Part shown: positions 1 through 64,000 of the stretch, one piece after another
How the letters are laid out: the number at the start of each line of letters is the position of its first letter
Numbering within the stretch: the stretch's first letter is position 1
Origin: Escherichia coli
GTDB taxonomy: Bacteria; Pseudomonadota; Gammaproteobacteria; Enterobacterales; Enterobacteriaceae
Strand: one strand, 5' to 3'
Assembly (NCBI RefSeq): GCF_003334785.1
Contig: NZ_QOWV01000016.1
Length of the DNA: 64,000 nt
Translations under genes and position numbers: made by a program
Notes under the pieces: model-generated
Seen by the model: only the letters and a program-made list of their open reading frames with translations
Told to the model about the DNA's origin: nothing
Database searches by the model: none

Positions 1-230
1 GTGCGGGAGAGGATGAACGGCAGCGGGCCGGGCAGGGCGATGTCGGTTTCACCGGGAAGGACCTTTGCACCGAGCAGGGGATTGACCGGATGGCCGGACG
101 TCACTCCGCCGGGGCACACCGAACAGGCCACGCCGGTGGGGGCACCAATGCGCACCCCGGCTGAACCCTGAACAATGCTACCGCCATACTGCGTCATGTC
201 GCCCTGACGCGCTGCCGGTTTTCCGCTCAT
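1..230 (-). CDS. rhsA: Rhs-family protein, N-terminal ~76 codons only (gene continues beyond window start)
   Basis: Reverse complement from ATG at 230..228 translates MSGKPAARQGDMTQYGGSIVQGSAGVRIGAPTGVACSVCPGG..., the conserved Rhs N-terminus; divergent from yibF as in rhsA synteny (recalled). Confidence 0.8.
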   Translation of the reverse strand, partial: MSGKPAARQGDMTQYGGSIVQGSAGVRIGAPTGVACSVCPGGVTSGHPVNPLLGAKVLPGETDIALPGPLPFILSR

Positions 231-457
231 TTCTCATCCTTGTTTTATCGGGTTATTTGTCTGCTGACAGGCGAAACCCTACAGATTTATAAGAAAGCCT
301 GAAGTGAGATATCCATCAGAGTGAAATAATTAGGAAAATATTTATATCACCATGATAAATATGTGATTTATTTGGAAGTAACAAACCATCAACATTTTCT
401 GCCCTTTTTCCCATCACCAGGCCATACTGATATTTTTCCTCGCACAAAGGACTCGGC

Positions 458-1066
458 ATGAAACTCGTCGGTAGCTACACCAGCCCGTTTGTACGCAAAC
501 TTTCTATTCTGTTGTTAGAAAAGGGCATAACTTTCGAATTTATTAATGAACTGCCCTATAACGCGGACAACGGCGTGGCGCAATTTAACCCGTTAGGAAA
601 AGTGCCGGTGCTGGTGACCGAAGAGGGCGAATGCTGGTTTGATTCGCCGATCATCGCTGAATATATTGAATTAATGAATGTCGCTCCGGCGATGTTGCCG
701 CGCGATCCGCTGGAGTCGTTGCGGGTGCGCAAAATTGAGGCACTGGCGGATGGCATTATGGATGCCGGGCTGGTATCGGTGCGTGAACAGGCGCGTCCAG
801 CGGCGCAGCAGTCTGAAGATGAATTGTTACGCCAGCGGGAGAAAATCAACCGCAGTCTGGATGTGCTGGAAGGATATCTGGTCGATGGCACACTCAAAAC
901 CGATACGGTCAATCTGGCGACTATCGCCATTGCCTGTGCCGTCGGATATCTCAATTTCCGCCGCGTTGCGCCAGGTTGGTGTGTCGACCGCCCACACTTA
1001 GTCAAACTGGTCGAAAACCTGTTTAGCCGCGAAAGTTTTGCTCGCACCGAACCGCCAAAGGCTTGA
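458..1066 (+). CDS. yibF: glutathione S-transferase-like protein
   Basis: 202-aa ORF in track, [28 protein letters not shown]...; GST N-terminal fold signature; position upstream of selA. Confidence 0.9.
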
Positions 1067-1163
1067 TGCGCGATATGTCCTCCTGACCCATCTCACGTTA
1101 CAATCCGTGGTTATGTTAAACGCCCTTCTCCGTGTGAGAGGGCCTTGATCAGCCAGGTTTCCT

Positions 1164-2555
1164 ATGACAACCGAAACGCGTTCCCTCTATAGTCAACTTC
1201 CGGCTATTGATCGCTTATTGCGCGATAGCTCCTTCCTTTCTTTGCGTGATACTTATGGTCACACCCGCGTGGTGGAATTGTTGCGTCAGATGCTCGACGA
1301 AGCGCGAGAAGTGATTCGTGGCAGCCAGACGCTGCCTGCGTGGTGTGAAAACTGGGCGCAAGAAGTCGATGCCCGGTTGACGAAAGAAGCGCAGAGCGCG
1401 CTGCGTCCGGTGATCAACCTGACGGGAACCGTGCTGCATACCAACCTTGGGCGAGCTTTACAGGCGGAAGCCGCGGTGGAAGCCGTTGCGCAGGCTATGC
1501 GTTCGCCAGTGACCCTCGAGTATGATCTGGACGACGCCGGACGCGGACATCGCGATCGGGCGCTGGCGCAGCTGCTGTGCCGTATTACGGGGGCGGAAGA
1601 TGCCTGTATCGTCAATAACAATGCGGCGGCGGTGTTATTGATGTTGGCGGCCACTGCCAGCGGAAAAGAGGTGGTGGTATCTCGCGGCGAACTGGTGGAG
1701 ATTGGCGGCGCGTTTCGTATTCCCGATGTTATGCGTCAGGCAGGCTGCACCCTACACGAAGTAGGGACCACCAACCGCACGCACGCGAATGATTATCGTC
1801 AGGCGGTGAATGAAAATACCGCACTGTTGATGAAAGTACATACCAGTAACTACAGCATTCAGGGGTTCACCAAAGCGATAGATGAAGCGGAACTGGTGGC
1901 GCTCGGCAAAGAGCTGGATGTTCCCGTAGTGACTGATTTAGGCAGTGGCTCGCTGGTCGATCTTAGCCAGTACGGTTTGCCGAAAGAGCCAATGCCGCAG
2001 GAGTTGATTGCGGCGGGCGTCAGTCTGGTGAGTTTCTCCGGCGACAAGTTGTTAGGCGGGCCGCAGGCAGGAATTATTGTTGGTAAAAAAGAGATGATCG
2101 CCCGCCTGCAAAGCCACCCGCTGAAGCGTGCATTACGCGCGGATAAAATGACCCTCGCGGCGCTGGAAGCCACGTTGCGTCTTTATTTACACCCTGAAGC
2201 TCTGAGTGAAAAATTACCGACCCTGCGCCTGCTTACCCGCAGCGCAGAGGTCATTCAAATCCAGGCACAACGTTTACAGGCCCCCCTTGCCGCACATTAC
2301 GGCGCGGAGTTTGCGGTACAGGTTATGCCATGTCTTTCGCAGATTGGCAGTGGTTCGCTGCCGGTTGATCGCCTGCCGAGCGCGGCATTAACGTTTACAC
2401 CCCATGATGGACGCGGTAGCCACCTTGAGTCATTAGCCGCCCGCTGGCGTGAATTGCCAGTGCCGGTGATTGGTCGTATTTATGACGGACGATTGTGGCT
2501 GGATTTACGCTGCCTTGAAGATGAGCAACGGTTTTTGGAGATGTTGTTGAAATGA
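1164..2555 (+). CDS. selA: L-seryl-tRNA(Sec) selenium transferase
   Basis: 463-aa ORF recognised as SelA; stop overlaps selB start (ATGA at 2552..2555). Confidence 0.95.
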
Positions 2556-4396
2556 TTATTGCGACTGCCGGACACGTTGACCACGGCAAAACAACCTTAT
2601 TGCAGGCGATTACTGGCGTAAATGCTGACCGTCTGCCGGAAGAAAAAAAGCGCGGCATGACCATCGATCTCGGCTATGCCTACTGGCCGCAGCCGGATGG
2701 TCGCGTGCCTGGTTTTATCGACGTTCCCGGTCATGAAAAGTTTCTTTCCAACATGCTGGCGGGCGTTGGTGGTATCGATCACGCGCTGTTGGTGGTGGCG
2801 TGCGATGACGGCGTGATGGCACAGACCCGTGAGCATCTGGCGATTTTGCAGCTGACCGGTAACCCGATGCTGACAGTGGCGCTGACCAAAGCCGATCGCG
2901 TGGACGAAGCGCGTGTTGATGAGGTTGAACGCCAGGTAAAGGAGGTTCTGCGGGAATACGGTTTTGCTGAGGCAAAACTGTTTATCACCGCAGCAACCGA
3001 AGGTCGGGGAATGGATGCCCTGCGCGAGCATCTGCTTCAGTTGCCGGAACGCGAGCACGCCAGCCAACATAGTTTCCGCCTCGCGATTGACCGCGCATTT
3101 ACCGTAAAAGGTGCCGGGCTGGTCGTCACCGGTACGGCGTTAAGCGGGGAAGTGAAGGTAGGCGATTCACTCTGGCTGACTGGTGTAAATAAACCGATGC
3201 GTGTACGTGCGCTGCATGCGCAAAACCAGCCAACAGAAACCGCCAATGCCGGGCAGCGTATCGCGCTTAACATCGCGGGTGATGCGGAAAAAGAGCAGAT
3301 TAACCGTGGCGACTGGCTGCTTGCCGATGTGCCGCCAGAGCCGTTCACACGGGTGATTGTCGAGCTTCAAACCCATACACCGCTGACCCAGTGGCAGCCG
3401 CTGCATATTCACCACGCCGCCAGCCACGTCACGGGACGCGTTTCACTGCTGGAAGATAACCTTGCTGAACTGGTCTTCGACACCCCGTTATGGCTGGCAG
3501 ATAACGACCGCCTGGTATTGCGCGATATCTCTGCCCGCAACACGCTGGCCGGAGCGCGCGTCGTGATGCTTAACCCGCCGCGTCGCGGTAAACGTAAGCC
3601 GGAATATCTGCAATGGCTGGCGTCTCTTGCACGGGCGCAGAGCGATGCCGATGCGTTATCTGTTCATCTGGAACGCGGCGCGGTTAACCTTGCGGATTTC
3701 GCCTGGGCGCGCCAGCTCAACGGCGAAGGGATGCGCGAATTGCTGCAACAGCCTGGTTATATTCAGGCTGGTTATAGCTTGTTGAATGCGCCGGTTGCCG
3801 CCCGCTGGCAGCGGAAAATTCTCGACACATTAGCGACTTATCATGAGCAACATCGCGATGAACCTGGCCCTGGGCGCGAACGTCTGCGACGTATGGCGTT
3901 GCCAATGGAAGATGAAGCGCTGGTACTGTTGCTGATTGAAAAGATGCGCGAAAGCGGCGACATCCACAGCCATCACGGCTGGCTGCATCTGCCAGATCAC
4001 AAAGCGGGCTTCAGCGAAGAGCAGCAGGCCATCTGGCAAAAAGCAGAGCCACTGTTTGGTGACGAACCGTGGTGGGTGCGTGACCTGGCAAAAGAGACGG
4101 GAACCGACGAGCAGGCAATGCGCCTGACTCTACGCCAGGCGGCGCAGCAAGGAATAATTACCGCGATCGTTAAAGATCGTTATTACCGTAACGATCGGAT
4201 TGTCGAGTTTGCCAATATGATCCGCGATCTCGATCAGGAGTGTGGTTCAACCTGCGCGGTGGATTTCCGCGATCGCTTAGGCGTAGGCCGAAAGCTGGCA
4301 ATTCAGATTCTGGAATATTTTGACCGCATTGGCTTTACGCGTCGTCGTGGAAATGATCATTTATTGCGCGACGCATTATTATTTCCGGAAAAATAA
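2552..4396 (+). CDS. selB: selenocysteine-specific translation elongation factor
   Basis: 614-aa ORF with N-terminal GTPase motifs [23 protein letters not shown]; translationally coupled to selA. Confidence 0.95.
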
Positions 4397-4451
4397 GGAA
4401 ATGATTAATTAAGTTTTAAAATAAATTAATACAAAATTCTTATGAATTTAA

Positions 4452-4490
4452 AAAAAGCACATTGTTTAATGAATACAATGTGCTTTTTAT
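4452..4490 (+). terminator. rho-independent terminator downstream of selAB
   Basis: Stem agcacattg (4456..4464) / caatgtgct (4476..4484) followed by TTTTT; lies in a very AT-rich 190-bp spacer. Confidence 0.7.
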
Positions 4491-4585
4491 TAGATTAATT
4501 TTGATAATCAATAATACTGATCATATTTTCGAATGAAAATCCTCAGTAAGCTGCCCGCCCTTTTTTACACTTTCAGGAGTGTGTT

Positions 4586-5737
4586 ATGGCAGCTTCAACG
4601 TTCTTTATTCCTTCTGTGAATGTCATCGGCGCTGATTCATTGACTGATGCAATGAATATGATGGCAGATTATGGATTTACCCGTACCTTAATTGTCACTG
4701 ACAATATGTTAACGAAATTAGGTATGGCGGGCGATGTGCAAAAAGCACTGGAAGAACGCAATATTTTTAGCGTTATTTATGATGGCACCCAACCTAACCC
4801 CACCACGGAAAACGTCGCCGCAGGTTTGAAATTACTTAAAGAGAATAATTGCGATAGCGTGATCTCCTTAGGCGGTGGTTCTCCACACGACTGCGCAAAA
4901 GGTATTGCGCTGGTGGCAGCCAATGGCGGCGATATTCGCGATTACGAAGGCGTTGACCGCTCTGCAAAACCGCAGCTGCCGATGATCGCCATCAATACCA
5001 CGGCGGGTACGGCCTCTGAAATGACCCGTTTCTGCATCATCACTGACGAAGCGCGTCATATCAAAATGGCGATTGTTGATAAACATGTCACTCCGCTGCT
5101 TTCTGTCAATGACTCCTCTCTGATGATTGGTATGCCGAAGTCACTGACCGCCGCAACGGGTATGGATGCCTTAACGCACGCTATCGAAGCATATGTTTCT
5201 ATTGCCGCCACGCCGATCACTGACGCTTGTGCACTGAAAGCCGTGACCATGATTGCCGAAAACCTGCCGTTAGCCGTTGAAGATGGCAGTAATGCGAAAG
5301 CGCGTGAAGCAATGGCTTATGCCCAGTTCCTCGCCGGTATGGCGTTCAATAATGCTTCTCTGGGTTATGTTCATGCGATGGCGCACCAGCTGGGCGGTTT
5401 CTACAACCTGCCACACGGTGTATGTAACGCCGTTTTGCTGCCGCACGTTCAGGTATTCAACAGCAAAGTCGCCGCTGCACGTCTGCGTGACTGTGCCGCT
5501 GCAATGGGCGTGAACGTGACAGGTAAAAACGACGCGGAAGGTGCTGAAGCCTGCATTAACGCCATCCGTGAACTGGCGAAGAAAGTGGATATCCCGGCAG
5601 GCCTACGCGACCTGAACGTGAAAGAAGAAGATTTCGCGGTATTGGCGACTAATGCCCTGAAAGATGCCTGTGGCTTTACTAACCCGATCCAGGCAACTCA
5701 CGAAGAAATTGTGGCGATTTATCGCGCAGCGATGTAA
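4586..5737 (+). CDS. yiaY: iron-containing (group III) alcohol dehydrogenase
   Basis: 383-aa ORF; SD aggag at 4571..4575; Fe-ADH family sequence recognised. Confidence 0.9.
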
Positions 5738-5901
5738 TCATCATTTCCACAACGGCTGGCAAATTGTCAGCCGCTTTTTCAACTATCTCTGTAACCCTTG
5801 CCCGTAAATTCGTGATAGCTGTCGTAAAGCTGTTACCGACTGGCGAAGATTTCGCCAGTCACGTCTACCCTTGTTATACCTCACACCGCAAGGAGACGAT
5901 C

Positions 5902-7440
5902 ATGACCAATAATCCCCCTTCAGCACAGATTAAGCCCGGCGAGTATGGTTTCCCCCTCAAGTTAAAAGCCCGCTATGACAACTTTATTGGCGGCGAATGG
6001 GTAGCCCCTGCCGACGGCGAGTATTACCAGAATCTGACGCCGGTGACCGGGCAGCTGCTGTGCGAAGTGGCGTCTTCGGGCAAACGAGACATCGATCTGG
6101 CGCTGGATGCTGCGCACAAAGTGAAAGATAAATGGGCGCACACCTCGGTGCAGGATCGTGCGGCGATTCTGTTTAAGATTGCCGATCGAATGGAACAAAA
6201 CCTCGAGCTGTTAGCGACAGCTGAAACCTGGGATAACGGCAAACCCATTCGCGAAACCAGTGCTGCGGATGTACCGCTGGCGATTGACCATTTCCGCTAT
6301 TTCGCCTCGTGTATTCGGGCGCAGGAAGGTGGGATCAGTGAAGTTGATAGCGAAACCGTGGCCTATCATTTCCATGAACCGTTAGGCGTGGTGGGGCAGA
6401 TTATCCCGTGGAACTTCCCGCTGCTGATGGCGAGCTGGAAAATGGCTCCCGCGCTGGCGGCGGGCAACTGTGTGGTGCTGAAACCCGCACGTCTTACCCC
6501 GCTTTCTGTACTGCTGCTAATGGAAATTGTCGGTGATTTACTGCCGCCGGGCGTGGTGAACGTGGTCAATGGCGCAGGTGGGGTAATTGGCGAATATCTG
6601 GCGACCTCGAAACGCATCGCCAAAGTGGCGTTTACCGGCTCAACGGAAGTGGGCCAACAAATTATGCAATACGCAACGCAAAACATTATTCCGGTGACGC
6701 TGGAGTTGGGCGGTAAGTCGCCAAATATCTTCTTTGCTGATGTGATGGATGAAGAAGATGCCTTTTTCGATAAAGCGCTGGAAGGCTTTGCACTGTTTGC
6801 CTTTAACCAGGGCGAAGTTTGCACCTGTCCGAGTCGTGCTTTAGTGCAGGAATCTATCTACGAACGCTTTATGGAACGCGCCATCCGCCGTGTCGAAAGC
6901 ATTCGTAGCGGTAACCCGCTCGACAGCGTGACGCAAATGGGCGCGCAGGTTTCTCACGGGCAACTGGAAACCATCCTCAACTACATTGATATCGGTAAAA
7001 AAGAGGGCGCTGACGTGCTCACAGGCGGGCGGCGCAAGCTGCTGGAAGGTGAACTGAAAGACGGCTACTACCTCGAACCGACGATTCTGTTTGGTCAGAA
7101 CAATATGCGGGTGTTCCAGGAGGAGATTTTTGGCCCGGTGCTGGCGGTGACCACCTTCAAAACGATGGAAGAAGCGCTGGAGCTGGCGAACGATACGCAA
7201 TATGGCCTGGGCGCGGGCGTCTGGAGCCGCAACGGTAATCTGGCCTATAAGATGGGGCGCGGCATACAGGCTGGGCGCGTGTGGACCAACTGTTATCACG
7301 CTTACCCGGCACATGCGGCGTTTGGTGGCTACAAACAATCAGGTATCGGTCGCGAAACCCACAAGATGATGCTGGAGCATTACCAGCAAACCAAGTGCCT
7401 GCTGGTGAGCTACTCGGATAAACCGTTGGGGCTGTTCTGA
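5902..7440 (+). CDS. aldB: NADP-dependent aldehyde dehydrogenase B
   Basis: Track ORF starts at 5764, but the recognised AldB N-terminus [17 protein letters not shown] begins at ATG 5902, preceded by SD aggag 5891..5895; 512 codons. Confidence 0.9.
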
Positions 7441-7471
7441 TATAAGAAGCTGGTCGCATTGGGTATTCATT

Positions 7472-7554
7472 GCCTGATGCGACGCTTACGCGTCTTATCA
7501 TGCCTACGGGAACCTGACCGTAGGCCGGATAAGGCGTACACGCCGCATCCGGCA
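7472..7554. repeat. REP/BIME-type palindromic units downstream of aldB
   Basis: gcctgatgcgacgc...gtcttatcatgcctac and gtaggccggataaggcgtacacgccgcatccggca: the characteristic GCC(G/T)GATGCG / CGCATCCGGCA REP consensus halves. Confidence 0.7.
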
Positions 7555-7658
7555 TAAACAAAGCGCACGTTGTTACAATTTACGTTTTAAACCTACGTGC
7601 GCAATAACCCAGACTACGCCAACAGAAGTACGTTTCTGGGGCGTGTTTTGTCAGGAGT

Positions 7659-7871
7659 TTAATCTCGCGTTTCGATGGTGAGCGGGCGAACCAGGCCGTA
7701 AATCACCATTGGTGATCCGAGGCCAATCAGCAATAAACGGTAGATAATTGAAGGTTTAATACGCTTAATCTGTACTGTGGATGTTTTACTGGAGTTATTC
7801 ATTAGTTTGGCCAATAGTTCCACTATTTCAATATGATAAACCTCGTCCTGTTGAAAAACCAGACAGCACAT
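7659..7871 (-). CDS. hypothetical small protein (70 aa; hydrophobic C-terminal half), unassigned
   Basis: ORF in track only; no convincing SD at either in-frame ATG; sits between aldB and yiaW where I recall no annotated gene. Confidence 0.25.
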   Translation of the reverse strand: MCCLVFQQDEVYHIEIVELLAKLMNNSSKTSTVQIKRIKPSIIYRLLLIGLGSPMVIYGLVRPLTIETRD

Positions 7872-7984
7872 TTAAGAAAGTATATAAAAAACAATATGTC
7901 GTTATATAAATAAGGAAATTGCACTGCATCATGGCATTTCATAATATGCGTTAATTGTTCTTTTTTATATTCTTTGAGGGAAAT

Positions 7985-8308
7985 ATGTTCCTGGACTATT
8001 TTGCACTGGGAGTGCTTATTTTTGTATTTCTGGTGATCTTCTATGGGATCATTATTTTACATGATATTCCCTACCTGATTGCCAAAAAACGTAATCATCC
8101 TCATGCCGACGCCATTCATGTTGCTGGTTGGGTGAGTCTTTTTACGTTACATGTTATCTGGCCGTTTTTGTGGATTTGGGCCACGCTTTACCGCCCGGAG
8201 CGGGGATGGGGAATGCAAAGCCATGATTCATCCGTTATGCAACTGCAACAGCGCATTGCCGGGCTGGAGAAACAGCTCGCCGACATCAAATCCTCTTCTG
8301 CCGAGTAA
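7985..8308 (+). CDS. yiaW: small inner-membrane protein (DUF3302 family)
   Basis: 107-codon frame [21 protein letters not shown]... from ATG 7985 inside the 117-aa track ORF; followed 5 bp later by yiaV. Confidence 0.85.
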
Positions 8309-8313
8309 TACTT

Positions 8314-9450
8314 ATGGATTTACTGATTATTTTGACCTATGTGGCTTTTGCATGGGCAATGTTTAAGATCTTCAAAATTCCCGTAAATAAATGGACCATT
8401 CCCACAGCGGCCCTGGGTGGAATATTTATTGTCAGCGGTCTAATTCTGTTAATGAACTATAACCATCCGTATACCTTTAAAGCGCAAAAAGCGGTTATTT
8501 CTATTCCTGTTGTCCCACAGGTGACTGGTGTGGTGATTGAAGTGACGGATAAGAAAAATACGCTGATTAAAAAAGGTGAGGTGCTATTTCGACTGGACCC
8601 GACGCGTTATCAGGCGCGGGTGGATCGGCTGATGGCGGATATCGTTACCGCAGAACATAAACAGCGGGCGTTGGGCGCAGAGTTAGATGAGATGGCGGCG
8701 AATACTCAGCAGGCAAAGGCCACGCGGGATAAATTCGCTAAAGAGTATCAGCGTTACGCACGTGGCAGCCAGGCGAAAGTAAACCCGTTTTCAGAACGCG
8801 ATATCGATGTGGCGCGGCAAAATTATCTGGCGCAGGAAGCCTCCGTGAAGTCATCGGCGGCGGAACAAAAACAGATCCAGAGCCAGCTGGATAGCCTGGT
8901 GTTGGGTGAACATTCTCAAATCGCCAGCCTGAAAGCACAGCTCGCGGAAGCAAAATATAACCTTGAGCAGACGATAGTGCGTGCGCCGAGCGATGGTTAT
9001 GTGACCCAGGTACTGATTCGTCCGGGTACCTATGCCGCGTCGCTGCCGCTACGTCCGGTGATGGTGTTTATACCCGATCAGAAACGACAAATCGTGGCGC
9101 AGTTCCGTCAGAACTCCTTGCTGCGACTGGCTCCTGGCGACGATGCGGAAGTGGTGTTTAATGCTCTGCCAGGTAAGGTATTCAGCGGTAAGCTGGCAGC
9201 CATTAGTCCAGCCGTTCCCGGCGGAGCTTATCAGTCGACCGGCACCTTACAGACGTTAAACACAGCGCCGGGTTCAGATGGCGTTATCGCGACCATTGAA
9301 CTGGATGAGCACACTGATTTGAGCGCTTTACCAGACGGTATTTACGCCCAGGTGGCGGTTTACTCTGATCATTTCAGCCATGTCTCGGTGATGCGCAAAG
9401 TGCTATTACGCATGACCAGCTGGGTGCATTACCTTTATCTCGATCATTAA
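8314..9450 (+). CDS. yiaV: HlyD-family membrane fusion / periplasmic adaptor protein
   Basis: 378-aa ORF; N-terminal TM segment then long coiled-coil ([37 protein letters not shown]...). Confidence 0.9.
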
Positions 9451-10421
9451 TCTTCGCTTTCCGCCGCTTGTTCAGGCCGCAGTTGCTGCGACTGAGCAAG
9501 CTGGTGGCGAATTTCACGCAGCATTTCATCCAGCACATACTGGACCCGCCAGGGCTGGTATTCCCGTTTACGGAAGATAGCCACCAGATCCAGCCACCAT
9601 TCATAGGGTTGCTGAAAGCAGGGCACCAGCGTGCCGTCTTGCAGGTCGCTCTGCACACTTTTGTCTGGCGCAAACACAATCCCCAGGTGATTTCGTGCCA
9701 GCTCCAGCGCAGATTGCGTGTTGTCGCAAACGTAATTTCCCTTCACGCGATAATCCCGCACCTCTTTACTCCCGGCGACGTTGAAGCGCCAGATATTCGC
9801 GTCGTCGATCATCATCGAGTCGATCAAAATACAGGAGTGATGTTCGAGTTCGTCAGGACGGCTAATGGGATGTTTCTCAAGATAGCGCTGGCTGGCATAA
9901 GCGGTTACGGCATATTGGGTAATAAAACTGGCAACCAGCGATTCATCTTTTGGTGGAGCGTAGCTGATTAAAACATCACAATCATCAGGAAATTCGACGC
10001 CTTCATAAAAGGCATTACGCTCAAGATTGCAGGTTTTTAGCGGTAAGGTGATATCACCGATATCTTTAATTTTATCGATTACATGTTTGGATAAATAGGT
10101 AATTATGCCGGTTGGGGCGTAGATGGTGACCCGACCACGTTTCTCATGCTTATAATCTGCAATAAAATTATTAAGTTGCTCGTTTCTGTCCAGCATGTCG
10201 TTGATGTACGGTAACAGCGCGGTGCCAAAAGGTGTGAGCATCAGCTGCCGGGTGGTTCGGTCAAAGACTTTTAAACCCACTTTTGATTCAAAATCAGCAA
10301 GATATTTGCTGACGTTGGCCTGTGCGATGCCAAGTACAGTCGCGGCATGGCTGATATTTTCACTGGCAGCGATTACCGAGATAATTTTTAACTCCCGGTA
10401 CTTAAGTTGTAATTTTGTCAT
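9447..10421 (-). CDS. yiaU: LysR-family transcriptional regulator
   Basis: 324-aa ORF with N-terminal HTH ([27 protein letters not shown]); 3' end overlaps yiaV 3' end by 4 bp (convergent). Confidence 0.9.
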
Positions 10422-10544
10422 CGCAACAGCCCAATTATATATAATTTTATATATTACTATATAAATATGAATCTTGCACCGGAGAAATTGTAAGCATTAT
10501 TATGCCGACTCTTTTTTATCTTATTTTAAAATGGAATACCGGAC

Positions 10545-11285
10545 ATGTTAATTAATCGCAATATTGTGGCGTTATTTGCGTTGCCTTTTATGGCAAGCGC
10601 AACTGCTTCTGAATTATCCATTGGTGCTGGTGCGGCTTATAATGAATCGCCTTATCGCGGTTATAATGAAAATACGAAGGCAATTCCGCTGATTAGTTAT
10701 GAAGGTGATACTTTTTATGTTCGTCAGACCACGTTAGGTTTTATTCTGTCGCAAAGTGAAAAAAATGAACTTAGCCTGACCGCATCCTGGATGCCGCTGG
10801 AATTTGACCCTACCGATAATGACGATTATGCCATGCAACAGCTTGATAAGCGTGATAGTACGGCTATGGCGGGGGTTGCCTGGTATCACCACGAGCGTTG
10901 GGGAACCGTGAAAGCCTCTGCAGCTGCGGACGTTCTGGATAACAGCAACGGCTGGGTGGGGGAGCTATCGGTATTCCACAAAATGCAGATAGGTCGTCTG
11001 TCGCTGACACCTGCGCTGGGCGTTCTCTATTATGACGAGAATTTCAGTGACTATTACTATGGCATTTCAGAGAGTGAGTCCCGTCGTAGCGGTCTGGCAA
11101 GTTATTCCGCGCAGGATGCCTGGGTGCCCTATGTCAGCCTGACGGCAAAATACCCGATAGGAGAGCACGTCGTATTGATGGCGAGCGCAGGATACAGCGA
11201 GCTGCCGGAAGAGATTACCGACAGCCCGATGATTGATCGTAATGAGAGTTTTACCTTTGTCACCGGGGTGAGCTGGCGTTTTTAA
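10545..11285 (+). CDS. yiaT: MipA/OmpV-family outer-membrane protein
   Basis: 246-aa ORF with signal peptide MLINRNIVALFALPFMASATA and terminal ...GVSWRF beta-barrel motif. Confidence 0.9.
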   Translation: MLINRNIVALFALPFMASATASELSIGAGAAYNESPYRGYNENTKAIPLISYEGDTFYVRQTTLGFILSQSEKNELSLTASWMPLEFDPTDNDDYAMQQLDKRDSTAMAGVAWYHHERWGTVKASAAADVLDNSNGWVGELSVFHKMQIGRLSLTPALGVLYYDENFSDYYYGISESESRRSGLASYSAQDAWVPYVSLTAKYPIGEHVVLMASAGYSELPEEITDSPMIDRNESFTFVTGVSWRF

Positions 11286-11631
11286 TTCACCGGTGGATGT
11301 CGGTGCGGCTGGTGCTCCGTCGTAATGCCACAAAGGTTGTTGCTCTGGATTGCTCTGTTCATACCGGGAACCTGGCGTCTGAATCAGGATCTTATGGCTG
11401 AACAATCCCTTGCCTTCAAATGTCGTAAATGGCGCATCGGCGGGCAGCAACAGGTTATGCAGTGACTCGACGTTGTCGGCCTGCTCCATGCAATACGGTT
11501 TAATGACGTTGGCTATTTCCGGCAGATTTTTCAGAAACATACTGGTTTAACGCCAGCAGCGTGGAAGCGGCGTTACAGCAAGGAACATATCAATTCGTAG
11601 TGCCGGGGCGATGAAGCCCCGGCGTGAGGGA

Positions 11632-12327
11632 TTACTGCCCGTAATAGGCATTGGCCCCATGCTTACGCAGGTAGTGCTTATCCAGCAGTTCGTTTTGCAT
11701 CGCAGGGAGCTGCGGCGCAAGCTGGCGCGAGAATAGACCCATATAGGCGCATTCTTCGAGTACTACGGCGTTATGCACGGCATCGGCGGCGTTTTTACCC
11801 CATGCGAACGGGCCGTGAGAATGCACCAGCACCGCCGGGATTTGTGCCGGACTCCTGCCACGTTCTTCGAAGGTTTCAATGATCACTTCGCCGGTCTGAT
11901 ATTCATATTCGCCGTTAATCTCCTCTGCGGTCATCTGTCGCGTGCAGGGGATGGCACCGTAAAAATAATCAGCGTGGGTGGTGCCCCAGGCGGGGAGATC
12001 CAGCCCGGCCTGTGACCAGATGGTGGCGTGGCGCGAGTGGGTATGCACAATACCGCCAATTTCGGCATAGCGACGGTAGAGCGCCAGATGCGTTGGTGTA
12101 TCGGAAGAGGGTTTTTTGCTGCCTTCCACCACCTTACCGCTGGCTATCTCAACCACCACCATATCGTCGGCGGTCATCACGTCGTACTCGACGCCGGAAG
12201 GTTTGATTACCATCCATTGCCGCGTTTCGTCTACCGCGCTGACATTGCCCCAGGTGAACGTCACCAGATGGTGAGCGGGAAGCGCCAGATTCGCCGCCAG
12301 CACGTCGGCTTTCAGTTGCTCTAACAT
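11632..12327 (-). CDS. sgbE: L-ribulose-5-phosphate 4-epimerase
   Basis: 231-aa ORF of the AraD/UlaF class II aldolase family, recognised. Confidence 0.9.
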
Positions 12328-13181
12328 ATAAATCCAGCCTCCTGCATACGCGCTTCAATCCAACGCCGCGCCTGAATAATCTCCAGCACCGGCTCTTTGG
12401 CTTTTTCGGTCCACATCTCAATCAGGAAAGAACCGCGATAGTTCAGTTTATGCAGCGTTTTGAAGATGCCAACGAAATCGACGCAGCCTTCGCCAAACGG
12501 CACGTCGCGGAACTGTCCGGGACTTTGCCCGGTGACTGGCTGGGTGTCTTTCAGGTGGATCGCGGCGATACGGTCAATGCCCAGTTTCAGTTCGGCGGGA
12601 ACATCATTGCCCCAGGCGCTGAGGTTGCCGACGTCCGGGTAGACGGTGAACCACGGTGAGGCGAGCATCTCGTCCCATTTTTTCCATTTGCTGATGGAGT
12701 TCATAAACGCGGTATCCATAATCTCCACCGCCAGCATTACTTGTGATGCCGCCGCCTGTTCGACTGCCCACGCCAGCCCTTCAGCAAAACGTTGCCGGGT
12801 GCCTTCGTCGTGGTCTTCGTAATAGACGTCATAACCTGCCAGCTGGATGGTGCGAATGCCGAGATCGCGCGCCAGGCGAATCGCTTTACTCATGATTTCC
12901 CGCGCCCGTTCGCGCACTGCCTCGTCACGGCTACCAAAGGGAAAGCGACGATGTGCGGACAGGCACATCGACGGGATCCCAACACCTGTTTCGATCATCG
13001 CGGCAACCAGCGAAGTCCTTTGTGCGGCGCTCCAGTCAAGACGTGAGAGCCGTTCGTCGGTTTCATCCACCGACATTTCGACAAAATCAAAACCGCAGCT
13101 TTTTGCCAGCACCAGCCGCTCCGGCCAGGAGAGATCTTTCGCCAGCGCTTTTTCATAAATCCCTAACGGATGATTACGCAC
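12321..13181 (-). CDS. sgbU: L-xylulose/L-ribulose-5-phosphate 3-epimerase
   Basis: Track ORF extends to 13271, but a GTG at 13181..13179 preceded by ggggagg gives the 286-codon product (M)[14 protein letters not shown]...; stop overlaps sgbE start. Confidence 0.8.
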
Positions 13182-13836
13182 GCGCACCTCCCCAGATAGC
13201 GTCGATTTGCGCATGGAAATCGCCAGCCACTTGCGCCGGATTTGCCGCGCCTGCCAGTGCCCGCCCGGCAATAAACGCTTTCACGCGGATATCTTTAAAC
13301 AGCGGCAGGTCAGCAGGGGTAATCCCGCCAGTAATGGAAAGCTCAAGGCCGATATCTGAAAGCGCCTTCATGCGTGCCAGATCGGCTTCGCCCCACTGTT
13401 GCCCGCTGGCCTGTGCATCACGACCGCGATGATAAATGGCCTGCCGCACGCCAATACGATGCCAGTCGCGGGCGTCGTCCAGCGTCCAGTTACCGAACAG
13501 CTCTATCTGAATTTCACCCCCGCAGCGTTGTGCCATTGCGTGGCCTTTTTCTACCGTCGCGAGCGGCGCGGCGCAGATGATGGTCATCCAGTTAGCGCCT
13601 GCGCCAAACGCCTGTTGCGCGAGCGTTTCACCAGCGTCGGCGACCTTCCAGTCAGCAACGATGATTTTGTCCGGGCACTGTTCGCGCAAGGCTTTCACCG
13701 CGCCAAGCCCTTCGTTTAAACAGAGAATGGTGCCCGCTTCGACGATATCGACGCTGTCTTTTAACAGCGTCACGTCGCGCTGCGCGGCTTCAAGTGATGA
13801 GTGGTCGAGGGCCAGTTGCAGAAGTGGTCGGCTCAT
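13174..13836 (-). CDS. sgbH: 3-keto-L-gulonate-6-phosphate decarboxylase
   Basis: 220-aa [24 protein letters not shown]...; SD aaggag (complement of 13845..13850) 8 nt before the ATG. Confidence 0.9.
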
Positions 13837-15328
13837 AATGTGTGCTCCTTAATGCGGGCGTGAAAGCCCTGAAGTGCGGCAATGAGATGCTGATAACGTT
13901 GATATTTTTTTGGTAAAGCTGATGGGCGGTCATATCTGGCAGCAGGGTGCGCACCGGGTGTCGCAAGTCACGTTGGGCTTCGCTGAAGTTGTGATAAACC
14001 CCGGTGCCGACGCGGGCGGCAAGGGCCGCACCAAAGCAGCCGGTTTCTTCCACCTGCGGCAGCTCGATACGCAGACCGCTGACGTCCGCCAGCATTTGCA
14101 TCCAGACATCGGAGTGCGCCGGGCCGCCAGTGACGCGTAGGGTGTGAACATCAGTAAAACGTTCGCGCATTCGGTTGAGGTGGGTCATATGGCTGAACAC
14201 CACCCCTTCATAGATGGCCTGCAACAGGTGCGCGCGGGTGTGAATGGCCTGCATCCCGTAGAAACCACTGGTCATCTCGAGTCCGGCGTTGCTGCCGTAC
14301 AGGAACGGCAGGAAAAAGAGATCGCCCCCAGCCTTCGGCAAGCTGGCAACGGCCTGATTGATCTCATCAAACGAGATTTCTCCCCACTGTGCGGTAAACC
14401 ATTCGAGGTTGCCGGAAGAGGTAGGGCTGGCTTCGTGAACGATAAATTCACCATCGTTAACGTAGCGACCATAGACATACGGATGCGCTTCACCGTCACG
14501 TAAACCGCGGGTTATGCCGCTGGTCACCGCCCAGGTCCCCATCACCGCATTGAGGGTAAATTCGTCTTCGATCCCGGCGCAGAGTGCGGTGGAAACCACA
14601 TCAAACAGGCCGCCAACAACGGGCGTACCCGCTTTCAGACCGGTCAGGGCGGCTGTCTGAGCGGTGATCTCCCCGCAGATTTCGGCAGATCCGACAACAG
14701 GCGGCAGGGCGTGATTGATTTCAGCGATCCCCAGCCAGTCGGTGAGGCACGGGTCATATTCCCCAAGACTCATGTTGTAGAGGTTGGACTCGGAAATATT
14801 GCTCTCTTCACAGCCTTTGACGCCAGTTAAACACCAGCGCAGGTAGTCGTGCGTCATCATCACGCAGCCAATTTGCGCGTAGCGTTCTGGTTCGTGCTCT
14901 TTCAGCCAGCGTAACAGCGACACCGGATGCCCGGTCCACAAGGTTTGTCGGGTCAGCGGGTAGAGTTTTTCCGGGATGCCATCTTCCTGCCAGCGACGAA
15001 CGATTTCCATCGCCCGGCGGTCCGAGGACAAAATAGCATTCCCGAGCGGTTTGTCGTTTTTATCCAGCAAAAACAAGCCCTTTCCCTGTGCGGAGATGCC
15101 GATACCGACAATTTGTTCCCCGCTAACACCAGAATGAGTAAGCAGGGCGCGAATGACAGCCATGCAGCATTGCCACAGTTCTGCCATATCGCGCTCTGCC
15201 CAGCCTGGCTGCGGGCTTAATGCGCACAGCGGCAGGCGCTGCACGCCTGCCTCCCGGCCTTCGCGGTCATACAGCCCGGCTTTCAGCCAGCTACCGCCAC
15301 AATCTAACCCCAGCCAGTATTGCGTCAT
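13790..15328 (-). CDS. lyxK: L-xylulose kinase; 3' end apparently frameshifted (512-codon ORF as it stands, see findings)
   Basis: MTQYWLGLDCGGSWLKAGLYD... FGGY-family sugar kinase; the ORF passes an A7 run (plus-strand T7 at 13905..13911) and ends 46 nt inside sgbH. Confidence 0.85.
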   Translation of the reverse strand: MTQYWLGLDCGGSWLKAGLYDREGREAGVQRLPLCALSPQPGWAERDMAELWQCCMAVIRALLTHSGVSGEQIVGIGISAQGKGLFLLDKNDKPLGNAILSSDRRAMEIVRRWQEDGIPEKLYPLTRQTLWTGHPVSLLRWLKEHEPERYAQIGCVMMTHDYLRWCLTGVKGCEESNISESNLYNMSLGEYDPCLTDWLGIAEINHALPPVVGSAEICGEITAQTAALTGLKAGTPVVGGLFDVVSTALCAGIEDEFTLNAVMGTWAVTSGITRGLRDGEAHPYVYGRYVNDGEFIVHEASPTSSGNLEWFTAQWGEISFDEINQAVASLPKAGGDLFFLPFLYGSNAGLEMTSGFYGMQAIHTRAHLLQAIYEGVVFSHMTHLNRMRERFTDVHTLRVTGGPAHSDVWMQMLADVSGLRIELPQVEETGCFGAALAARVGTGVYHNFSEAQRDLRHPVRTLLPDMTAHQLYQKNINVISISLPHFRAFTPALRSTHYEPTTSATGPRPLIT

Positions 15329-15331
15329 GGT

Positions 15332-16318
15332 TTATTGCACCTCATCCACGGCTTTCAGCAGATCAGCTCCCTGCGGCACATCTTTAACAAACATGTCGCG
15401 AACCTGATTCCCCAGTGCGTCGCTAAAGGCTTTGCGGTCGAGATCGGTGATGACTTCCACGCCCGCTTCTTTCATGCCGTCGATGATTTTTTGCTGATCT
15501 TCAGCAACCAGTTTGCGCTGATAGTTACCCGCTTCTTGTGCAGATGAAACTAGCGCCTGCTGGAACTCCGGACTTAAGCCATCAAACTTCGCTTTGTTGA
15601 TCACCACCAGAAGCGGGGAATAGGCGTGGTGCGTCAGAGAAAGGAACTTCTGCACTTCGAAAAATTTTGCTGACCAGACGACGTTGATCGGGTGTTCCTG
15701 AGCGTCGATAGTGCGGGTTTCCAGCCCGGTATAGACTTCGGCAAACGGCATCGGGATCGGGTTAGCGCCAAAGACTTTGAATGCGGCGATATTCATCGGG
15801 CTATTGTTGGTGCGGATTTTCAGCCCTTTCAGGTCGGCGGGGGTTTTAACCGGTGCGCGCGAGTTGGTGACATCGCGCCAGCCGTTTTCCCAGTAGGCCA
15901 GTACTTTCAGTCCTTTACCTTCAAGTGAGGCTTTCAGATCATCACCGACTTTGCCGTCGAGCGTTTTATGCGCGTGAGCGGTATCGCGGAACAGGAAAGG
16001 GACATCAAGCAAGTTCATCACTGGTGATAACCCGGCAAAGTTATTCGAGCCGGACATTTCCATATCGATGGTGCCGCCACGTACGCCGCTGATCATCGCC
16101 TGCGCGTTACCGAGAGTGCTGTCCGGGAACAGTTTTAATTTCAGCTCGCCTTTGGTTCTCTCCTGCAATAAATCATTGAATTTTTTCGCCGCAATATGTT
16201 GCGAGTCGGTTTGTGATGTTTCATAACCGAAACGTAAAGATTGTGCCGCCAGAGAAGATGTGCTGAATGCAGCCAGGCCAGCAATGAATAATGCGTAGGT
16301 TACAGAGCGTAATTTCAT
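15332..16318 (-). CDS. yiaO: TRAP transporter periplasmic substrate-binding protein (2,3-diketo-L-gulonate)
   Basis: 328-aa ORF with signal peptide, recognised as YiaO (DctP family). Confidence 0.9.
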   Translation of the reverse strand: MKLRSVTYALFIAGLAAFSTSSLAAQSLRFGYETSQTDSQHIAAKKFNDLLQERTKGELKLKLFPDSTLGNAQAMISGVRGGTIDMEMSGSNNFAGLSPVMNLLDVPFLFRDTAHAHKTLDGKVGDDLKASLEGKGLKVLAYWENGWRDVTNSRAPVKTPADLKGLKIRTNNSPMNIAAFKVFGANPIPMPFAEVYTGLETRTIDAQEHPINVVWSAKFFEVQKFLSLTHHAYSPLLVVINKAKFDGLSPEFQQALVSSAQEAGNYQRKLVAEDQQKIIDGMKEAGVEVITDLDRKAFSDALGNQVRDMFVKDVPQGADLLKAVDEVQ

Positions 16319-16330
16319 AATATTTTCCTT

Positions 16331-17608
16331 TTAATTAATCCATTTCAAAGGGAGGATGATGAGATCGGGAATAAAAACAAATACGACTAATAATGAATAT
16401 AAAACCAGGATGTAAGGGAAAACGCCTCTGACTGCATCATCGAATTTGAGTTTTGCCACCCCTGAAATAACGTTAAGTACATTACCGATAGGCGGTGTAA
16501 TTAAGCCGATTGAGCAGTTAATGATAAACATGACACCGAAATAAATCGGATCGATTCCTGCCTCTTTAACTAAAGGCATTAATACCGGGGTAAGAATTAA
16601 TACCGTCGGCGTTAAATCCATGACCATGCCGACAATCAGGATAGCCACCATAATGACGATAAACAGCAGACGCGGTGAATCGACCAACGGTTGCAGTAAA
16701 TCAGAAACCATCATCGGCAGTTCAGCAATGGTAATCAGCCAGGCGGAAACTTGTGCCGAGGCCACCAGAAACATAACCACTGAGGTGGTTTTCGCCGCGC
16801 CAATGAGTACATGCCAAAGTGTGGCGAAGGTCATTTCACGGTAAATAACTGTGGCGACAAACAGCGCATAGAAAGCAGCAACGGCCCCGGCTTCGGTAGG
16901 GGTAAACAGACCGGAGCGAAACCCGCCAATAATGATGACTGGAAGAAACAGCGCCCAGATACCGGAGACAAAAGAGTGCCAGATTTCCTGCATCGTTGCT
17001 TTTTGCTGGCGGGGTAAATTAAGGCGACTGGCCTGCCACCACCAGGTAAGCATCAGCGTTGCGCCCATCATCATGCCAGGGGCAATGCCCGCCATAAACA
17101 GCTTACTGATGGATAATCCGCTGGAAACGCCGAAGATAATAAACGGAATGGAAGGGGGAATAATTGGCGCGATAATGCCGCCAGAGGCAATCAGCCCCGC
17201 CGCCCGGTTGACCGGATAGTTGGCGCTGCGCATCATCGGCACCAGTAGAGCGGCAACGGCGGCGGTATCCGCAACGGCAGAACCAGAAAGGCTCGCCATA
17301 ATCATAGCTGCCAGCACGCCGACGTAGCCCAGCCCGCCTGGTTTATGCCCCACCAGTTTCATCGGCAGGTCAACAATGCGTTTTGACAAGCCGCCCGCAT
17401 TCATGATTTCACCCGCCAGCACAAAGAACGGAATCGCCAGCAGGGAGAAGCTATCGGCTCCGTTCACCAGCGTTTGTGCCATGATCTGGACATCAAACAT
17501 GTCCAGCCAGAACATTAACGCCGCCCCGCACAACAACAGTGCCCAGGCAATAGGCAAACCGATAGCAATACCACCCAACAGACAGCCCAGAAAAATCAGC
17601 ACAGCCAT
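16331..17608 (-). CDS. yiaN: TRAP transporter large permease (DctM family)
   Basis: 425-aa polytopic membrane ORF immediately downstream of yiaM. Confidence 0.9.
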   Translation of the reverse strand: MAVLIFLGCLLGGIAIGLPIAWALLLCGAALMFWLDMFDVQIMAQTLVNGADSFSLLAIPFFVLAGEIMNAGGLSKRIVDLPMKLVGHKPGGLGYVGVLAAMIMASLSGSAVADTAAVAALLVPMMRSANYPVNRAAGLIASGGIIAPIIPPSIPFIIFGVSSGLSISKLFMAGIAPGMMMGATLMLTWWWQASRLNLPRQQKATMQEIWHSFVSGIWALFLPVIIIGGFRSGLFTPTEAGAVAAFYALFVATVIYREMTFATLWHVLIGAAKTTSVVMFLVASAQVSAWLITIAELPMMVSDLLQPLVDSPRLLFIVIMVAILIVGMVMDLTPTVLILTPVLMPLVKEAGIDPIYFGVMFIINCSIGLITPPIGNVLNVISGVAKLKFDDAVRGVFPYILVLYSLLVVFVFIPDLIILPLKWIN

Positions 17609-17610
17609 GA

Positions 17611-18084
17611 TTAAGCTCCTTGCGGTGGCGACGTTAGAGAATTGCTACGCGTGATGAGTTGATATAAATGACGCAGTTCAAAGAATGCGATAACGAGGCT
17701 GGTGGGCAGACAAGCGGCATACATCAGGCCGATGGGTAAACCGAGGATCGGTGAATAATCGCTCCAGTCCTGAATTGTTTTTAGCGTTGCGCCCCAGGCC
17801 AGTGCGCCACAAATAAATAAGATTAAGGAATGGGTAACCAGAGCGACTCGTCGCTGCCATGCGGGGGAGAGTTTCTCCACCAGAAAGGTGACCTGAACGT
17901 GGGCGTTATCCATAAAAGCTACAATCGCGCCAATAAACGTTAACCAGACAAATAAATAACGTGACAATTCATCAACAGATAAAATGCTTGTCTGAAAACC
18001 ATATCTTAAAATAATGTTTATAAATACAATACAGGAAAGTACGGCGAGATTAATCGCCAGTATTGCTTCGAGTATTTTTTTCAT
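17611..18084 (-). CDS. yiaM: TRAP transporter small permease (DctQ family)
   Basis: 157-aa hydrophobic ORF; 2-bp gap to yiaN. Confidence 0.9.
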
Positions 18085-18201
18085 AGCTATTCCTTGAGGC
18101 TATGTCTGTCATAATTCAAGTCGCATGTGCAGCAACCTGAATTATTAATATAGTTAGAGCAATAACATTACCCAGGCGTTCTGGCGTAGACGATTATTCG
18201 A

Positions 18202-18672
<471 letters not shown>

Positions 18673-18680
18673 TTATCTCC

Positions 18681-19679
18681 TCATAACGCCTGGATTTTGG
18701 CCCACACGCTGTCATCAACAGTGATGCCGTTACGGCGGTTTTCGGCCAGCAGGGTAGTAAATTCATGGCCGGGTAAGCGAATGGCCTGATTTTCGTCAGC
18801 ACGCTCGGCACTAGTAACGTAATCCATGATGCGTTGCAGCTTGGCATCGCGGGTGGGACCGTCGATAAGCTTGTCCACTTCAATGGCAATAAAAATTTGT
18901 GAAATGCCGTATTCGTCGCTGTTGTCCTGGGTGACTTCGGCAACGGATGCGCCGTCGGAAAGGAGAGTAGCGATCATATCCAGCACAATCGACATGCCAG
19001 AACCTTTCCAGTAGCCCATCGGCAAAATGCGGCGATTCTTCTCGATAACGCCAGGTTCTTTGGTCAAATTGCCCTCATCATCAAAGCCACCATCGACCGG
19101 GAGCTGACGACCTGCCAGACGGTTAACTTCTAACATGCCGTAAGAGAACATCGACATCGACATATCGACCATGGTGATCGGCGTGGAAGGAATGGCGACG
19201 ATCAGCGGGTTAGTGCCGATGCGACACTCTTTTGCGCCCCACGGCGGCATTACGGCGATGGAGTTGGTCCAGCAAATGCCAATATAGCCTTTTTCCGCCG
19301 CCTGCCAGCCGTAGCTGCCGCCGCGCATCCAGTGGTTGGCATTACGTAGTGCCACCAGACCAATACCGTGATCGGCAGCCAGTTCAATGGCGCGATCCAT
19401 CATCTTTTTCGCTGTCAGGTTACCGATCGAACGCTGGGCGTCCCACTGTTCAATTGCGCCGAGGCTGGTTATACGTTTGGGTTGGGCATCAGGAATGATA
19501 TCGCCGTTTTCCAGTTGTTGAATGAAACGAGGGAAACGATTAACGCCGTGAGAATAAACGCCGGATTCGGTGGTGCGGGCGAACATCTCTGCACAGGCGT
19601 CAGCCGTTTCGCTGTCAACGCCGCGTGAAATTAAGACCCGATTAAAGGCTGCTTTTAACTGCTCAAATGTCACTTTCAT
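18681..19679 (-). CDS. yiaK: 2,3-diketo-L-gulonate reductase
   Basis: 332-aa [52 protein letters not shown]...; first gene of the operon. Confidence 0.9.
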
Positions 19680-19879
19680 CCCAGGCTTCCTTGTTTTTTT
19701 GATCGCTTTTTTGGCTTAAAATTTCAATATGCGAAACTTGATTTCAAATATATCGATCACTTTTTAACAAAGCAATCTGATTGATGAATTTCAAAAGACA
19801 TAAAAATCAATTGGTTATAAATTATCTGTCGAGATCGTGAACTACGGCACACTTTGCGCTACCATCAGGACGCGACAAA
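19680..19879. promoter_or_regulatory. divergent yiaK / yiaJ control region
   Basis: 200-bp AT-rich spacer between divergently oriented yiaK (-) and yiaJ (+); expected to hold the operon promoter and YiaJ operator (established for this operon; sites not mapped here). Confidence 0.5.
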
Positions 19880-20728
19880 ATGGGGAAAGAAGTGATGGGA
19901 AAAAAAGAGAACGAGATGGCGCAGGAAAAAGAGCGTCCAGCCGGAAGCCAGAGTCTGTTTCGCGGGTTGATGCTGATTGAGATTTTGAGCAACTATCCAA
20001 ACGGTTGTCCGTTGGCGCATCTTTCGGAGCTGGCTGGTTTAAATAAGAGTACCGTCCATCGCTTATTGCAGGGATTACAGTCCTGCGGCTATGTGACCAC
20101 CGCGCCTGCCGCAGGGAGTTATCGCCTGACCACCAAATTTATTGCCGTCGGGCAGAAGGTGCTGTCTTCGCTGAATATCATTCATATCGCCGCTCCGCAT
20201 CTTGAGGCACTGAACATCGCCACTGGTGAAACCATTAACTTCTCCAGCCGCGAAGACGATCACGCTATTTTGATTTATAAGCTGGAACCCACAACCGGGA
20301 TGCTGCGAACCCGTGCCTATATTGGCCAGCATATGCCGCTCTACTGTTCCGCAATGGGCAAGATCTACATGGCGTTTGGTCACCCGGACTACGTGAAGTC
20401 ATACTGGGAAAGCCATCAGCATGAGATCCAGCCGTTAACCCGCAATACCATTACCGAGCTGCCCGCGATGTTCGACGAACTGGCGCACATTCGTGAAAGC
20501 GGAGCGGCGATGGACAGAGAAGAAAACGAACTCGGCGTCTCCTGTATTGCTGTTCCGGTGTTTGATATTCATGGGCGGGTGCCGTACGCCGTGTCGATTT
20601 CGCTTTCGACATCACGTCTGAAACAGGTGGGAGAGAAAAATCTCCTGAAACCACTGCGTGAAACCGCGCAGGCTATTTCTAATGAACTGGGATTTACTGT
20701 CAGGGATGACCTGGGCGCGATCACATAA
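19880..20728 (+). CDS. yiaJ: IclR-family transcriptional repressor of the yiaK-sgbE operon
   Basis: 282-aa ORF with N-terminal HTH and C-terminal IclR effector domain, recognised. Confidence 0.9.
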   Translation: MGKEVMGKKENEMAQEKERPAGSQSLFRGLMLIEILSNYPNGCPLAHLSELAGLNKSTVHRLLQGLQSCGYVTTAPAAGSYRLTTKFIAVGQKVLSSLNIIHIAAPHLEALNIATGETINFSSREDDHAILIYKLEPTTGMLRTRAYIGQHMPLYCSAMGKIYMAFGHPDYVKSYWESHQHEIQPLTRNTITELPAMFDELAHIRESGAAMDREENELGVSCIAVPVFDIHGRVPYAVSISLSTSRLKQVGEKNLLKPLRETAQAISNELGFTVRDDLGAIT

Positions 20729-20829
20729 CGCTTTGGACAAGTGCCAAAACTTTAACATTTCCTTCGTTGGATCAAAGCAGTAGGGACGCGCTCTCTGGCA
20801 CTCTGCTGTTTTAGTGCAAAGGAGTGATC

Positions 20830-21303
20830 ATGAACCGGTTTATTATTGCGGATGCGACGAAATGTATCGGTTGCCGTACCTGTGAAGTGGCTTGCGCAGT
20901 GTCGCATCATGAGAATCAGGATTGCGCTGCGTTGTCACCAGACGAGTTTATTTCCCGTATTCGTGTCATTAAAGACCACTGCTGGACCACGGCAGTAGCC
21001 TGTCATCAGTGTGAAGATGCACCGTGCGCGAATGTCTGCCCTGTTGACGCGATAAGCCGCGAACATGGGCATATTTTCGTTGAACAAACACGTTGCATTG
21101 GCTGTAAAAGCTGTATGCTGGCTTGCCCGTTTGGTGCGATGGAGGTCGTTTCTTCGCGCAAAAAGGCGAGGGCGATTAAGTGCGATCTGTGCTGGCATCG
21201 GGAGACGGGACCGGCCTGTGTTGAAGCCTGCCCGACAAAGGCGTTGCAGTGCATGGATGTCGAGAAAGTGCAGCGGCATCGGCTACGGCAGCAGCCTGTT
21301 TGA
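20830..21303 (+). CDS. ysaA: 4Fe-4S ferredoxin-type protein
   Basis: Multiple CxxCxxCxxxCP cluster motifs; ATG 20830 with SD ggag 20821..20824 preferred over the track's GTG at 20824. Confidence 0.85.
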   Translation: MNRFIIADATKCIGCRTCEVACAVSHHENQDCAALSPDEFISRIRVIKDHCWTTAVACHQCEDAPCANVCPVDAISREHGHIFVEQTRCIGCKSCMLACPFGAMEVVSSRKKARAIKCDLCWHRETGPACVEACPTKALQCMDVEKVQRHRLRQQPV

Positions 21304-21350
21304 AACGTTTTCCGGCGTTTCTCAACGCCGGAACAGTGCGCTTTGTTTAT

Positions 21351-21447
21351 GCCAGATGCGGCGTAAACGCCTTATCCGGCCTACAAATTCTTCCAAATTC
21401 AATATATTGCAGAAATCATGTAGGCCTGATAAGCGTAGCGCATCAGG
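21351..21447. repeat. REP/BIME palindromic units between ysaA and avtA
   Basis: gccagatgcggcgtaaacgccttatccggcctac ... gtaggcctgataagcgtagcgcatcaggc. Confidence 0.7.
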
Positions 21448-21453
21448 CAATTT

Positions 21454-22707
21454 TTAGTGACTTTCAGCCCAGGCTCTTTCTATCTCTTCCGCCAGAATCT
21501 TCACCCCCGCCTCAATTTTCTCCGGCTCTGGTACGTAGTTCATGCGCATACATTGATGCGTATGCGGCCACGGTTTATCCAGCCCTGGGAAGAAGTTGTG
21601 CCCCGGCACCATCAGCACGCCGCGTGCTTTCAGGCGCTGATAGAGCTGCTCGGTCGTAATGGGCAAATCCTTAAACCATAGCCAGAGGAAAATGGCTCCT
21701 TCCGGTTTATGAATCAGGCAGCGATTTTCCGGTAAATAGCGGCGAATGATGGCGATAGTTTCCTGAACACGCTGGTAGTAAAACGGTTTGATGACTGTTT
21801 CAGACAGGCGCAGCAGATCGTTACGCTTAATCATTTCACACATCATCGCCGGACCAATACCGCCAGGTGCCAGGCTGATAATGCCGTTCATATTGGTGAT
21901 GGCGGTGATGATTTTTTCATTGGCGATGATAATGCCGCAGCGGGAGCCAGGTAGACCCAGCTTGGAAAGACTCATGCACAGCACGATATTCGGATTCCAT
22001 AGCGGGCGCGCTTCACTGAAGATGATACCCGGGAACGGGACGCCATAAGCGTTATCAATCACCAGCGGAATGCCGTGTTGATTCGCCAGCGCGTCAAGCT
22101 TCAGCAACTCTTCGTCAGTAATCACATTGCCTGTTGGATTCGTCGGCCGGGAGACGCAAATCATCCCGGTTTCTTCGCCAATATGCAGATGCTCAAAATC
22201 GACGTGGTATTTAAACTGGCCTTCCGGCAGCAGTTCAATATTCGGACGCGCAGAGACAAACAGATCTTCTTCCAGTCCGGCGTCAGCATAGCCAATGTAT
22301 TCCGGTGCAAGCGGGAACAGCACTTTTTTGACCCGACCATCGGCACGGCGTCCGGCAAACAGGTTAAATAAGTAGAAAAACGCGCTCTGGCTGCCGTTTG
22401 TTAGTGCAATATTCTGTGGTTCGATATCCCAACCCAACTTCTCGCGCAGCATTCCGGCAAGCAGTGTGAGTAGCTCCGTTTTCCCCTGTGGACCGTCGTA
22501 GTTACACAGTGCATCAGTCGCTTTGCCACTTTCCAGCATGTCGGTCAGTAGCGTCTGGAAGTAGTCCTGCATTTCCGGGATCTGCGCCGGATTACCGCCG
22601 CCGAGCATAATCGCGCCAGGCGTGCGTAAACCGTCGTTCAGATCTTCCATCAACAGCGTAATGCCGGAGTGGCGGGTAAATTTGTCACCAAAAAGGGAGA
22701 ATGTCAT
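21454..22707 (-). CDS. avtA: valine-pyruvate aminotransferase
   Basis: Track ORF is 452 aa, but the recognised AvtA N-terminus MTFSLFGDKFTRHSGITLLMEDLNDGL starts at 22707 (417 codons). Confidence 0.9.
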   Translation of the reverse strand: MTFSLFGDKFTRHSGITLLMEDLNDGLRTPGAIMLGGGNPAQIPEMQDYFQTLLTDMLESGKATDALCNYDGPQGKTELLTLLAGMLREKLGWDIEPQNIALTNGSQSAFFYLFNLFAGRRADGRVKKVLFPLAPEYIGYADAGLEEDLFVSARPNIELLPEGQFKYHVDFEHLHIGEETGMICVSRPTNPTGNVITDEELLKLDALANQHGIPLVIDNAYGVPFPGIIFSEARPLWNPNIVLCMSLSKLGLPGSRCGIIIANEKIITAITNMNGIISLAPGGIGPAMMCEMIKRNDLLRLSETVIKPFYYQRVQETIAIIRRYLPENRCLIHKPEGAIFLWLWFKDLPITTEQLYQRLKARGVLMVPGHNFFPGLDKPWPHTHQCMRMNYVPEPEKIEAGVKILAEEIERAWAESH

Positions 22708-22884
22708 AGCGGGATATCTGTCGAACTCTGTAGCAAGGAAGGTAACAATAACGCTACATTTGCTGGGGTGCAAATCGGTCTGTTGAAGAGTGAGCGGTGC
22801 TTTATCCTGCAACGCTGATTAGGGCTGACATTTTATCCTGGTTGGCGGCTTCCCGAGGTACTGACGAACGGGAAGCCGGAAAAG

Positions 22885-24915
22885 TTACTGTTGCCCTGCC
22901 CAGACGACCAGCACTTTATCGTCGCCATGCTCACGAACAAAGCCGTAGCCCTGCTTCAGCAAAAGTGTCGTTTGTTTGCCCGCGCCAATTGCGGGATGGC
23001 GGGCGCGGAACTGGCTGATTTTCTGCCAGTGCGCGACGCTGGCGGCAGATTTACCGCTAACATCCTGCCAGTTCATATCCGAACGTGTACCTTGCAGCGG
23101 ATCAGAACCTGTAGGACCGAACGGACGCGAGGATTCATCACCATAAAAGATTTGTACCGCGCCTGGCGCTAATAGTAATAACTCTGCTGCTTTGTCGCCC
23201 CCTTCACGGAACAGGCGGGTATCATGCGACGAGAGGTAGCTCAACACGTTGAAACCCTGCAATTTCTCCGCCATTTGCTGCCAGGTCGTATCCATCTGCG
23301 CCAGACAGTCGACTGCTTTCGCCGCCTGCTCCTGATAATCGAAATTGATCATCGCATCGAAGCCGTGGCGATAGTAGTCACTTTGCATCACGCCGTGGCC
23401 CCAGGCTTCACCGGTCATCCAGAAAGGTTTGTCATCTAATGCTTTGTCGGGGTTAGCTTTTTTCCATTCGCGAAGCGCGGCGCTGGCTTCGGTTTTCAGT
23501 TGCTGCCAGGCGGGCAACTCAACATGTTTGGCGGTATCGACCCGAAAACCATCAATCCCATAGTCGCGGACCCACTGACTTAACCAGTGGGTTAAGTAAT
23601 CGCGCGGCGTATAGCCGTCAATGGCTTTGGCGTGGGTATCCATTTTGTTTTTATAGAACACCGGCAGACCAGAAGCGGTAGTTGATTCGGTTTTGATATC
23701 CGGCAAAAAGGCTAGCGACATAGTGAGATCGTCGAATCCAGGATTGTCGTAATCGCCGATATCCGTTCTGATCCAGTTTTTTCCCCACCATTTATCCCAG
23801 CCTGTTTTGTCGCTGAAATTAATGTAATCGTTAAAGCTATGCCAGGTTTGCCCGGCGGCAGGTTTCCAGTCGCTCCAGCGTTCACCCAGCGATTTTTTCA
23901 CTTCGTCACCAGAAAGATATAACGCGCCAAACTGATACTCCTGCATATCCGCCAGCGTGGCATAGCCGGTGTGGTTCATCACGACATCAAAGAGAATACG
24001 AATACCGCGCTGATGTGCGCTATCAACCAGCGTCCGTAGATCGGCTTCGTTGCCCATATTGGCATCAAGATTCGTCCAGTCCTGTGTGTAATAACCGTGG
24101 TAGGCATAATGCGGGAAATCGCCTTTTGTACCGCCGCCGACCCAGCCGTGAATTTGCTCAAATGGGGCGCTTATCCATAAAGCATTAACGCCCAACTGCT
24201 GGAGGTAATCCAGTTTGTTGGTCAGGCCGCGTAAATCGCCGCCGTGAAAAGTGCCAATTTCCGCCATACCGTCTTTATGACGTCCGTAACTCTGGTCATT
24301 ACTGGGATCGCCGTTTTCGAAACGATCTGTCAGCACAAAGTAAACCGTGGCGTTATGCCAGTCGAAAGGGGCGGATGTGTCAGTTTCTGCCCGTTCCAGC
24401 AGGAGTAAACCGTTGCTGGTGGCAGCGGGTTGTAACATTATTTGACCGTTCTTCACTATCGCAATTTGCTGGCTGTAATAATCCCGTACGGCGGCTCCTT
24501 CCGGGAAAGTGGCGCTGACATCCACTGTGAGCGGTAATCCATCCCATTTCGGGCATTCACGGACCAGGCTTGCTACCGGTTCGGCGGCGTTCTGGATGGA
24601 AATCATCAATGTTGGCGTACCGGAGCGGGTGTCTATTTGCAGCGTATATTCGCCGTCCCTGAACAATCGCCATTGAGGCGGCGTGTTGCTACAAGGTTGC
24701 AGGGAAAGCATCTGATTGAGTTTTATCGCATCCGCAGGCTGCCAGCACTGTTGGTCAAAATTTAGCGTTAGTGGACGCGTACCTTTGGGCAACTGCGCGT
24801 GGCTGACAAATGTTCCTGTCCCCTGTTCGCTAAAGGCGGGAAACCCCGGAGAAGTCCAGCTGGCGGCAACGGCGAAGCCAGGAAGGAGTGTCAGAAAACA
24901 GGCGGCGAGTTTCAT
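22885..24915 (-). CDS. malS: periplasmic alpha-amylase
   Basis: 676-aa ORF with signal peptide MKLAACFLTLLPGFAVAA and GH13 catalytic region. Confidence 0.9.
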   Translation of the reverse strand: MKLAACFLTLLPGFAVAASWTSPGFPAFSEQGTGTFVSHAQLPKGTRPLTLNFDQQCWQPADAIKLNQMLSLQPCSNTPPQWRLFRDGEYTLQIDTRSGTPTLMISIQNAAEPVASLVRECPKWDGLPLTVDVSATFPEGAAVRDYYSQQIAIVKNGQIMLQPAATSNGLLLLERAETDTSAPFDWHNATVYFVLTDRFENGDPSNDQSYGRHKDGMAEIGTFHGGDLRGLTNKLDYLQQLGVNALWISAPFEQIHGWVGGGTKGDFPHYAYHGYYTQDWTNLDANMGNEADLRTLVDSAHQRGIRILFDVVMNHTGYATLADMQEYQFGALYLSGDEVKKSLGERWSDWKPAAGQTWHSFNDYINFSDKTGWDKWWGKNWIRTDIGDYDNPGFDDLTMSLAFLPDIKTESTTASGLPVFYKNKMDTHAKAIDGYTPRDYLTHWLSQWVRDYGIDGFRVDTAKHVELPAWQQLKTEASAALREWKKANPDKALDDKPFWMTGEAWGHGVMQSDYYRHGFDAMINFDYQEQAAKAVDCLAQMDTTWQQMAEKLQGFNVLSYLSSHDTRLFREGGDKAAELLLLAPGAVQIFYGDESSRPFGPTGSDPLQGTRSDMNWQDVSGKSAASVAHWQKISQFRARHPAIGAGKQTTLLLKQGYGFVREHGDDKVLVVWAGQQ

Positions 24916-25234
24916 GGCGGATGAGTCCTTATTGCTGCGATTTCAGACAGTTTGCCAGCGATAAGCCAAACAAAACTCATCCCTGAGCGGTAAGTCCACA
25001 GGATGAGAAGCAAGGGTGAGCGATCTCGCGCAAAAAACGGCTGAATTTTGCGATAACCCCCACATTTTCTGCGATTTAGCGCCAATCTGAATCGTTAACA
25101 CGTGACATAGTTTCAGATTTGGACTATTCCTTGGGGTGCTCTTGACAGCTATTTTTGATATGATTTGAGATTCAACTCTCAAATTTGTGAAAAATATAAG
25201 GTGTTGGAATGATTAAATCCGACCAGGAGACCTG

Positions 25235-26059
25235 ATGATTTTGACTCCCATACGACGATATGGGGCGATGATTCTTATGTTACTCACTCTGGTGTTTTCG
25301 AGTGAGGTGTTAGCGAAGACGCACACAACAACAGCGAGTCAAAAGTCCCACTTAACTAAAGCTAGTAATAAACAGGTAAGCAGTAAACAAGAGTATTCTC
25401 GCAATAGTGCAAAGAGTAGTTCACTTCCTGATTTGCGAAAATACCCTTCCGGAACACCAAGGAAAAAGGCGTTTCTCCGGACCGTAATGCCTTACATTAC
25501 CAGCCAAAATGCGGCCATTACTGCGGAACGTAACTGGCTCATTTCAAAACAGTATCAGGGCCAATGGTCACCTGCTGAGCGTGCGCGTCTGAAAGACATC
25601 GCCAAACGCTACAAGGTGAAGTGGTCCGGTAATACGCGAAAAATCCCGTGGAATACCTTGCTTGAACGCGTAGACATTATCCCCACCAGTATGGTGGCGA
25701 CGATGGCTGCAGCAGAAAGCGGTTGGGGAACGTCGAAGCTGGCGCGCAACAACAACAACCTGTTCGGCATGAAATGCATGAAAGGACGTTGTACCAATGC
25801 GCCAGGTAAAGTGAAAGGGTACTCACAGTTTAGTTCTGTCAAAGAATCGGTGAGCGCCTATGTCACTAACCTGAATACGCACCCGGCTTACTCTTCGTTC
25901 CGTAAATCGCGTGCGCAGCTGCGTAAAGCGGATCAGGAAGTGACTGCCACAGCGATGATTCACAAGCTGAAGGGCTACTCGACCAAAGGGAAGAGTTATA
26001 ACAACTACCTGTTCGCAATGTACCAGGATAACCAACGGTTAATCGCGGCGCATATGTAA
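25235..26059 (+). CDS. bax: Bax protein (glucosaminidase/FlgJ-like domain)
   Basis: 274-aa ORF recognised as Bax. Confidence 0.85.
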   Translation: MILTPIRRYGAMILMLLTLVFSSEVLAKTHTTTASQKSHLTKASNKQVSSKQEYSRNSAKSSSLPDLRKYPSGTPRKKAFLRTVMPYITSQNAAITAERNWLISKQYQGQWSPAERARLKDIAKRYKVKWSGNTRKIPWNTLLERVDIIPTSMVATMAAAESGWGTSKLARNNNNLFGMKCMKGRCTNAPGKVKGYSQFSSVKESVSAYVTNLNTHPAYSSFRKSRAQLRKADQEVTATAMIHKLKGYSTKGKSYNNYLFAMYQDNQRLIAAHM

Positions 26060-26074
26060 TTGCATTTCCTTGAG

Positions 26075-26108
26075 CCTTATCCGACTTGTCAGTCGGATAA
26101 GGCTTTTT
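26075..26108 (+). terminator. rho-independent terminator after bax
   Basis: gccttatccgact tgtc agtcggataaggc perfect 13-bp stem followed by TTTTT. Confidence 0.7.
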
Positions 26109-26165
26109 ACTTTGTCTCAGGCAGTTGAGCTACGAGCCTGAAGCGTTGTTGGTGCGTTTTATCAT

Positions 26166-26210
<45 letters not shown>

Positions 26211-26254
26211 CCACGCAGCGTTACCTGATGTGACGCCGACAATTCTCATCATCG

Positions 26255-27433
26255 CTACAACATGACCTCGCTATTTACATCGCGATACTCTTTTGGCGTC
26301 GTGTCATATGCTTTTTTAAAAACAGAGTAGAAATATTGCAGCGATGGATAACCGCACATTTGCGATATCTCATTGATCGACAAGGTGGTTGAAATCAGCA
26401 GACTGCGCGCTTTCTCCAGCTTCTCGGCATGAATCATGGCATGGATGGTTTCACCCACCTCTTCTTTAAAACGCTTCTCAAGATTGGAGCGCGAGATCCC
26501 GACCGCATCCAGTACCTGATCCACTTTAATCCCTTTACAGGCGTGATTACGAATGTAATGCATGGCCTGAATAACGGCGGGATCGGTCAGCGAGCGATAA
26601 TCTGTTGAGCGCCGTTCAATGACGCGAACTGGTGGGACCAAAATTCGCTGTAGCGGCATTTCTTCTTTATCTAATAATCGATGCAACAGTTTTGCCGCCT
26701 GATAGCCCATTTGCCGCGCGCCCTGAGCGACCGAAGAAAGGGCGACACGCGACAGATAGCGGGTCAGTTCTTCGTTATCGATGCCAATCACGCATAATTT
26801 TTCCGGTACGGGAATATGTAGATGTTCACATACTTGCAGAATATGCCGCGCTCGGGCGTCAGTAACGGCAATAATCCCGGTTTGCGGTGGTAGCGTTTGT
26901 AGCCAGTCTGCCAGCCGATTTTGCGCGTGTTGCCAGTTCTCTGGCGCGGTTTCTAACCCCTGATAAACCACTCCGCGATACTTTTCTTCGGCGACAAGCT
27001 GACGAAATGCATATTCGCGCTCAGTGGCCCAACGTTTGCCGCTTGATTCCGGAAGACCATAAAAAGCAAAGCGGTTAACGCCTTTCTCTTTTAAATGCAA
27101 AAATGCGCTTTCAACCAGCGCATAGTTATCGGTGGCAATGTAATGAACGGGTGGGTAACTTTCTGCAAGGTGATACGAGCCGCCAACCCCAACAATGGGG
27201 ACGTCGACATCAGCCAGCGCTTGCTCGATCTGTTTGTCGTCGAAGTCGGCAATGACGCCATCTCCTAACCAGTCCTTGATTTTATCAATGCGGGCGCGGA
27301 AATCTTCTTCAATGAAAATATCCCATTCCGATTGTGACGCCTGTAAATATTCCCCTACGCCTTCTACTACCTGCCGGTCATAGGCTTTATTGGCATTGAA
27401 CAGTAATGTGATGCGGTGACGTTTAGTAAACAT
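26255..27433 (-). CDS. xylR: AraC-family xylose regulon activator
   Basis: 392-aa ORF: periplasmic-binding-like N-domain plus C-terminal AraC HTH. Confidence 0.95.
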   Translation of the reverse strand: MFTKRHRITLLFNANKAYDRQVVEGVGEYLQASQSEWDIFIEEDFRARIDKIKDWLGDGVIADFDDKQIEQALADVDVPIVGVGGSYHLAESYPPVHYIATDNYALVESAFLHLKEKGVNRFAFYGLPESSGKRWATEREYAFRQLVAEEKYRGVVYQGLETAPENWQHAQNRLADWLQTLPPQTGIIAVTDARARHILQVCEHLHIPVPEKLCVIGIDNEELTRYLSRVALSSVAQGARQMGYQAAKLLHRLLDKEEMPLQRILVPPVRVIERRSTDYRSLTDPAVIQAMHYIRNHACKGIKVDQVLDAVGISRSNLEKRFKEEVGETIHAMIHAEKLEKARSLLISTTLSINEISQMCGYPSLQYFYSVFKKAYDTTPKEYRDVNSEVML

Positions 27434-27510
27434 GGTTCTTTTCCTGCTGAATCATGCAAAAACTCAAAACCGGTAATACGTAACCGGCTTTGAGAAAATT
27501 TTTATCAAAA

Positions 27511-28692
27511 TCAAGAACGGCGTTTGGTTGCGGAGTCCATCCATACTGCCAGCAACAGAATCGCACCTTTAACGATATACTGCCAGAAGGTCGGTACATC
27601 CATCATACTCATGCCGTTATCCAGTGAAGCCATGATAAATGCCCCCATTACTGCTCCGGCAACGCTTCCCACACCGCCAGCCAGGCTGGTGCCGCCAATC
27701 ACGCATGCTGCAATTGCGTCCAGTTCGGCGATATTTCCCGCAGAAGGTGAACCAGCGCCAAGTCGAGAACTAAGGATTAATCCGGCGATGGCTACCATTA
27801 ATCCGTTAATCGCGAACACGGCAAGTTTGGTGCGTTCAACGTTAATCCCGGAGAGACGTGCTGCTTCCAGATTGCCGCCGATGGCATAAATGCGTCGTCC
27901 AAATGCCGTCCGCGTTGCCATAAACATTCCGCCGAGTAACAGCAACGTCAGCAGCAGAACAGGAGTGGGAACGCCACGGTAATCATTCAACAGCCAGATT
28001 GCGCCTAATACGATGATAGCGGTTAAAGCCTGGCGACCGACTACTGCGGTAGAGGCCGGAGACTGTAAACCCAAAGCCTGACGGCGCATTCTTCCGCGCC
28101 ATTGCCAACCAACAAAAGCCATTAAGCCAAGCGCGCCAATGATGAAGCCGGTACTGGCGGGGAGATAGCTTTGCCCAATTTGTGACATCGCGGCGCTGGT
28201 GGGGGATACAGTCGTGCCGTTGGTGATGCCAATGAGTATGCCGCGAAATGCCAACATGCCCGCGAGGGTGACAATAAATGAAGGGACTTTACGGTACGCG
28301 ACCCACCATCCGTTCCAGGCACCGAGAAGCAGTCCCAGAACCAGCGTCACAATGATGGTAAGTGGCAAAGGCCAGCCTAACCAGACGTCACAAATCGCCG
28401 CGACGCCACCTAACAGCCCCATCATTGAGCCGACGGAAAGGTCGATTTCAGCAGAAATTATGACGAACACCATTCCTACCGCGAGGATGCCGGTAATCGC
28501 GGTCTGGCGTAACAGGTTGGAGACGTTACGGGCGCTTAAGTAGGCACCATCGGTGGTCCAGGTAAAGAACAGCATGATTGCGATGATAGCTGCAATCATC
28601 ACGAAGACCTGCAAATTCAGTGATTTCAGCCCGGAGAAGCCACCGGATGTCGGTACGGCCAATTTCACTTCAGACGGATTGCTTTTCGACAT
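27511..28692 (-). CDS. xylH: xylose ABC transporter permease
   Basis: 393-aa polytopic ORF; overlaps xylG 3' end by 23 bp. Confidence 0.95.
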
Positions 28693-30211
28693 GATGTTCG
28701 CTCCTCAATGCGGCTTCCATCACCTGCTCCTGAGTCAGGTTATGATTTATCAGGTTGGCTTTTAGTTTCCCTTCATGCATCACCAGTACACGATCGCTAA
28801 GGCCGAGCACTTCAGGTAATTCGGAAGAGATGACAATAACGGCAATACCCTGCTGGACGAGTTGGTTAATTAATTTGTAGATCTCGTATTTCGCGCCAAT
28901 ATCGATACCCCTGGTGGGTTCATCAAGAATGAGAATGCGCGGGTTAAGTAACAGACAGCGAGCGAGGATCGCTTTTTGCTGATTGCCGCCGCTCAAACGT
29001 CCAATAGCAAGGTCGGGGGACGACGTTTTAACTTTGAGTTGCTGGATTGATTCCAGAATACATTTTTGCTCTGCCGCGTCATCAAGCTGGCTAATGCCAC
29101 CGGTAAATTTATTGAGTGCGGCGAGGGTAATATTTTTACCAACCGCCATTACCGGAACGATGCCGTCGCGCTTTCTGTCTTCGGGGACCATCGCAATCCC
29201 CTGGGCGATGGCTTGCTGACAGTTACGAATATCTACCTGTTTGCCATCAATATAAATTTTTCCTTCCCATTGTCCGGGCCACACACCAAACAGGCACTGA
29301 ATGGTCTCGGTACGTCCGGCACCAACGAGTCCGGCAATACCCAATATTTCGCCACGTTTCAGGGAAAACGAGACATCATTAACTCGTTTAATATGACGAT
29401 TAACCGGATGCCATGCCGTCAGATGTTCAATACGTAATATTTCATCTCCGGTGGTATGTGGTTCATTAGGGTAAAGCGCGGTTAACTCTCGCCCGACCAT
29501 CATGGTGATAATATCGTCTTCACTCATTCCGGCAGCATCACGCGTACCAATGTGCTGTCCGTCGCGAATAACGCAAATCGTATCGGAAATCGCTTTGACT
29601 TCGTTGAGTTTGTGCGAAATATAAATACAGGCGATACCGTGCTGTTGTAGATCGCGAATAATATCCAGTAAAACCGACGTTTCCTGCTCAGTTAATGAGG
29701 CTGTCGGTTCATCGAGAATTAACAAGCGCACCTGTTTATTAAGTGCCTTGGCAATTTCAACCAGTTGTTGTTGCCCAAGCCCTAAATCGCCAACGCGGGT
29801 ATCAGGTGAAATGGATAAACTGACCTGTGCGAGCAGCTTCTGACAGCGTAGCGTCATCAGGTCATAATCCATAATGCCATTGTGGGTTATTTCGTTACCC
29901 AGGAAGATATTTTCCAGCACGGTCAATTCTTTCACCAGGGCCAATTCCTGATGAATGATGGCGATACCTTTGCGTTCGGTATCGCGGATGTGACTCGCCT
30001 GAATCTCTTCTCCCGCAAAAATAATTTCGCCTTCGTAGGAGCCATGGGGATAAATACCACACAGCACTTTCATCAGCGTTGATTTACCAGACCCATTTTC
30101 CCCACAAAGTGAGACGATTTCGCCAGCATTCAACCGCAAGCAGACGTTATCAATCGCCTTCACACTGCCGAAGGTTTTGGTAATGTTCTTCATTTCAAGT
30201 AGATAAGGCAT
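28670..30211 (-). CDS. xylG: xylose ABC transporter ATP-binding protein (duplicated ABC domains)
   Basis: 513-aa ORF with two Walker A motifs ([18 protein letters not shown]). Confidence 0.95.
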
Positions 30212-30288
30212 AACGACTCCACCTAAGCCAATTCATTCACGCGGCATGGAGAGAAATCACGCCCCCGCTCCGCGCTGGGGCGTAACGC

Positions 30289-31281
30289 TTACAGCTCGCT
30301 CTCTTTGTGGAATCCGTCTTTAATTACCGTATCTTTGATGTTGTTTTTATTCACATCGATCGGTGTCAGGAGGCGGGAGGGGACATCTTTCAGGCCATTA
30401 TTCAGTGTGGTATCTGCTTTTGGTTCCTGACCATTGCCCAACTCAACGGCAATTTCTGCGGCAGTATTTGCCAACAACGTAATAGGTTTATACACCGTCA
30501 TAGTTTGCGTACCGGCAGCAATACGTTTAATACCTGCGAGATCCGCATCCTGGCCGGAGATTGCTACTTTCCCTGATAAACCTTGCGCGCTTAATGCCTG
30601 AATTGCCCCACCTGCGGTGGCATCGTTTGAGGCAACTACAGCATCAATTTTGTTATTATTGGCGGTTAGCGCGTTTTCCATAATTTTCAATGCGTTTTCC
30701 GGTAACCAGCCATCAACCCATTGGTCACCAACGACTTTAATTTTTCCGGAATCAACGTAAGGTTTTAACACTTTCATTTGTCCGGCGCGGAACAGCTTGG
30801 CGTTGTTATCTACCGGCGAGCCGCCCATCAGGAAGTAATTACCTTGCGGAACAATATCGACCAGGGCTTTTGCCTGCAGTTCACCGACTTTTTCGTTATC
30901 GAAAGAAATATAAAAATCGATATCCGCATCGTTAATCATACGGTCGTAAGCTAATACTTTAATGCCTTCTTGTTTGGCTTCTTTTACAACGTTACTTAAT
31001 ACCTGACCGTTATACGGAATAATGACAAGAACATCGACACCCCGGTTTATCATGTTTTCAATCTGCGACATTTGTGTTTCTTCATTGCCATTTGCAGACT
31101 GTACAAATACTTTCGCGCCGAGAGATTCTGCCTTTTTCACAAAGATATCTCGATCTTTTTGCCAGCGTTCAAGACGGAGATCATCAATCGCCATACCTAT
31201 TTTGACTTCTTTGGCGTGTGCAGCAACGTTGGTAAGCAGGAGTGAGGTGCAAAGGGTGAGTAGAATGTTCTTTATTTTCAT
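30289..31281 (-). CDS. xylF: D-xylose-binding periplasmic protein
   Basis: Recognised XylF begins MKIKNILLTLCTSLLLTNVAAHA at 31281 (330 codons); the track's 5' extension to 31359 is rejected. Confidence 0.9.
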   Translation of the reverse strand: MKIKNILLTLCTSLLLTNVAAHAKEVKIGMAIDDLRLERWQKDRDIFVKKAESLGAKVFVQSANGNEETQMSQIENMINRGVDVLVIIPYNGQVLSNVVKEAKQEGIKVLAYDRMINDADIDFYISFDNEKVGELQAKALVDIVPQGNYFLMGGSPVDNNAKLFRAGQMKVLKPYVDSGKIKVVGDQWVDGWLPENALKIMENALTANNNKIDAVVASNDATAGGAIQALSAQGLSGKVAISGQDADLAGIKRIAAGTQTMTVYKPITLLANTAAEIAVELGNGQEPKADTTLNNGLKDVPSRLLTPIDVNKNNIKDTVIKDGFHKESEL

Positions 31282-31646
31282 GGTGTAGGGCCTTCTGTAG
31301 TTAGAGGACAGTTTTAATAAGTAACAATCACCGCGATAAACGTAACCAATTTTTAGCAACTAAACAGGGGAAAACAATTACAGATTTTTATCTTTCGATT
31401 ACGATTTTTGGTTTATTTCTTGATTTATGACCGAGATCTTACTTTTGTTGCGCAATTGTACTTATTGCATTTTTCTCTTCGAGGAATTACCCAGTTTCAT
31501 CATTCCATTTTATTTTGCGAGCGAGCGCACACTTGTGAATTATCTCAATAGCAGTGTGAAATAACATAATTGAGCAACTGAAAGGGAGTGCCCAATATTA
31601 CGACATCATCCATCACCCGCGGCATTACCTGATTATGGAGTTCAAT
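31282..31646. promoter_or_regulatory. divergent xylF / xylA promoter region
   Basis: 365-bp spacer between divergent xylF and xylA starts; carries XylR and CRP sites by established knowledge (individual sites not resolved here). Confidence 0.6.
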
Positions 31647-32969
31647 ATGCAAGCCTATTTTGACCAGCTCGATCGCGTTCGTTATGAAGGCTCAAAATCC
31701 TCAAACCCGTTAGCATTCCGTCACTACAATCCCGACGAACTGGTGTTGGGTAAGCGTATGGAAGAGCACTTGCGTTTTGCCGCCTGCTACTGGCACACCT
31801 TCTGCTGGAACGGGGCGGATATGTTTGGTGTGGGGGCGTTTAATCGTCCGTGGCAGCAGCCTGGTGAGGCACTGGCGTTGGCGAAGCGTAAAGCAGATGT
31901 CGCATTTGAGTTTTTCCACAAGTTACATGTGCCATTTTATTGCTTCCACGATGTGGATGTTTCCCCTGAGGGCGCGTCGTTAAAAGAGTACATCAATAAT
32001 TTTGCGCAAATGGTTGATGTCCTGGCAGGCAAGCAAGAAGAGAGCGGCGTGAAGCTGCTGTGGGGAACCGCCAACTGCTTTACAAACCCTCGCTACGGCG
32101 CGGGTGCGGCGACGAACCCAGATCCTGAAGTCTTCAGCTGGGCGGCAACGCAAGTTGTTACAGCGATGGAAGCAACCCATAAATTGGGCGGTGAAAACTA
32201 TGTCCTGTGGGGCGGTCGTGAAGGTTACGAAACGCTGTTAAATACCGACTTGCGTCAGGAGCGTGAACAACTGGGCCGCTTTATGCAGATGGTGGTTGAG
32301 CATAAACATAAAATCGGTTTCCAGGGCACGTTGCTTATCGAACCGAAACCGCAAGAACCGACCAAACATCAATATGATTACGATGCCGCGACGGTCTATG
32401 GCTTCCTGAAACAGTTTGGTCTGGAAAAAGAGATTAAACTGAACATTGAAGCTAACCACGCGACGCTGGCAGGTCACTCTTTCCATCATGAAATAGCCAC
32501 CGCCATTGCGCTTGGCCTGTTCGGTTCTGTCGACGCCAACCGTGGCGATGCGCAACTGGGCTGGGACACCGACCAGTTCCCGAACAGTGTGGAAGAGAAT
32601 GCGCTGGTGATGTATGAAATTCTCAAAGCAGGCGGTTTCACCACCGGTGGTCTGAACTTCGATGCCAAAGTACGTCGTCAAAGTACTGATAAATATGATC
32701 TGTTTTACGGTCATATCGGCGCGATGGATACGATGGCACTGGCGCTGAAAATTGCAGCGCGCATGATTGAAGATGGCGAGCTGGATAAACGCATCGCGCA
32801 GCGTTATTCCGGCTGGAATAGCGAATTGGGCCAGCAAATCCTGAAAGGCCAAATGTCACTGGCAGATTTAGCCAAATATGCTCAGGAACATCATTTGTCT
32901 CCGGTGCATCAGAGTGGTCGCCAGGAACAACTGGAAAATCTGGTAAACCATTATCTGTTCGACAAATAA
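31647..32969 (+). CDS. xylA: xylose isomerase
   Basis: Recognised XylA N-terminus [15 protein letters not shown] at ATG 31647 (440 codons). Confidence 0.95.
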
Positions 32970-33040
32970 CGGCTAACTGTGCAGTCCGTTGGCCCGGTTA
33001 TCGGTAGCGATACCGGGCATTTTTTTAAGGAACGATCGAT

Positions 33041-34495
33041 ATGTATATCGGGATAGATCTTGGCACCTCGGGCGTAAAAGTTATTTTGCTCAACGAGCAG
33101 GGTGAGGTGGTTGCTGCGCAAACGGAAAAGCTGACCGTTTCGCGCCCGCATCCACTCTGGTCGGAACAAGACCCGGAACAGTGGTGGCAGGCAACTGATC
33201 GCGCAATGAAAGCTCTGGGCGATCAGCATTCTCTGCAGGACGTTAAAGCATTGGGTATTGCCGGCCAGATGCACGGAGCAACCTTGCTGGATGCTCAGCA
33301 ACGGGTGTTACGCCCTGCCATTTTGTGGAACGACGGGCGCTGTGCGCAAGAGTGCACTTTGCTGGAAGCGCGAGTTCCGCAATCGCGGGTGATTACCGGC
33401 AACCTGATGATGCCCGGATTTACTGCGCCTAAATTGCTATGGGTTCAGCGGCATGAGCCGGAGATATTCCGTCAAATCGACAAAGTATTATTACCGAAAG
33501 ATTACTTGCGTCTGCGTATGACGGGGGAGTTTGCCAGCGATATGTCTGACGCAGCTGGCACCATGTGGCTGGATGTCGCAAAGCGTGACTGGAGTGACGT
33601 CATGCTGCAGGCTTGCGACTTATCTCGTGACCAGATGCCCGCATTATACGAAGGCAGCGAAATTACTGGTGCTTTGTTACCTGAAGTTGCGAAAGCGTGG
33701 GGTATGGCGACGGTGCCAGTTGTCGCAGGCGGTGGCGACAATGCAGCTGGTGCAGTTGGTGTGGGAATGGTTGATGCTAATCAGGCAATGTTATCGCTGG
33801 GGACGTCGGGGGTCTATTTTGCTGTCAGCGAAGGGTTCTTAAGCAAGCCAGAAAGCGCCGTACATAGCTTTTGCCATGCGCTACCGCAACGTTGGCATTT
33901 AATGTCTGTGATGCTGAGTGCAGCGTCGTGTCTGGATTGGGCCGCGAAATTAACCGGCCTGAGCAATGTCCCAGCTTTAATCGCTGCAGCTCAACAGGCT
34001 GATGAAAGTGCCGAGCCAGTTTGGTTTCTGCCTTATCTTTCCGGCGAGCGTACGCCACACAATAATCCCCAGGCGAAGGGGGTTTTCTTTGGTTTGACTC
34101 ATCAACATGGCCCCAATGAACTGGCGCGAGCAGTGCTGGAAGGCGTGGGTTATGCGCTGGCAGATGGCATGGATGTCGTGCATGCCTGCGGTATTAAACC
34201 GCAAAGTGTTACGTTGATTGGGGGCGGGGCGCGTAGTGAGTACTGGCGTCAGATGCTGGCGGATATCAGCGGTCAGCAGCTCGATTACCGTACGGGGGGG
34301 GATGTGGGGCCAGCACTGGGCGCAGCAAGGCTGGCGCAGATCGCGGCGAATCCAGAGAAATCGCTCATTGAATTGTTGCCGCAACTACCGTTAGAACAGT
34401 CGCATCTACCAGATGCGCAGCGTTATGCCGCTTATCAGCCACGACGAGAAACGTTCCGTCGCCTCTATCAGCAACTTCTGCCATTAATGGCGTAA
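33041..34495 (+). CDS. xylB: xylulokinase
   Basis: 484-aa FGGY kinase, MYIGIDLGTSGVKVILLNEQGEVVAAQ... Confidence 0.95.
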   Translation: MYIGIDLGTSGVKVILLNEQGEVVAAQTEKLTVSRPHPLWSEQDPEQWWQATDRAMKALGDQHSLQDVKALGIAGQMHGATLLDAQQRVLRPAILWNDGRCAQECTLLEARVPQSRVITGNLMMPGFTAPKLLWVQRHEPEIFRQIDKVLLPKDYLRLRMTGEFASDMSDAAGTMWLDVAKRDWSDVMLQACDLSRDQMPALYEGSEITGALLPEVAKAWGMATVPVVAGGGDNAAGAVGVGMVDANQAMLSLGTSGVYFAVSEGFLSKPESAVHSFCHALPQRWHLMSVMLSAASCLDWAAKLTGLSNVPALIAAAQQADESAEPVWFLPYLSGERTPHNNPQAKGVFFGLTHQHGPNELARAVLEGVGYALADGMDVVHACGIKPQSVTLIGGGARSEYWRQMLADISGQQLDYRTGGDVGPALGAARLAQIAANPEKSLIELLPQLPLEQSHLPDAQRYAAYQPRRETFRRLYQQLLPLMA

Positions 34496-34663
34496 ACGTT
34501 ATCCCCTGCCTGACCGGGTGGGGGATAATTCACATCTATATATCTCAGTAATTAATTAATATTTAGTATGAATTTATTCTGAAAATCATTTGTTAATGGC
34601 ATTTTTCAGTTTTGTCTTTCGTTGGTTACTCGTAATGTATCGCTGGTAGATATGGAGATCGTT

Positions 34664-35005
34664 ATGAAAACCTCAAAGACTGTGGCAAAACTATTATTTG
34701 TTGTCGGGGCGCTGGTTTATCTGGTTGGGCTATGGATCTCATGCCCATTGTTAAGTGGAAAAGGCTATTTTCTTGGCGTGTTAATGACAGCAACTTTTGG
34801 CAACTATGCATATCTTCGCGCAGAAAAACTCGGGCAACTGGATGATTTTTTTACCCATATCTGCCAGTTAGTTGCGTTAATCACTATCGGTCTCTTGTTT
34901 ATCGGTGTTTTAAACGCACCTATCAATACTTATGAAATGGTGATCTATCCCATCGCCTTTTTTGTCTGCTTGTTTGGTCAAATGCGTTTGTTTCGCTCGG
35001 CATGA
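34664..35005 (+). CDS. yiaB: small inner-membrane protein
   Basis: 113-codon frame from ATG 34664 (SD ggag upstream); track ORF starts at an upstream TTG. Confidence 0.8.
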   Translation: MKTSKTVAKLLFVVGALVYLVGLWISCPLLSGKGYFLGVLMTATFGNYAYLRAEKLGQLDDFFTHICQLVALITIGLLFIGVLNAPINTYEMVIYPIAFFVCLFGQMRLFRSA

Positions 35006-35050
35006 GCAACATAAAGCTCTTACATATTCAGGAATGAAAGGAATACTGTG

Positions 35051-35488
35051 ATGGACAACAAAATATCAACCTATTCACCGGCCTTTAGTATTGTGTCATG
35101 GATAGCTCTCGTTGGTGGTATCGTTACCTATCTGTTAGGGCTATGGAATGCAGAGATGCAGTTAAATGAAAAAGGATATTATTTTGCCGTACTGGTATTA
35201 GGACTGTTTTCTGCGGCGTCTTATCAAAAGACCGTTCGGGACAAGTATGAAGGCATACCGACCACTTCCATTTATTATATGACCTGCCTGACTGTCTTTA
35301 TTATCTCTGTTGCATTACTGATGGTAGGTCTGTGGAATGCGACATTATTACTCAGCGAAAAAGGTTTTTATGGACTGGCTTTCTTCTTAAGCTTGTTTGG
35401 TGCAGTAGCGGTGCAGAAAAATATTCGTGATGCCGGAATAAACCCACCAAAAGAAACACAGGTTACCCAGGAAGAATACAGCGAATAA
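35051..35488 (+). CDS. yiaA: inner-membrane protein, paralogous to YiaB
   Basis: 145-codon frame [34 protein letters not shown]... shares the LGLWN / EKGY motif pattern with yiaB. Confidence 0.85.
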
Positions 35489-35529
35489 CTCACGTAAGCC
35501 CGGTCAGTCCAATGTGACCGGGCTTTTAC

Positions 35530-36525
35530 TTAACTCACTAATCTGTTTCTGTCGATTCGTTGTACCAGCATAGAAAGTAACAAACTCGCTGCCAACGTCG
35601 CGCAAAAGATCCAAATAATATCCAGTATTGGCCAATTTTTAAGCTCAATTCCCCGGGTGCGCAGCGCATGGATAATCAAGGCGTGGAATCCGTATATACC
35701 CAATGAATGGCGGGAGATTAAGCCAAGTCCGCGAATGGTACGCGTATCCAGCGTGTTTTTAACCAGAGTCAATAGCGCGATTGCGCAGATAAAAACCATC
35801 GGCCCACAGTAAAGATACCAGGTATCGGCAAAATTTCCGCGCCACTGCAATTCATATAATGTCCCGCGAGAGATAATAAAAACCCCCGTCGCAAACAGCG
35901 CGGCGCTCACCCACGACAGTGCTTTATGCTGTGTGTCCATCATCCCTATAGCGCGGCCCAACATGCCATACAGAATGTAGTAAAAAGTATCGCCATTGAT
36001 ATATAAGTTAATTGGCAGCCATTCAAAACCGTCAATTTTCTGCGGCACTGTGTTTGGGTTAGCGATAATGCCAATCACCGCCATTAGCACCAGCAACATT
36101 TTTCCGCCGACGTTCTTCACCTGAATCAGCGGTGAAACCAGATAAATCACCGCAATCGCGAAGAAAAACCACAAGTGGTAAAACACTGGCTTTTGCAGCA
36201 GGTTTTTCAGCGCTAACTCCATATTGATGGAGGTAAACAGCGCAATGTAGAGCAGTGCGATTGCGCTATAAAAAATCAGACATAAGCCGATACGCAAGAA
36301 ATGGCGCGGCTGGGCGCTGCGTTCGCCAAAAAAGAGATAGCCGGAAATCATGAAAAATAGCGGCACGCTGACACGAGAGGCAGAATTCAGAACATTGGCG
36401 ATATCCCATGTGACGGGGCTAACACTATGAGCATTGGTCACATACCAGGTAGTGGTGTGAATCATCACCACCATTAAACACGCTATCCCTCGCAGGTTAT
36501 CAATCCAGTAAATTTTGGGCTGCAT
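35530..36525 (-). CDS. wecH: acyltransferase-3 family O-acetyltransferase
   Basis: 331-aa polytopic membrane ORF recognised as YiaH/WecH. Confidence 0.85.
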
Positions 36526-36699
36526 CTGTGTCTCTGTATCTGGTTAAAAAAAGTCTGACCGATAAATCATTTGGTTGGCGCACTGGAATAATCTGAGTTT
36601 TATCACTACAGCTTATAGAGGCTTAAGGAAATTCGTAAGATATCAGCCACTATACCGATATAAATAATAAGACTCACCTGCAAACCAGACGGTAATTTA

Positions 36700-36999
36700 A
36701 TGATGATGAACGCTTTCTTTCCGGCAATGGCGCTTATGGTGCTAGTGGGTTGTTCTATACCGTCACCCGTGCAGAAAGCACAACGGGTAAAGGTTGATCC
36801 TCTGCGTTCGTTGAATATGGAAGCGTTATGCAAGGATCAGGCGGCAAAACGTTATAACACCGGCGAGCAAAAAATCGACGTCACCGCCTTCGAACAGTTC
36901 CAGGGAAGCTATGAAATGCGCGGTTATACCTTCCGTAAAGAGCAGTTTGTCTGTTCTTTTGACGCGGATGGCCATTTTTTGCATCTTTCCATGCGTTAA
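36700..36999 (+). CDS. ysaB: small lipoprotein
   Basis: 99-aa ORF with lipobox LVGC near the N-terminus. Confidence 0.85.
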   Translation: MMMNAFFPAMALMVLVGCSIPSPVQKAQRVKVDPLRSLNMEALCKDQAAKRYNTGEQKIDVTAFEQFQGSYEMRGYTFRKEQFVCSFDADGHFLHLSMR

Positions 37000-37093
37000 G
37001 CCCTGCTTTTTCCCGTTTCGTACTGTATATCTTCCATCCAGCGAGTATACTGATCCCTTCCTTTAAATCCACACGTATCCAGCACGAAATAAT

Positions 37094-38005
37094 ATGCAAA
37101 AGTTTGATACCAGGACCTTCCAGGGCTTGATCCTGACCTTACAGGATTACTGGGCTCGCCAGGGCTGCACCATTGTTCAACCATTGGACATGGAAGTCGG
37201 CGCGGGAACCTCTCACCCAATGACCTGTCTGCGCGCGCTGGGGCCAGAACCGATGGCGGCTGCTTATGTTCAGCCTTCTCGTCGCCCGACCGATGGTCGC
37301 TACGGCGAAAACCCCAACCGTTTACAGCACTACTATCAGTTCCAGGTGGTCATTAAGCCATCGCCGGACAATATTCAGGAGCTGTACCTCGGTTCTCTGA
37401 AAGAGCTGGGCATGGACCCGACTATTCACGACATCCGTTTCGTGGAAGATAACTGGGAAAACCCGACGCTGGGTGCCTGGGGACTGGGCTGGGAAGTGTG
37501 GCTGAACGGCATGGAAGTGACGCAGTTCACTTACTTCCAGCAGGTTGGTGGTCTGGAGTGTAAACCGGTTACCGGCGAGATCACCTACGGTCTGGAACGT
37601 CTGGCCATGTACATTCAGGGCGTAGACAGCGTTTACGACCTGGTCTGGAGCGACGGCCCGCTGGGTAAAACCACCTACGGCGACGTGTTCCATCAGAACG
37701 AAGTGGAGCAGTCCACTTACAACTTCGAATACGCGGATGTGGACTTCCTGTTCACCTGCTTCGAGCAGTACGAGAAAGAAGCGCAGCAGCTGCTGGCGCT
37801 GGAAAATCCGCTGCCGCTGCCAGCCTACGAGCGTATTCTGAAAGCCGCCCACAGCTTCAACCTGCTGGATGCGCGTAAAGCCATCTCCGTCACCGAGCGT
37901 CAGCGCTACATTCTGCGCATTCGCACCCTGACCAAAGCAGTGGCAGAAGCATACTACGCTTCCCGTGAAGCCCTCGGCTTCCCGATGTGCAACAAAGATA
38001 AGTAA
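37094..38005 (+). CDS. glyQ: glycine-tRNA ligase alpha subunit
   Basis: 303-aa ORF recognised. Confidence 0.95.
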
Positions 38006-38014
38006 GAGGCGGCT

Positions 38015-40084
38015 ATGTCTGAGAAAACTTTTCTGGTGGAAATCGGCACTGAAGAGCTGCCACCAAAAGCACTGCGCAGCCTGGCTGAGTCCTTTGCTGC
38101 GAACTTTACTGCGGAGCTGGATAACGCTGGCCTCGCACACGGCACCGTTCAATGGTTTGCTGCTCCGCGTCGTCTGGCGCTGAAAGTAGCTAACCTGGCG
38201 GAAGCGCAACCGGATCGTGAAATCGAAAAACGCGGCCCGGCGATTGCCCAGGCGTTCGACGCTGAAGGCAAACCGAGCAAAGCGGCAGAAGGTTGGGCGC
38301 GTGGTTGCGGTATTACCGTTGACCAGGCTGAGCGTCTGACTACCGATAAAGGCGAATGGCTGCTGTATCGCGCCCATGTGAAGGGCGAAAGCACCGAAGC
38401 ACTGCTGCCGAATATGGTTGCGACTTCTCTGGCGAAACTGCCGATCCCGAAACTGATGCGTTGGGGCGCAAGCGACGTGCACTTCGTGCGTCCGGTGCAC
38501 ACCGTGACCCTGCTGCTGGGCGACAAAGTCATTCCGGCAACCATTCTGGGCATTCAGTCCGATCGCGTGATTCGCGGCCACCGCTTTATGGGCGAGCCGG
38601 AATTCACCATCGATAACGCCGATCAGTATCCGGAAATTCTGCGTGAGCGTGGGAAAGTCATCGCCGATTACGAAGAACGTAAGGCGAAGATTAAAGCCGA
38701 TGCCGAAGAAGCAGCGCGTAAGATTGGCGGTAACGCTGACTTAAGCGAAAGCCTGCTGGAAGAAGTGGCTTCGCTGGTGGAGTGGCCGGTCGTTCTGACC
38801 GCAAAATTCGAAGAGAAATTCCTCGCGGTGCCGGCTGAAGCGCTGGTTTACACCATGAAAGGTGACCAGAAATACTTCCCGGTGTATGCGAACGACGGCA
38901 AACTGCTGCCGAACTTTATCTTCGTTGCCAACATCGAATCGAAAGATCCGCAGCAGATTATCTCCGGTAACGAGAAAGTCGTTCGTCCGCGTCTGGCGGA
39001 TGCCGAGTTCTTCTTCAACACCGACCGTAAAAAACGTCTTGAAGATAACCTGCCGCGCCTGCAAACCGTGTTGTTCCAGCAACAGTTGGGGACGCTGCGC
39101 GACAAAACTGACCGCATCCAGGCGCTGGCTGGCTGGATTGCTGAACAGATTGGCGCTGACGTTAACCACGCTACCCGTGCGGGTCTGCTGTCTAAGTGCG
39201 ACCTGATGACCAACATGGTCTTCGAGTTCACCGACACCCAGGGCGTTATGGGGATGCACTATGCGCGTCACGATGGCGAAGCGGAAGATGTCGCGGTGGC
39301 GCTGAATGAGCAGTATCAGCCGCGTTTTGCTGGTGATGACCTGCCGTCCAACCCAGTAGCTTGTGCGCTGGCGATTGCTGACAAGATGGATACCCTGGCG
39401 GGTATCTTCGGTATCGGTCAGCATCCGAAAGGCGACAAAGACCCGTTTGCGCTGCGTCGTGCCGCGCTTGGCGTGCTGCGAATTATCGTTGAGAAGAACC
39501 TCAACCTTGATCTGCAAACGCTGACCGAAGAAGCGGTGCGTCTGTATGGCGATAAGCTGACTAATGCCAACGTAGTTGATGATGTTATCGACTTTATGCT
39601 CGGTCGCTTCCGCGCCTGGTATCAGGACGAAGGTTATACCGTTGACACCATCCAGGCGGTACTGGCGCGTCGTCCGACTCGTCCGGCTGATTTCGATGCC
39701 CGTATGAAAGCGGTATCGCATTTCCGTACCCTGGATGCAGCTGCTGCACTGGCGGCGGCGAACAAACGTGTATCTAACATTCTGGCGAAATCTGACGAAG
39801 TGCTGAGCGACCGCGTGAATGCCTCTACCCTGAAAGAGCCGGAAGAAATTAAACTGGCGATGCAGGTTGTGGTGCTACGTGACAAGCTGGAGCCGTACTT
39901 TACGGAAGGTCGTTACCAGGATGCGCTGGTCGAACTGGCTGAGCTGCGTGAACCGGTTGATGCTTTCTTCGATAAAGTGATGGTCATGGTTGATGACAAA
40001 GAATTGCGTATCAACCGTCTGACCATGCTGGAGAAACTGCGCGAACTGTTCCTGCGCGTTGCGGATATTTCGCTGTTGCAATAA
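38015..40084 (+). CDS. glyS: glycine-tRNA ligase beta subunit
   Basis: 689-aa ORF recognised; 9-bp gap from glyQ. Confidence 0.95.
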
Positions 40085-40101
40085 TAACGCCGTTATTAAA
40101 T

Positions 40102-40128
40102 AGCCTGCCATCTGGCAGGCTTTTTTTA
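40102..40128 (+). terminator. rho-independent terminator of glyQS
   Basis: agcctgcca tct ggcaggct followed by TTTTTTT. Confidence 0.8.
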
Positions 40129-40362
40129 TCGCTAAATAATACAGCAACCTTTAATAATCTTCTGCTGAATAAAGATTATCTCATATATTAATTTTATGAG
40201 ATTTTTTTAGGATTATATCAAGGAGAAGAAACAAACTTATTAAGCTAGAATAGCCACGGGTGCTTGAGACTGTTTGTCTCAGGTATTCACCGAAAGGCAG
40301 ACAGAGAAAAGCCCCACCTGACTATAAATCAAAGTTTGTACTGACCCCAAAAAGTTGGACAG

Positions 40363-41214
40363 TTAAACACGAGGCATATAGGTCTGATTCCGATATTCAA
40401 TTGGAGTCAGACCTTTTAATTTCAGGCTAATTCTTCTGCTGTTGTAGTATTCAATATATTCCGTAACAGCATCCTTCAGTTCGCTTATATTACTGAACTC
40501 ATCAAGATAAAAACACTCCGACTTTAAGGTTCCAAAGAAACACTCCACCACAGCATTATCCAGACAATTGCCTTTTCTGGACATGCTTTGTTTAATACCA
40601 TGTTCTTTAAGGATATTTTGATATCTTCTCATACGATACTGCCATCCCTGGTCAGAGTGCAGAACAGGATGCTCGTGAGGATTAAGCTTTTTGAATGCCT
40701 GATCGAGCATATTCTCAACCATGTTCATCACTGGTCTTTCCGAAAGGCTGTAAGAAATAACTTCGTTGTTGAAGAGATCTATTACTGGAGACAAATACAG
40801 CTTGCGCCCATTGACTGCAAATTCAGTAACATCGGTAACCCACTTCTCGTTTGGCCGCGTAGCCTTGAAATCTCTTTGGAGAACATTAGGGGCGGTTTGC
40901 CCTACCTCTCCTCTGTAAGAGCGGTATCGCTTGACCTTAATCGCTGCTTTAAGTGAGAGGGTTCCCATCAGGCGCTGAACAGCTTTATGGTTAATCTGTT
41001 TCCCTTCTCGATGAAGAGACAGCGTTACCCTACGGTATCCGTATCGGCCTCTATTCTCGTGATAAATCTCACTAATACGCTTTTTAACGTCCGCATACTT
41101 GTCAGGCTTGCTGAGAGCCTTTAGATGATAATAAAACGTACTGCGCGGTATCTCCGCAGCCCTGAGAAGCTCATCAAGAGGATAAAACTGCCTTAGCTCG
41201 TTGAGTACTTTCAC
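40363..41214 (-). CDS. insK: IS150 transposase OrfB (DDE catalytic domain)
   Basis: 283-aa ORF recognised. Confidence 0.9.
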
Positions 41215-41732
41215 TTTTTCGTGGGATGAGCTAAGGCTTTCAGCTTTTTTAGATACATAAGCCGCGTTTCAAGAAATCGAACTTGCCTTTCAAGATCCTC
41301 AATGCGTCGGTCTTTTGACAGCTCCAATGCTGATGCCGCTTTTTCTGGATCAACTGATATTGCAATGTTTCTTTTGGTGCCAATCTTGAGCGCGCGTAAA
41401 CCAGCTTCTCCGCGCTCTTCATAGACCTTCAGCCACCTGGCTACAGAACCACTACCAGCAAGCATAAAGTGAGCAGCAGCCTGATTAAGGGACATGTGCT
41501 GCTCGATCACAGCTTTCACGACCTTAATACGCAACTCTGGATCAGCACTAACGCCTTTAGGTTTGGGAATTAAACCTTTTTCTCCATGTTTTTCATAGAG
41601 GGCAACCCATGTCCTGACCTGGGTTCGGGGGACACCAAAACGTGCCGAGATGATCCTGTAACCATCATCAGTTGTGAAGTAGTGATTCACGACTTCAAGG
41701 CGCTTTTCAAAAGGGTATTTTGGCTTTGACAT
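41211..41732 (-). CDS. insJ: IS150 OrfA (HTH DNA-binding)
   Basis: 173-aa ORF; ends ...[14 protein letters not shown] with the A AAA AAG frameshift heptamer at complement(41244..41250). Confidence 0.9.
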   Translation of the reverse strand: MSKPKYPFEKRLEVVNHYFTTDDGYRIISARFGVPRTQVRTWVALYEKHGEKGLIPKPKGVSADPELRIKVVKAVIEQHMSLNQAAAHFMLAGSGSVARWLKVYEERGEAGLRALKIGTKRNIAISVDPEKAASALELSKDRRIEDLERQVRFLETRLMYLKKLKALAHPTKK

Positions 41733-41811
41733 ATTAGGGGCTATTCCATTTCATCGTCCAACAAAATGGGTGCAGTACATACTCGTTGGAAATCAACACA
41801 GGAGGCTGGGA

Positions 41812-41964
41812 ATGCCGCAGAAATATAGATTACTTTCTTTAATAGTGATTTGTTTCACGCTTTTATTTTTCACCTGGATGATAAGAGATTCACTGTGTGA
41901 ATTGCATATTAAACAGGAGAGTTATGAGCTGGCGGCGTTTTTAGCCTGCAAATTGAAAGAGTAA
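41812..41964 (+). CDS. hokA: Hok-family type I toxin peptide (50 aa)
   Basis: MPQKYRLLSLIVICFTLLFFTWMIRDSLCELHIKQESYELAAFLACKLKE from ATG 41812 with SD aggagg 41800..41805; the overlapping mok-like frame (track ORF from 41770) begins inside the IS150 end. Confidence 0.85.
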   Translation: MPQKYRLLSLIVICFTLLFFTWMIRDSLCELHIKQESYELAAFLACKLKE

Positions 41965-42093
41965 GAGTCTTCGGCGGGAAATTATTCCCGCCTTACTTAC
42001 GGCGTTGCGCATTCTCATTGCACCCAAATTTATTCTTCACAAAAATAATAATAGATTTTATTACGCGATCGATTATTTATTTCCTGAAAACAA

Positions 42094-42123
42094 ATAAAAA
42101 AATCCCCGCCAAATGGCAGGGAT
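42094..42123 (-). terminator. rho-independent terminator of cspA
   Basis: On the minus strand, stem atccctgccatttggcggggat followed by a U7 run (plus-strand A-run 42095..42101). Confidence 0.8.
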
Positions 42124-42150
42124 CTTAGATTCTGTGCTTTTAAGCAGAGA

Positions 42151-42363
42151 TTACAGGCTGGTTACGTTACCAGCTGCCGGGCCTTTAGCGCCGCTTTCGA
42201 TGGTGAAGGACACTTTCTGACCTTCGTCCAGAGATTTGTAACCATCGTTCTGGATAGCAGAGAAGTGTACGAACACATCTTTAGAGCCATCGTCAGGAGT
42301 GATGAAGCCGAAGCCTTTGTCAGCGTTGAACCATTTTACGATACCAGCCATTTTACCGGACAT
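42151..42363 (-). CDS. cspA: major cold-shock protein
   Basis: [38 protein letters not shown]... 70 aa with RNP1/RNP2 motifs. Confidence 0.97.
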
Positions 42364-42505
42364 AGTGTATTACCTTTAATAATTAAGTGTGCCTTTCGGC
42401 GATATGGCGTGCTTTACAGATTTTGAAGCGTTAAAGGAATGTGCACTACGAGGGGTATCAACGATAACTCTTGAAGGGACTTGCCTTACTACACTGCTTT
42501 AATGG

Positions 42506-42559
42506 TCTGTACGTCAAACCGTTGATGTGCATTAAGCCACGCATTGGCGGGTGATGCAA
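42506..42559 (-). promoter_or_regulatory. cspA promoter (-35 TTGCAT, 17-bp spacer, -10 CTTAAT) and cold-box element at the start of the ~160-nt 5' UTR
   Basis: Minus-strand reading: ttgcat (complement 42554..42559), cttaat (complement 42531..42536), cold box tgacgtacaga (complement 42506..42516); AT-rich UP-like tract further upstream. Confidence 0.75.
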
Positions 42560-42643
42560 CAATTATTTTTCATATTTATGATTAATCGGTTGGAAAACGG
42601 TCCTGTCATCAGGACCGTAAACAGCAATAAAGTGGATAAAAGT

Positions 42644-42934
42644 CTATTCCATCAACTGCTTACTTAATGCCGGGTTGGCTTGAATCAAACGCATCAATTT
42701 TAGTTCGGCACTTGAAGGCTTCACGCGTCTGGATTCCCATTCCTTTACCATGGCGACTGATACGCCCAAAACCCGGGCGAAATCATCGATTTTTAATCCT
42801 GTCCCTTTTCGTAACTGCTCAATTTCGGTACAGGACGTTGTTCTGTGCGTCAGGGTAATTTTCTGCGTTTCATCTTTAAAAACAATCTGTTCCAGGCTGC
42901 TCAACAGCTCATGCATTGGATCTTTATATTCCAT
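42644..42934 (-). CDS. yiaG: XRE-family HTH transcriptional regulator
   Basis: 96-aa ORF with HTH GLKIDDFARVLGVSVAMVKEWESRR, recognised. Confidence 0.85.
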   Translation of the reverse strand: MEYKDPMHELLSSLEQIVFKDETQKITLTHRTTSCTEIEQLRKGTGLKIDDFARVLGVSVAMVKEWESRRVKPSSAELKLMRLIQANPALSKQLME

Positions 42935-43367
42935 TGAAAACTCCTCAAATCACACTGCGGGATCGTGAATTGCATCGAAGCTCATTAAGAATAGTCGGGA
43001 AAAGCAGACACAGCGGGGTGAAGTCAGGGCATGCTCTGGCTATGATTCGATTCAGCCTGTCATTTAGCGTGACTTATAGCCACCTAACGATCTGATAAAT
43101 GCCGATATATCTCTTACCACTCCTGTTTTGTAAAGATTTCGAAAATCTAACCTTCTGCGAAGGCGTAAATCTCTGGCTACAAAAAAGGCAACGGCACTAT
43201 CATTTTTTAACAATGAAACAACAAATTAACCTTGTTTCATTTTCTCCATGATTTTACCAGGAAGATTACGTAGAAAGGGTATCCTGCAAGCCTGTCCTGG
43301 ACTATCCTTGTCACGTCAGACACGCGTGTGTCGTTGTGCGCTTTTTTTGGGTGAAAGGAGTAAGAAA

Positions 43368-44078
43368 ATGGCGACAGGAAAGTCCTGCTCTCGCTGGTTT
43401 GCGCCTCTTGCGGCGTTATTAATGGTAGTTAGCCTGAGTGGGTGTTTTGATAAAGAAGGCGATCAGCGTAAAGCGTTTATCGACTTCCTGCAGAATACAG
43501 TGATGCGTAGCGGTGAACGTCTACCAACCCTGACTGCCGATCAGAAAAAACAGTTTGGTCCTTTTGTCTCTGATTACGCGATTCTGTATGGTTATTCTCA
43601 GCAGGTGAATCAGGCGATGGATTCCGGTCTGCGCCCGGTTGTAGACAGCGTTAACGCAATTCGCGTACCGCAGGATTACGTTACGCAAAGCGGTCCGCTG
43701 CGTGAAATGAACGGTTCGCTGGGTGTGCTGGCGCAACAACTGCAAAATGCGAAGTTGCAGGCCGATGCTGCGCACTCTGCGCTAAAACAGAGCGATGATT
43801 TGAAACCGGTCTTTGATCAGGCATTCACCAAAGTGGTAACGACGCCAGCTGATGCATTGCAACCGTTGATTCCGGCGGCACAAACTTTCACGCAACAACT
43901 GGTGATGGTTGGAGACTACATTGCTCAGCAAGGTACTCAGGTGAGCTTTGTCGCAAATGGCATCCAGTTCCCGACTTCACAGCAGGCAAGTGAATATAAC
44001 AAACTGATTGCGCCATTACCGGCACAGCATCAGGCGTTTAATCAGGCCTGGACTACAGCAGTTACTGCAACCCAATAA
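43368..44078 (+). CDS. yiaF: DUF3053-family lipoprotein
   Basis: MATGKSCSRWFAPLAALLMVVSLSGCFDK... (lipobox LSGC) from ATG 43368 with SD aaaggag; track's 40-codon 5' extension rejected. Confidence 0.85.
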   Translation: MATGKSCSRWFAPLAALLMVVSLSGCFDKEGDQRKAFIDFLQNTVMRSGERLPTLTADQKKQFGPFVSDYAILYGYSQQVNQAMDSGLRPVVDSVNAIRVPQDYVTQSGPLREMNGSLGVLAQQLQNAKLQADAAHSALKQSDDLKPVFDQAFTKVVTTPADALQPLIPAAQTFTQQLVMVGDYIAQQGTQVSFVANGIQFPTSQQASEYNKLIAPLPAQHQAFNQAWTTAVTATQ

Positions 44079-44084
44079 AGAGTA

Positions 44085-44109
44085 AAAGCCCGAGCGATTA
44101 TCGGGCTTT
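44085..44109. terminator. bidirectional hairpin between convergent yiaF and ghrB
   Basis: aaagcccgagcgattatcgggcttt: GC stem flanked by A-run on one side and T-run on the other. Confidence 0.6.
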
Positions 44110-44127
44110 ACTCTACGCAGTCGCGGC

Positions 44128-45102
44128 TTAGTCCGCGACGTGCGGATTCACACAGTTCTTCTCAACCTTTCCTTGTAACGCATCAATCAAATTATCCACG
44201 GCACAGGCGGCCATGCCATAACGCGTCTCATGGGTGGCAGATCCAATATGCGGTACTGCGACGACGTTGGCCATTGAGAGCAACGGCGAATCTACGGACA
44301 GTGGCTCTTGTTCGAAGACATCCAGCCCGGCAGCGTGAATTTCGCCTTTCTGCAATGCTGCGATCAGTGCATTTTCGTCAACCACCGGGCCACGTCCGGC
44401 ATTAATGAAAATGGCGGAGGATTTCATTTTGGCGAATTGTTCTGCGCCAAACAGATGATGCGTCTCATCAGTTAACGGCAGGATCAGGCAAACGAAATCT
44501 GACTCTTGTAACAGAGTATCCAAATCGCAGTAGCGGGCGTTGAAGCGTTCTTCTGCTTCTTTATGGTGGCGGCGCGCGTTATAGAGGATGGGCATGTTGA
44601 AGCCAAAGTGCGCACGTTGTGCCAGCGCCATGCCGATCCGTCCCATCCCGACAATGCCCAGTGTTTTATGGTGAACGTCAGTGCCGTACCAGTCCGGGCC
44701 TATGCTCGCGGTCCATTCGCCTGCTTTTACCCGTTCTGCTACCTCCACAACCCGACGAGCGGTAGACAACACCAGCGCCATCAGCGTATCGGCGACGGTT
44801 TCTGTTAATACGGTTGGCGTGTGCATCAGCAGAATTTTTCGGGCGGTAAGCGCATCGACATCAAAATTGTCATAGCCGACGGAGATCGTTGATGTGGCAC
44901 GCAGTTTCGGCATTTTTTCCAGCAATGCGGCATTTACATTCTCGTTTGAACCCAGTAAACCTTCAGCTTCGGCAAAAATTGCTGCATTTTGTTCGACGGT
45001 TTGTGGGCTGAGGTTTGCCACCTGGTGAACGGTGAAATGCTCTTGCAGGCGTTGCAGTAAATCATCAGGTAAGGCTTTGTAGAGGATAACGGACGGCTTC
45101 AT
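44128..45102 (-). CDS. ghrB: glyoxylate/hydroxypyruvate reductase B (2-ketogluconate reductase)
   Basis: Recognised N-terminus [19 protein letters not shown] at 45102 (324 codons); D-isomer 2-hydroxyacid dehydrogenase family. Confidence 0.9.
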
Positions 45103-45205
45103 GCTTCTCTCCATTCACTGATAAGGCGATCACCTTAGCCTGAAATATGATGAAGGAAAACTGAAGAATGCCAGGTGATTTCTGCATCACCTGGCATGAA
45201 AGGGA

Positions 45206-45865
45206 TTACAGCGGGCTTAAGGTAATTTCTACACGGCGGTTTTGCGCCTTACCTTCTGCGGTGCTGTTGCTGGCGATTGGGTTAGCCGGGCCAAGGCCCT
45301 GAGTACGGATGCGGCTGGCGTCCACGCCCTGGGTGATCAACGCGCTGGCAACGGAATCCGCACGTTGCTGGGAGAGACGCATGTTCAGGTCGTGACCACC
45401 CGTGCTGTCGGTATAACCAATCACGTTAACCGCCGTTTTCGGATACTCTTTCAGTACCATTGCCACGCCGGTCAGGGTGTTAGCGCCCGCCGGTTTCAGG
45501 GTCGCGCTGCTGCTGTCGAAGGTCACATTGTTCGGCATATTGAGGATAATGTTATCCCCGCTGCGGGTTACGCTAACACCAGTGCCGCGCATTTTGTCGC
45601 GCAGCTTCGCTTCCTGCACATCCATGTAATAACCAACGCCGCCGCCCAGAGCTGCGCCTGCTGCTGCGCCAATCAGCGCGCCTTTACCGCGATCTTTCTT
45701 CGAAGAAGAGAGCGCACCAATACCCGCGCCCACGAGAGAGCCCAGACCTGCGCCGATAGCAGATTTACCTGCTTCGCGTTCGCCGGTGTAAGGGTTAGTT
45801 GTGCAGCCAGATACCGCCAGAGCGCCACTCACTACGGCGGCAATAAGATAAACACGTTTCTTCAT
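45206..45865 (-). CDS. yiaD: OmpA-domain outer-membrane lipoprotein
   Basis: 219-aa ORF with lipobox AVSGC and C-terminal OmpA-like peptidoglycan-binding domain. Confidence 0.9.
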   Translation of the reverse strand: MKKRVYLIAAVVSGALAVSGCTTNPYTGEREAGKSAIGAGLGSLVGAGIGALSSSKKDRGKGALIGAAAGAALGGGVGYYMDVQEAKLRDKMRGTGVSVTRSGDNIILNMPNNVTFDSSSATLKPAGANTLTGVAMVLKEYPKTAVNVIGYTDSTGGHDLNMRLSQQRADSVASALITQGVDASRIRTQGLGPANPIASNSTAEGKAQNRRVEITLSPL

Positions 45866-46017
45866 TGTTAATCCTTAATAACCTTTTTATTCTTTGCCAC
45901 GGGTTCCGTGGCGGGAGATTATGCCGCGTGAACATGAAGATTATTCCTGGGAATACTCGGAAATTTGTAAGTAATATTTAACTGCTCAATACATCTAACC
46001 TTTCAGGAGTCTTCGGT

Positions 46018-48351
46018 TTGGCCAACTCATCCTCACGATATTCCGTTCTGACTGCCGCCCATTGGGGGCCCATGCTGGTTGAAACCGACGGCGAAACCGT
46101 GTTTAGCTCGCGTGGCGCGTTAGCCACAGGAATGGAAAACTCCTTGCAGAGCGCGGTTCGCGACCAGGTTCACAGCAATACGCGGGTACGATTTCCAATG
46201 GTGCGAAAAGGCTTTCTTGCGTCACCGGAAAACCCGCAAGGCATTCGTGGGCAGGATGAATTTGTTCGCGTGAGTTGGGATGAGGCGCTGGATCTTATTC
46301 ACCAACAACATAAACGCATTCGTGAGGCTTATGGTCCGGCATCGATTTTTGCTGGTTCCTACGGCTGGCGTTCAAACGGCGTGCTGCATAAGGCCTCGAC
46401 ATTATTACAACGCTATATGGCGCTGGCAGGCGGTTATACCGGGCATCTGGGGGATTATTCGACCGGCGCGGCACAGGCGATCATGCCGTATGTCGTGGGT
46501 GGTAGTGAAGTTTATCAACAGCAGACCAGTTGGCCGCTGGTGCTGGAACATAGCGATGTCGTGGTGCTGTGGAGTGCTAACCCACTCAATACGCTGAAAA
46601 TTGCGTGGAATGCATCCGATGAGCAGGGGCTTTCTTACTTTTCTGCACTGCGTGACAGCGGGAAAAAGCTGATCTGCATTGATCCAATGCGATCGGAAAC
46701 CGTCGATTTCTTTGGCGATAAAATGGAGTGGGTGGCACCGCACATGGGCACCGATGTTGCGCTGATGCTGGGGATCGCCCATACGCTGGTGGAAAATGGT
46801 TGGCACGACGAAGCGTTTCTGGCGCGTTGCACCACAGGTTATGCCGTCTTCGCCTCTTATTTGCTGGGCGAGAGTGACGGAATAGCGAAAACCGCCGAAT
46901 GGGCAGCAGAGATTTGTGGTGTTGGCGCAGCGAAAATCCGCGAGCTGGCGGCTATTTTCCACCAAAATACCACCATGCTGATGGCAGGCTGGGGAATGCA
47001 GCGCCAACAGTTTGGTGAGCAAAAACACTGGATGATCGTCACGCTGGCAGCAATGTTGGGGCAAATCGGCACACCCGGCGGCGGTTTTGGTCTTTCTTAC
47101 CATTTTGCCAATGGTGGTAACCCCACGCGGCGTTCTGCGGTGCTCTCTTCCATGCAGGGCAGCTTGCCGGGTGGCTGCGATGCGGTGGATAAAATCCCTG
47201 TTGCCCGCATTGTTGAAGCACTGGAAAACCCTGGTGGCGCATATCAACACAACGGTATGAACCGACATTTCCCGGATATTCGTTTTATCTGGTGGGCGGG
47301 CGGTGCCAACTTTACTCATCATCAGGATACCAATCGCCTGATCCGTGCCTGGCAAAAACCGGAGCTGGTGGTGATCTCTGAATGCTTCTGGACGGCGGCG
47401 GCAAAACACGCGGATATCGTTCTGCCTGCGACTACCTCTTTTGAGCGTAATGATCTCACCATGACCGGTGATTACAGTAATCAGCATCTGGTGCCGATGA
47501 AGCAAGTGGTGCCGCCACGCTATGAAGCGCGTAATGATTTTGATGTTTTTGCCGAGTTAAGTGAACGCTGGGAGAAGGGCGGTTATGCACGTTTTACGGA
47601 AGGAAAAAGTGAGCTGCAATGGCTGGAAACGTTTTATAACGTTGCCCGACAGCGCGGGGCAAGCCAGCAGGTTGAATTGCCGCCATTTGCTGAGTTCTGG
47701 CAAGCCAACCAGTTAATTGAGATGCCGGAAAACCCGGACAGCGAGCGGTTTATTCGCTTCGCTGATTTTTGCCGCGATCCGCTGGCGCATCCGTTAAAAA
47801 CCGCCAGCGGCAAGATTGAAATCTTCTCACAGCGTATTGCCGATTACGGTTACCCGGATTGCCCTGGGCATCCAATGTGGCTGGAGCCGGACGAATGGCA
47901 GGGCAATGCCGAACCAGAACAGTTGCAGGTACTTTCTGCCCATCCGGCGCACCGCCTGCACAGCCAGCTGAATTACAGTTCTCTGCGCGAATTGTACGCG
48001 GTGGCAAATCGTGAGCCTGTCACCATTCATCCTGACGATGCCCAGGAGCGCGGCATACAAGATGGCGATACTGTTCGGTTGTGGAACGCACGCGGGCAAA
48101 TTCTTGCCGGAGCGGTCATTAGCGAGGGAATTAAACCTGGCGTGATTTGCATTCACGAAGGGGCATGGCCGGATCTGGATTTAACCGCTGACGGTATTTG
48201 TAAAAACGGCGCAGTGAACGTGCTGACCAAAGATCTCCCCAGCTCGCGGCTGGGGAATGGCTGTGCGGGTAATACGGCGCTGGCATGGCTGGAAAAATAC
48301 AACGGTCCGGAACTGACACTTACAGCGTTTGAACCACCGGCCAGCTCATAA
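46018..48351 (+). CDS. bisC: biotin sulfoxide reductase (molybdopterin oxidoreductase)
   Basis: 777-codon ORF recognised; starts at TTG 46018 with SD aggag 46005..46009; 3' end overlaps yiaC by 32 bp. Confidence 0.9.
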
Positions 48352-48760
48352 TCCATGTGGGTAGTTGGGTTTCATCCTGCCATGCGCAATCGACAATGTG
48401 AAAACCCTGTGCCTGGTAAAAATTTATCGCCGGTTGATTTTTTTGATAAACCTCCAGCATCAGGTGGGGATGGCGCTGCTGCACATACTGCATCAGCGCC
48501 TTACCAATACCGCGCCTGACGGCCTTCGGTGCGACAAACATCGCTGCCAGAAATCGGCCTTCCATAATGCTGACAAAACCGAGAAGCTTACCGTCTTCTT
48601 CCCAGACCCAGTTTTGCGCGTTGGCAAGATAGGCATCCCGCACCAGCGGAATGCAGTCACGCCAGTAATTCGCTTTTATAAAGGGATGCCCCCAGGTTGT
48701 ACTTTCCAGCCACAGTTCGAGGATCGCGGGGAGTTCTGAACGTTGCGCTTCCCGAATCAT
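48320..48760 (-). CDS. yiaC: GNAT-family N-acetyltransferase
   Basis: 146-aa ORF recognised; start overlaps tag stop (ATGA). Confidence 0.85.
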
Positions 48761-49320
48761 GGTTTATTTCCCGGATAGCAACAGCAGCCAACCACATGAT
48801 CATTCACCAGCCCACATGCCTGCATAAAGGAGTAACAGATTGTGGTGCCGACAAACTTAAAACCACGTTTTTTCAGTGCCTTAGATAGGGCGTCGGAGGC
48901 GGACGTAGATGTGGGAATTTCGCTCAACGTTGTGGCTTGTGTCACCTGTGGCTGATGATTTACAAACGACCAGACAAAGTCGACAAACGGTTCGCCGTTC
49001 TGTTCCATTTGCAGGTACGCCCGCGCATTACCAATAATTGCCTGAATTTTCCCTCGATGGCGGATAATCCCGGCGTCCTGTACCAGTCTTTCGACATCCT
49101 CTTCCTGCATTGCTGCGACCTTCACCGGATCGAACTGATGAAAGCAGGCGCGATAGTTTTCGCGTTTTTTGAGGACGGTGATCCACGATAATCCAGCCTG
49201 CTGCCCTTCAAGGCAGATCATTTCGAACAGTTTTTTACTGTCAGTTTCAGGCACGCCCCACTCATTATCATGGTAGGCAATATAAAGCGGGTCCTGACTC
49301 ACCCAGCCGCAACGTTCCAT
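48757..49320 (-). CDS. tag: 3-methyladenine DNA glycosylase I
   Basis: Recognised Tag N-terminus MERCGWVSQDPLYIAYHDNEWGVP at 49320 (187 codons); the track's 79-codon 5' extension is rejected. Confidence 0.9.
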   Translation of the reverse strand: MERCGWVSQDPLYIAYHDNEWGVPETDSKKLFEMICLEGQQAGLSWITVLKKRENYRACFHQFDPVKVAAMQEEDVERLVQDAGIIRHRGKIQAIIGNARAYLQMEQNGEPFVDFVWSFVNHQPQVTQATTLSEIPTSTSASDALSKALKKRGFKFVGTTICYSFMQACGLVNDHVVGCCCYPGNKP

Positions 49321-49477
49321 ACTTTCCCTCGCTATGTACCCGATCGTAAAAATTTCAGCCGCTTTTCTTGACGCATCGGTGAAAAAGTCAATATTTAATA
49401 CAGGGCTACTATGCCCGATATCCTTCATACAATGACAATAATATTGCCGAATTCGGCTCTTCCCTGGAGTCGTGTTA

Positions 49478-50176
49478 ATGATCATAAAAAAAAGCGGTGG
49501 TCGCTGGCAGCTAAGCCTGCTGGCGAGCGTGGTAATCAGTGCCTTTTTTCTCAACACAGCTTACGCCTGGCAACAAGAATATATCGTTGATACGCAACCC
49601 GGACTTTCCACAGAGCGTTACACCTGGGATAGTGATCATCAACCTGATTACAACGATATTTTGTCGCAACGTATTCAAAGTAGCCAAAGGGCGCTGGGAC
49701 TGGAAGTCAATCTGGCGGAAGAAACCCCTGTGGATGTGACCAGCAGTATGAGTATGGGCTGGAATTTTCCTTTATATGAACAGGTTACAACCGGCCCGGT
49801 CGCGGCATTACATTACGATGGCACAACCACCTCGATGTATAACGAGTTTGGCGACAGTACTACCACGCTGACCGATCCGTTATGGCATGCCAGCGTGAGT
49901 ACCTTAGGCTGGCGTGTTGACTCCCGGCTTGGCGATCTCCGACCCTGGGCGCAAATCAGCTATAACCAGCAATTTGGCGAGAATATCTGGAAGGCGCAAT
50001 CAGGCCTGAGCCGGATGACGGCGACAAACCAGAACGGCAACTGGCTGGATGTCACCGTAGGCGCTGATATGTTGCTCAATCAAAATATTGCCGCCTATGC
50101 CGCGCTAACTCAGGCAGAAAATACCACTAATAATAGCGACTATCTGTATACGATGGGGGTTAGCGCCAGATTTTAA
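49478..50176 (+). CDS. yhjY: outer-membrane autotransporter beta-barrel domain protein
   Basis: 232-codon frame from ATG 49478 (SD ggag 49466..49469); signal peptide then barrel ending ...GVSARF. Confidence 0.85.
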   Translation: MIIKKSGGRWQLSLLASVVISAFFLNTAYAWQQEYIVDTQPGLSTERYTWDSDHQPDYNDILSQRIQSSQRALGLEVNLAEETPVDVTSSMSMGWNFPLYEQVTTGPVAALHYDGTTTSMYNEFGDSTTTLTDPLWHASVSTLGWRVDSRLGDLRPWAQISYNQQFGENIWKAQSGLSRMTATNQNGNWLDVTVGADMLLNQNIAAYAALTQAENTTNNSDYLYTMGVSARF

Positions 50177-50290
50177 CGTAACAGTCACAATTGAAACCAT
50201 TAAATAACAATAGTTGTGGCGATAGTGGGTGCTAACTTACCAAATAATAAATTTGGTGAATAATTGTCGCGTCATTCATTCCTGAACTAA

Positions 50291-50321
50291 GGCATTTCAT
50301 TCCGTTCTGATGGCATTTCAT
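50291..50321 (+). promoter_or_regulatory. direct repeat GGCATTTCAT-N11-GGCATTTCAT upstream of yhjX (probable LytTR-type YpdB site)
   Basis: Exact 10-bp repeats at 50291..50300 and 50312..50321, about 85 bp upstream of the yhjX ATG. Confidence 0.6.
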
Positions 50322-50404
50322 GCCGTTTTTCCCCAGGCATAAAGTGCACTTCGTTATGGTTGTCGGCAGAGATTTTTCCTTTTTATTACTGCAGGAATAC
50401 TGCC

Positions 50405-51613
50405 ATGACACCTTCAAATTATCAGCGTACCCGCTGGCTGACACTCATCGGTACTATCATTACCCAGTTTGCGCTGGGGTCGGTTTATACCTGGAGCCTG
50501 TTTAATGGCGCGCTTTCCGCCAAGCTGGATGCGCCGGTAAGCCAGGTCGCTTTCTCTTTCGGCTTGTTAAGTCTGGGGCTGGCAATTTCGTCTTCTGTTG
50601 CGGGCAAATTACAGGAACGTTTTGGCGTTAAACGCGTCACCATGGCTTCCGGCATTTTGCTGGGATTAGGCTTCTTCCTGACAGCGCATTCTGACAACCT
50701 GATGATGCTGTGGTTAAGCGCCGGTGTGCTGGTGGGACTGGCAGATGGCGCGGGTTATCTGCTGACGCTCTCTAACTGTGTGAAGTGGTTCCCGGAGCGT
50801 AAAGGTCTGATCTCCGCGTTCGCTATCGGTTCTTATGGTCTGGGTAGCCTGGGTTTCAAATTTATCGACACGCAGCTGCTGGAAACGGTCGGTCTGGAAA
50901 AAACCTTTGTGATTTGGGGAGCGATTGCGCTGTTGATGATTGTTTTCGGCGCAACGTTAATGAAAGACGCACCAAAACAGGAAGTGAAAACCAGCAATGG
51001 TGTGGTGGAGAAAGATTACACGCTGGCAGAGTCGATGCGTAAACCGCAGTACTGGATGTTAGCGGTAATGTTCCTGACCGCCTGCATGAGCGGCCTGTAC
51101 GTGATTGGGGTAGCGAAAGATATCGCCCAAAGTCTGGCACACCTTGATGTGGTTTCCGCAGCCAATGCAGTCACTGTTATTTCCATCGCCAACCTTTCAG
51201 GTCGTCTGGTGCTGGGTATTCTGTCTGACAAAATCGCCCGTATCCGTGTTATTACCATTGGTCAGGTGATATCGCTGGTGGGTATGGCGGCCCTGCTGTT
51301 TGCACCATTGAATGCAGTGACGTTCTTTGCAGCGATTGCCTGCGTGGCATTTAACTTTGGCGGCACTATTACCGTCTTTCCGTCACTGGTCAGTGAGTTC
51401 TTTGGCCTCAATAACCTGGCGAAAAACTACGGTGTGATTTATCTCGGTTTCGGTATCGGTAGCATTTGTGGTTCGATTATCGCCTCACTGTTTGGCGGCT
51501 TCTATGTGACCTTCTACGTGATTTTCGCCCTGCTGATTCTGTCATTGGCGCTTTCTACGACGATTCGTCAGCCAGAGCAGAAAATGTTGCGTGAGGCGCA
51601 TGGCTCCCTTTAA
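50405..51613 (+). CDS. yhjX: MFS transporter (oxalate/formate antiporter family)
   Basis: Recognised N-terminus MTPSNYQRTRWLTLIGTIITQFALGSVYTW at 50405 (402 codons). Confidence 0.9.
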   Translation: MTPSNYQRTRWLTLIGTIITQFALGSVYTWSLFNGALSAKLDAPVSQVAFSFGLLSLGLAISSSVAGKLQERFGVKRVTMASGILLGLGFFLTAHSDNLMMLWLSAGVLVGLADGAGYLLTLSNCVKWFPERKGLISAFAIGSYGLGSLGFKFIDTQLLETVGLEKTFVIWGAIALLMIVFGATLMKDAPKQEVKTSNGVVEKDYTLAESMRKPQYWMLAVMFLTACMSGLYVIGVAKDIAQSLAHLDVVSAANAVTVISIANLSGRLVLGILSDKIARIRVITIGQVISLVGMAALLFAPLNAVTFFAAIACVAFNFGGTITVFPSLVSEFFGLNNLAKNYGVIYLGFGIGSICGSIIASLFGGFYVTFYVIFALLILSLALSTTIRQPEQKMLREAHGSL

Positions 51614-51936
51614 TGCTCAGCCGCGAGCTACTGGGCTTCAGCTTCCGTGTGCATCAAACGCATCAACGAAATGTATAAACAATGACTCGTAAAATTTGGG
51701 CCAATTAACTGGCCCTTTTTACTGCTTTTTGTAACGCTAAAGTCTCTTTTCAAACTTGCATTTTTGTAAATTTGTGCTTCATGCACACTCTTTCCCCACA
51801 CTTTTTCCCTTTGCTGTGGTCTACTTATTCGCGCGTGTAGATTTTACTTATCTGACTACCTCCGCACTTTTTCCCTGCCGGGCCTGAAAAGCCACTAAGC
51901 AGGGTGTTATCACCTGTTTGTCCAGGGTTTGTTTGC

Positions 51937-53628
51937 ATGAGATACATCAAATCGATTACACAGCAGAAGCTGAGCTTTTTGCTTGCAATCTATATTGGCC
52001 TTTTTATGAATGGCGCGGTTTTTTACCGCCGCTTCGGCAGCTATGCGCACGATTTTACCGTCTGGAAAGGCATTTCTGCTGTTGTTGAACTGGCCGCCAC
52101 CGTACTGGTGACCTTCTTTTTACTACGTCTTCTTTCGCTGTTTGGCCGCCGCAGCTGGCGTATTCTGGCATCGCTGGTGGTGCTCTTTTCCGCAGGTGCC
52201 AGCTATTACATGACCTTCCTTAATGTGGTCATTGGTTATGGCATCATCGCTTCCGTCATGACCACCGATATCGACCTGTCAAAAGAAGTTGTTGGTCTGA
52301 ACTTTATTCTCTGGTTAATCGCCGTTAGTGCATTGCCTCTTATCCTTATCTGGAATAACCGCTGTCGCTACACCTTGCTCCGACAACTGCGAACCCCAGG
52401 GCAGCGTATTCGCAGCCTGGCGGTCGTCGTACTGGCGGGTATTATGGTTTGGGCACCGATTCGTTTGCTGGATATCCAGCAGAAGAAAGTGGAGAGGGCG
52501 ACCGGCGTTGATTTGCCGAGTTATGGCGGTGTCGTAGCGAACTCTTATCTGCCATCAAACTGGCTTTCTGCGTTGGGGCTGTATGCCTGGGCGCGGGTCG
52601 ATGAATCTTCCGATAATAATTCATTGCTTAATCCGGCGAAGAAATTCACTTATCAGGCACCGCAAAACGTTGATGACACTTATGTCGTGTTTATCATCGG
52701 TGAAACCACGCGTTGGGACCATATGGGTATTTTCGGCTATGAGCGTAATACCACGCCGAAACTGGCCCAGGAGAAAAATCTGGCGGCGTTCCGTGGTTAC
52801 TCCTGTGATACCGCAACCAAACTCTCACTGCGTTGCATGTTTGTACGTCAGGGGGGCGCGGAAGATAATCCGCAGCGCACATTAAAAGAACAGAACATTT
52901 TCGCGGTTCTGAAGCAGTTAGGATTCAGTTCTGACCTCTACGCTATGCAGAGCGAAATGTGGTTCTACAGCAACACGATGGCGGACAACATTGCTTATCG
53001 TGAGCAGATTGGTGCGGAGCCACGTAATCGTGGCAAGCCGGTAGATGATATGTTGCTGGTAGACGAAATGCAGCAATCGCTAGGGCGCAACCCGGATGGT
53101 AAGCATCTGATCATTCTGCATACCAAAGGTTCGCATTTTAACTACACCCAGCGTTATCCGCGTAGCTTCGCGCAGTGGAAGCCGGAATGTATTGGTGTTG
53201 ATAGCGGCTGTACCAAAGCGCAGATGATCAACTCCTATGACAACTCGGTGACCTATGTGGATCACTTTATCTCCAGCGTGATTGATCAGGTTCGCGATAA
53301 GAAAGCGATTGTGTTCTACGCAGCTGACCACGGTGAGTCAATTAATGAACGCGAGCACCTGCACGGCACGCCGCGTGAACTGGCACCGCCGGAGCAGTTC
53401 CGCGTACCGATGATGGTCTGGATGTCAGATAAATATCTGGAAAATCCGGCCAATGCGCAGGCGTTTGCGCAGCTGAAAAAAGAAGCCGACATGAAAGTGC
53501 CACGCCGTCACGTAGAGCTGTACGATACCATCATGGGTTGTCTTGGCTATACTTCACCGGATGGTGGAATTAACGAAAACAACAACTGGTGTCACATCCC
53601 GCAGGCAAAAGAGGCAGCGGCTAACTAA
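51937..53628 (+). CDS. eptB: Kdo2-lipid A phosphoethanolamine transferase
   Basis: Recognised N-terminus [26 protein letters not shown] at 51937 (563 codons); sulfatase-like periplasmic domain. Confidence 0.9.
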
Positions 53629-53679
53629 GCGGCCTGCTGACTTTCTCGCCGATCAAAAGGCATTTTGCTATTAAGGGAT

Positions 53680-53708
53680 TGACGAGGGCGTATCTGCGCA
53701 GTAAGATG
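53680..53708 (+). promoter_or_regulatory. sigma70 promoter of tRNA-Pro
   Basis: -35 ttgacg (53680..53685), 17-bp spacer, -10 taagat (53703..53708), GC-rich discriminator gcgcccc, tRNA 5' end 12 nt downstream. Confidence 0.75.
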
Positions 53709-53719
53709 CGCCCCGCATT

Positions 53720-54053
<334 letters not shown>

Positions 54054-54055
54054 CG

Positions 54056-54140
54056 TAGGCCTGATAAGACGCGTCAGCGTCGCATCAGGCAAATGTGCCG
54101 GCCATTGTCGGATGCGGCGCGACCGCCTTATTCGACCTAC
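54056..54140. repeat. REP/BIME palindromic units
   Basis: gtaggcctgataagacgcgtcagcgtcgcatcaggc ... gccggccattgtcggatgcggcgcgaccgccttattcgacctac. Confidence 0.7.
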
Positions 54141-54706
54141 ACGACACACATTTCCCTGCCAAATTTGCGCCCCATATCTCACTATCCATTAACGGATTTG
54201 TGACAGAAACCATTGTCTTTTTTTATATTTGCTTAAATCTTTTTTTGCGTTACTTATGGCTGGCCCTGGCATTTTCCGCTGTGCGTTTTAGCGTTCATGG
54301 TATTAATCGCTCAGATATCCACCTTTTCCTCAGATTTTTTTCATTAAATGCATAAAACTTAATCACCAAATGTTGCTAAATATTAAGCTGATTGTTCTGG
54401 TCATGTTGGAGTAGCACAAATTTCTCTGCTGCAAATAGCTGTTTGAAGTTTTTTTAATCTTTGTTTGTGGATTCTCACCGTTGGTGTAAATCCCGGTTGG
54501 CTGTATTGACGTTTTCACATTCTGTTGACAGATTGTAGGTCACGAGGGGCATTTTATGGAGGATCCGCACTGTTACACTGATGTTAATTAGTACGGCATC
54601 CCCACCTCATAACGTTGACCCGACCGGGCAAAAAACAAAAAAGGTCAGGCAGCGACAACCCACTGCAAAGGGTTAAAACAACAAACATCACAATTGGAGC
54701 AGAATA

Positions 54707-56314
54707 ATGCGTATTTCCTTGAAAAAGTCAGGGATGCTGAAGCTTGGTCTCAGCCTGGTGGCTATGACCGTCGCAGCAAGTGTTCAGGCTAAAACTCTGG
54801 TTTATTGCTCAGAAGGATCTCCGGAAGGGTTTAACCCGCAGCTGTTTACCTCCGGCACCACCTATGACGCCTCTTCCGTCCCGCTTTATAACCGTCTGGT
54901 TGAATTTAAAATCGGCACCACCGAAGTGATCCCGGGCCTCGCTGAAAAGTGGGAAGTCAGCGAAGACGGTAAAACCTATACCTTCCATCTGCGTAAAGGT
55001 GTGAAGTGGCACGACAATAAAGAATTCAAACCGACGCGTGAACTGAACGCCGATGATGTGGTGTTCTCGTTCGATCGTCAGAAAAACGCGCAAAACCCGT
55101 ACCATAAAGTTTCTGGCGGCAGCTACGAATACTTCGAAGGCATGGGCTTGCCAGAGCTGATCAGTGAAGTGAAAAAGGTGGACGACAACACCGTTCAGTT
55201 TGTGCTGACTCGCCCGGAAGCGCCGTTCCTCGCTGACCTGGCAATGGACTTCGCCTCTATTCTGTCAAAAGAATATGCTGATGCGATGATGAAAGCCGGT
55301 ACACCGGAAAAACTGGACCTCAACCCAATCGGAACCGGTCCGTTCCAGTTACAGCAGTATCAAAAAGATTCCCGTATCCGCTACAAAGCGTTTGATGGCT
55401 ACTGGGGCACCAAACCGCAGATCGATACGCTGGTTTTCTCTATTACCCCTGACGCTTCCGTGCGTTACGCGAAATTGCAGAAGAATGAATGCCAGGTGAT
55501 GCCGTACCCGAACCCGGCAGATATCGCTCGCATGAAGCAGGATAAATCCATCAATCTGATGGAAATGCCGGGGCTGAACGTCGGTTATCTCTCGTATAAC
55601 GTGCAGAAAAAACCACTCGATGACGTGAAAGTTCGCCAGGCTCTGACCTACGCGGTGAACAAAGACGCGATCATCAAAGCGGTTTATCAGGGCGCGGGCG
55701 TATCAGCGAAAAACCTGATCCCGCCAACCATGTGGGGCTATAACGACGACGTTCAGGACTACACCTACGATCCTGAAAAAGCGAAAGCCTTGCTGAAAGA
55801 AGCGGGTCTGGAAAAAGGTTTCTCCATCGACCTGTGGGCGATGCCGGTACAACGTCCGTATAACCCGAACGCTCGCCGCATGGCGGAGATGATTCAGGCA
55901 GACTGGGCGAAAGTCGGCGTGCAGGCCAAAATTGTCACCTACGAATGGGGTGAGTACCTCAAGCGTGCGAAAGATGGCGAGCACCAGACGGTAATGATGG
56001 GCTGGACTGGCGATAACGGGGATCCGGATAACTTCTTCGCCACCCTGTTCAGCTGCGCCGCCTCTGAACAAGGCTCCAACTACTCAAAATGGTGCTACAA
56101 ACCGTTTGAAGATCTGATTCAACCGGCGCGTGCTACCGACGACCACAATAAACGCGTTGAACTGTACAAACAAGCGCAGGTGGTGATGCACGATCAGGCT
56201 CCGGCACTGATCATCGCTCACTCCACCGTGTTTGAACCGGTACGTAAAGAAGTTAAAGGCTATGTGGTTGATCCATTAGGCAAACATCACTTCGAAAACG
56301 TCTCTATCGAATAA
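54707..56314 (+). CDS. dppA: dipeptide ABC transporter periplasmic binding protein
   Basis: 535-aa ORF with signal peptide, recognised; SD ggag at 54696..54699. Confidence 0.95.
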   Translation: MRISLKKSGMLKLGLSLVAMTVAASVQAKTLVYCSEGSPEGFNPQLFTSGTTYDASSVPLYNRLVEFKIGTTEVIPGLAEKWEVSEDGKTYTFHLRKGVKWHDNKEFKPTRELNADDVVFSFDRQKNAQNPYHKVSGGSYEYFEGMGLPELISEVKKVDDNTVQFVLTRPEAPFLADLAMDFASILSKEYADAMMKAGTPEKLDLNPIGTGPFQLQQYQKDSRIRYKAFDGYWGTKPQIDTLVFSITPDASVRYAKLQKNECQVMPYPNPADIARMKQDKSINLMEMPGLNVGYLSYNVQKKPLDDVKVRQALTYAVNKDAIIKAVYQGAGVSAKNLIPPTMWGYNDDVQDYTYDPEKAKALLKEAGLEKGFSIDLWAMPVQRPYNPNARRMAEMIQADWAKVGVQAKIVTYEWGEYLKRAKDGEHQTVMMGWTGDNGDPDNFFATLFSCAASEQGSNYSKWCYKPFEDLIQPARATDDHNKRVELYKQAQVVMHDQAPALIIAHSTVFEPVRKEVKGYVVDPLGKHHFENVSIE

Positions 56315-56341
56315 TTAAAAGCCATACAAGACTGATGGCAA

Positions 56342-56450
56342 AGGCAAAAATGCCTGATGCGCTCCGCTTATCAGGCCTACGAAAATTCTGCAATGTATTG
56401 AATTTGCACGATTTTGTAGGCCGGATAAGGCGTTAACGCCGCATCCGGCA
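56342..56450. repeat. REP/BIME palindromic units between dppA and dppB
   Basis: gcctgatgcgctccgcttatcaggcctac ... gtaggccggataaggcgttaacgccgcatccggca. Confidence 0.7.
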
Positions 56451-56621
56451 TAAACAAAGCGCACTTTGTCAACAATCTGTATACCCGGTGGCGCTGTGCC
56501 TCTGCGTGCAGCGCCATCCGGCAGCAATACTTCATTCCCTGTCCGATAAGGGCGGGAATTGATTTGTGAGCAATACAGACACGCAGTTCCAGGCTGCGGG
56601 TCACTATAGAGAATCCGGGTT

Positions 56622-57641
56622 ATGTTGCAGTTTATTCTCCGACGTTTGGGACTCGTCATCCCCACGTTTATCGGTATTACCCTTCTCACATTTGCCTTTG
56701 TCCACATGATCCCGGGCGATCCGGTGATGATCATGGCGGGCGAACGTGGGATCTCCCCAGAGCGTCACGCGCAGCTGCTGGCTGAACTCGGCTTAGATAA
56801 ACCGATGTGGCAGCAGTATCTCCATTACATTTGGGGCGTTATGCATGGCGATCTAGGCATTTCAATGAAAAGCCGCATCCCGGTTTGGGAAGAGTTCGTG
56901 CCGCGCTTCCAGGCCACGCTGGAACTTGGCGTCTGCGCGATGATTTTTGCTACGGCAGTCGGTATTCCGGTCGGCGTGCTGGCTGCGGTTAAACGCGGTT
57001 CCATTTTCGATCACACAGCGGTTGGCCTGGCGCTGACAGGTTATTCAATGCCTATCTTCTGGTGGGGCATGATGCTGATCATGCTGGTTTCGGTGCACTG
57101 GAACCTGACGCCCGTCTCCGGTCGCGTGAGCGATATGGTGTTCCTCGATGACTCCAATCCGTTAACCGGTTTTATGCTAATCGACACCGCCATCTGGGGT
57201 GAAGACGGCAACTTTATCGATGCCGTCGCCCATATGATCTTGCCTGCCATTGTGCTGGGTACTATTCCGCTGGCGGTCATTGTGCGTATGACACGCTCCT
57301 CGATGCTGGAAGTGCTGGGCGAGGATTACATCCGCACCGCGCGCGCCAAAGGGCTAACCCGCATGCGGGTGATTATCGTCCATGCGCTGCGTAACGCGAT
57401 GCTGCCGGTGGTGACCGTTATCGGCCTGCAGGTGGGAACATTGCTGGCGGGGGCGATTCTGACCGAAACCATCTTCTCGTGGCCCGGTCTGGGACGCTGG
57501 TTGATTGACGCACTGCAACGCCGCGACTATCCGGTAGTGCAGGGCGGCGTATTGCTGGTGGCGACGATGATTATCCTCGTCAACTTGCTGGTCGATCTGC
57601 TGTACGGCGTGGTGAACCCGCGTATTCGTCATAAGAAGTAA
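56622..57641 (+). CDS. dppB: dipeptide ABC transporter permease
   Basis: 339-aa ORF recognised. Confidence 0.95.
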   Translation: MLQFILRRLGLVIPTFIGITLLTFAFVHMIPGDPVMIMAGERGISPERHAQLLAELGLDKPMWQQYLHYIWGVMHGDLGISMKSRIPVWEEFVPRFQATLELGVCAMIFATAVGIPVGVLAAVKRGSIFDHTAVGLALTGYSMPIFWWGMMLIMLVSVHWNLTPVSGRVSDMVFLDDSNPLTGFMLIDTAIWGEDGNFIDAVAHMILPAIVLGTIPLAVIVRMTRSSMLEVLGEDYIRTARAKGLTRMRVIIVHALRNAMLPVVTVIGLQVGTLLAGAILTETIFSWPGLGRWLIDALQRRDYPVVQGGVLLVATMIILVNLLVDLLYGVVNPRIRHKK

Positions 57642-57650
57642 GGGGACATC

Positions 57651-58553
57651 ATGTCACAGGTTACTGAAAATAAAGTGATTAGCGCACCGGTGCCGATGAC
57701 CCCGTTACAGGAGTTCTGGCACTATTTTAAACGCAACAAAGGCGCGGTCGTCGGGCTGGTTTACGTCGTCATCGTGCTGTTCATCGCGATCTTTGCCAAC
57801 TGGATTGCACCCTATAACCCGGCGGAACAGTTCCGCGATGCACTGCTCGCCCCGCCAGCCTGGCAGGAAGGCGGCAGCATGGCGCACTTGCTGGGCACCG
57901 ATGACGTAGGCCGTGATGTGCTGTCGCGCCTGATGTACGGTGCGCGCCTGTCGCTGCTGGTTGGCTGTCTGGTAGTTGTGTTATCGCTGATTATGGGCGT
58001 TATTCTCGGCCTGATCGCCGGTTACTTTGGCGGCCTGGTCGATAACATCATTATGCGCGTGGTCGATATCATGCTGGCGCTGCCAAGTCTGCTGCTGGCG
58101 CTGGTGCTGGTGGCAATTTTCGGCCCGTCGATTGGTAACGCCGCGCTGGCACTGACCTTCGTTGCCTTGCCGCACTATGTGCGCTTAACCCGCGCCGCCG
58201 TGCTGGTGGAAGTTAACCGCGATTACGTCACCGCGTCTCGCGTGGCGGGTGCCGGGGCGATGCGTCAGATGTTTATTAACATCTTCCCGAACTGCCTTGC
58301 GCCGCTGATTGTTCAGGCGTCGCTCGGTTTCTCTAACGCCATTCTCGATATGGCTGCTCTTGGTTTCCTCGGCATGGGGGCACAGCCGCCAACGCCTGAG
58401 TGGGGCACCATGCTCTCCGACGTGTTGCAGTTCGCGCAAAGCGCCTGGTGGGTCGTGACCTTCCCGGGTCTGGCGATCCTGCTGACGGTGCTGGCATTTA
58501 ACCTGATGGGTGACGGTCTGCGTGACGCGCTCGATCCCAAACTGAAGCAGTAA
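57651..58553 (+). CDS. dppC: dipeptide ABC transporter permease
   Basis: 300-aa ORF recognised. Confidence 0.95.
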
Positions 58554-58563
58554 GAGGTTCGAG

Positions 58564-59547
58564 ATGGCGTTATTAAATGTAGATAAATTATCGGTGCATT
58601 TCGGCGACGAAAGCGCGCCGTTCCGCGCCGTAGACCGCATCAGCTACAGCGTAAAACAGGGCGAAGTGGTCGGGATTGTGGGTGAGTCCGGCTCCGGTAA
58701 GTCGGTCAGTTCACTGGCGATTATGGGGCTGATTGATTATCCGGGCCGCGTAATGGCAGAAAAACTGGAGTTTAACGGCCAGGATTTGCAGCGTATCTCA
58801 GAAAAAGAGCGCCGCAACCTGGTGGGTGCCGAAGTGGCGATGATCTTCCAGGACCCGATGACCAGCCTTAACCCGTGCTACACCGTGGGTTTCCAGATTA
58901 TGGAAGCGATTAAGGTGCATCAGGGCGGCAACAAAAGTACCCGCCGTCAGCGAGCGATTGACCTGCTGAATCAGGTCGGTATTCCCGATCCGGCATCGCG
59001 TCTGGATGTTTACCCGCATCAGCTTTCCGGCGGCATGAGCCAGCGCGTGATGATCGCCATGGCGATTGCCTGTCGGCCAAAACTGCTGATTGCCGATGAA
59101 CCGACCACCGCGCTGGACGTGACCATTCAGGCGCAAATCATCGAACTACTGCTGGAGCTACAGCAGAAAGAGAACATGGCGCTGGTGTTAATTACCCATG
59201 ACCTGGCGCTGGTGGCGGAAGCGGCACATAAAATCATCGTGATGTATGCAGGCCAGGTGGTGGAAACCGGTGATGCGCACGCCATCTTCCATGCGCCGCG
59301 TCACCCGTATACTCAGGCATTGCTGCGTGCGCTGCCAGAATTTGCTCAGGACAAAGAACGTCTGGCGTCGTTGCCAGGTGTCGTTCCCGGCAAGTACGAC
59401 CGCCCGAACGGCTGCCTGCTTAACCCGCGCTGCCCCTATGCCACTGACAGATGTCGCGCTGAAGAACCGGCGCTGAATATGCTCGCTGACGGGCGTCAGT
59501 CCAAATGCCATTACCCACTTGATGATGCCGGGAGGCCGACACTATGA
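58564..59547 (+). CDS. dppD: dipeptide ABC transporter ATP-binding protein
   Basis: 327-aa ORF with Walker A GESGSGKS. Confidence 0.95.
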
Positions 59548-60548
59548 GTACGCAAGAGGCCACCCTGCAACAACCGCTGTTGCAGGCTATCGACCTGAAA
59601 AAACATTATCCGGTGAAGAAAGGCATGTTCGCGCCGGAACGTCTGGTTAAAGCGCTGGATGGCGTTTCGTTTAACCTTGAACGTGGCAAAACGCTGGCAG
59701 TAGTGGGCGAATCTGGCTGCGGTAAATCGACCCTCGGTCGGTTGCTGACGATGATTGAAATGCCCACCGGTGGCGAGCTGTATTACCAGGGGCAGGATCT
59801 GCTTAAGCACGATCCGCAGGCGCAGAAGCTGCGTCGGCAGAAAATCCAGATCGTCTTCCAGAACCCTTACGGTTCGCTGAATCCGCGTAAAAAAGTCGGG
59901 CAAATTCTTGAAGAGCCGCTGCTGATCAACACCAGCTTAAGCAAAGAACAGCGTCGGGAAAAAGCCCTGTCGATGATGGCGAAAGTCGGCCTGAAAACCG
60001 AGCACTATGACCGCTATCCGCATATGTTCTCCGGCGGTCAGCGTCAGCGTATCGCCATCGCCCGTGGTCTGATGCTCGACCCGGATGTGGTGATTGCCGA
60101 TGAACCGGTTTCCGCGCTGGATGTTTCAGTGCGCGCGCAGGTGCTGAATCTGATGATGGATTTGCAGCAGGAGTTGGGGCTGTCTTATGTCTTTATCTCC
60201 CACGACCTGTCGGTGGTGGAGCACATTGCTGATGAAGTGATGGTGATGTACCTGGGCCGCTGCGTGGAGAAGGGAACGAAAGACCAAATCTTCAATAACC
60301 CGCGCCATCCGTACACTCAGGCGCTACTTTCCGCGACGCCGCGCCTGAACCCGGACGATCGCCGCGAGCGCATCAAGCTCAGCGGTGAACTACCAAGCCC
60401 ACTGAATCCACCGCCGGGTTGCGCCTTCAACGCCCGCTGTCGTCGGCGCTTCGGCCCCTGCACCCAGTTGCAGCCGCAGCTAAAAGACTACGGCGGTCAA
60501 CTGGTAGCTTGTTTTGCTGTTGATCAGGATGAAAATCCGCAGCGTTAA
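59544..60548 (+). CDS. dppF: dipeptide ABC transporter ATP-binding protein
   Basis: 334-aa ORF with Walker A GESGCGKS; ATGA overlap with dppD. Confidence 0.95.
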
Positions 60549-60577
60549 CTCACAAAACCGGGGCCATGCGCTCCGGT

Positions 60578-61849
60578 TTACTCAATCAGCTTCAACAGTG
60601 GCGACAAGCATAGCAAAATGCCGTACAGCAGAATCAGCCAGGCTTTAAATCCGCGAAGTTTTTCCAGTTGTGCGACTTTATAGATCAGGAAAAACGGAAT
60701 GAGGCACGACACAATACCATATAACGGGCTTCCCAACTGAAAGAACACCAGCACCGATACACGAAACGAAACCCAAATCGTCAACGTAATGACGATAAAA
60801 GCGCAGATCGCTAGAGTCAGCACGCGTGAGTTAATTTTCTTGGTATCAATAATTCGGCTTAACAGATTGAGAATAATGCCTTTAATGGCCTCGTGGAAAC
60901 CGAGATAAATGCCAAAGAATGCGGTCAGTACGGCAAAGATATTAAGCACCGTAGAGGTGATATGAATGATATGCCCAGGGATCACCTGCGCGGCCAGCGC
61001 CAGTGCTGAGATATTTTGTTCAAAGGCAGAAACGGCTTCTTCGTGGCTAATTGAGAAGGTAAACGAAAAGGCAAAAAACAGGATCACCGCGATGAGCGTG
61101 ATATAACTAATTCGGTGGGTACGCAGCGCGAGCCGGGTTGCCAGTACTTTATCCGCTTCCCGTTTACGATAGGCAATATTCATTGGGTTAAGTACCTGAA
61201 TAAATACTGCAGAAAAGAAGCAAAATGGAATGGTAAGCAAGACATCGCGGAAAAAGACGGAGGCTTGCGGGAAGGCGGTTATATTGGCGAAATTCCAGTG
61301 CGGGATCATCGCAAAACCGAACACGACAATAATCCCTACTTTGACCACCACCATTGGCCCGGAAATCTTAAACAGTAATCGTTCACCACCAGACGCAATC
61401 GCCACCAGTACGGCGAAAATAGCGACTTTATAAAGTAGAGATTGTGAAAGATCGGCATCGGTTAAACCGAAGGTTTTCAGGTACGAGGCGCTGTCGAAAA
61501 CCACGGAGAGAGAGTAGATAAAAATCCCGTGGATAATCATCAAAAAGTAGATAACCCCGAGGAAAATTCCCCAGTTCTTCCCCAGGTAATGACTGATAAT
61601 ATCGGTGTAGTCATTACAGGAATCGCTTTCAGAAAGGGTTTTTAAATAAATGTCCTGCACTACCCAGGTGGCAGGATAAGCAATGATCGCTGCGGTAATA
61701 AATACCCAAATTCCCTTCAAGCCAATTTGTACTGGCATCAGCACGGTTCCGGCACCAATCGCCATGCCTATGCATAATAAAACCCAGCCGAAGTCGTAGC
61801 GTGTAAACGGCAATTTCTGATTGTGTTTCGATAGTGTGTTGTGCTGCAT
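60578..61849 (-). CDS. yhjV: amino-acid transporter family membrane protein
   Basis: Recognised N-terminus [22 protein letters not shown] at 61849 (423 codons); track's 21-codon 5' extension rejected. Confidence 0.85.
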
Positions 61850-62207
61850 AAAGTCCTGTCCAGAAAGAAGTCGGCCTCGCAAAAATGAATAAACCCAGTT
61901 TCTCTTGCGCAACAGGTGGAGAAGTCGAATACGCAGTATGTAAAAAATGAGGCAACAGATTCACTGGGGAGGTCGCGAGGAGGCGCAATTCTACAAAATT
62001 GCGCATTTCACTACCAGTCTGGAGTCAGCCCGGATATGAACTGCAACTATTGCAAATAAAGAAATTAAGCTGGAAGGCATCGCGCAATGAGGAAGATTGC
62101 CGGGTGCTGACAGTAAAAAGCAATCGTAGAATCAGCGGCAAGCCGGAAAGGTTCCGGTGAGGCGCAATGTTGCGGGGGCTTTATCCCTGGTGGCATTGGT
62201 TGCTGGA

Positions 62208-62276
62208 GAGAGAAAACCCCCGCACGTTGCAGGTATGCACCTGACAACACCACGGGGGCTAATCTTGACTCTAGAC
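62208..62276 (-). ncRNA. rdlD: candidate Rdl-type antisense RNA for ldrD
   Basis: Minus strand reads gtctagagtcaagattagcccccgtggtgttgtcaggtgcatacctgcaacgtgcgggggttttctct: long GC-rich hairpin (cccccg...cggggg) plus U-tract, 50 to 115 nt upstream of ldrD; boundaries approximate. Confidence 0.5.
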
Positions 62277-62324
62277 CACTCAAGAATAGCCGCGAAACGT
62301 TGTCATTACAACACAGGCGGCTAT

Positions 62325-62432
62325 ATGACGTTCGCAGAGCTGGGCATGGCCTTCTGGCATGATTTAGCGGCTCCGGTCATTGCTGGCATTCTTGCCAGTA
62401 TGATCGTGAACTGGCTGAACAAGCGGAAGTAA
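62325..62432 (+). CDS. ldrD: Ldr-family type I toxin peptide (35 aa)
   Basis: MTFAELGMAFWHDLAAPVIAGILASMIVNWLNKRK from ATG 62325, inside a longer track ORF; recognised Ldr peptide. Confidence 0.85.
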   Translation: MTFAELGMAFWHDLAAPVIAGILASMIVNWLNKRK

Positions 62433-62482
62433 CGTGTCATGCGGGCGTCAGGCTGCCGTAATGGCAATTTGCGCCCGGACCA

Positions 62483-62513
62483 GGCCGCAGGGGGGAAACT
62501 CTGCGGCCTTTTT
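62483..62513 (+). terminator. hairpin plus T-run between convergent ldrD and bcsG
   Basis: ggccgcag gggggaaact ctgcggcc followed by TTTTT. Confidence 0.65.
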
Positions 62514-62518
62514 CGTTC

Positions 62519-64000
62519 TTACTGCGGGTAAGGCACCCAGTCGCCGCCGTTCAGGCGAACGTACGGTTTATCCTGGTATTGAATAACTACTGCATTTGAG
62601 TTCTCGGAGACCGGTGCTGTTTGTGGCAACCCACTGGTGAGTTTTTTCCAGTCAACATTGTCTTCGGTGAAAATCTTGCCATCGAGAACGCGAACCACCA
62701 GATCGGAGATAGCCAGGAAGCTGCTCGGTTGTTCGATGACAATCGGTGCCCCCTGATGCGGTGCCTTCATGCCGAAGAATTTCACCCCAACGGGGACGTC
62801 GGTGATAGACGGGCTAGGGATATCACGTAGGCCAGATACCTGCATTCTGTCGCCCTTCAGCGCGCCGCCGTGTTCCGGCACCACGACCACCATCACTTTA
62901 CGACCCGATTTCTCAAGTTCAGTAAAGAAGGCGTCCAGTTCATCAAAGAATTTCTGCGCCCGCGCTTTGTAATCCGCTGTTTTGCTGACCCCCGGATAAT
63001 GGTTGCCGTCATGCAGTGGAAGAGTGTTGTAGAACGTGGCACTACGGCTGTTTTTATCTTTTTCGGTAACGTCCAGCCAGCGGTTAAGCACAGCGGTATC
63101 GTCATAAACCGGCGAACCATCAAAGCCCAGCAAAATAACCGGCAGATTTGTTTGATCCATCAATTCGCTCTGCATGCCGCCATTTTCGCGAACTTCTTTC
63201 AAAAAACCGCCGAACTGGCCGTTATGTCCCATCATCAGGTGCTGGGTAAAGCCCAGTTTCGAAAGGTTATCAAACAGATAGCAGTCGTTATTTGCCGGTT
63301 GATACAGATTAGTGTGCGAAGTCTGCCCGCAGCTGGCGCGCAGTAAACGGATCGCCGCCGGGCCACTGTAGGAGGTGGCGGAGTTAAAGTTCTTGAACTC
63401 AATATCGAAATGCGACCACAGTGGATGCGACATCAACCCGGCGGCTTCTATATCCGACCAGGAAAGCGAACAGATGTTAATCACCAGTAGTTCAAATGGC
63501 TGAGCATCAGCGGGCAGCGAAGACGGGAAGGTCGATTTACGTTTCGCCTCCGCGTTATAGAAATTATTCAGCCAGGCGTTAAGGTTCGCCGTTGTTGGCG
63601 GTGCAGTTTGTGCGGGCATATCACCCACTACCGGTGCGCCACCCGTCGCCGCAACGGTTGCCGCTGCGTTACCACCCGTCGTTGTTACAGTGGTCGTCGG
63701 TTGTCCGGCTGGCCACAAGGAGAAACTTGGTCCCGCCAGGGTAAGTACGTTCAGCCATAGCAGTATGGCAACCACAAAAACGGTAATGCGAATCCATTGT
63801 GACAGGAATAACCAGGCCACTAATAAAACAAAAATGGCCCCAATCATCTGCCAGTTAATAAAGCGTGTGACAAGGTCGATTAAATAATCGGTACTGAACC
63901 CCGCCACCTGCGAACCCTGGCTCATTATGCTTTCCGGGCCAGGCAACCAGGTGTCATGCCAGAACAAAGCAAAGCCGATCGGCAGGGCAATCCAGTGGCG
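62519..64000 (-). CDS. bcsG: cellulose biosynthesis protein BcsG, C-terminal ~490 codons (5' end beyond window)
   Basis: ORF runs to the window edge; N-terminal TM segments and C-terminal alkaline-phosphatase-like domain, recognised as YhjU/BcsG. Confidence 0.85.
   Translation of the reverse strand, partial: RHWIALPIGFALFWHDTWLPGPESIMSQGSQVAGFSTDYLIDLVTRFINWQMIGAIFVLLVAWLFLSQWIRITVFVVAILLWLNVLTLAGPSFSLWPAGQPTTTVTTTGGNAAATVAATGGAPVVGDMPAQTAPPTTANLNAWLNNFYNAEAKRKSTFPSSLPADAQPFELLVINICSLSWSDIEAAGLMSHPLWSHFDIEFKNFNSATSYSGPAAIRLLRASCGQTSHTNLYQPANNDCYLFDNLSKLGFTQHLMMGHNGQFGGFLKEVRENGGMQSELMDQTNLPVILLGFDGSPVYDDTAVLNRWLDVTEKDKNSRSATFYNTLPLHDGNHYPGVSKTADYKARAQKFFDELDAFFTELEKSGRKVMVVVVPEHGGALKGDRMQVSGLRDIPSPSITDVPVGVKFFGMKAPHQGAPIVIEQPSSFLAISDLVVRVLDGKIFTEDNVDWKKLTSGLPQTAPVSENSNAVVIQYQDKPYVRLNGGDWVPYPQ

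Follow-up and report, generated by a model that had tools for sequence, protein, structure and literature searches.

Is the control region of cspA intact in this stretch of Escherichia coli DNA (the window, 64,000 nucleotides), and where does that region end? A sequence-only reading had described an intact promoter, cold box and long 5' UTR on the minus strand, upstream of the cspA start codon. We computed the elements, their coordinates, the identity to K-12, the conservation and the membership in Rfam family RF01766 for the window, and took the steps of the mechanism from the literature. The region is almost certainly the canonical cspA control unit, in which a sigma-70 promoter with weak hexamers is joined to a 160-nt thermosensing leader and to autoregulation at the cold box. 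The promoter and leader found here are the standard allele, which is already known.

Over 3601 bp, the window and K-12 MG1655 differ at a single base, position 42348 inside the cspA CDS, and the promoter, cold box and UTR contain no differences. The gene order of MG1655 (yiaF, yiaG, cspA, ysaE/hokA, IS150) is retained, and the K-12 annotation names the upstream gene "yiaG: HTH-type transcriptional regulator". A 601-nt query had matches in 5423 of the 5426 complete E. coli genomes. Of these 5423, 5402 matched the 227 nt from the UP tract to the ATG at 99% identity or more, and at 19 of 25 evenly spaced ranks, with O157:H7, BL21 and K-12 among them, the identity was 100%. The description of promoter, cold box and 5' UTR as intact is thus borne out by the identity to K-12, yet it is incomplete, as the determinant of translation in the cold includes the first nine codons, where the substitution at 42348 lies (Table 1).

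Table 1. Features of the cspA transcription unit and its upstream neighbour, in window coordinates and ordered along the minus strand
Feature	Position	Strand	Basis or remark
yiaG CDS, 96-aa HTH protein	42644..42934	-	ORF list; stop 42646-42644
Probable yiaG terminator	42597..42618	-	9-bp perfect stem ACGGTCCTG/CAGGACCGT, 4-nt loop
AT-rich UP-element tract ATTAATCATAAATATGAAAAATAATT	42586..42561	-	directly 5' of the -35; 24/26 A/T
-35 hexamer TTGCAT	42559-42554	-	read from sequence; 3/6 to TTGACA
Spacer, exactly 17 nt	42553..42537	-	read from sequence
TG of extended -10 (TGn)	42539-42538	-	one base 5' of the -10 hexamer
-10 hexamer CTTAAT	42536-42531	-	read from sequence; 4/6 to TATAAT, position 2 is T, not A
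Predicted transcription start	42522..42523	-	Rfam model position 1 at 42523 without truncation; published leader lengths
cspA 5' UTR, thermosensing leader, 160 nt	42364..42523	-	Rfam; K-12 identity
Cold-box hairpin GGUUUG-ACGUA-CAGACC, mRNA nt 4-20	42504..42520	-	fold and Rfam structure
Cold box TGACGTACAGA, 11 nt, mRNA nt 8-18	42516..42506	-	exact match
Small hairpin GCCGAAAGGCACA (GCC-GAAA-GGC)	42388..42400	-	Rfam structure; conserved
AU-rich tract CUUAAUUAUU, then Shine-Dalgarno region AAAGGUAAU	42369..42387	-	AAAGGTA invariant; Shine-Dalgarno at 42376-42373
cspA CDS, 70 aa	42151..42363	-	ORF list; ATG at 42363; K-12 CspA except T6A
Proximal coding element	42338..42354	-	"downstream box" and CspA-binding site 7; holds SNP 42348
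"Downstream box" ATGGCTGGTATCGT	42351..42338	-	matches conserved ATGACTGGT... except at SNP 42348
cspA intrinsic terminator	42099..42126	-	12-bp stem, then T run; terminator scan

The window as a whole differs from NZ_CP032667.1 (K-12 MG1655) by 19 substitutions and one deletion over 64 kb. The natural strains VE-F10, PEC399 and OZ121069 match positions 30001-55000 with about one mismatch, as judged from bit scores, and the ERR4899511 assembly shows no difference from the window in the 3.2 kb around cspA, SNP included. The near-identity of the natural strains over 25 kb and the identity of ERR4899511 rule out a mutagenised or artificial K-12 derivative and make the source a K-12-like natural strain, not MG1655. 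A 1-nt deletion relative to K-12 MG1655 lies at about 13905, near the 3' end of lyxK. Because of it, the lyxK ORF (13790-15328, minus strand) is 512 aa long against 498 aa in K-12 and overlaps the next gene; this exact allele recurs in FORC 064 alone out of 12 evenly sampled genomes. Off-diagonal BLAST matches also revealed a perfect 108-nt direct repeat (53778-53885 and 53946-54053, plus strand) beside a tRNA-Pro gene, overlapping a stretch annotated as "RtT sRNA" in K-12.

Closer to cspA, IS150 occupies 40363-41732 (minus strand), with orfA/orfB and a programmed frameshift, just downstream of cspA as in K-12. The toxin gene hokA (41812-41964, plus strand) adjoins IS150, and in several other E. 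coli backgrounds hokA is followed directly by glyS, without the IS. In K-12 and other genomes, RefSeq/PGAP labels cspA as [quoted passage not shown], a naming artefact and a possible trap for automated readers.

The transcription unit is bracketed by two hairpins. The cspA terminator (-19.0 kcal/mol, z = -4.82) coincides with the 3' end of the Rfam match and of the 428-nt transcript. Between yiaG and the cspA promoter, the probable yiaG terminator folds with -15.5 kcal/mol (z = -4.08; 0 of 200 shuffles as stable), and its stem is conserved in Salmonella and Raoultella. Its run of four T consists of the last T of the stem and the next three bases. A generic terminator scan did not list this hairpin in the window because its T run is shorter than five; it is a probable insulator of cspA from read-through.

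In the minus strand of 41900-43100, each of the elements TTGCAT, 17-bp spacer and CTTAAT was found at the position that the sequence-only reading had given, and the yiaG stop, placed there about 85 bp upstream of the promoter, lies 84 bp from the first base of the -35. The distance of about 160 nt between promoter and ATG is right as a leader length, with the start 160 or 159 nt upstream, whereas the -35 itself begins 196 nt upstream. An AT-rich tract had been described as preceding the cold box; the tract exists, but it sits 5' of the -35 and not directly before the cold box, and being upstream of the -35 it falls just outside the interval 42364..42560 considered earlier. The TG of the extended -10 had gone unmentioned.

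The 17-nt spacing lies within the 16-18 nt of sigma-70 promoters, and the TG one base before the -10 and the A+T-rich tract abutting the -35 (against 49% A+T for the whole 64-kb window) are those of the class with an UP element and extended -10. The core hexamers match 7 of 12 sigma-70 consensus positions. A generic sigma-70 scan of the window, whose rule asks for A at position 2 of the -10, passed over the cspA promoter with its CTTAAT, and chance alone would yield 0.68 copies of the whole promoter pattern per window at up to two mismatches. As a departure from chance the motif alone is not statistically compelling, and what carries the promoter call is published work, identity to K-12, conservation and the Rfam match. 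The UP element and the extended -10 would give the cspA promoter its strength. Phadtare and Severinov (2005), cited by title in PMC2613000 and, like Tanabe (1992), one of the original papers, reportedly studied its extended -10 motif, and work by Mitta et al. reportedly bears on its UP element.

The covariance model of RF01766 (cspA thermoregulator) matched positions 42523-42096 on the minus strand over its entire length (1-428 of 428, no truncation), scoring 498 bits (E = 6.4e-142) against a gathering threshold of 78 bits. The model was built on the experimentally defined 428-nt transcript, and the family combines the leader with a cold-shock-domain CDS. Here the CDS encodes a 70-aa CspA with one substitution, and PF00313 (CSD) is hit by the protein that the identical gene encodes in related loci. 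In the Rfam alignment, the predicted start at 42523 falls 8 nt after the -10. Measured from the Rfam 5' end to the ATG, and so from a predicted start, the leader of 160 nt is within the long-5'-UTR class of 145-160 nt. Published accounts give the cspA 5' UTR as 160 nt of a 428-nt transcript (PMC6386945, PMC9947658) or as 159 nt, and values of 159, 160, 155 and 145 nt are given for the cold-inducible cspA/B/G/I class (PMC6719143). The full-length match, the K-12 identity and the 160-nt UTR of the literature agree in upholding the identification of a temperature-sensing cspA leader.

The cold box likewise lies at the start of the leader, in the complement of 42506..42516 as first proposed, where TGACGTACAGA matches exactly at nt 8-18; this is its sole exact copy within the 64-kb window. 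With one mismatch allowed, the window contains three sites against 0.46 expected, a number reached in 1 of 100 shuffles. Two of these, TGACGCACAGA at 42842-42852 (minus strand, inside the yiaG CDS) and a match at 52840-52850 (minus strand), agree at 10 of 11 positions and are probably due to chance. The cold-box hairpin has 6 bp, begins 3 nt from the 5' end and folds with -6.4 kcal/mol (z = -2.61). It is the same in the Rfam consensus structure and in the full-length minimum free energy folds at 37, 15 and 10 C, and is thus, as expected of a cold box, a conserved 5'-proximal sequence able to form a hairpin. Nearer the start codon, we identify the GCCGAAAGGCACA hairpin with the "upstream box" that Yamanaka et al. 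(1999) reportedly described. The AU-rich tract CUUAAUUAUU is a putative site for ribosomal protein S1, and such a site is considered likely in the AU-rich tract before the cspA Shine-Dalgarno sequence (PMC6386945). Earlier work describes the cold box as a conserved hairpin that CspA binds in regulating itself, located in the 5' UTRs of cold-inducible csp genes (PMC5397153, PMC6719143).

We aligned the E. coli locus with its orthologues from Salmonella, Buttiauxella and Raoultella, four genera in all, and with the E. coli paralogues cspB, cspG and cspI. Among the orthologues, the invariant promoter segments were AAA(A/T)AA in the UP tract, TTG in the -35 and TG-n-(C/G)TTAAT; those in the leader were GGTTTGA.G.ACAGA in the cold box, GCCG.AAGG in the hairpin and AAAGGTA in the Shine-Dalgarno region. 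The first cspA codons were also invariant, position 42348 aside, and the alignment broke down 5' of the UP tract. The TTG of the -35, the TG and TTAAT were invariant in cspB, cspG and cspI too. Relative to Salmonella, identity is 100% over the leader's first 25 nt and 93% over its remainder, compared with 96% for the start of the CDS and 52-57% upstream of the -35, so that leader and CDS are conserved to a similar degree. The RF01766 threshold was exceeded by every orthologue and paralogue tested.

Thermodynamic folding recovered less of the expected structure. The isolated 160-nt leader showed no excess stability over shuffled sequence (z = 0.01). In RNAalifold predictions from eight full-length orthologues and paralogues, almost no leader helices were recovered, apart from the GCC/GGC hairpin and a hairpin across the start codon, and the predicted leader pairs contained no compensatory change; the lack of useful covariation is explained by the sequences being too few, too similar or, for the paralogues, too divergent. 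Equilibrium folding of the full-length mRNA (ViennaRNA; 37, 15 and 10 C) did not reproduce the cold form with its exposed Shine-Dalgarno sequence, which stayed paired, whereas a 187-nt fragment moved to another fold at 15 C and below. These negative results restrict what in-silico work can show and do not contradict the known mechanism, a kinetic one fixed in the course of transcription.

In the mechanism drawn from the literature, the weak hexamers (TTGCAT, 17 nt, CTTAAT) would be made strong by the UP element and the extended -10 TGn, and transcription from 42523/42522 would yield a 428-nt monocistronic mRNA. The 160-nt leader and the first codons would fold differently at 37 C and below about 20 C. 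At 37 C the Shine-Dalgarno sequence and AUG would be sequestered through pairing with the coding region, and the published 37 C form has a long helix between leader and coding region that occludes both (PMC9947658, PMC6386945). In the cold form, the Shine-Dalgarno sequence would lie in a loop, allowing better 30S binding and making the mRNA more stable; 30S binding is reported to be about 2.5-fold better for that form (PMC9947658), and the 5' UTR and first 9 codons are necessary and sufficient for translation at 15 C (PMC6386945). The cold box near the 5' end would form its short hairpin, at which accumulated CspA might bind and damp its own expression.

The one departure from K-12 in this unit is at mRNA nt 176, where the minus strand has G in place of A at 42348, changing ACT to GCT (T6A). 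The position lies in ATGGCTGGTATCGT, the "downstream box" in the first codons that is characteristic of the cold-inducible csp class, and within CspA-binding site 7, given as mRNA nt 170-186 (PMC9947658). The allele is absent from all 5423 complete E. coli genomes carrying the region, and apart from it the 10 orthologous and 3 paralogous aligned sequences show no variation at this position. The T6A protein does exist in public data, however, where we read it on 20 contigs with at least four flanking haplotypes, some with and some without IS150. The 90% cluster of the 70-aa CspA has 652 distinct members, and a rare recurrent single substitution is for that reason unremarkable.

Two other readings of the region upstream of the ATG compete with the canonical one. 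TTGCAT and CTTAAT could be a fortuitous weak match, with cspA transcribed mainly by read-through from yiaG or from some other start and the boundary of the leader wrongly drawn. The seven consensus matches, the -10 without its usually critical A at position 2, the silence of the generic scan and the roughly 0.7 chance matches per window would all suit such a reading. However, a strong hairpin with a T run stands between yiaG and the promoter, and the -35 TTG and TG-n-(C/G)TTAAT are invariant in four genera and three paralogues in which the flanks vary. The Rfam model, moreover, aligns end to end from 8 nt past the -10, and published studies of the promoter exist, to judge from their titles as cited in other papers; we find a fortuitous match scarcely credible. 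For the cold box, the rival is functional: its main role may be that of a 5'-terminal stem-loop shielding the mRNA against 5'-end-dependent decay, and not that of a specific operator for CspA or of an attenuation site. In favour of a shield, every fold places a hairpin at this motif, 3 nt from the 5' end, and CspA binds 11 reported sites on the mRNA and not just the cold box (PMC9947658). The stem is also conserved by identity with no compensatory change, and the data therefore cannot separate recognition of structure from recognition of sequence. Against a mainly protective role stand the statement in PMC5397153, which cites Jiang 1996 and Fang 1998, that CspA down-regulates itself by binding this hairpin, and the overlap of CspA site 1 (mRNA nt 12-36) with the 3' half of the cold box (PMC9947658). 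We regard that role as rather unlikely to be the main one, and shield and operator are compatible, not exclusive.

A further reading accepts that everything upstream of the ATG is intact and holds that the SNP at 42348 alters cold induction in this strain. Over 3.6 kb nothing else separates the window from K-12, and, judged from bit scores, the SNP is close to the sole mismatch to the nearest natural genomes over 25 kb. It is missing from the complete genomes at a site that is otherwise invariant in the alignments, it lies inside the nine codons required for translation at 15 C as well as in CspA site 7, and it replaces a U-A pair in the Rfam hairpin by U-G. The predicted effects on folding are slight, however: across full-length and 187-nt RNAs at 37, 15 and 10 C (ViennaRNA), the K-12 and window alleles differ by at most about 1 kcal/mol, and the pairing probabilities of the Shine-Dalgarno sequence and AUG barely shift. 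Public assemblies carry the allele on at least four haplotype backgrounds, and it is therefore tolerated. The equivalent residue differs in paralogues that are not cold-inducible, such as CspC and CspE, and it varies within the CspA 90% cluster, which has little bearing on function. The original base-pairing model of the downstream box, furthermore, has been refuted (discussed in PMC6386945). Altered cold induction thus appears quite unlikely, and we consider it very unlikely that T6A is a functional variant retuning cold-shock translation or CspA autoregulation; it is probably a neutral rare allele.

The canonical reading of the region has little import beyond correct annotation. The promoter and leader of cspA belong to the best-characterised cold-shock control elements of bacteria and are the basis of pCold-type expression vectors. 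Two points concern annotation more widely. Generic sigma-70 consensus scanners overlook the cspA promoter, although it is very strong, because its strength would lie in the UP element and extended -10 and not in the core hexamers. An "intact leader" does not span the whole cis-acting unit, which reaches into the first nine codons, and these hold the strain's only private substitution in the region.

Among known systems, the locus is closest to E. coli K-12 cspA (RF01766; Giuliodori et al. 2010): the sequence is identical from the yiaG stop to the ATG, the model match is full length and the neighbours yiaG, hokA and IS150 are shared, the sole difference being the one base in codon 6 (42348, T6A). 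The paralogues cspB, cspG and cspI resemble it in their long leaders, in an extended -10 of the form TG-n-GTTAAT, in a -35 of the form TTGC.. and in ATGACTGGT at codons 5-7, as in the cspA orthologues. The cold boxes of cspB (GGTTTGAAGAACAGAC) and cspG (GGTTTGAAAGACAGAC) are 5'-proximal like that of cspA and follow the form GGTTTGA...ACAGAC, and both genes share the GCCGAAAGGC hairpin with cspA; in the cspI copy analysed, the cold box is degenerate (GGTTTGTTACAAA) and the hairpin reads GCCCAAGGGC. The middle of the leader is largely unalignable between cspA and these paralogues, which score 113-160 bits with RF01766 against 498. Other RNA thermometers (ROSE, fourU and the rpoH mRNA) likewise use cis-acting mRNA structure to alter access to the Shine-Dalgarno sequence and AUG with temperature. 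Those elements open by melting on warming, whereas for the cspA leader translatability rises in the cold. The choice between the cspA folds is thought to be made during transcription (PMC9947658).

Follow-up and report, generated by a model that had tools for sequence, protein, structure and literature searches.

The repeat and its surroundings

Within the 64-kb stretch of DNA analysed here (the window), the intergenic region of interest lies between yhjY, the upstream gene, which ends at 50176, and yhjX, which encodes an MFS transporter (Table 1); both genes flank the repeat according to the RefSeq annotation of identical E. coli genomes. The region is present in 5423 of the 5426 complete RefSeq genomes of E. 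coli, the species to which the window belongs, and ypdA and ypdB are located outside the window.

A pattern search and a script found GGCATTTCAT twice in this region, at 50291-50300 and 50312-50321, with the 11-nt spacer TCCGTTCTGAT between the copies, and the coordinates and letters of the perfect 10-bp direct repeat given in the preliminary description were exact. The distance from the end of the repeat to the yhjX ATG at 50405 is 83 nt, in agreement with the roughly 85 bp that had been claimed. In register, the similarity extends beyond the 10-mer as GGCATTTCAT(T/G)CCGTT, with 15 of 16 positions shared. A search for intergenic repeats returned a longer imperfect pair with a 25-bp offset (50272-50285 and 50297-50310), and the 10-mer pair was absent from its output.

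By itself, the 10-bp repeat stands out only mildly. The window has eight exact direct repeats that are 10 bp or longer and start no more than 40 bp apart, compared with 1.9 +/- 1.3 in simulated sequences (first-order Markov), and a single further copy of the 10-mer is found in the window, at 7933. Since the repeat itself is weakly surprising, the case for its function rests on conservation and on published experiments.

Table 1. Positions of the observed and predicted elements of the yhjX promoter region in the window
Feature	Position	Strand	Remarks
Stretch matching the SPR fragment of the literature, whose length follows the YpdB DNase I footprint	50268..50325	.	String match; PMC4847170
Unit 0, degenerate third copy of the motif	50270..50282	+	CGTCATTCATTCC; exactly 21 bp upstream of site A
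YpdB site A	50291..50303	+	Published 10-mer GGCATTTCAT, 50291-50300; conserved core GCATTTCATTCC, 50292-50303
Spacer of variable sequence separating the 13-nt units A and B	50304..50311	+	Published 11-nt spacer corresponds to 50301-50311
YpdB site B	50312..50324	+	Published 10-mer, 50312-50321; conserved core GCANTTCATGCC, 50313-50324
T-run just 3' of site B	50326..50330	+	50326-50329 at 1.93 bits per column
Unit C, putative inverted copy of the motif	50336..50348	-	Minus strand TGCACTTTATGCC; 13.1 bits with the A+B matrix
Putative -10 element TATGGT	50355..50360	+	TAtnnT conserved
yhjX coding sequence (MFS transporter, regulated gene)	50405..51613	+	402-aa translation; RefSeq yhjX in identical E. 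coli genomes

Correspondence with the published YpdB operator

In an exact string match, 50268-50325 was identical to the 58-nt core of the 'yhjX YpdB bs' oligonucleotide (PMC4847170), and the claim that the repeat is the YpdB site of yhjX was thereby borne out base for base. We are highly confident that the repeat is the published, experimentally mapped operator of YpdB (PyrR) in the yhjX promoter of E. coli, and no feature of the sequence speaks against it. Behr, Heermann and Jung 2016 (PMC4847170) gave the two 10-mers the names YpdB sites A and B, and a passage of the same paper credits gel-retardation and DNase I footprinting experiments to Fried et al. 2013. The phosphomimetic protein YpdB-D53E showed an overall affinity of about 10 nM in SPR, where two binding events were resolved, one of high affinity and slow and the other about ten-fold weaker and fast (PMC4847170). 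Transversion of site A led to the loss of all YpdB-D53E binding in SPR, and after transversion of site B one binding event remained; site B is the lower-affinity site with fast on/off rates, and it needs site A for its occupation (PMC4847170). The YpdB binding assay that the preliminary description had proposed as a check was therefore already published in vitro, in these results on the A and B mutants. According to the same paper, yhjX is the sole direct target of YpdB (PMC4847170). The YpdA/YpdB system was later renamed PyrS/PyrR.

In the published scheme, external pyruvate activates the kinase YpdA. Phosphorylated YpdB, of which D53E is the in vitro mimic, first takes the upstream site A with high affinity and slow on/off rates, and a second YpdB molecule then occupies the downstream site B with about ten-fold weaker affinity and fast on/off rates. 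In the authors' 'AB-BA' model, the occupation of site B would recruit RNA polymerase, and the quick release from site B would give a pulsed expression of yhjX. The start-to-start distance of 21 bp should place both copies on one face of the helix. The preliminary description had ascribed to the repeat a LytTR-type spacing of roughly one helical turn; the location on the same face of the DNA is retained, but the start-to-start distance corresponds to two helical turns, like that of other LytTR operators, and the 11 bp refer to the spacer alone.

It might be supposed that the main ligand of the repeat is not YpdB but another regulator, such as the YpdB paralogue BtsR (YehT), as the two LytS/LytTR systems of E. 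coli are interconnected and the induction of yhjX in uropathogenic E. coli has been ascribed to a BtsS-YpdB pair. However, YpdB stays the DNA-binding partner in this BtsS-YpdB cross-talk, the BtsR repeats ACCGCTTA and ACCACTCA are unrelated to GGCATTTCAT, and the BtsR fragment was the control in the SPR experiments, and we regard this alternative as very improbable.

The YpdB operator at this position is already known, and the interpretation given in the preliminary description is correct yet adds nothing beyond the publications of 2013-2017. It shows that an experimentally validated operator can be recovered from raw sequence by a reader. The small gain of the present analysis consists of a wider phylogenetic footprint, a sharper motif, the invariant 21-bp phasing, the putative units 0 and C and a likely -10 element.

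Conservation of sites A and B

To the window we added 80 orthologous yhjX loci from one YhjX scan of species-representative genomes, giving 81 promoters from genera of the family Enterobacteriaceae that include Escherichia, Citrobacter, Enterobacter, Buttiauxella, Kluyvera, Kosakonia and Klebsiella. Unit A carried 1.94 bits of information per column and unit B 1.81, as against 0.37 in the flank upstream of the units and 0.53-0.66 in the spacers; these values overstate the number of independent observations because the 81 sequences are related, but the contrast between units and spacers is unaffected. The best two-copy match had an 11-nt spacer in all 81 promoters, and their alignment showed no insertions or deletions from 50262 to 50330. 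The positions 50304-50312 carried 0.66 bits per column, and the spacer length was constant in the 81 promoters. The proposal that the motif should be conserved in the yhjX promoters of other enterobacteria thus agreed with the alignment, in which the units are kept together with their spacing.

In the core of site A, nine of the 12 positions were invariant, and the other three held the majority base in 80, 74 and 80 of the 81 promoters; position 1 of the site was G in 52 promoters and T in 29. In site B, positions 1 and 5 were variable among the 81 promoters, the former being mostly G or T. The three bases 3' of the 10-mer were nearly invariant (TCC in site A and GCC in site B), and the constrained unit appears to be the 12-mer GCATTTCAT(T/G)CC and not the 10-mer.

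Within the 64-kb window, a weight matrix derived from units A and B gave two neighbouring high scores here only. A lone near-perfect 13-mer, TGCATTTCATGCC, scores 23.0 bits at 25766-25778 on the minus strand, as good as sites A and B, and lies antisense in the coding ORF at 25235-26059; no second copy accompanies it at a distance of 21 bp, and it is probably due to chance. The YpdB motif has been found in yhjX promoters of other gamma-proteobacteria, the E. coli yhjX reporter was activated by three of the five species tested, and species without YpdA/YpdB show no YpdB motif (PMC5552118).

We also considered whether site B is the hairpin GGCAT-TTC-ATGCC followed by a T-run, serving as intrinsic terminator of yhjY or as some other structured element, in which case the repeat would be incidental. 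The RNA of 50306-50336 is predicted to form eight pairs (-8.1 kcal/mol, z = -3.1) followed by a U-rich stretch, and site B folds together with unit C at -13.5 kcal/mol (z = -3.1). However, 42 of the 67 distinct sequences lacked the pair formed by motif positions 1 and 13 and 27 lacked the loop-closing pair, in neither case with a compensatory change, and the hairpin reading of site B was rejected as failing this covariation test. Only three core pairs were constant, all of which are also part of the protein-binding motif, and site A, which has the same motif, is unfolded (-2.5 kcal/mol, z = +0.5). Moreover, a terminator scan of the region found none, and there was no credible Rfam match, a permissive threshold giving two matches at chance level (E = 0.6). 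We give little credence to such a structured element.

Chance duplication without function is less credible still: although short exact direct repeats are not rare, as illustrated by the counts in the window and by the lone 10-mer given above, 80 other species retain the two copies at precisely this spacing with drifting letters in the spacer, and this conservation, beside the published binding and mutagenesis data, excludes it. The conserved pair is best read as the YpdB operator.

Additional units around the operator

A degenerate third copy of the motif, unit 0, precedes site A in phase and shares G and TTCATTCC with it in register. Its information content is 1.78 bits per column, about as high as in units A and B, and TTCAT is invariant in all 81 promoters. 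In Atlantibacter, unit 0 reads GGCGTTTCATTCC, with one mismatch to the canonical 13-mer. Unit 0 is included in the footprint-sized fragment, which spans 22 nt upstream of site A and only 4 nt beyond site B. Unit 0 could hold, or help to position, a third YpdB molecule, which would account for the asymmetry of the fragment, with 22 nt before site A as against 4 nt past site B. Its score with the A+B matrix is just 1.75 bits, and the site A mutant, which retained unit 0 and site B, gave no binding in SPR (PMC4847170). Because of this low score and the non-binding mutant, an independent role of unit 0 is disfavoured, and a contact of YpdB with unit 0, if any, would be only dependent on site A.

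Downstream of site B, the putative unit C is the fourth-best match of the A+B matrix in the 64-kb window. An inverted match of at least 8 bits, placed 23-24 bp after the start of site B, was present in 30 of the 81 promoters, many of them reading exactly GGCATGAAATGC. Unit C could act in repression, or form a palindromic operator with site B as the other half. It could let YpdB close the promoter at high occupancy, and it may add to the pulsing that is now ascribed to release from site B.

Tentatively, the YpdB operator may be larger than two 10-mers and consist of a rigid three-unit array (units 0, A and B) with the inverted unit C, a proposal drawn from the sequence comparison that we consider possible but rather doubtful. 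If true, a three-unit operator with an inverted unit would be a modest extension of the two-site 'AB-BA' model, which includes neither unit. The 12-mer core, unit 0, unit C and the putative -10 element are unmentioned in the YpdB papers covered here, among them Behr et al. 2016 (PMC4847170).

The putative promoter and upstream elements

In the alignment, TAtnnT was conserved at the position of TATGGT, with T in 81, A in 81, T in 69 and T in 79 of the 81 promoters, and an invariant CAG is found at 50367-50369, 7-9 nt downstream of TATGGT. On this pattern, TATGGT is the likely -10 element, and the transcription start of yhjX would be near 50368, with a 5' UTR of about 37 nt. With TATGGT as the -10 element, about 7 nt would separate the end of site B from the -35 position downstream of it; the centre of site B would be at about -50, just upstream of the -35 position, and site A at about -71. 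The predicted position of unit 0 is about -92, and unit C would span roughly -32 to -20, between the putative -35 and -10 elements. The T-run that follows site B may be a part of the operator, or else a DNA bend or an UP-like element.

Downstream of the repeat, a consensus scan detected no canonical sigma-70 promoter, which would be expected if transcription depends on an activator. TAAAGT at 50340-50345 was considered as a -10 element and dropped, since it is not conserved across genera, unlike TAtnnT. The promoter suggested by the consensus scan at 50237-50264, upstream of the repeat, was also discarded, as a single site is the same as that obtained with shuffled sequences.

Two further elements were noted upstream of unit 0. 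A conserved element, GATAG[TC]N5CT[AC]AC, is present at 50221-50236 (here GATAGTGGGTGCTAAC) and upstream of yhjX in 65 of the 81 species; it occurred in none of 2000 shuffled controls and has no other copy in the window, and it stands at varying distances from the YpdB units. We regard it as a candidate site of a second factor. Compared by eye with the BtsR repeats and with the CRP, marbox, PdhR and IHF consensus sequences, it showed no convincing fit. Between this element and unit 0 lies a perfect 7-bp inverted repeat, ACCAAAT-N5-ATTTGGT (50238-50258), whose arms match fully in the window and in the closest Escherichia relative; other Escherichia species have degraded versions of it, and it is absent from other genera.

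Variation within E. coli

A 71-bp region of the promoter was found at an identity of at least 95% in 5397 of the 5426 complete E. coli genomes, 3571 of which were at least 99% identical. In ATCC 25922 and Ecol_244, which stand for the 1826 genomes with 95-99% identity over this region, site A reads TGCATTTCAT, with T and not G at the equivalent of 50291. Because site A starts with T in these strains, the perfect match between the two copies is shortened from 10 to 9 bp in at least some E. coli.

In E. coli DX6 (NZ_CP126345.1, 3221-3988), site B is interrupted by an IS1 element with the 9-bp target duplication TGGCATTTC, corresponding to about 50311-50319 of the window. The insertion puts some 770 bp between site A on one side and site B with the promoter on the other, and yhjX is presumably uncoupled from YpdB in this strain.

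Comparison with other LytTR systems

The closest known system is the pair of sites A and B at yhjX of E. coli K-12, which is the same locus with the same motif, 11-nt spacer and target, and identical over 58 nt. The operator of the paralogous LytTR regulator BtsR (YehT) in the yjiY/btsT promoter has the same 21-bp period, with ACCGCTTA, 13 nt and ACCACTCA, but differs from that of YpdB in its unrelated 8-nt motif, its spacer of 13 nt compared with 11 nt, and its target. In our reading of the published oligonucleotide, the BtsR fragment too has a third degenerate copy, GCCGCTCA, 20 bp before ACCGCTTA, and a three-unit layout might be common to both LytTR regulators of E. coli.

Outside the Enterobacteriaceae, LytT of Bacillus subtilis binds the pftAB promoter at two 13-nt boxes 8 nt apart, again with a 21-bp period (Charbonnier et al. 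2017, PMC5626966). Both boxes are required, and the authors liken the site to that of YpdB (PMC5626966). Like YpdA/YpdB, this is a pyruvate-responsive LytS/LytTR system controlling a single pyruvate transporter operon; it differs in that its host is a Firmicute, PftAB belongs to another transporter family (LrgAB-like), and CcpA overlaps the -35 element (PMC5626966).

More generally, the operators of AgrA, ComE, PlnC and VirR consist of two repeats of 9-11 nt placed 11-13 nt apart, and flanking DNA aids binding (PMC4847170); the family has no common consensus sequence. The yhjX repeat shows the LytTR arrangement, with two direct repeats (unit of 12-13 nt), a fixed 11-nt spacer and a period of about 21 bp.

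What the first reader, a model, noticed from the sequence alone, without database searches (positions are those of the whole stretch)
51614..51936. Long structured leader region upstream of eptB
A 323-bp spacer precedes eptB. By established knowledge eptB is under sigmaE control and is repressed post-transcriptionally by small RNAs (MgrR), so promoter and pairing sites should lie here. I could not confidently place the sigmaE -35/-10 by eye, so I flag the region without assigning sites.
Basis: established knowledge. Interest (0 to 1): 0.25.

Follow-up and report, generated by a model that had tools for sequence, protein, structure and literature searches.

The report
Known eptB promoter and short leader
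The 323-bp gap before eptB in E. coli K-12 is real, but only its last 106 bases are mRNA leader; it holds the already published terminator, weak sigmaE-type promoter and MgrR small-RNA pairing site, so it is ordinary known biology.

Summary
The window is identical to E. coli K-12 MG1655 here. The 323-bp yhjX-eptB spacer (51614-51936) exists as described, but it is not one long leader.

It has three parts:
- The yhjX 3' UTR, ending in an intrinsic terminator at 51698-51720.
- About 110 bp of promoter region.
- A 106-nt 5' UTR that starts at 51831.

The promoter (CACACTT 51797-51803, 16-nt spacer, TCTAC 51820-51824) has exactly the geometry of the sigmaE promoters of micA and rybB. Its match to the consensus is weak, though, and no better than chance. 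What places it is the published 5' end together with a sharp footprint across about 75 enterobacterial species.

The MgrR site (51930-51944, across the ATG) pairs with MgrR U55-A68, as published. It runs 8 nt past the flagged interval.

The leader is not unusually stable (z = -0.04), though one stem covaries.

All of this is published (Moon and Gottesman 2009; Moon 2013; Kwiatkowska 2018; Adams 2021), so the finding is already known and of low interest.

Two side observations:
- A conserved TTTTGTAAA-centred palindrome lies at -64.5, and its arms covary in other genera.
- The spacer is where the lpf fimbrial operon is inserted in about a fifth of E. coli genomes.

The parts
51614..51697 (+). 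yhjX 3' UTR segment. Together with the last 12 nt of yhjX it forms block 51602-51697, which is replaced in E. coli strains that carry the lpf island.
   Evidence: In lpf-positive genomes the homology with K-12 stops at 51601 and resumes at 51698 or 51754.
51698..51720 (+). Intrinsic terminator: GGGCCA-ATTAAC-TGGCCC followed by TTTTT. In K-12 it ends the yhjX transcript.
   Evidence: The terminator scan found a stem of 6 pairs (5 G-C), a 6-nt loop and a T-run. The same hairpin sits 13 nt after the lpfE stop codon in strain 2012EL-2448.
51758..51777 (.). Degenerate palindrome GCATTTTTGTAAATTTGTGC with the conserved core TTTTGTAAAT (51762-51771). Its centre is at -64.5 from the TSS.
   Evidence: The core lies at a fixed distance from the promoter in about 70 of 80 species. 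The arms form 13-16 bp hairpins in 41 species and covary. The core occurs only once in the 64-kb window.
51780..51790 (.). Conserved upstream block CATGCACACTC, which reads GATCACAyTC in most genera. It spans -51 to -41.
   Evidence: Ungapped stack of the upstream regions of 79 species.
51797..51803 (+). -35-like element CACACTT (sigmaE consensus GGAACTT), at -34 to -28.
   Evidence: It is the best consensus hit in the spacer. ACTTTT is 92-99% conserved in 79 species. It sits at the same position as the -35 of micA and rybB.
51820..51824 (+). -10-like element TCTAC (sigmaE TCTGA/TCAAA) inside the conserved block CTGTGGTCTACTTA (51814-51827). The spacer to the -35 is 16 nt.
   Evidence: GGTCTAC is 89-100% conserved. 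It starts at -11, as in micA and rybB.
51831..51831 (+). eptB transcription start. A second source puts it at 51833.
   Evidence: PMC6239178 numbers AU1 as +11 to +23 and AU2 as +36 to +42, which gives 51831. The native part of the Adams et al. 5' UTR cloning primer starts at 51833.
51831..51936 (+). eptB 5' UTR, 106 nt.
   Evidence: Derived from the TSS above and the ATG at 51937. UTR length is conserved: the -10 element lies 100-125 nt from the ATG in most species.
51841..51853 (+). AU1, AUUUUACUUAUCU, a U-rich single-stranded motif in the loop of SL1.
   Evidence: The sequence sits exactly where PMC6239178 places it.
51866..51872 (+). AU2, ACUUUUU, the Hfq-binding motif needed for MgrR regulation.
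   Evidence: PMC6239178. The sequence is read directly from the window.
51873..51904 (+). SL2, a G+C-rich stem-loop (CCCUGC...GCAGGG).
   Evidence: It is in the MFE fold. The consensus fold of 16 Escherichia, Citrobacter and Salmonella sequences has compensatory changes at 5 of its pairs. Published nuclease probing also supports it.
51913..51927 (+). SL3 (CCUG...CAGG), a 4-bp stem that contains the Shine-Dalgarno sequence CAGGG (51923-51927).
   Evidence: PMC6239178.
51930..51944 (+). MgrR pairing site, UGUUUGCAUG-a-GAUA. It covers the AUG at 51937-51939.
   Evidence: It is the best duplex in the region, about -19 kcal/mol, with MgrR nt 54-72 (core U55-A68). This is the same MgrR region as published. 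TTGCATGA is at least 90% conserved in 67 species.
51948..51948 (+). Term-seq RNA 3' end of the MgrR-dependent 5' fragment.
   Evidence: K-12 coordinate 3710464, minus strand, 11 nt into eptB. It was mapped with g = 3762412 - w. The fragment decreases in a mgrR deletion.
51937..53628 (+). eptB coding sequence (Kdo2-lipid A phosphoethanolamine transferase).
51862..51876 (+). Second copy of a 15-nt direct repeat, CCgCACTTTTTCCCT. The first copy is at 51796-51810 and covers the -35.
   Evidence: the repeat finder gives 14 of 15 identical, 66 bp apart. Unexplained.

Best explanation
The spacer is an ordinary composite intergenic region with four functional pieces.

1. The yhjX transcript ends at an intrinsic terminator (51698-51720).
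2. eptB is transcribed from one promoter. Its -35 (CACACTT) and -10 (TCTAC) are 16 nt apart and sit at -34 and -11, the geometry of sigmaE promoters. Both elements are degenerate. Transcription starts at 51831 (or 51833) and gives a 106-nt leader.
3. In the leader, U-rich motifs AU1 and AU2 recruit Hfq.
4. The PhoP-dependent sRNA MgrR (nt U55-A68) pairs with 51930-51944 across the start codon. This blocks translation and leaves a stable 5' fragment that ends near 51948.

What I showed here: the coordinates, the geometry, the conservation and the complementarity. What comes from the literature, not tested here: sigmaE dependence, Hfq binding and repression by MgrR and ArcZ.
For: - Identity with K-12.
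- Terminator.
- The TSS follows from two independent papers, within 2 nt of each other.
- The promoter hit is the top consensus match in the spacer.
- It has exactly the -34 / 16 nt / -11 geometry of the sigmaE promoters of micA and rybB.
- In 79 species the -35 core ACTTTT and the -10 block GGTCTAC are 89-100% conserved at fixed spacing, while the spacer between them is only 39-67% conserved.
- Some genera have the canonical AACTTTT at the same place.
- The best MgrR duplex falls on the start codon and uses MgrR U55-A68, as published.
- TTGCATGA is nearly invariant.
- The Term-seq 3' end lies 4 nt after the duplex, and the fragment depends on MgrR.
- Reviews state the sigmaE, MgrR and ArcZ regulation.
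Against: - The consensus score of the promoter (12.5 of 17) is reached by 76% of random sequences of the same composition. Sequence alone therefore does not identify it as sigmaE-type.
- From memory, the abstract of Moon et al. 2013 says the promoter lacks the expected sigmaE motifs and that sigma70 uses the same start. I could not retrieve that paper.
- The MgrR duplex energy is only in the top 0.65% of 32-nt windows in the 64-kb window, so it is not unique.
- The published 5' fragment is about 140 nt, whereas 51831-51948 is 118 nt.
Confidence: 0.9

Rival explanations
1. The whole 323 bp is a long structured leader (riboswitch, attenuator or similar) transcribed with eptB.
For: The fold of the full spacer has z = -1.65. 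yhjX and eptB are on the same strand, so some read-through is conceivable. A roughly 400-nt eptB-probe species was seen on northern blots.
Against: A canonical terminator sits at 51698-51720. Published 5' ends are at 51831 and 51833. There is no Rfam hit at E <= 1. The first 84-140 bp are replaced by a 5.9-kb fimbrial operon in about 1,100 E. coli genomes without touching the promoter-proximal part. The true leader folds with z = -0.04.
Confidence: 0.03
2. The promoter is in effect a sigma70 promoter, and the sigmaE effect on eptB is indirect.
For: The match to the sigmaE consensus is not above chance. From memory, Moon 2013 reports that sigma70 starts at the same point.
Against: No sigma70-like -35/-10 pair is found in 51400-52100. 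The geometry is identical to micA and rybB. ACTTTT-N16-TCTAC is conserved, with canonical AACTTTT in some genera. Distant genera carry a second, fully canonical sigmaE promoter (GAACTC-N16-TCTGA) in front of eptB. From memory, Moon 2013 showed direct sigmaE transcription in vitro.
Confidence: 0.07
3. The TTTTGTAAA-centred palindrome (51758-51777) is only a decayed remnant of the ancestral 3'-end hairpin of the upstream gene. It has no present function in E. coli.
For: 41 species have a strong hairpin here, and only 1 of them has another terminator. Of the 38 species with a weak hairpin, 27 have a separate canonical terminator, as K-12 does. The arms covary: 113 double-change cells against 63 +/- 7 in shuffles.
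Against: The core TTTGTAAA and its exact distance to the -35 stay conserved even where the arms have decayed. The hairpin lacks a U-tract, so it is not a canonical terminator. The O157 lpf junction at 51754 leaves the element intact.
Confidence: 0.4
4. The spacer hides an unannotated small protein or sRNA gene.
For: Mechanical ORFs exist: 51756-51887 on the + strand (43 aa, TTG start) and 51628-51801 on the - strand (57 aa, GTG start).
Against: There is no annotation in K-12 and no Rfam hit. The ORFs use non-ATG starts and cross the terminator, the promoter or the lpf junctions. The conservation pattern is in blocks at fixed spacing, not codon-like.
Confidence: 0.03

Closest known systems
[quoted passage not shown] 2013, Schu et al. 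2015, Kwiatkowska et al. 2018 and Adams et al. 2021
   Same: The sequence is identical. AU1, AU2, SL2-SL4, the MgrR site and the Term-seq 3' end all fall where those papers place them.
   Different: Nothing differs; this is the same locus. The only additions here are window coordinates and the cross-species footprint.
Canonical sigmaE (RpoE, ECF) promoters such as micA and rybB
   Same: -35 at -34, a 16-nt spacer, -10 at -11, and G as the start base. The GTCT.. -10 block and T-rich DNA after the -35 are shared.
   Different: The -35 is CACACTT rather than xGAACTy, and the -10 is TCTAC rather than TCTGA/TCTTA. The score is 12.5 against 15.5 of 17. There is no A/T-rich UP-like tract at -40 to -58 as in micA and rybB.
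Hfq-dependent sRNA repression at the start codon (for example MicA-ompA, ChiX-chiP)
   Same: A short imperfect duplex over the RBS/AUG, an Hfq site upstream, and a stable 5' fragment ending just after the duplex.
   Different: MgrR is a Class II sRNA, so the mRNA carries U-rich rather than ARN Hfq motifs.
lpf (long polar fimbriae) island between yhjX and eptB in E. coli O157:H7 and other strains
   Same: The same chromosomal slot. The junctions map inside this spacer.
   Different: K-12 has no lpf genes. It keeps the hairpin that terminates lpfE in one lpf variant.

Membership tests
sigmaE (RpoE/sigma24) promoter | -35 element close to GGAACTT | tested here: inconclusive
   K-12 has CACACTT, 4 of 7. 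Most species have GACACTT, 5 of 7. Atlantibacter and Franconibacter have AACTTTT. The consensus itself is from my own knowledge of Rhodius et al. 2006.
sigmaE (RpoE/sigma24) promoter | 16 +/- 1 nt spacer, with the -10 starting about 11 nt before the start site | tested here: met
   The spacer is 16 nt, with the -35 at -34 and the -10 at -11. This is identical to micA and rybB.
sigmaE (RpoE/sigma24) promoter | -10 element TCNAA (TCTGA/TCAAA) | tested here: inconclusive
   TCTAC: T, C, T and A match, and the last base is C instead of A. It is invariant across 79 species.
sigmaE (RpoE/sigma24) promoter | Overall consensus match better than chance | tested here: not met
   The score of 12.5 of 17 is reached by 76% of 500 random sequences. 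The controls micA and rybB score 15.5.
sigmaE (RpoE/sigma24) promoter | Transcription depends on sigmaE in vivo and in vitro | not testable with these tools
   Stated in reviews. The primary papers are not held.
MgrR (Hfq-dependent sRNA) target site | Complementarity to the MgrR single-stranded region U55-A68 | tested here: met
   51930-51939 pairs with MgrR 59-68 (10 bp, one G-U). 51941-51944 pairs with MgrR 55-58. The energy is about -19 kcal/mol. As a caveat, 209 of 31,984 background windows do as well.
MgrR (Hfq-dependent sRNA) target site | The site overlaps the ribosome-binding region or start codon | tested here: met
   The duplex covers the AUG at 51937-51939.
MgrR (Hfq-dependent sRNA) target site | The target site is conserved across species | tested here: met
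   T103-A110 (TTGCATGA) is at least 90% conserved in 67 leaders. Most species read TGCTTGCATG, a perfect complement of MgrR 59-68.
MgrR (Hfq-dependent sRNA) target site | Repression in vivo, restored by compensatory mutations | not testable with these tools
   Published by Moon and Gottesman 2009, as cited.
Intrinsic (Rho-independent) terminator | G+C-rich hairpin followed by a T-run | tested here: met
   51698-51715 has a stem of 6 pairs (5 G-C) and a 6-nt loop, followed by TTTTT.
Curated cis-regulatory RNA (riboswitch, leader, thermometer; Rfam 15) | Covariance-model match | tested here: not met
   There is no hit in 51614-51936 at E <= 1. The hits nearby are tRNA-Pro, RtT and naRNA4 only.
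Structured RNA leader | Folding energy below shuffled controls, or covariation | tested here: inconclusive
   z = -0.04 for 51831-51963. There is no consensus structure across 67 species. SL2 shows compensatory changes at 5 pairs among 16 close relatives.

The most novel reading that the evidence does not exclude
The TTTTGTAAA-centred palindrome just upstream of the eptB promoter (K-12 51758-51777, centre -64.5) may be an undescribed cis element with two jobs. Its core is kept at a fixed distance from the -35 in about 70 enterobacterial species, which suggests an upstream promoter element or a binding site for an unknown regulator of eptB. Its covarying arms form the 3'-end hairpin of the upstream gene wherever no separate terminator exists. 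In the Citrobacter freundii group and in Salmonella subspecies arizonae and diarizonae the core is inverted (TTTACAAA). That favours recognition at the DNA level by a symmetric factor. I found no paper containing this sequence.
Probability: 0.3. Interest if true: 0.4.

Novelty: already known. Interest (0 to 1): 0.15.

Why it matters
EptB adds phosphoethanolamine to the outer Kdo of LPS and affects resistance to polymyxin and Ca2+. Its control by sigmaE, by the PhoQ/PhoP system through MgrR, and by ArcZ is a textbook case of layered envelope regulation.

For a genome scan, the value of this check is mainly negative. The flagged spacer is fully accounted for by published elements, and it should not be filed as a long structured leader.

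Two things may be useful beyond that:
- The cross-species footprint shows that the non-consensus bases of the promoter are themselves conserved.
- The footprint also exposes one conserved upstream element with no assigned function.

Tried and rejected
- Unconstrained RNAduplex of MgrR or ArcZ against the whole region gave meaningless 150-nt 'interactions'. It was replaced by a 32-nt sliding scan. An earlier script timed out.
- ArcZ: the best local candidates are 51901-51928 (a CCAGGG:CCCUGG core at the SD) and, more strongly, 51620-51648 in the yhjX 3' UTR, which is not in the eptB mRNA. I could not check either against Moon 2013 and assign no ArcZ site.
- The sigma70 scan found nothing in 51400-52100.
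- RNAalifold on all 67 leaders gave no structure, because the alignment of the variable middle is poor. Only the subset of close relatives was informative.
- By eye and from memory I compared the palindrome with CRP (half-sites 1 bp too close), TyrR, CpxR, PhoP, ArcA, NsrR, OmpR and LysR-type T-N11-A boxes. None fitted, and none was tested with a tool.
- The primary papers Moon and Gottesman 2009 and Moon et al. 2013 are not in the library.
- The Salmonella sigmaE ChIP-seq paper does not mention eptB.
- Literal searches for the promoter and palindrome sequences found no paper.
- BLAST of the K-12-specific block 51602-51697 against two lpf islands found no remnant of lpf genes.

Full report
**Observation**

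RefSeq annotation of an identical K-12 record names the flanking genes yhjX (L-lactate MFS transporter) and eptB (Kdo2-lipid A phosphoethanolamine transferase). proK, RtT and dppA lie downstream. Window 49912-54412 is 100% identical to NC_000913.3 3708000-3712500 in reverse orientation, which gives the mapping g = 3762412 - w. The spacer is 44% G+C against 51% for the window. No Rfam family matches it, even at E <= 1.

**Anatomy**

An intrinsic terminator (GGGCCA-ATTAAC-TGGCCC, then TTTTT) lies at 51698-51720.

The published literature fixes the eptB 5' end:
- Kwiatkowska et al. 2018 (PMC6239178) place the motif AUUUUACUUAUCU at +11 to +23 and ACUUUUU at +36 to +42 of the 5' UTR. In the window these are 51841-51853 and 51866-51872, so +1 = 51831.
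- The native part of the primer that Adams et al. 2021 (PMC7815308) used to clone the 5' UTR from its TSS begins at 51833.

The leader is therefore 104-106 nt, not 323.

The same papers describe four stem-loops. One is a G+C-rich SL2. Another is a 4-bp SL3 that holds the Shine-Dalgarno sequence. SL4 contains the MgrR site, which overlaps the AUG. The MFE fold of 51831-51963 reproduces these.

**Promoter**

A weighted consensus scan (GGAACTT, 15-17 nt, TC[TA][GA]A; the consensus is from my own knowledge of Rhodius et al. 2006) ranks CACACTT(51797)-N16-TCTAC(51820) first in the spacer on either strand. Its score of 12.5 of 17 is nevertheless reached by 76% of random sequences of the same composition.

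As positive controls I took the sigmaE promoters of micA and rybB from K-12. Both score 15.5, with the -35 at -34, a 16-nt spacer and the -10 at -11. This is exactly the geometry of the eptB hit relative to 51831.

Eighty enterobacterial loci that encode EptB give a sharp footprint:
- ACTTTT of the -35 is 92-99% conserved.
- GGTCTAC of the -10 is 89-100% conserved.
- The 16-nt spacer keeps its length but is only 39-67% conserved.
- The -10 lies 100-125 nt from the ATG in most species.

Atlantibacter and Franconibacter carry the canonical AACTTTT. Buttiauxella, Dryocola, Tenebrionibacter and one Enterobacter strain have an additional fully canonical GAACTC-N16-TCTGA about 45 nt before the ATG.

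Reviews state that RpoE activates eptB transcription. From memory, the abstract of Moon et al. 2013 says the promoter lacks the expected sigmaE motifs, and that sigmaE acts directly, from the same start as sigma70. I could not retrieve that paper. That recollection fits what I see: correct geometry, degenerate hexamers.

**MgrR**

I took the 98-nt MgrR sequence from K-12. A sliding 32-nt duplex scan of 51614-52036 against MgrR nt 28-72 puts the best duplex (-19 kcal/mol) at 51927-51945 with MgrR 54-72. Its core has two parts:
- 51930-51939 (UGUUUGCAUG) pairs with MgrR 59-68.
- 51941-51944 (GAUA) pairs with MgrR 55-58.

This is exactly the U55-A68 region reported to pair with eptB.

The energy alone is not decisive: 209 of 31,984 windows across the 64 kb do as well. 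Three further points support the site:
- TTGCATGA is at least 90% conserved in 67 leaders, and most species read TGCTTGCATG, a perfect complement.
- The Term-seq 3' end at K-12 3710464, which is window 51948, lies 4 nt after the duplex.
- The 5' fragment detected with a probe complementary to 51898-51942 drops in a mgrR deletion.

The fragment is reported as about 140 nt, whereas 51831-51948 is 118 nt. I leave this small discrepancy open.

I could not place the ArcZ site.

Wang et al. 2015 also report translational activation of eptB by RyhB.

**'Structured'**

The leader folds no better than shuffles (z = -0.04). No consensus structure emerges from 67 species. Among 16 Escherichia, Citrobacter, Salmonella and Intestinirhabdus sequences, SL2 keeps pairing through compensatory changes at five pairs, and SL3 and SL4 are retained. 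The leader therefore has real but modest local structure.

**Population and synteny**

The promoter-proximal 183 bp (51754-51936) are present in 5,346 of 5,426 complete E. coli genomes. Only 4,220 carry the full spacer. In the others, including O157:H7, the lpfABCDE fimbrial operon lies between yhjX and eptB.

The junctions are:
- Left junction at 51601/51602, inside the last codons of yhjX.
- Right junction at 51754 in the O157 type.
- Right junction at 51698 in a second type, where the K-12 'yhjX terminator' hairpin sits 13 nt after the lpfE stop and yhjX has its own terminator.

yhjX next to eptB is the common arrangement, seen in 75 of 80 species.

**Upstream element**

Stacking the 79 anchored promoter regions without gaps shows two further conserved blocks at fixed distance:
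- TTTTGTAAA (K-12 51762-51770).
- GATCACAyTC (K-12 CATGCACACTC, 51780-51790).

TTTGTAAA is the centre of a palindrome. In 41 species the palindrome folds into a hairpin of -15.5 to -22.5 kcal/mol, with genus-specific but complementary arms. In the Citrobacter freundii group and in Salmonella subspecies arizonae and diarizonae the centre is inverted.

Only 1 of these 41 species has a separate terminator upstream. In contrast, 27 of the 38 species with a weak hairpin do, K-12 among them.

On the alignment, 113 cells change on both sides and keep pairing, against 63 +/- 7 in shuffles (0 of 500). The covariation score exceeds all slid registers.

The hairpin has no U-tract. I read it as the 3'-end hairpin of the upstream gene, whose central 9 bp are also constrained by something tied to the eptB promoter (centre at -64.5). 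In K-12 only the core and short arms remain. I found no paper containing these sequences.

**Verdict**

The finding is already known and of low interest. The upstream palindrome is the only item that may be new.

Noticed in passing
window 51601-51754 (junctions); loci L005-L008: About 1,100 of 5,346 E. coli genomes carry the lpfABCDE long polar fimbriae operon (about 5.9 kb) inserted in this spacer. The left junction is inside the last codons of yhjX (51601/51602). The right junction is at 51754 (O157:H7 type) or 51698. In the second type the K-12 'yhjX terminator' hairpin is the terminator of lpfE.
   Followed up: yes
window 51758-51790; loci L009-L088, about 45-75 nt upstream of the conserved TCTAC: A conserved TTTTGTAAA core lies at a fixed distance from the eptB promoter, at the centre of a palindrome. 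The arms of the palindrome covary between genera. It is a strong hairpin in 41 of 79 species, almost only where no separate terminator exists. The core is inverted in the Citrobacter freundii group and in Salmonella subspecies arizonae and diarizonae. A second conserved block, GATCACAyTC, follows. No function is assigned.
   Followed up: partly
window 51796-51810 and 51862-51876: A 15-nt direct repeat CC(a/g)CACTTTTTCCCT, 14 of 15 identical and 66 bp apart. One copy covers the -35 element, and the other covers the Hfq-binding AU2 motif and the 5' arm of SL2. A weaker third copy is at 51783-51797. Unexplained.
   Followed up: no
loci L064, L072, L078, L082, L087, about 39-50 nt upstream of the eptB ATG: Buttiauxella, Dryocola, Tenebrionibacter and one Enterobacter strain have a fully canonical sigmaE promoter (GAACTC-N16-GTCTGAGT) close to the ATG. 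Where an anchor is present, this is in addition to the distal conserved promoter. It suggests promoter turnover under continued sigmaE control.
   Followed up: no
window 53716-54137: Downstream of eptB, Rfam finds tRNA-Pro (proK, 53720-53793), an RtT element (53831-53964, 101 bits) and a naRNA4/REP-type element (54058-54137, hits on both strands) before dppA.
   Followed up: no
window 51647-51662 and 51773-51788: A 16-nt inverted repeat (81% complementary, 110 nt apart) links the yhjX 3' UTR with the region between the palindrome and the -35. It is probably chance.
   Followed up: no
window 51879, 51894, 51872 versus L007 (O157:H7): O157:H7 differs from K-12 inside SL2 (C51879 to T and A51894 to G) and in AU2 (T51872 to C). 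The promoter from 51762 to 51871 is identical. I did not check whether the SL2 pair of changes is compensatory.
   Followed up: no
hit H1 (NZ_CP119441.1, E. coli O121) at the yhjX-eptB junction: An IS1A element is annotated within the region matched by 51400-52100 in this strain. That is another sign that the spacer tolerates insertions.
   Followed up: no

Follow-up and report, generated by a model that had tools for sequence, protein, structure and literature searches.

The control region upstream of dppA in Escherichia coli: intergenic repeats, conserved AT-rich DNA and a leader with a GcvB target

Gene order and repeats between proK and dppA

The analysed window (the whole stretch of DNA, 64,000 nt in length) comes from a K-12-like E. 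coli, and the part considered here extends from the tRNA gene proK across a long non-coding spacer to dppA. Several E. coli chromosomes match the segment 53600-54800 with 100% identity, and their annotation runs in the order eptB, tRNA-Pro, RtT sRNA and dppA; in the MG1655 counterpart, the annotated features are dppA, proK and eptB only. Coordinates were converted according to the formula MG1655 position = 3762412 - p, where p is the position in the window. Across 53700-54800, one SNP separates the window from MG1655. It is located at 54465, within the conserved region upstream of the promoter, with T in the window and G in MG1655.

The spacer between proK and dppA is 910 bp long (53797-54706) and contains, in this order, the proK terminator with the RtT repeats, a BIME made of two REP units, ~400 bp of AT-rich DNA, the dppA promoter and a leader of 165 nt. 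The features and their coordinates are presented in Table 1. An initial annotation of this DNA, made from the sequence, had described a dppA upstream region of about 650 bp. The long non-coding spacer is confirmed, but the length has to be corrected, the smaller value resulting from the fact that the described region begins after the RtT repeats. These repeats, which the initial annotation did not mention, explain part of the length of the spacer.

Table 1 Features of the proK-dppA region (positions in the window; a dot stands in the strand column where no strand is assigned)
Feature	Position	Strand	Basis
proK, tRNA-Pro(CGG); left boundary of the spacer	53720..53796	+	ARAGORN; Rfam tRNA, 60.7 bits; MG1655 annotation
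Terminator and RtT repeat region	53797..54054	+	Repeat search; Rfam RtT; RefSeq 'RtT sRNA' annotation in E. coli
proK terminator hairpin	53803-53829	+	Repeat search
BIME, two REP palindromes in opposite orientation (~54058-54091 and ~54107-54137)	54058..54137	.	Rfam naRNA4/REP
Conserved distal block, with promoter-like GTGACA-18-TATATT at 54200-54229	54197..54330	.	18-genus alignment; promoter scan hit
Promoter and promoter-proximal block	54411..54541	+	56% invariant columns, 18 genera
dppA 5' untranslated leader, 165 nt	54542..54706	+	5' end (-165) of the E. coli dppA::gfp insert
71-nt 5' leader fragment, RNA 3' end at -95	54542..54612	+	Term-seq
Hairpin with 17-nt A-rich loop GGGCAAAAAACAAAAAA at 54626-54642, candidate Hfq distal-face site	54613..54654	+	MFE fold; covariation
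Small hairpin AACCC/GGGTT adjoining the CA tract	54657..54674	+	Folds; some genera only
CA-rich tract AAAACAACAAACATCACAA, ACA motifs at 54678-80, 54681-83, 54685-87 and 54690-92	54675..54693	+	Sequence
Shine-Dalgarno (SD) sequence GGAG	54696-54699	+	Invariant in 58 leaders
dppA ORF, 535 aa, start ATG 54707-54709	54707-56314	+	Annotated dppA

The repeat search revealed a 108-nt exact direct repeat (53778-53885 = 53946-54053, spacing 168), whose first 19 nt form the end of tRNA-Pro, and the Rfam family RtT (RF00391) matches 53831-53964 with 101 bits. The RtT locus is 168 bp shorter in many E. coli genomes and carries no RtT annotation in them; given this difference in length, one RtT unit is missing there. 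The RtT copy number at this locus differs between E. coli strains.

The REP palindromes reported in the initial annotation are real. Rfam naRNA4/REP matches 54058-54137 with 69 bits on the minus strand and 51 bits on the plus strand (gathering score 59.5), the same segment folds with -44.6 kcal/mol (z = -4.3 vs shuffles), and another copy of the REP unit is present in the window at 7472-7507, where the chance expectation is 0. A match restricted to the REP was also found elsewhere in E. coli. The two units are paired GC-rich imperfect palindromes of ~35 nt that are opposed to each other, extragenic and repeated in the genome, which are the properties of REP/BIME elements. In comparison with known REP/BIME systems and RtT systems located downstream of tRNA genes, both the repeat structure and the Rfam naRNA4 and RtT matches are typical here, with nothing distinctive. 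The REP pair and the RtT repeats are common intergenic repeats of E. coli, which lengthen the spacer and, in the preferred explanation, take no part in dppA control.

The promoter and the conserved AT-rich DNA

Downstream of the REP pair, the GC content is 0.29-0.46 over 54138-54541 (0.29-0.39 over 54197-54541) vs 0.51 in the window. An AT-rich promoter-like zone had been proposed near 54480..54560, and this location turned out to be roughly right, given the low GC content and a published transcript start that falls behind a recognisable pair of hexamers. In the E. coli dppA::gfp fusion of Urban and Vogel, the insert has the transcript start, -165, as its 5' end (PMC1807950); this start corresponds to A54542. 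Placing the hexamers from this start gives a -35 element TTGACG (54506-54511), a 17-bp spacer and a -10 element CAGATT (54529-54534), the latter with 3/6 matches to the consensus. A generic promoter scan returned no score for the TTGACG-17-CAGATT site because its -10 element is weak. The segment 54502-54539 is entirely invariant across 18 genera, and the block 54411-54541 can be aligned even in Serratia, Pantoea, Cedecea and Shimwellia. Transcription would start at A54542 from a sigma-70-type promoter combining a good -35 with a weak -10 element, and would yield the 165-nt leader.

The question arises whether the AT-rich DNA that separates the REP pair from the promoter is merely a neutral, functionless spacer that arose from repeat insertions. 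Such an origin would agree with the finding that none of 5423 E. coli genomes annotates any feature there, and that the DNA shows no Rfam match, no conserved ORF and no conserved RNA fold. Its conservation points in the opposite direction. In the 18-genus alignment, invariant columns make up 40% of 54197-54330 and 56% of 54411-54541, compared with 7% of the synonymous dppA sites and 2% of the 47 bp adjoining the BIME. Moreover, homology to other genera of Enterobacteriaceae in cross-genus BLAST has a sharp onset (at ~54190-54210, close to 54197) and extends to the ATG. We consider a neutral origin unlikely against this contrast. The AT-rich DNA is for the most part conserved and not filler, a point absent from the initial annotation.

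The distal block, 54197-54330, is a single-copy sequence present in 5423/5426 E. coli genomes, in which it is unannotated, and no paralogous copies of it were found in E. coli. Several candidate functions were considered. A small ORF of 11 codons (ATG 54256..TAG 54291) was rejected: its start is lost in E. albertii and one Enterobacter, it is frameshifted in Pseudescherichia, and its third positions are conserved. A structured RNA was rejected as well: the forward strand folds with -5.65 kcal/mol and shows no covariation, and the reverse strand folds with -1.32 kcal/mol. Inspection by eye against the consensus sequences of CRP, FNR, sigma-54, PurR, Cra, PhoB, Lrp, IHF, ArcA and DnaA gave nothing convincing in the block. 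Since it contains neither a conserved ORF nor, on either strand, a conserved RNA fold, protein-DNA recognition looks like the source of the constraint. The block is located 210-345 bp upstream of the start at A54542 and begins with the conserved promoter-like GTGACA-18-TATATT. It may be a second, distal dppA promoter, with a start at ~54236 and a leader of ~470 nt, or else a platform for further regulators. Thus, ~345 bp of conserved, unannotated DNA sits upstream of a heavily studied promoter.

An A-loop hairpin and a short RNA in the dppA leader

In the leader, the hairpin at 54613-54654 was found in the same place in 44/44 independently folded Enterobacterales leaders (43 loci and the window), with differing stem sequences. 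RNAalifold gave no structure for the broad alignment of 58 sequences, owing to the gaps in it, and covariation was scored on a cleaner MAFFT alignment of 40 leaders that has a named structure. In this alignment, 82.8% of the cells of the 10-pair helix are paired, and 7 pairs are changed on both sides. The covariation score was reached by 0/500 shuffles, and slid controls were 20-46% paired; this support is good but not independent, because the structure was derived from those same sequences. The loop contains an (ARN)4 stretch at 54631-54642, and 2-4 consecutive ARN repeats are present in 40/40 related loops, whose median length is 18 nt with 62% A; a range of 14-19 nt is given for the A-rich loop. 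No Rfam family covers the hairpin, and no paper mapping it was found. More generally, neither the hairpin nor the distal block was found in the papers, annotations or Rfam families checked.

Published Hfq binding concerns the leader as a whole. The Salmonella dppA fragment -163..+73 binds Hfq at <=50 nM (PMC2515195), and the dppA leader, which binds Hfq ~10x more tightly than GcvB does, enters into a ternary complex with GcvB (PMC4104026). Judged by its composition and covariation, the A-rich loop at 54626-54642 is probably a docking site for the Hfq distal face. Hfq would dock there, ~35 nt upstream of the pairing site, and, as a landing pad, the hairpin may account for the strength of dppA as a GcvB target. 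The A-loop hairpin thus suggests where Hfq sits on the model dppA mRNA.

A short RNA ends directly in front of this hairpin. Term-seq in MG1655 revealed an RNA 3' end at 3707800(-), which corresponds to 54612 and is strong in two conditions (PMC7815308 supplement); it lies one base before the A-loop hairpin and defines the 71-nt 5' fragment listed in Table 1. In the same data set, the end has a Rho score of 1.09 ('No') and a low intrinsic-terminator score (PMC7815308 supplement). The first 31 nt of the fragment are 68% invariant across genera. The fragment is probably a trimmed decay product; nevertheless, an RNA of this abundance may be more than that. Two SD-like G-rich motifs are present in it, and these can pair with a C-rich segment ~55 nt downstream. 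A possible leader ORF starting at ATG 54556 was rejected, as the T of this ATG is kept in only ~30% of genera.

Taken jointly, the proposals that the distal block is a distal promoter or regulator platform, that the A-loop hairpin is an Hfq landing pad and that the 71-nt RNA is more than a decay product form a tentative picture, and we rate the chance that all of it holds as somewhat below even.

The CA-rich tract as GcvB target and presumed enhancer

The CA-rich tract, the SD sequence and the ATG lie exactly where the initial annotation had placed them (AAAACAACAAACATCACAA at 54675-54693, GGAG at 54696-54699, ATG at 54707), and the tract had been read as an element of the type targeted by the small RNA GcvB. 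This target is well established in the literature. GcvB represses a dppA::gfp fusion of E. coli, with its 5' end at -165, by 3.2-fold, and by 1.6-fold in an hfq deletion (PMC1807950). In both E. coli and Salmonella, dppA is a verified R1 target, for which RIL-seq, CLASH and MAPS counts are high (PMC9299463), and the E. coli gcvB-dppA site has been tabulated as -41..-8, CAAAGGGTTAAAACAACAAACATCACAATTGGAG (PMC3415461 supplement), which corresponds to 54666-54699 of the window. GcvB-dppA is used in the literature as a model class I pair, and in Salmonella dppA is subject to repression by a further sRNA, ManS.

To obtain a pairing prediction, the GcvB sequence was taken from MG1655 gcvB (2942696-2942901). 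Whole-molecule RNAduplex of GcvB against the leader produced a meaningless full-length duplex and was replaced by a comparison of R1 with 30-nt windows. The best R1 site within 54055-54760 is the CA tract. In the core duplex, GcvB nt 63-82 pair with 54677-54695 through 19 bp (17 Watson-Crick and 2 G-U pairs) with -22.1 kcal/mol and one bulged GcvB base, G75; when these 29 nt were shuffled, 0.65% of the shuffles attained this energy, as did 1% of 29-mers drawn at random from the window. Changes of 4 nt made in published work did not suffice to disrupt the pairing (PMC4104026). The pairing site ends 1 nt before the SD sequence and 12 nt before the ATG, the tract contains a 10-nt exact seed to R1, AACATCACAA, and it is unpaired in both the MFE and the centroid folds of the leader. 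The reading of the tract as a GcvB target is thus borne out by predicted R1 pairing at exactly this position as well as by the published site and the published repression.

On the scale of the entire window, the energies are less discriminating. When every 30-nt window of the 64 kb is considered, with both strands included, the tract reaches only z = -3.3, with many GC-rich coding sites lower, and it falls outside the top 15 of the 64 kb whether sites are ranked by energy or by energy and accessibility. Pairing energy alone does not single out the tract in 64 kb, which is a limit of prediction for a G/U-rich sRNA; an outstanding energy is no defining property of GcvB targets. Exact 10-nt GcvB seeds are not rare by themselves, with 7 hits at six loci vs 2.9 expected, and the dppA tract is the only one of the six that directly precedes the SD sequence and start codon of a long ORF. 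Other exact R1 complements of 10-11 nt are located at 9972, 16220 (minus strand), 25323, 17529 and 9670, in ORFs or away from start codons, and are probably chance matches.

Could the tract itself be a chance low-complexity run with a coincidental match to GcvB? The G/U-rich R1 does pair with many sequences, as the six seed loci and the many lower-energy sites in the window illustrate. To assess the conservation of the tract, a degenerate pattern derived from the conserved dppA coding sequence YCSEGSPEGFNP was used, which yielded 120 loci; 66 of these had an ATG at the E. coli distance and sufficient upstream sequence, and 61 of the 66 belonged to Enterobacterales. At least 3 ACA motifs were present in the region -35..-8 in 56/61 Enterobacterales leaders, with a median of four, and the tract holds its place before an invariant GGAG. 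Outside Enterobacterales it is absent: the same region contained 0 ACA motifs in four Thalassospira and 1 in Marinomonas. Two reduced symbionts had 1 and 2. Random 28-mers from the window contain a mean of 0.31 ACA, and just 0.13% of them contain four. The exact order of the tract varies between genera, while its CA-richness stays. The position before the SD sequence and ATG, the 19-bp duplex with an energy equalled by 1% of random 29-mers, and the conservation all indicate that the tract is more than chance, and a coincidental match is further contradicted by published experiments (PMC1807950, PMC9299463, PMC3879156, PMC3415461), so that we give this possibility practically no credence. In two insect-associated bacteria, a Pantoea symbiont (MAG) and Arsenophonus nasoniae, dppA is kept and the CA tract upstream of the SD sequence is lost.

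The Salmonella work adds a second role. There, the dppA target contains four ACA motifs in 15 nt; deletion of this 15-nt segment lowered expression by 96%, and randomisation of the four ACAs lowered it >100-fold (PMC3879156). GcvB was proposed to act in Salmonella by masking this ACA enhancer (PMC3879156). The E. coli tract likewise has four ACA motifs within 54678-54692, and the near-identity of the two sequences suggests that it, too, is an ACA-type translation enhancer, a function that the initial annotation did not mention. GcvB repression through the leader is demonstrated in E. coli, and the enhancer mutagenesis and footprinting are from Salmonella. The primary footprinting paper is reportedly that of Sharma et al. 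2007, with the footprint obtained in Salmonella.

One might suppose that the tract is mainly a GcvB-independent enhancer, whose ACA motifs favour 30S or S1 binding, and that GcvB pairing is secondary. Removal or randomisation of the ACAs nearly abolishes Salmonella dppA expression whether GcvB is present or absent (PMC3879156), and a tract whose order differs among genera while remaining CA-rich throughout would also fit. Enhancement is nevertheless compatible with control by GcvB, which is proposed to act by masking that very enhancer (PMC3879156), and the literature documents both in vivo chimeras and GcvB repression of the leader fusion from E. coli (PMC1807950, PMC9299463). A subordinate role for GcvB pairing is, in our opinion, very unlikely.

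The preferred explanation joins both functions. The single-stranded CA tract 5' of the SD sequence would raise translation initiation through its four ACA motifs, as shown in Salmonella. The G/U-rich R1 of GcvB, aided by Hfq, would pair with the tract over the 19 bp of the duplex predicted base by base; this pairing would mask the enhancer and block 30S binding, and DppA synthesis would therefore fall when GcvB is high, i.e., under amino-acid-rich conditions. We are highly confident that the region as a whole controls dppABCDF of E. coli both transcriptionally and post-transcriptionally, with the CA tract as GcvB target and enhancer. The GcvB target in the dppA leader is already known and ordinary. 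GcvB-dppA is a textbook model of one sRNA controlling many amino-acid and peptide transporters, and finding it again adds nothing new; what the tract does illustrate is that a real regulatory element can be recognised from sequence alone.

Among known systems, the anti-sRNA AgvB of EHEC prophages carries a dppA-like CACAACA, through which it pairs with GcvB R1 and contends with the dppA leader for binding at the Hfq distal face (PMC4104026). AgvB is absent from this region and, unlike the dppA mRNA leader, is a decoy RNA. The other R1 targets oppA, yifK, sstT, cycA, gltI and argT resemble dppA in having a C/A-rich site near the RBS, with the R1 target consensus CACAACA. The oppA site spans the start codon (-18..+21), whereas the dppA site lies wholly upstream of the SD sequence (PMC3415461 supplement). 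A further close system is dppA with GcvB R1 in Salmonella Typhimurium (Sharma et al. 2007; Yang et al. 2014), which involves the same gene with a leader length of 163-166 nt. It likewise combines four ACA motifs in 15 nt beside the SD sequence, R1 pairing just upstream and tight Hfq binding; the E. coli tract differs from that of Salmonella in a few bases, and the predicted E. coli duplex has the bulged G75.

Follow-up and report, generated by a model that had tools for sequence, protein, structure and literature searches.

The DNA lying between yhjV and bcsG in our window (the whole 64,000-nucleotide stretch of Escherichia coli DNA that was analysed) is, with very little room for doubt, LDR-D, the fourth 'long direct repeat' of E. 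coli K-12, and carries the type I toxin–antitoxin pair ldrD/rdlD. We regard both the identity of the locus, against which no evidence was encountered, and its logic of toxin and antisense RNA as certain, and a comparison of 47 copies of the repeat lends support to a predicted fold in which the 3′ untranslated region (UTR) of the ldrD mRNA covers the ldrD ribosome site. The locus is already known and fully annotated: characterised since 2002, it is represented in Pfam, Rfam, PDB and the reference annotation. The 661 bases at 61900–62560 are 100% identical to E. coli K-12 MG1655 and to many other strains, and over the 3 kb compared with NC_000913.3 the sole difference is a synonymous base in bcsG (window position 63023), with none inside the locus. 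When the window is mapped onto that record (window = 3762412 − record coordinate), the features found there are ldrD (b4453, 'small toxic polypeptide LdrD'), at the equivalent of 62325–62432 (+), and the ncRNA rdlD (b4454, 'antisense regulatory RNA RdlD'), at the equivalent of 62213–62276 (−). Sequence, position and orientation between yhjV and bcsG are all identical to those of ldrD/rdlD of E. coli K-12 (Kawano et al. 2002), as are peptide, antisense RNA and terminator.

The K-12 annotation of this identical sequence bears out the preliminary description of the region, which had placed an ldrD/rdlD type I pair between yhjV and bcsG, and the interpretation is supported because Pfam Ldr_toxin, Rfam rdlD and PDB 5LBJ agree independently with the reference annotation. 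ldrD is also annotated in RefSeq PGAP records. One PGAP record lists ldrD and shows no rdlD feature, and the remark in the same description that such loci are easily missed by ORF callers is fair in general. The coordinates of the features discussed below are collected in Table 1.

Table 1. Features of the ldrD/rdlD locus and its flanks, in window coordinates
Feature	Position	Strand	Description and basis
yhjV	60578..61849	−	Flanking gene; reference annotation
ldrD −10 box TAGAAT, probable	62127..62132	+	Conservation in 47 copies
ldrD mRNA, inferred	62139..62517	+	186-nt 5′ UTR, CDS, 85-nt 3′ UTR; limits from −10 box and terminator
5′-terminal hairpin GCCGG...CCGG	62143..62157	+	Helix 1, consensus fold
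Upstream 25-codon frame MLRGLYPWWHWLLERENPRTLQVCT	62167..62244	+	ORF list; candidate leader ORF of 'ldrX' type
rdlD, antisense antitoxin RNA, ~64–66 nt	62211..62276	−	Rfam RF01813; annotated b4454 (62213..62276)
rdlD promoter	62283..62311	−	−35 TTGTAA (62311..62306), 17-nt spacer, −10 TATTCT (62288..62283), +1 G at 62276
Local hairpin GTTGTCATTACAAC	62299..62312	+	Just upstream of ldrD ribosome site
ldrD Shine-Dalgarno AGGCGG	62315..62320	+	4 nt before ATG; read from sequence; conserved in 47-copy alignment
ldrD CDS	62325..62432	+	35 aa and stop; small hydrophobic toxin; Pfam, PDB, annotated b4453
3′ UTR fold-back element, predicted	62444..62475	+	RNAalifold helices 2, 8, 9, 10
ldrD intrinsic terminator	62482..62517	+	Hairpin 62482..62509 then U tract; terminator scan
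bcsG	62519 onward	−	Flanking gene; reference annotation

The 35-codon frame (62325–62432, +) translates as MTFAELGMAFWHDLAAPVIAGILASMIVNWLNKRK and, as had been noticed before any search was run, sits within a longer open frame, being the 3′ end of a mechanical 91-aa ORF (62157–62432, +) with a GTG start. Similarity of the peptide to Ldr toxins, for which a database search had been suggested, was found at full length: residues 1–35 align with positions 1–35 of the 35-position Pfam model PF13940 Ldr_toxin (E = 6.9e-27, 93.7 bits), and the same 35 residues are identical to chain A of the NMR entry PDB 5LBJ, 'Small toxic polypeptide LdrD' (E = 3.7e-20). [quoted passage not shown] LdrD carries this signature, with PXXXG as P17-V-I-A-G21 and with W30 followed by LNKRK, so that the C-terminus is KRK. 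Its likeness to the curated Fst profile appears to be a distant resemblance only, since NCBIfam NF033608 type_I_tox_Fst scored 13.8 bits against a cut-off of 26 (E = 0.039); the NCBIfam scan returned this sub-threshold match and no match to an Ldr model, and PADLOC returned nothing for LdrD or for the upstream 25-aa peptide. Overproduction of LdrD, published for the same sequence, leads to rapid growth arrest, killing and nucleoid condensation. The condensation occurs within 2 min of induction, and LdrD has an alpha-helical transmembrane structure (PMC8309996); the toxicity of overproduced LdrD is relieved by co-expression of RdlD (PMC4147584).

RdlD, encoded on the opposite strand, has a single-stranded 5′ tail of 16 nt, which is followed by a long G+C-rich hairpin and a U tract, and it ends in GGGGGUUUUCU. 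Its 66 nt fold with a minimum free energy (MFE) of −29.5 kcal/mol (z = −3.98), and 0 of 200 shuffles folded as well. The covariance search with Rdl models, proposed earlier as a check, gave a full-length match to Rfam RF01813 rdlD that spans model positions 1–66 of 66 and scores 87 bits, where the gathering score is 50, with E = 4.8e-18 in a 6-kb scan and E = 5.1e-17 over the whole window. The profile E-values for ldrD and rdlD are far beyond chance. The preliminary description had seen a minus-strand hairpin with a U-tract at 62208–62276; the structure is present, with its coordinates corrected to 62211–62276 (62213–62276 in the annotation). It had also stated that toxin expression depends on the antisense RNA, but what depends on RdlD is repression of the toxin and not its expression. 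RdlD overlaps the 5′ UTR of ldrD and not its ribosome site, being fully complementary to the mRNA from 49 to 114 nt upstream of the ATG at 62325; this position over the 5′ UTR rather than the ribosome site has been discussed together with the ldrX proposal taken up below (PMC4147584). All 16 consensus pairs of RdlD are kept in the 47 copies with no two-sided changes, and because the stems are invariant, covariation neither supports nor refutes them. Most of the variation in the RdlD region falls in the apical loop and in the single-stranded 5′ tail. The mirror of the hairpin on the mRNA strand has 72.8% of cells paired, with the inner-stem register partly off.

A sigma-70 consensus scan of 61850–62600 returned no promoter at its 9-of-12 cut-off; both promoters were located with the help of the annotated RdlD 5′ end and by their conservation across the 47 copies. 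The rdlD promoter, correctly positioned ahead of the RdlD 5′ end, has 8 of 12 consensus matches, under the scan cut-off of 9, and its −10 T-A-T-n-C-T and −35 TTG are invariant in all 47. On the other strand LDR conservation begins abruptly at the TAGAAT box, in which T, A, A and T at hexamer positions 1, 2, 5 and 6 are invariant across the 47 copies and five genera, and from which we infer a start of ldrD transcription at ~62139–62141. A convincing −35 box for ldrD was not found, CTGACA at 62107–62112 lying only 14 nt from the −10 box. Downstream of the toxin frame, where a hairpin terminator had been noted, the hairpin at 62482–62509 comprises 11 pairs, 8 of them G-C, followed by TTTTTCGTT; its stem pairing is kept in the 47 copies, with two-sided changes at four pairs (helix 15). 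The resulting mRNA of ~378 nt is consistent with the ~370 nt that Kawano et al. 2002 reportedly found for ldrD. The transcription signals present are the −10 boxes of both promoters, the rdlD −35 box and both terminator hairpins.

The comparison drew on a locus set made by scanning one genome per species for the back-translated motif FWHDLAAP. This gave 44 loci, 40 of which contain 35-aa Ldr frames and four of which are chance matches; the Ldr frames occur in Escherichia, Citrobacter, Kluyvera, Pseudocitrobacter, and Salmonella enterica subsp. arizonae and diarizonae. The alignment comprises 47 distinct LDR copies from five enterobacterial genera, and conservation across these copies is higher in the 5′ UTR than in the coding sequence. 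Gene order is likewise kept across genera, ldr adjoining bcsG in 17 loci from all five and yhjV being found in 14 loci. Within the species, an LDR match was present in all 5426 complete E. coli genomes (5426/5426), at a median of four places per genome; in K-12 LDR is present four times, each copy consisting of an ldr gene and a ~60-nt rdl antisense RNA. A check for plasmid carriage gave matches in 19 of 72,556 records, all non-mobilizable and several either chromosome-sized or carrying bcsG. These 19 records look like chromosomal DNA, and a plasmid-borne LDR was rejected.

LDR-D belongs to a long direct repeat of ~450–530 bp that is common to several copies per genome, and shares 85% mean column identity with LDR-A, -B and -C of K-12 between the −10 box and the terminator. 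The latter three lie in tandem between kdsA and chaA, and ldrA/rdlA, ldrB/rdlB and ldrC/rdlC have the same architecture as LDR-D, with a 5′ UTR (62153–62229) that is essentially invariant in the four copies and with the terminator and the 3′ UTR element in common. They differ in their peptides (MTLAQFAM.FWHDLAAPILAGIITAAIV.WWRNRK) and in the counterparts of the RdlD apical loop and 5′ tail. Nine codons upstream, LDR-A, -B and -C also contain an additional in-frame ATG that would yield a 44-aa form; LDR-D lacks this ATG and, unlike these copies, has one extra base before the Shine-Dalgarno sequence that fuses the upstream frame to ldrD.

Gerdes and Wagner proposed that a leader frame, ldrX, is translationally coupled to ldrD as mok is to hok (PMC4147584, PMC8167048). 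The frame at 62167–62244 is a candidate for such a leader: a Shine-Dalgarno-like GGTGAGG stands at 62156–62162, and the last 34 nt of the frame lie under RdlD. Its ATG, 44 nt 5′ of the RdlD target, is the only upstream start that is widely kept, being retained in 44 of the 47 copies (ATG in 39, GTG in 5, lost in 3). The frame that follows ranges from 14 to 88 codons, indels break it in several copies, and no frame, length or peptide is conserved. Upstream of ldrD, then, it is the RNA and not a peptide that is conserved. Substitutions at the codon at 62167 also preserve a predicted helix (pairs 29–92 and 30–91), and it may be structure, not translation, that has kept this ATG. As for a mok-like frame overlapping the ldr ribosome site, none is conserved in start position or in frame among the 47 copies.

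The ldrD mRNA is predicted to fold with an MFE of −182.3 kcal/mol (z = −8.66 versus shuffles). The RNAalifold consensus built from the 47 copies has 98.3% of its cells paired versus 39–49% when the partners are slid, an advantage inflated by scoring the fold on the alignment of related sequences from which it was derived, and 16 pairs show two-sided changes versus 5.5 in shuffles; we read this evidence as support for the predicted fold, not as proof. Helix 1, the 5′-terminal hairpin, has 100% of cells paired, with one pair changed from G-C to C-G in four Kluyvera copies and two pairs showing one-sided wobble. Further along, the consensus pairs the 5′ GGCGC (62161–62165) with the 3′ GCGCC (62471–62475), and the upstream start region (62166–62185) with the 5′ half of the RdlD target (62210–62228). 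The segment 62299–62332, which takes in an upstream hairpin arm, the Shine-Dalgarno sequence and the ldrD start codon, is predicted to pair with 62444–62468 in the 3′ UTR, the Shine-Dalgarno (62317–62321) being matched to 62455–62459 in helix 9. Helices 2, 8, 9 and 10, which make up the fold-back element, have 96–100% of cells paired under the same-alignment scoring, with two-sided changes at three pairs and many one-sided wobble changes, and the fold-back is also predicted in the single-sequence fold of the ldrD mRNA. A hok-like fold-back, in which the 3′ UTR would cover the ldrD ribosome site, is thereby supported at the level of structure prediction. The local hairpin at 62299–62312 is itself well kept (96.6% of cells paired), its pair 62303–62308 being C-G in 25 copies and U-A in 17, and in the full-length consensus fold its 5′ arm pairs instead with 62460–62468 (helix 8). 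The covariation of this hairpin suggests alternative conformations of the mRNA around the ldrD ribosome site.

This arrangement resembles hok/sok (with its mok leader, on plasmid R1 and in chromosomal homologues) in several respects: the toxin mRNA is stable and has a long 5′ UTR, the cis-antisense RNA is short and unstable and leaves the ribosome site of the toxin uncovered, a leader frame has been proposed, a fold-back between the 3′ and 5′ ends of the mRNA is predicted to close off the start of translation, and the duplex is a substrate of RNase III. It differs in that the toxin belongs to the Ldr and not the Hok family, and in that the 47 copies have no conserved leader frame overlapping the ldrD start. 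Homology to the sok/hok family was not detected, Rfam RF01794 scoring 24.2 bits (E = 0.024, at 62174–62327) where its gathering score is 59. With Fst/RNA II (par of pAD1) the likeness is one of the toxin, namely a small membrane peptide with PXXXG, a tryptophan before the charged C-terminus and nucleoid condensation on overproduction; the RNAs differ, those of par converging and pairing at repeats and at the terminator while RdlD overlaps the 5′ UTR (PMC7472228).

By analogy with hok/sok, we hypothesize that RdlD most likely represses ldrD by an indirect route. The comparison of the 47 copies suggests that the full-length ldrD mRNA would be largely closed, with 62444–62475 of the 3′ UTR paired to the Shine-Dalgarno sequence, the start codon and the 5′ end, and that the 5′ half of the RdlD target (62210–62228) would be paired to the start region of the upstream frame at 62167–62244. 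First contact between RdlD and the mRNA is probably made by the apical loop and 5′ tail of RdlD, both of them variable. The resulting duplex would keep ribosomes from using the upstream frame or from finishing it, and would mark the ldrD mRNA for RNase III; were the frame translated, the ldrD ribosome site would be opened. The route is less secure because neither length nor frame nor peptide is conserved for the upstream frame and three of the 47 copies are without its start codon. In its fullest form, which we put forward tentatively and rate as possible rather than probable, the ldrD mRNA would be inert through the fold-back of 62444–62475 on the ribosome site and 5′ end and would become active through 3′ trimming combined with translation of the 62167 frame; RdlD would pair across the end of that frame, and its variable loop and 5′ tail would provide cognate specificity for each LDR copy. 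This idea had been put forward earlier, on the analogy of hok/sok.

The main alternative to the indirect route is RNase III-dependent decay, and the two are not mutually exclusive. RdlD would on this account repress mainly by destruction of the mRNA, RNase III cutting the perfect 64–66 bp duplex in the 5′ UTR and the truncated mRNA being degraded or untranslatable, with neither a leader frame nor a switch needed. The ldrD and rdlD RNAs indeed form a duplex cut by RNase III: capture with p19 revealed a dsRNA peak in their overlap corresponding to a product of ~21 nt, and in an rnc mutant full-length ldrD and rdlD are slightly more abundant and longer-lived while a short ldrD fragment accumulates there only (PMC7373196). 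The poor conservation of the upstream frame as a frame is consistent with this account as well. However, the effects of the rnc mutation on full-length ldrD are called slight (PMC7373196), reviews describe RdlD as a regulator of translation (PMC4147584, PMC8309996), and cleavage 49–114 nt upstream of the start codon would spare the ribosome site and the coding sequence; destruction as the main mode of repression seems to us conceivable but rather unlikely.

The nature of the product and the present activity of the locus also have to be weighed. In LDR-D the upstream frame reaches ldrD without a stop, so the real product might be a longer in-frame protein, of 91 aa from the GTG at 62157 or of 65 aa from the ATG at 62235, with the 35-aa frame as its C-terminal part only; the ATG at 62235 lies inside the RdlD target, which would make direct masking by RdlD possible. 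We find this scarcely credible. The 91-codon frame containing ldrD appears to be an accident peculiar to D-type copies, because a difference of 1 nt in length breaks the register in LDR-A, -B and -C, and the spacer before the ldrD Shine-Dalgarno varies by 0–5 nt over the 47 copies, the frame relation varying with it. ATG 62235 is absent from LDR-A, -B and -C, which have GGTACAA or GGTAAAA, and neither it nor the 91-aa ORF is conserved in those copies or across genera, so both were rejected as a real start or as 'ldrX'. The 35-aa frame, by contrast, starts in all copies at a conserved ATG preceded by AGGCGG, and its Pfam match extends over residues 1–35 of the 35-position model. That the locus is an inert relic, in which Ldr/Rdl similarity remains without present function, is in our view highly improbable. 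No phenotype has been reported for deletion of any Fst/Ldr family system (PMC7472228), and damaged copies occur occasionally elsewhere, for example L037 with a premature stop; yet here no damage is seen in the frame, in either promoter, in the terminator or in the UTR structure, the repeat is conserved in every complete E. coli genome and keeps its yhjV–bcsG position in five genera, both RNAs have been detected (PMC7373196) and the cloned gene is toxic (PMC4147584, PMC8309996).

For annotation, the locus illustrates that a reading of raw sequence can recover a small toxin gene together with its antisense RNA, a combination left incomplete by ORF callers and by some pipelines. No new biology is established at ldrD/rdlD, and what the comparative data bear on is the mode of action of RdlD. 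For this the 47 copies narrow the options, pointing to conservation at the level of the RNA, supporting a predicted fold-back on the ribosome site and containing no conserved mok-like overlapping frame. If true, the reading in which the ldrD mRNA is held by fold-back and released by trimming would settle how RdlD works.

Across the 3001 nt compared, the window differs from the curated E. coli K-12 MG1655 record NC_000913.3 at a single position, 63023, where A replaces the reference C. This change falls in the minus-strand gene bcsG, where it turns one Thr codon into another (ACG to ACT) and leaves the protein unaltered, so the window derives from a strain that is K-12-like, though not identical to the reference record. 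Annotation of the ldrD/rdlD pair varies between the MG1655 records themselves. The PGAP-annotated record NZ_CP032667.1 contains ldrD and lacks an rdlD feature, with one locus-tag number missing between yhjV and ldrD, whereas rdlD is included in NC_000913.3.

The K-12 LDR-A, -B and -C repeats (NC_000913.3 1268500-1271500) reveal an in-frame ATG nine codons 5' of the annotated start of each of ldrA, ldrB and ldrC, use of which would yield a 44-aa form, MLSLQQGGYMTLAQF... In LDR-D, by contrast, the equivalent position reads ACG and the frame is shifted. Variation in the D-type locus also extends to copy number, as some Escherichia genomes carry two tandem ldr copies, approximately 484 nt apart, between yhjV and bcsG in place of a single one. 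One Pseudocitrobacter vendiensis ldr copy (L037 1243-1642) harbours a premature stop (TGG to TAG) that cuts Ldr to 30 residues, and this copy is likely inactivated.

A near-identical ldrD (MPFAELGMAF...) was found on a 503-nt contig labelled Bacillus sp. (L047, coverage 0.66), most likely reflecting E. coli contamination of that assembly. LDR-like DNA was detected in only 19 of the 72,556 records of the plasmid collection (matches H16-H27), all of them non-mobilizable. Because several of these reach 4.8-4.9 Mb or contain bcsG, the LDR-positive plasmid records are probably mislabelled or chromosomal fragments.

The RNA scan of the window returned further elements in addition to the ldrD/rdlD pair. 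The sok match marks a second locus of the type I toxin-antitoxin kind, which is presumably chromosomal hokA/sokA, adjoining cspA.

RNA elements elsewhere in the window, and examples of tandem D-type ldr copies in other genomes
Feature	Sequence	Coordinates	Strand	Remarks
sok (Rfam RF01794)	window	40258..40397	+	70.1 bits; gathering score 59
cspA thermoregulator (RF01766)	window	42096..42523	-	498 bits; full-length, cspA 5' UTR and gene region
tRNA	window	53720..53793	+	window RNA scan
RtT element	window	53831..53964	+	window RNA scan; downstream of the tRNA
naRNA4	window	54058..54137	-	window RNA scan
ES036 (CssrF)	window	56373..56415	-	window RNA scan; repeat-type sRNA, one of two matches
ES036 (CssrF)	window	21385..21427	+	window RNA scan; repeat-type sRNA, other of two matches
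Tandem D-type ldr copies	L007	7968-8851		
Tandem D-type ldr copies	L039	3692-4574		

At ldrD itself, the 5' UTR (62174..62327, +) matches the Rfam sok/hok-leader model below threshold (24.2 bits, E = 0.024; gathering score 59). Weak as it is, this match over the leader agrees with the hok-like organisation that has been proposed.
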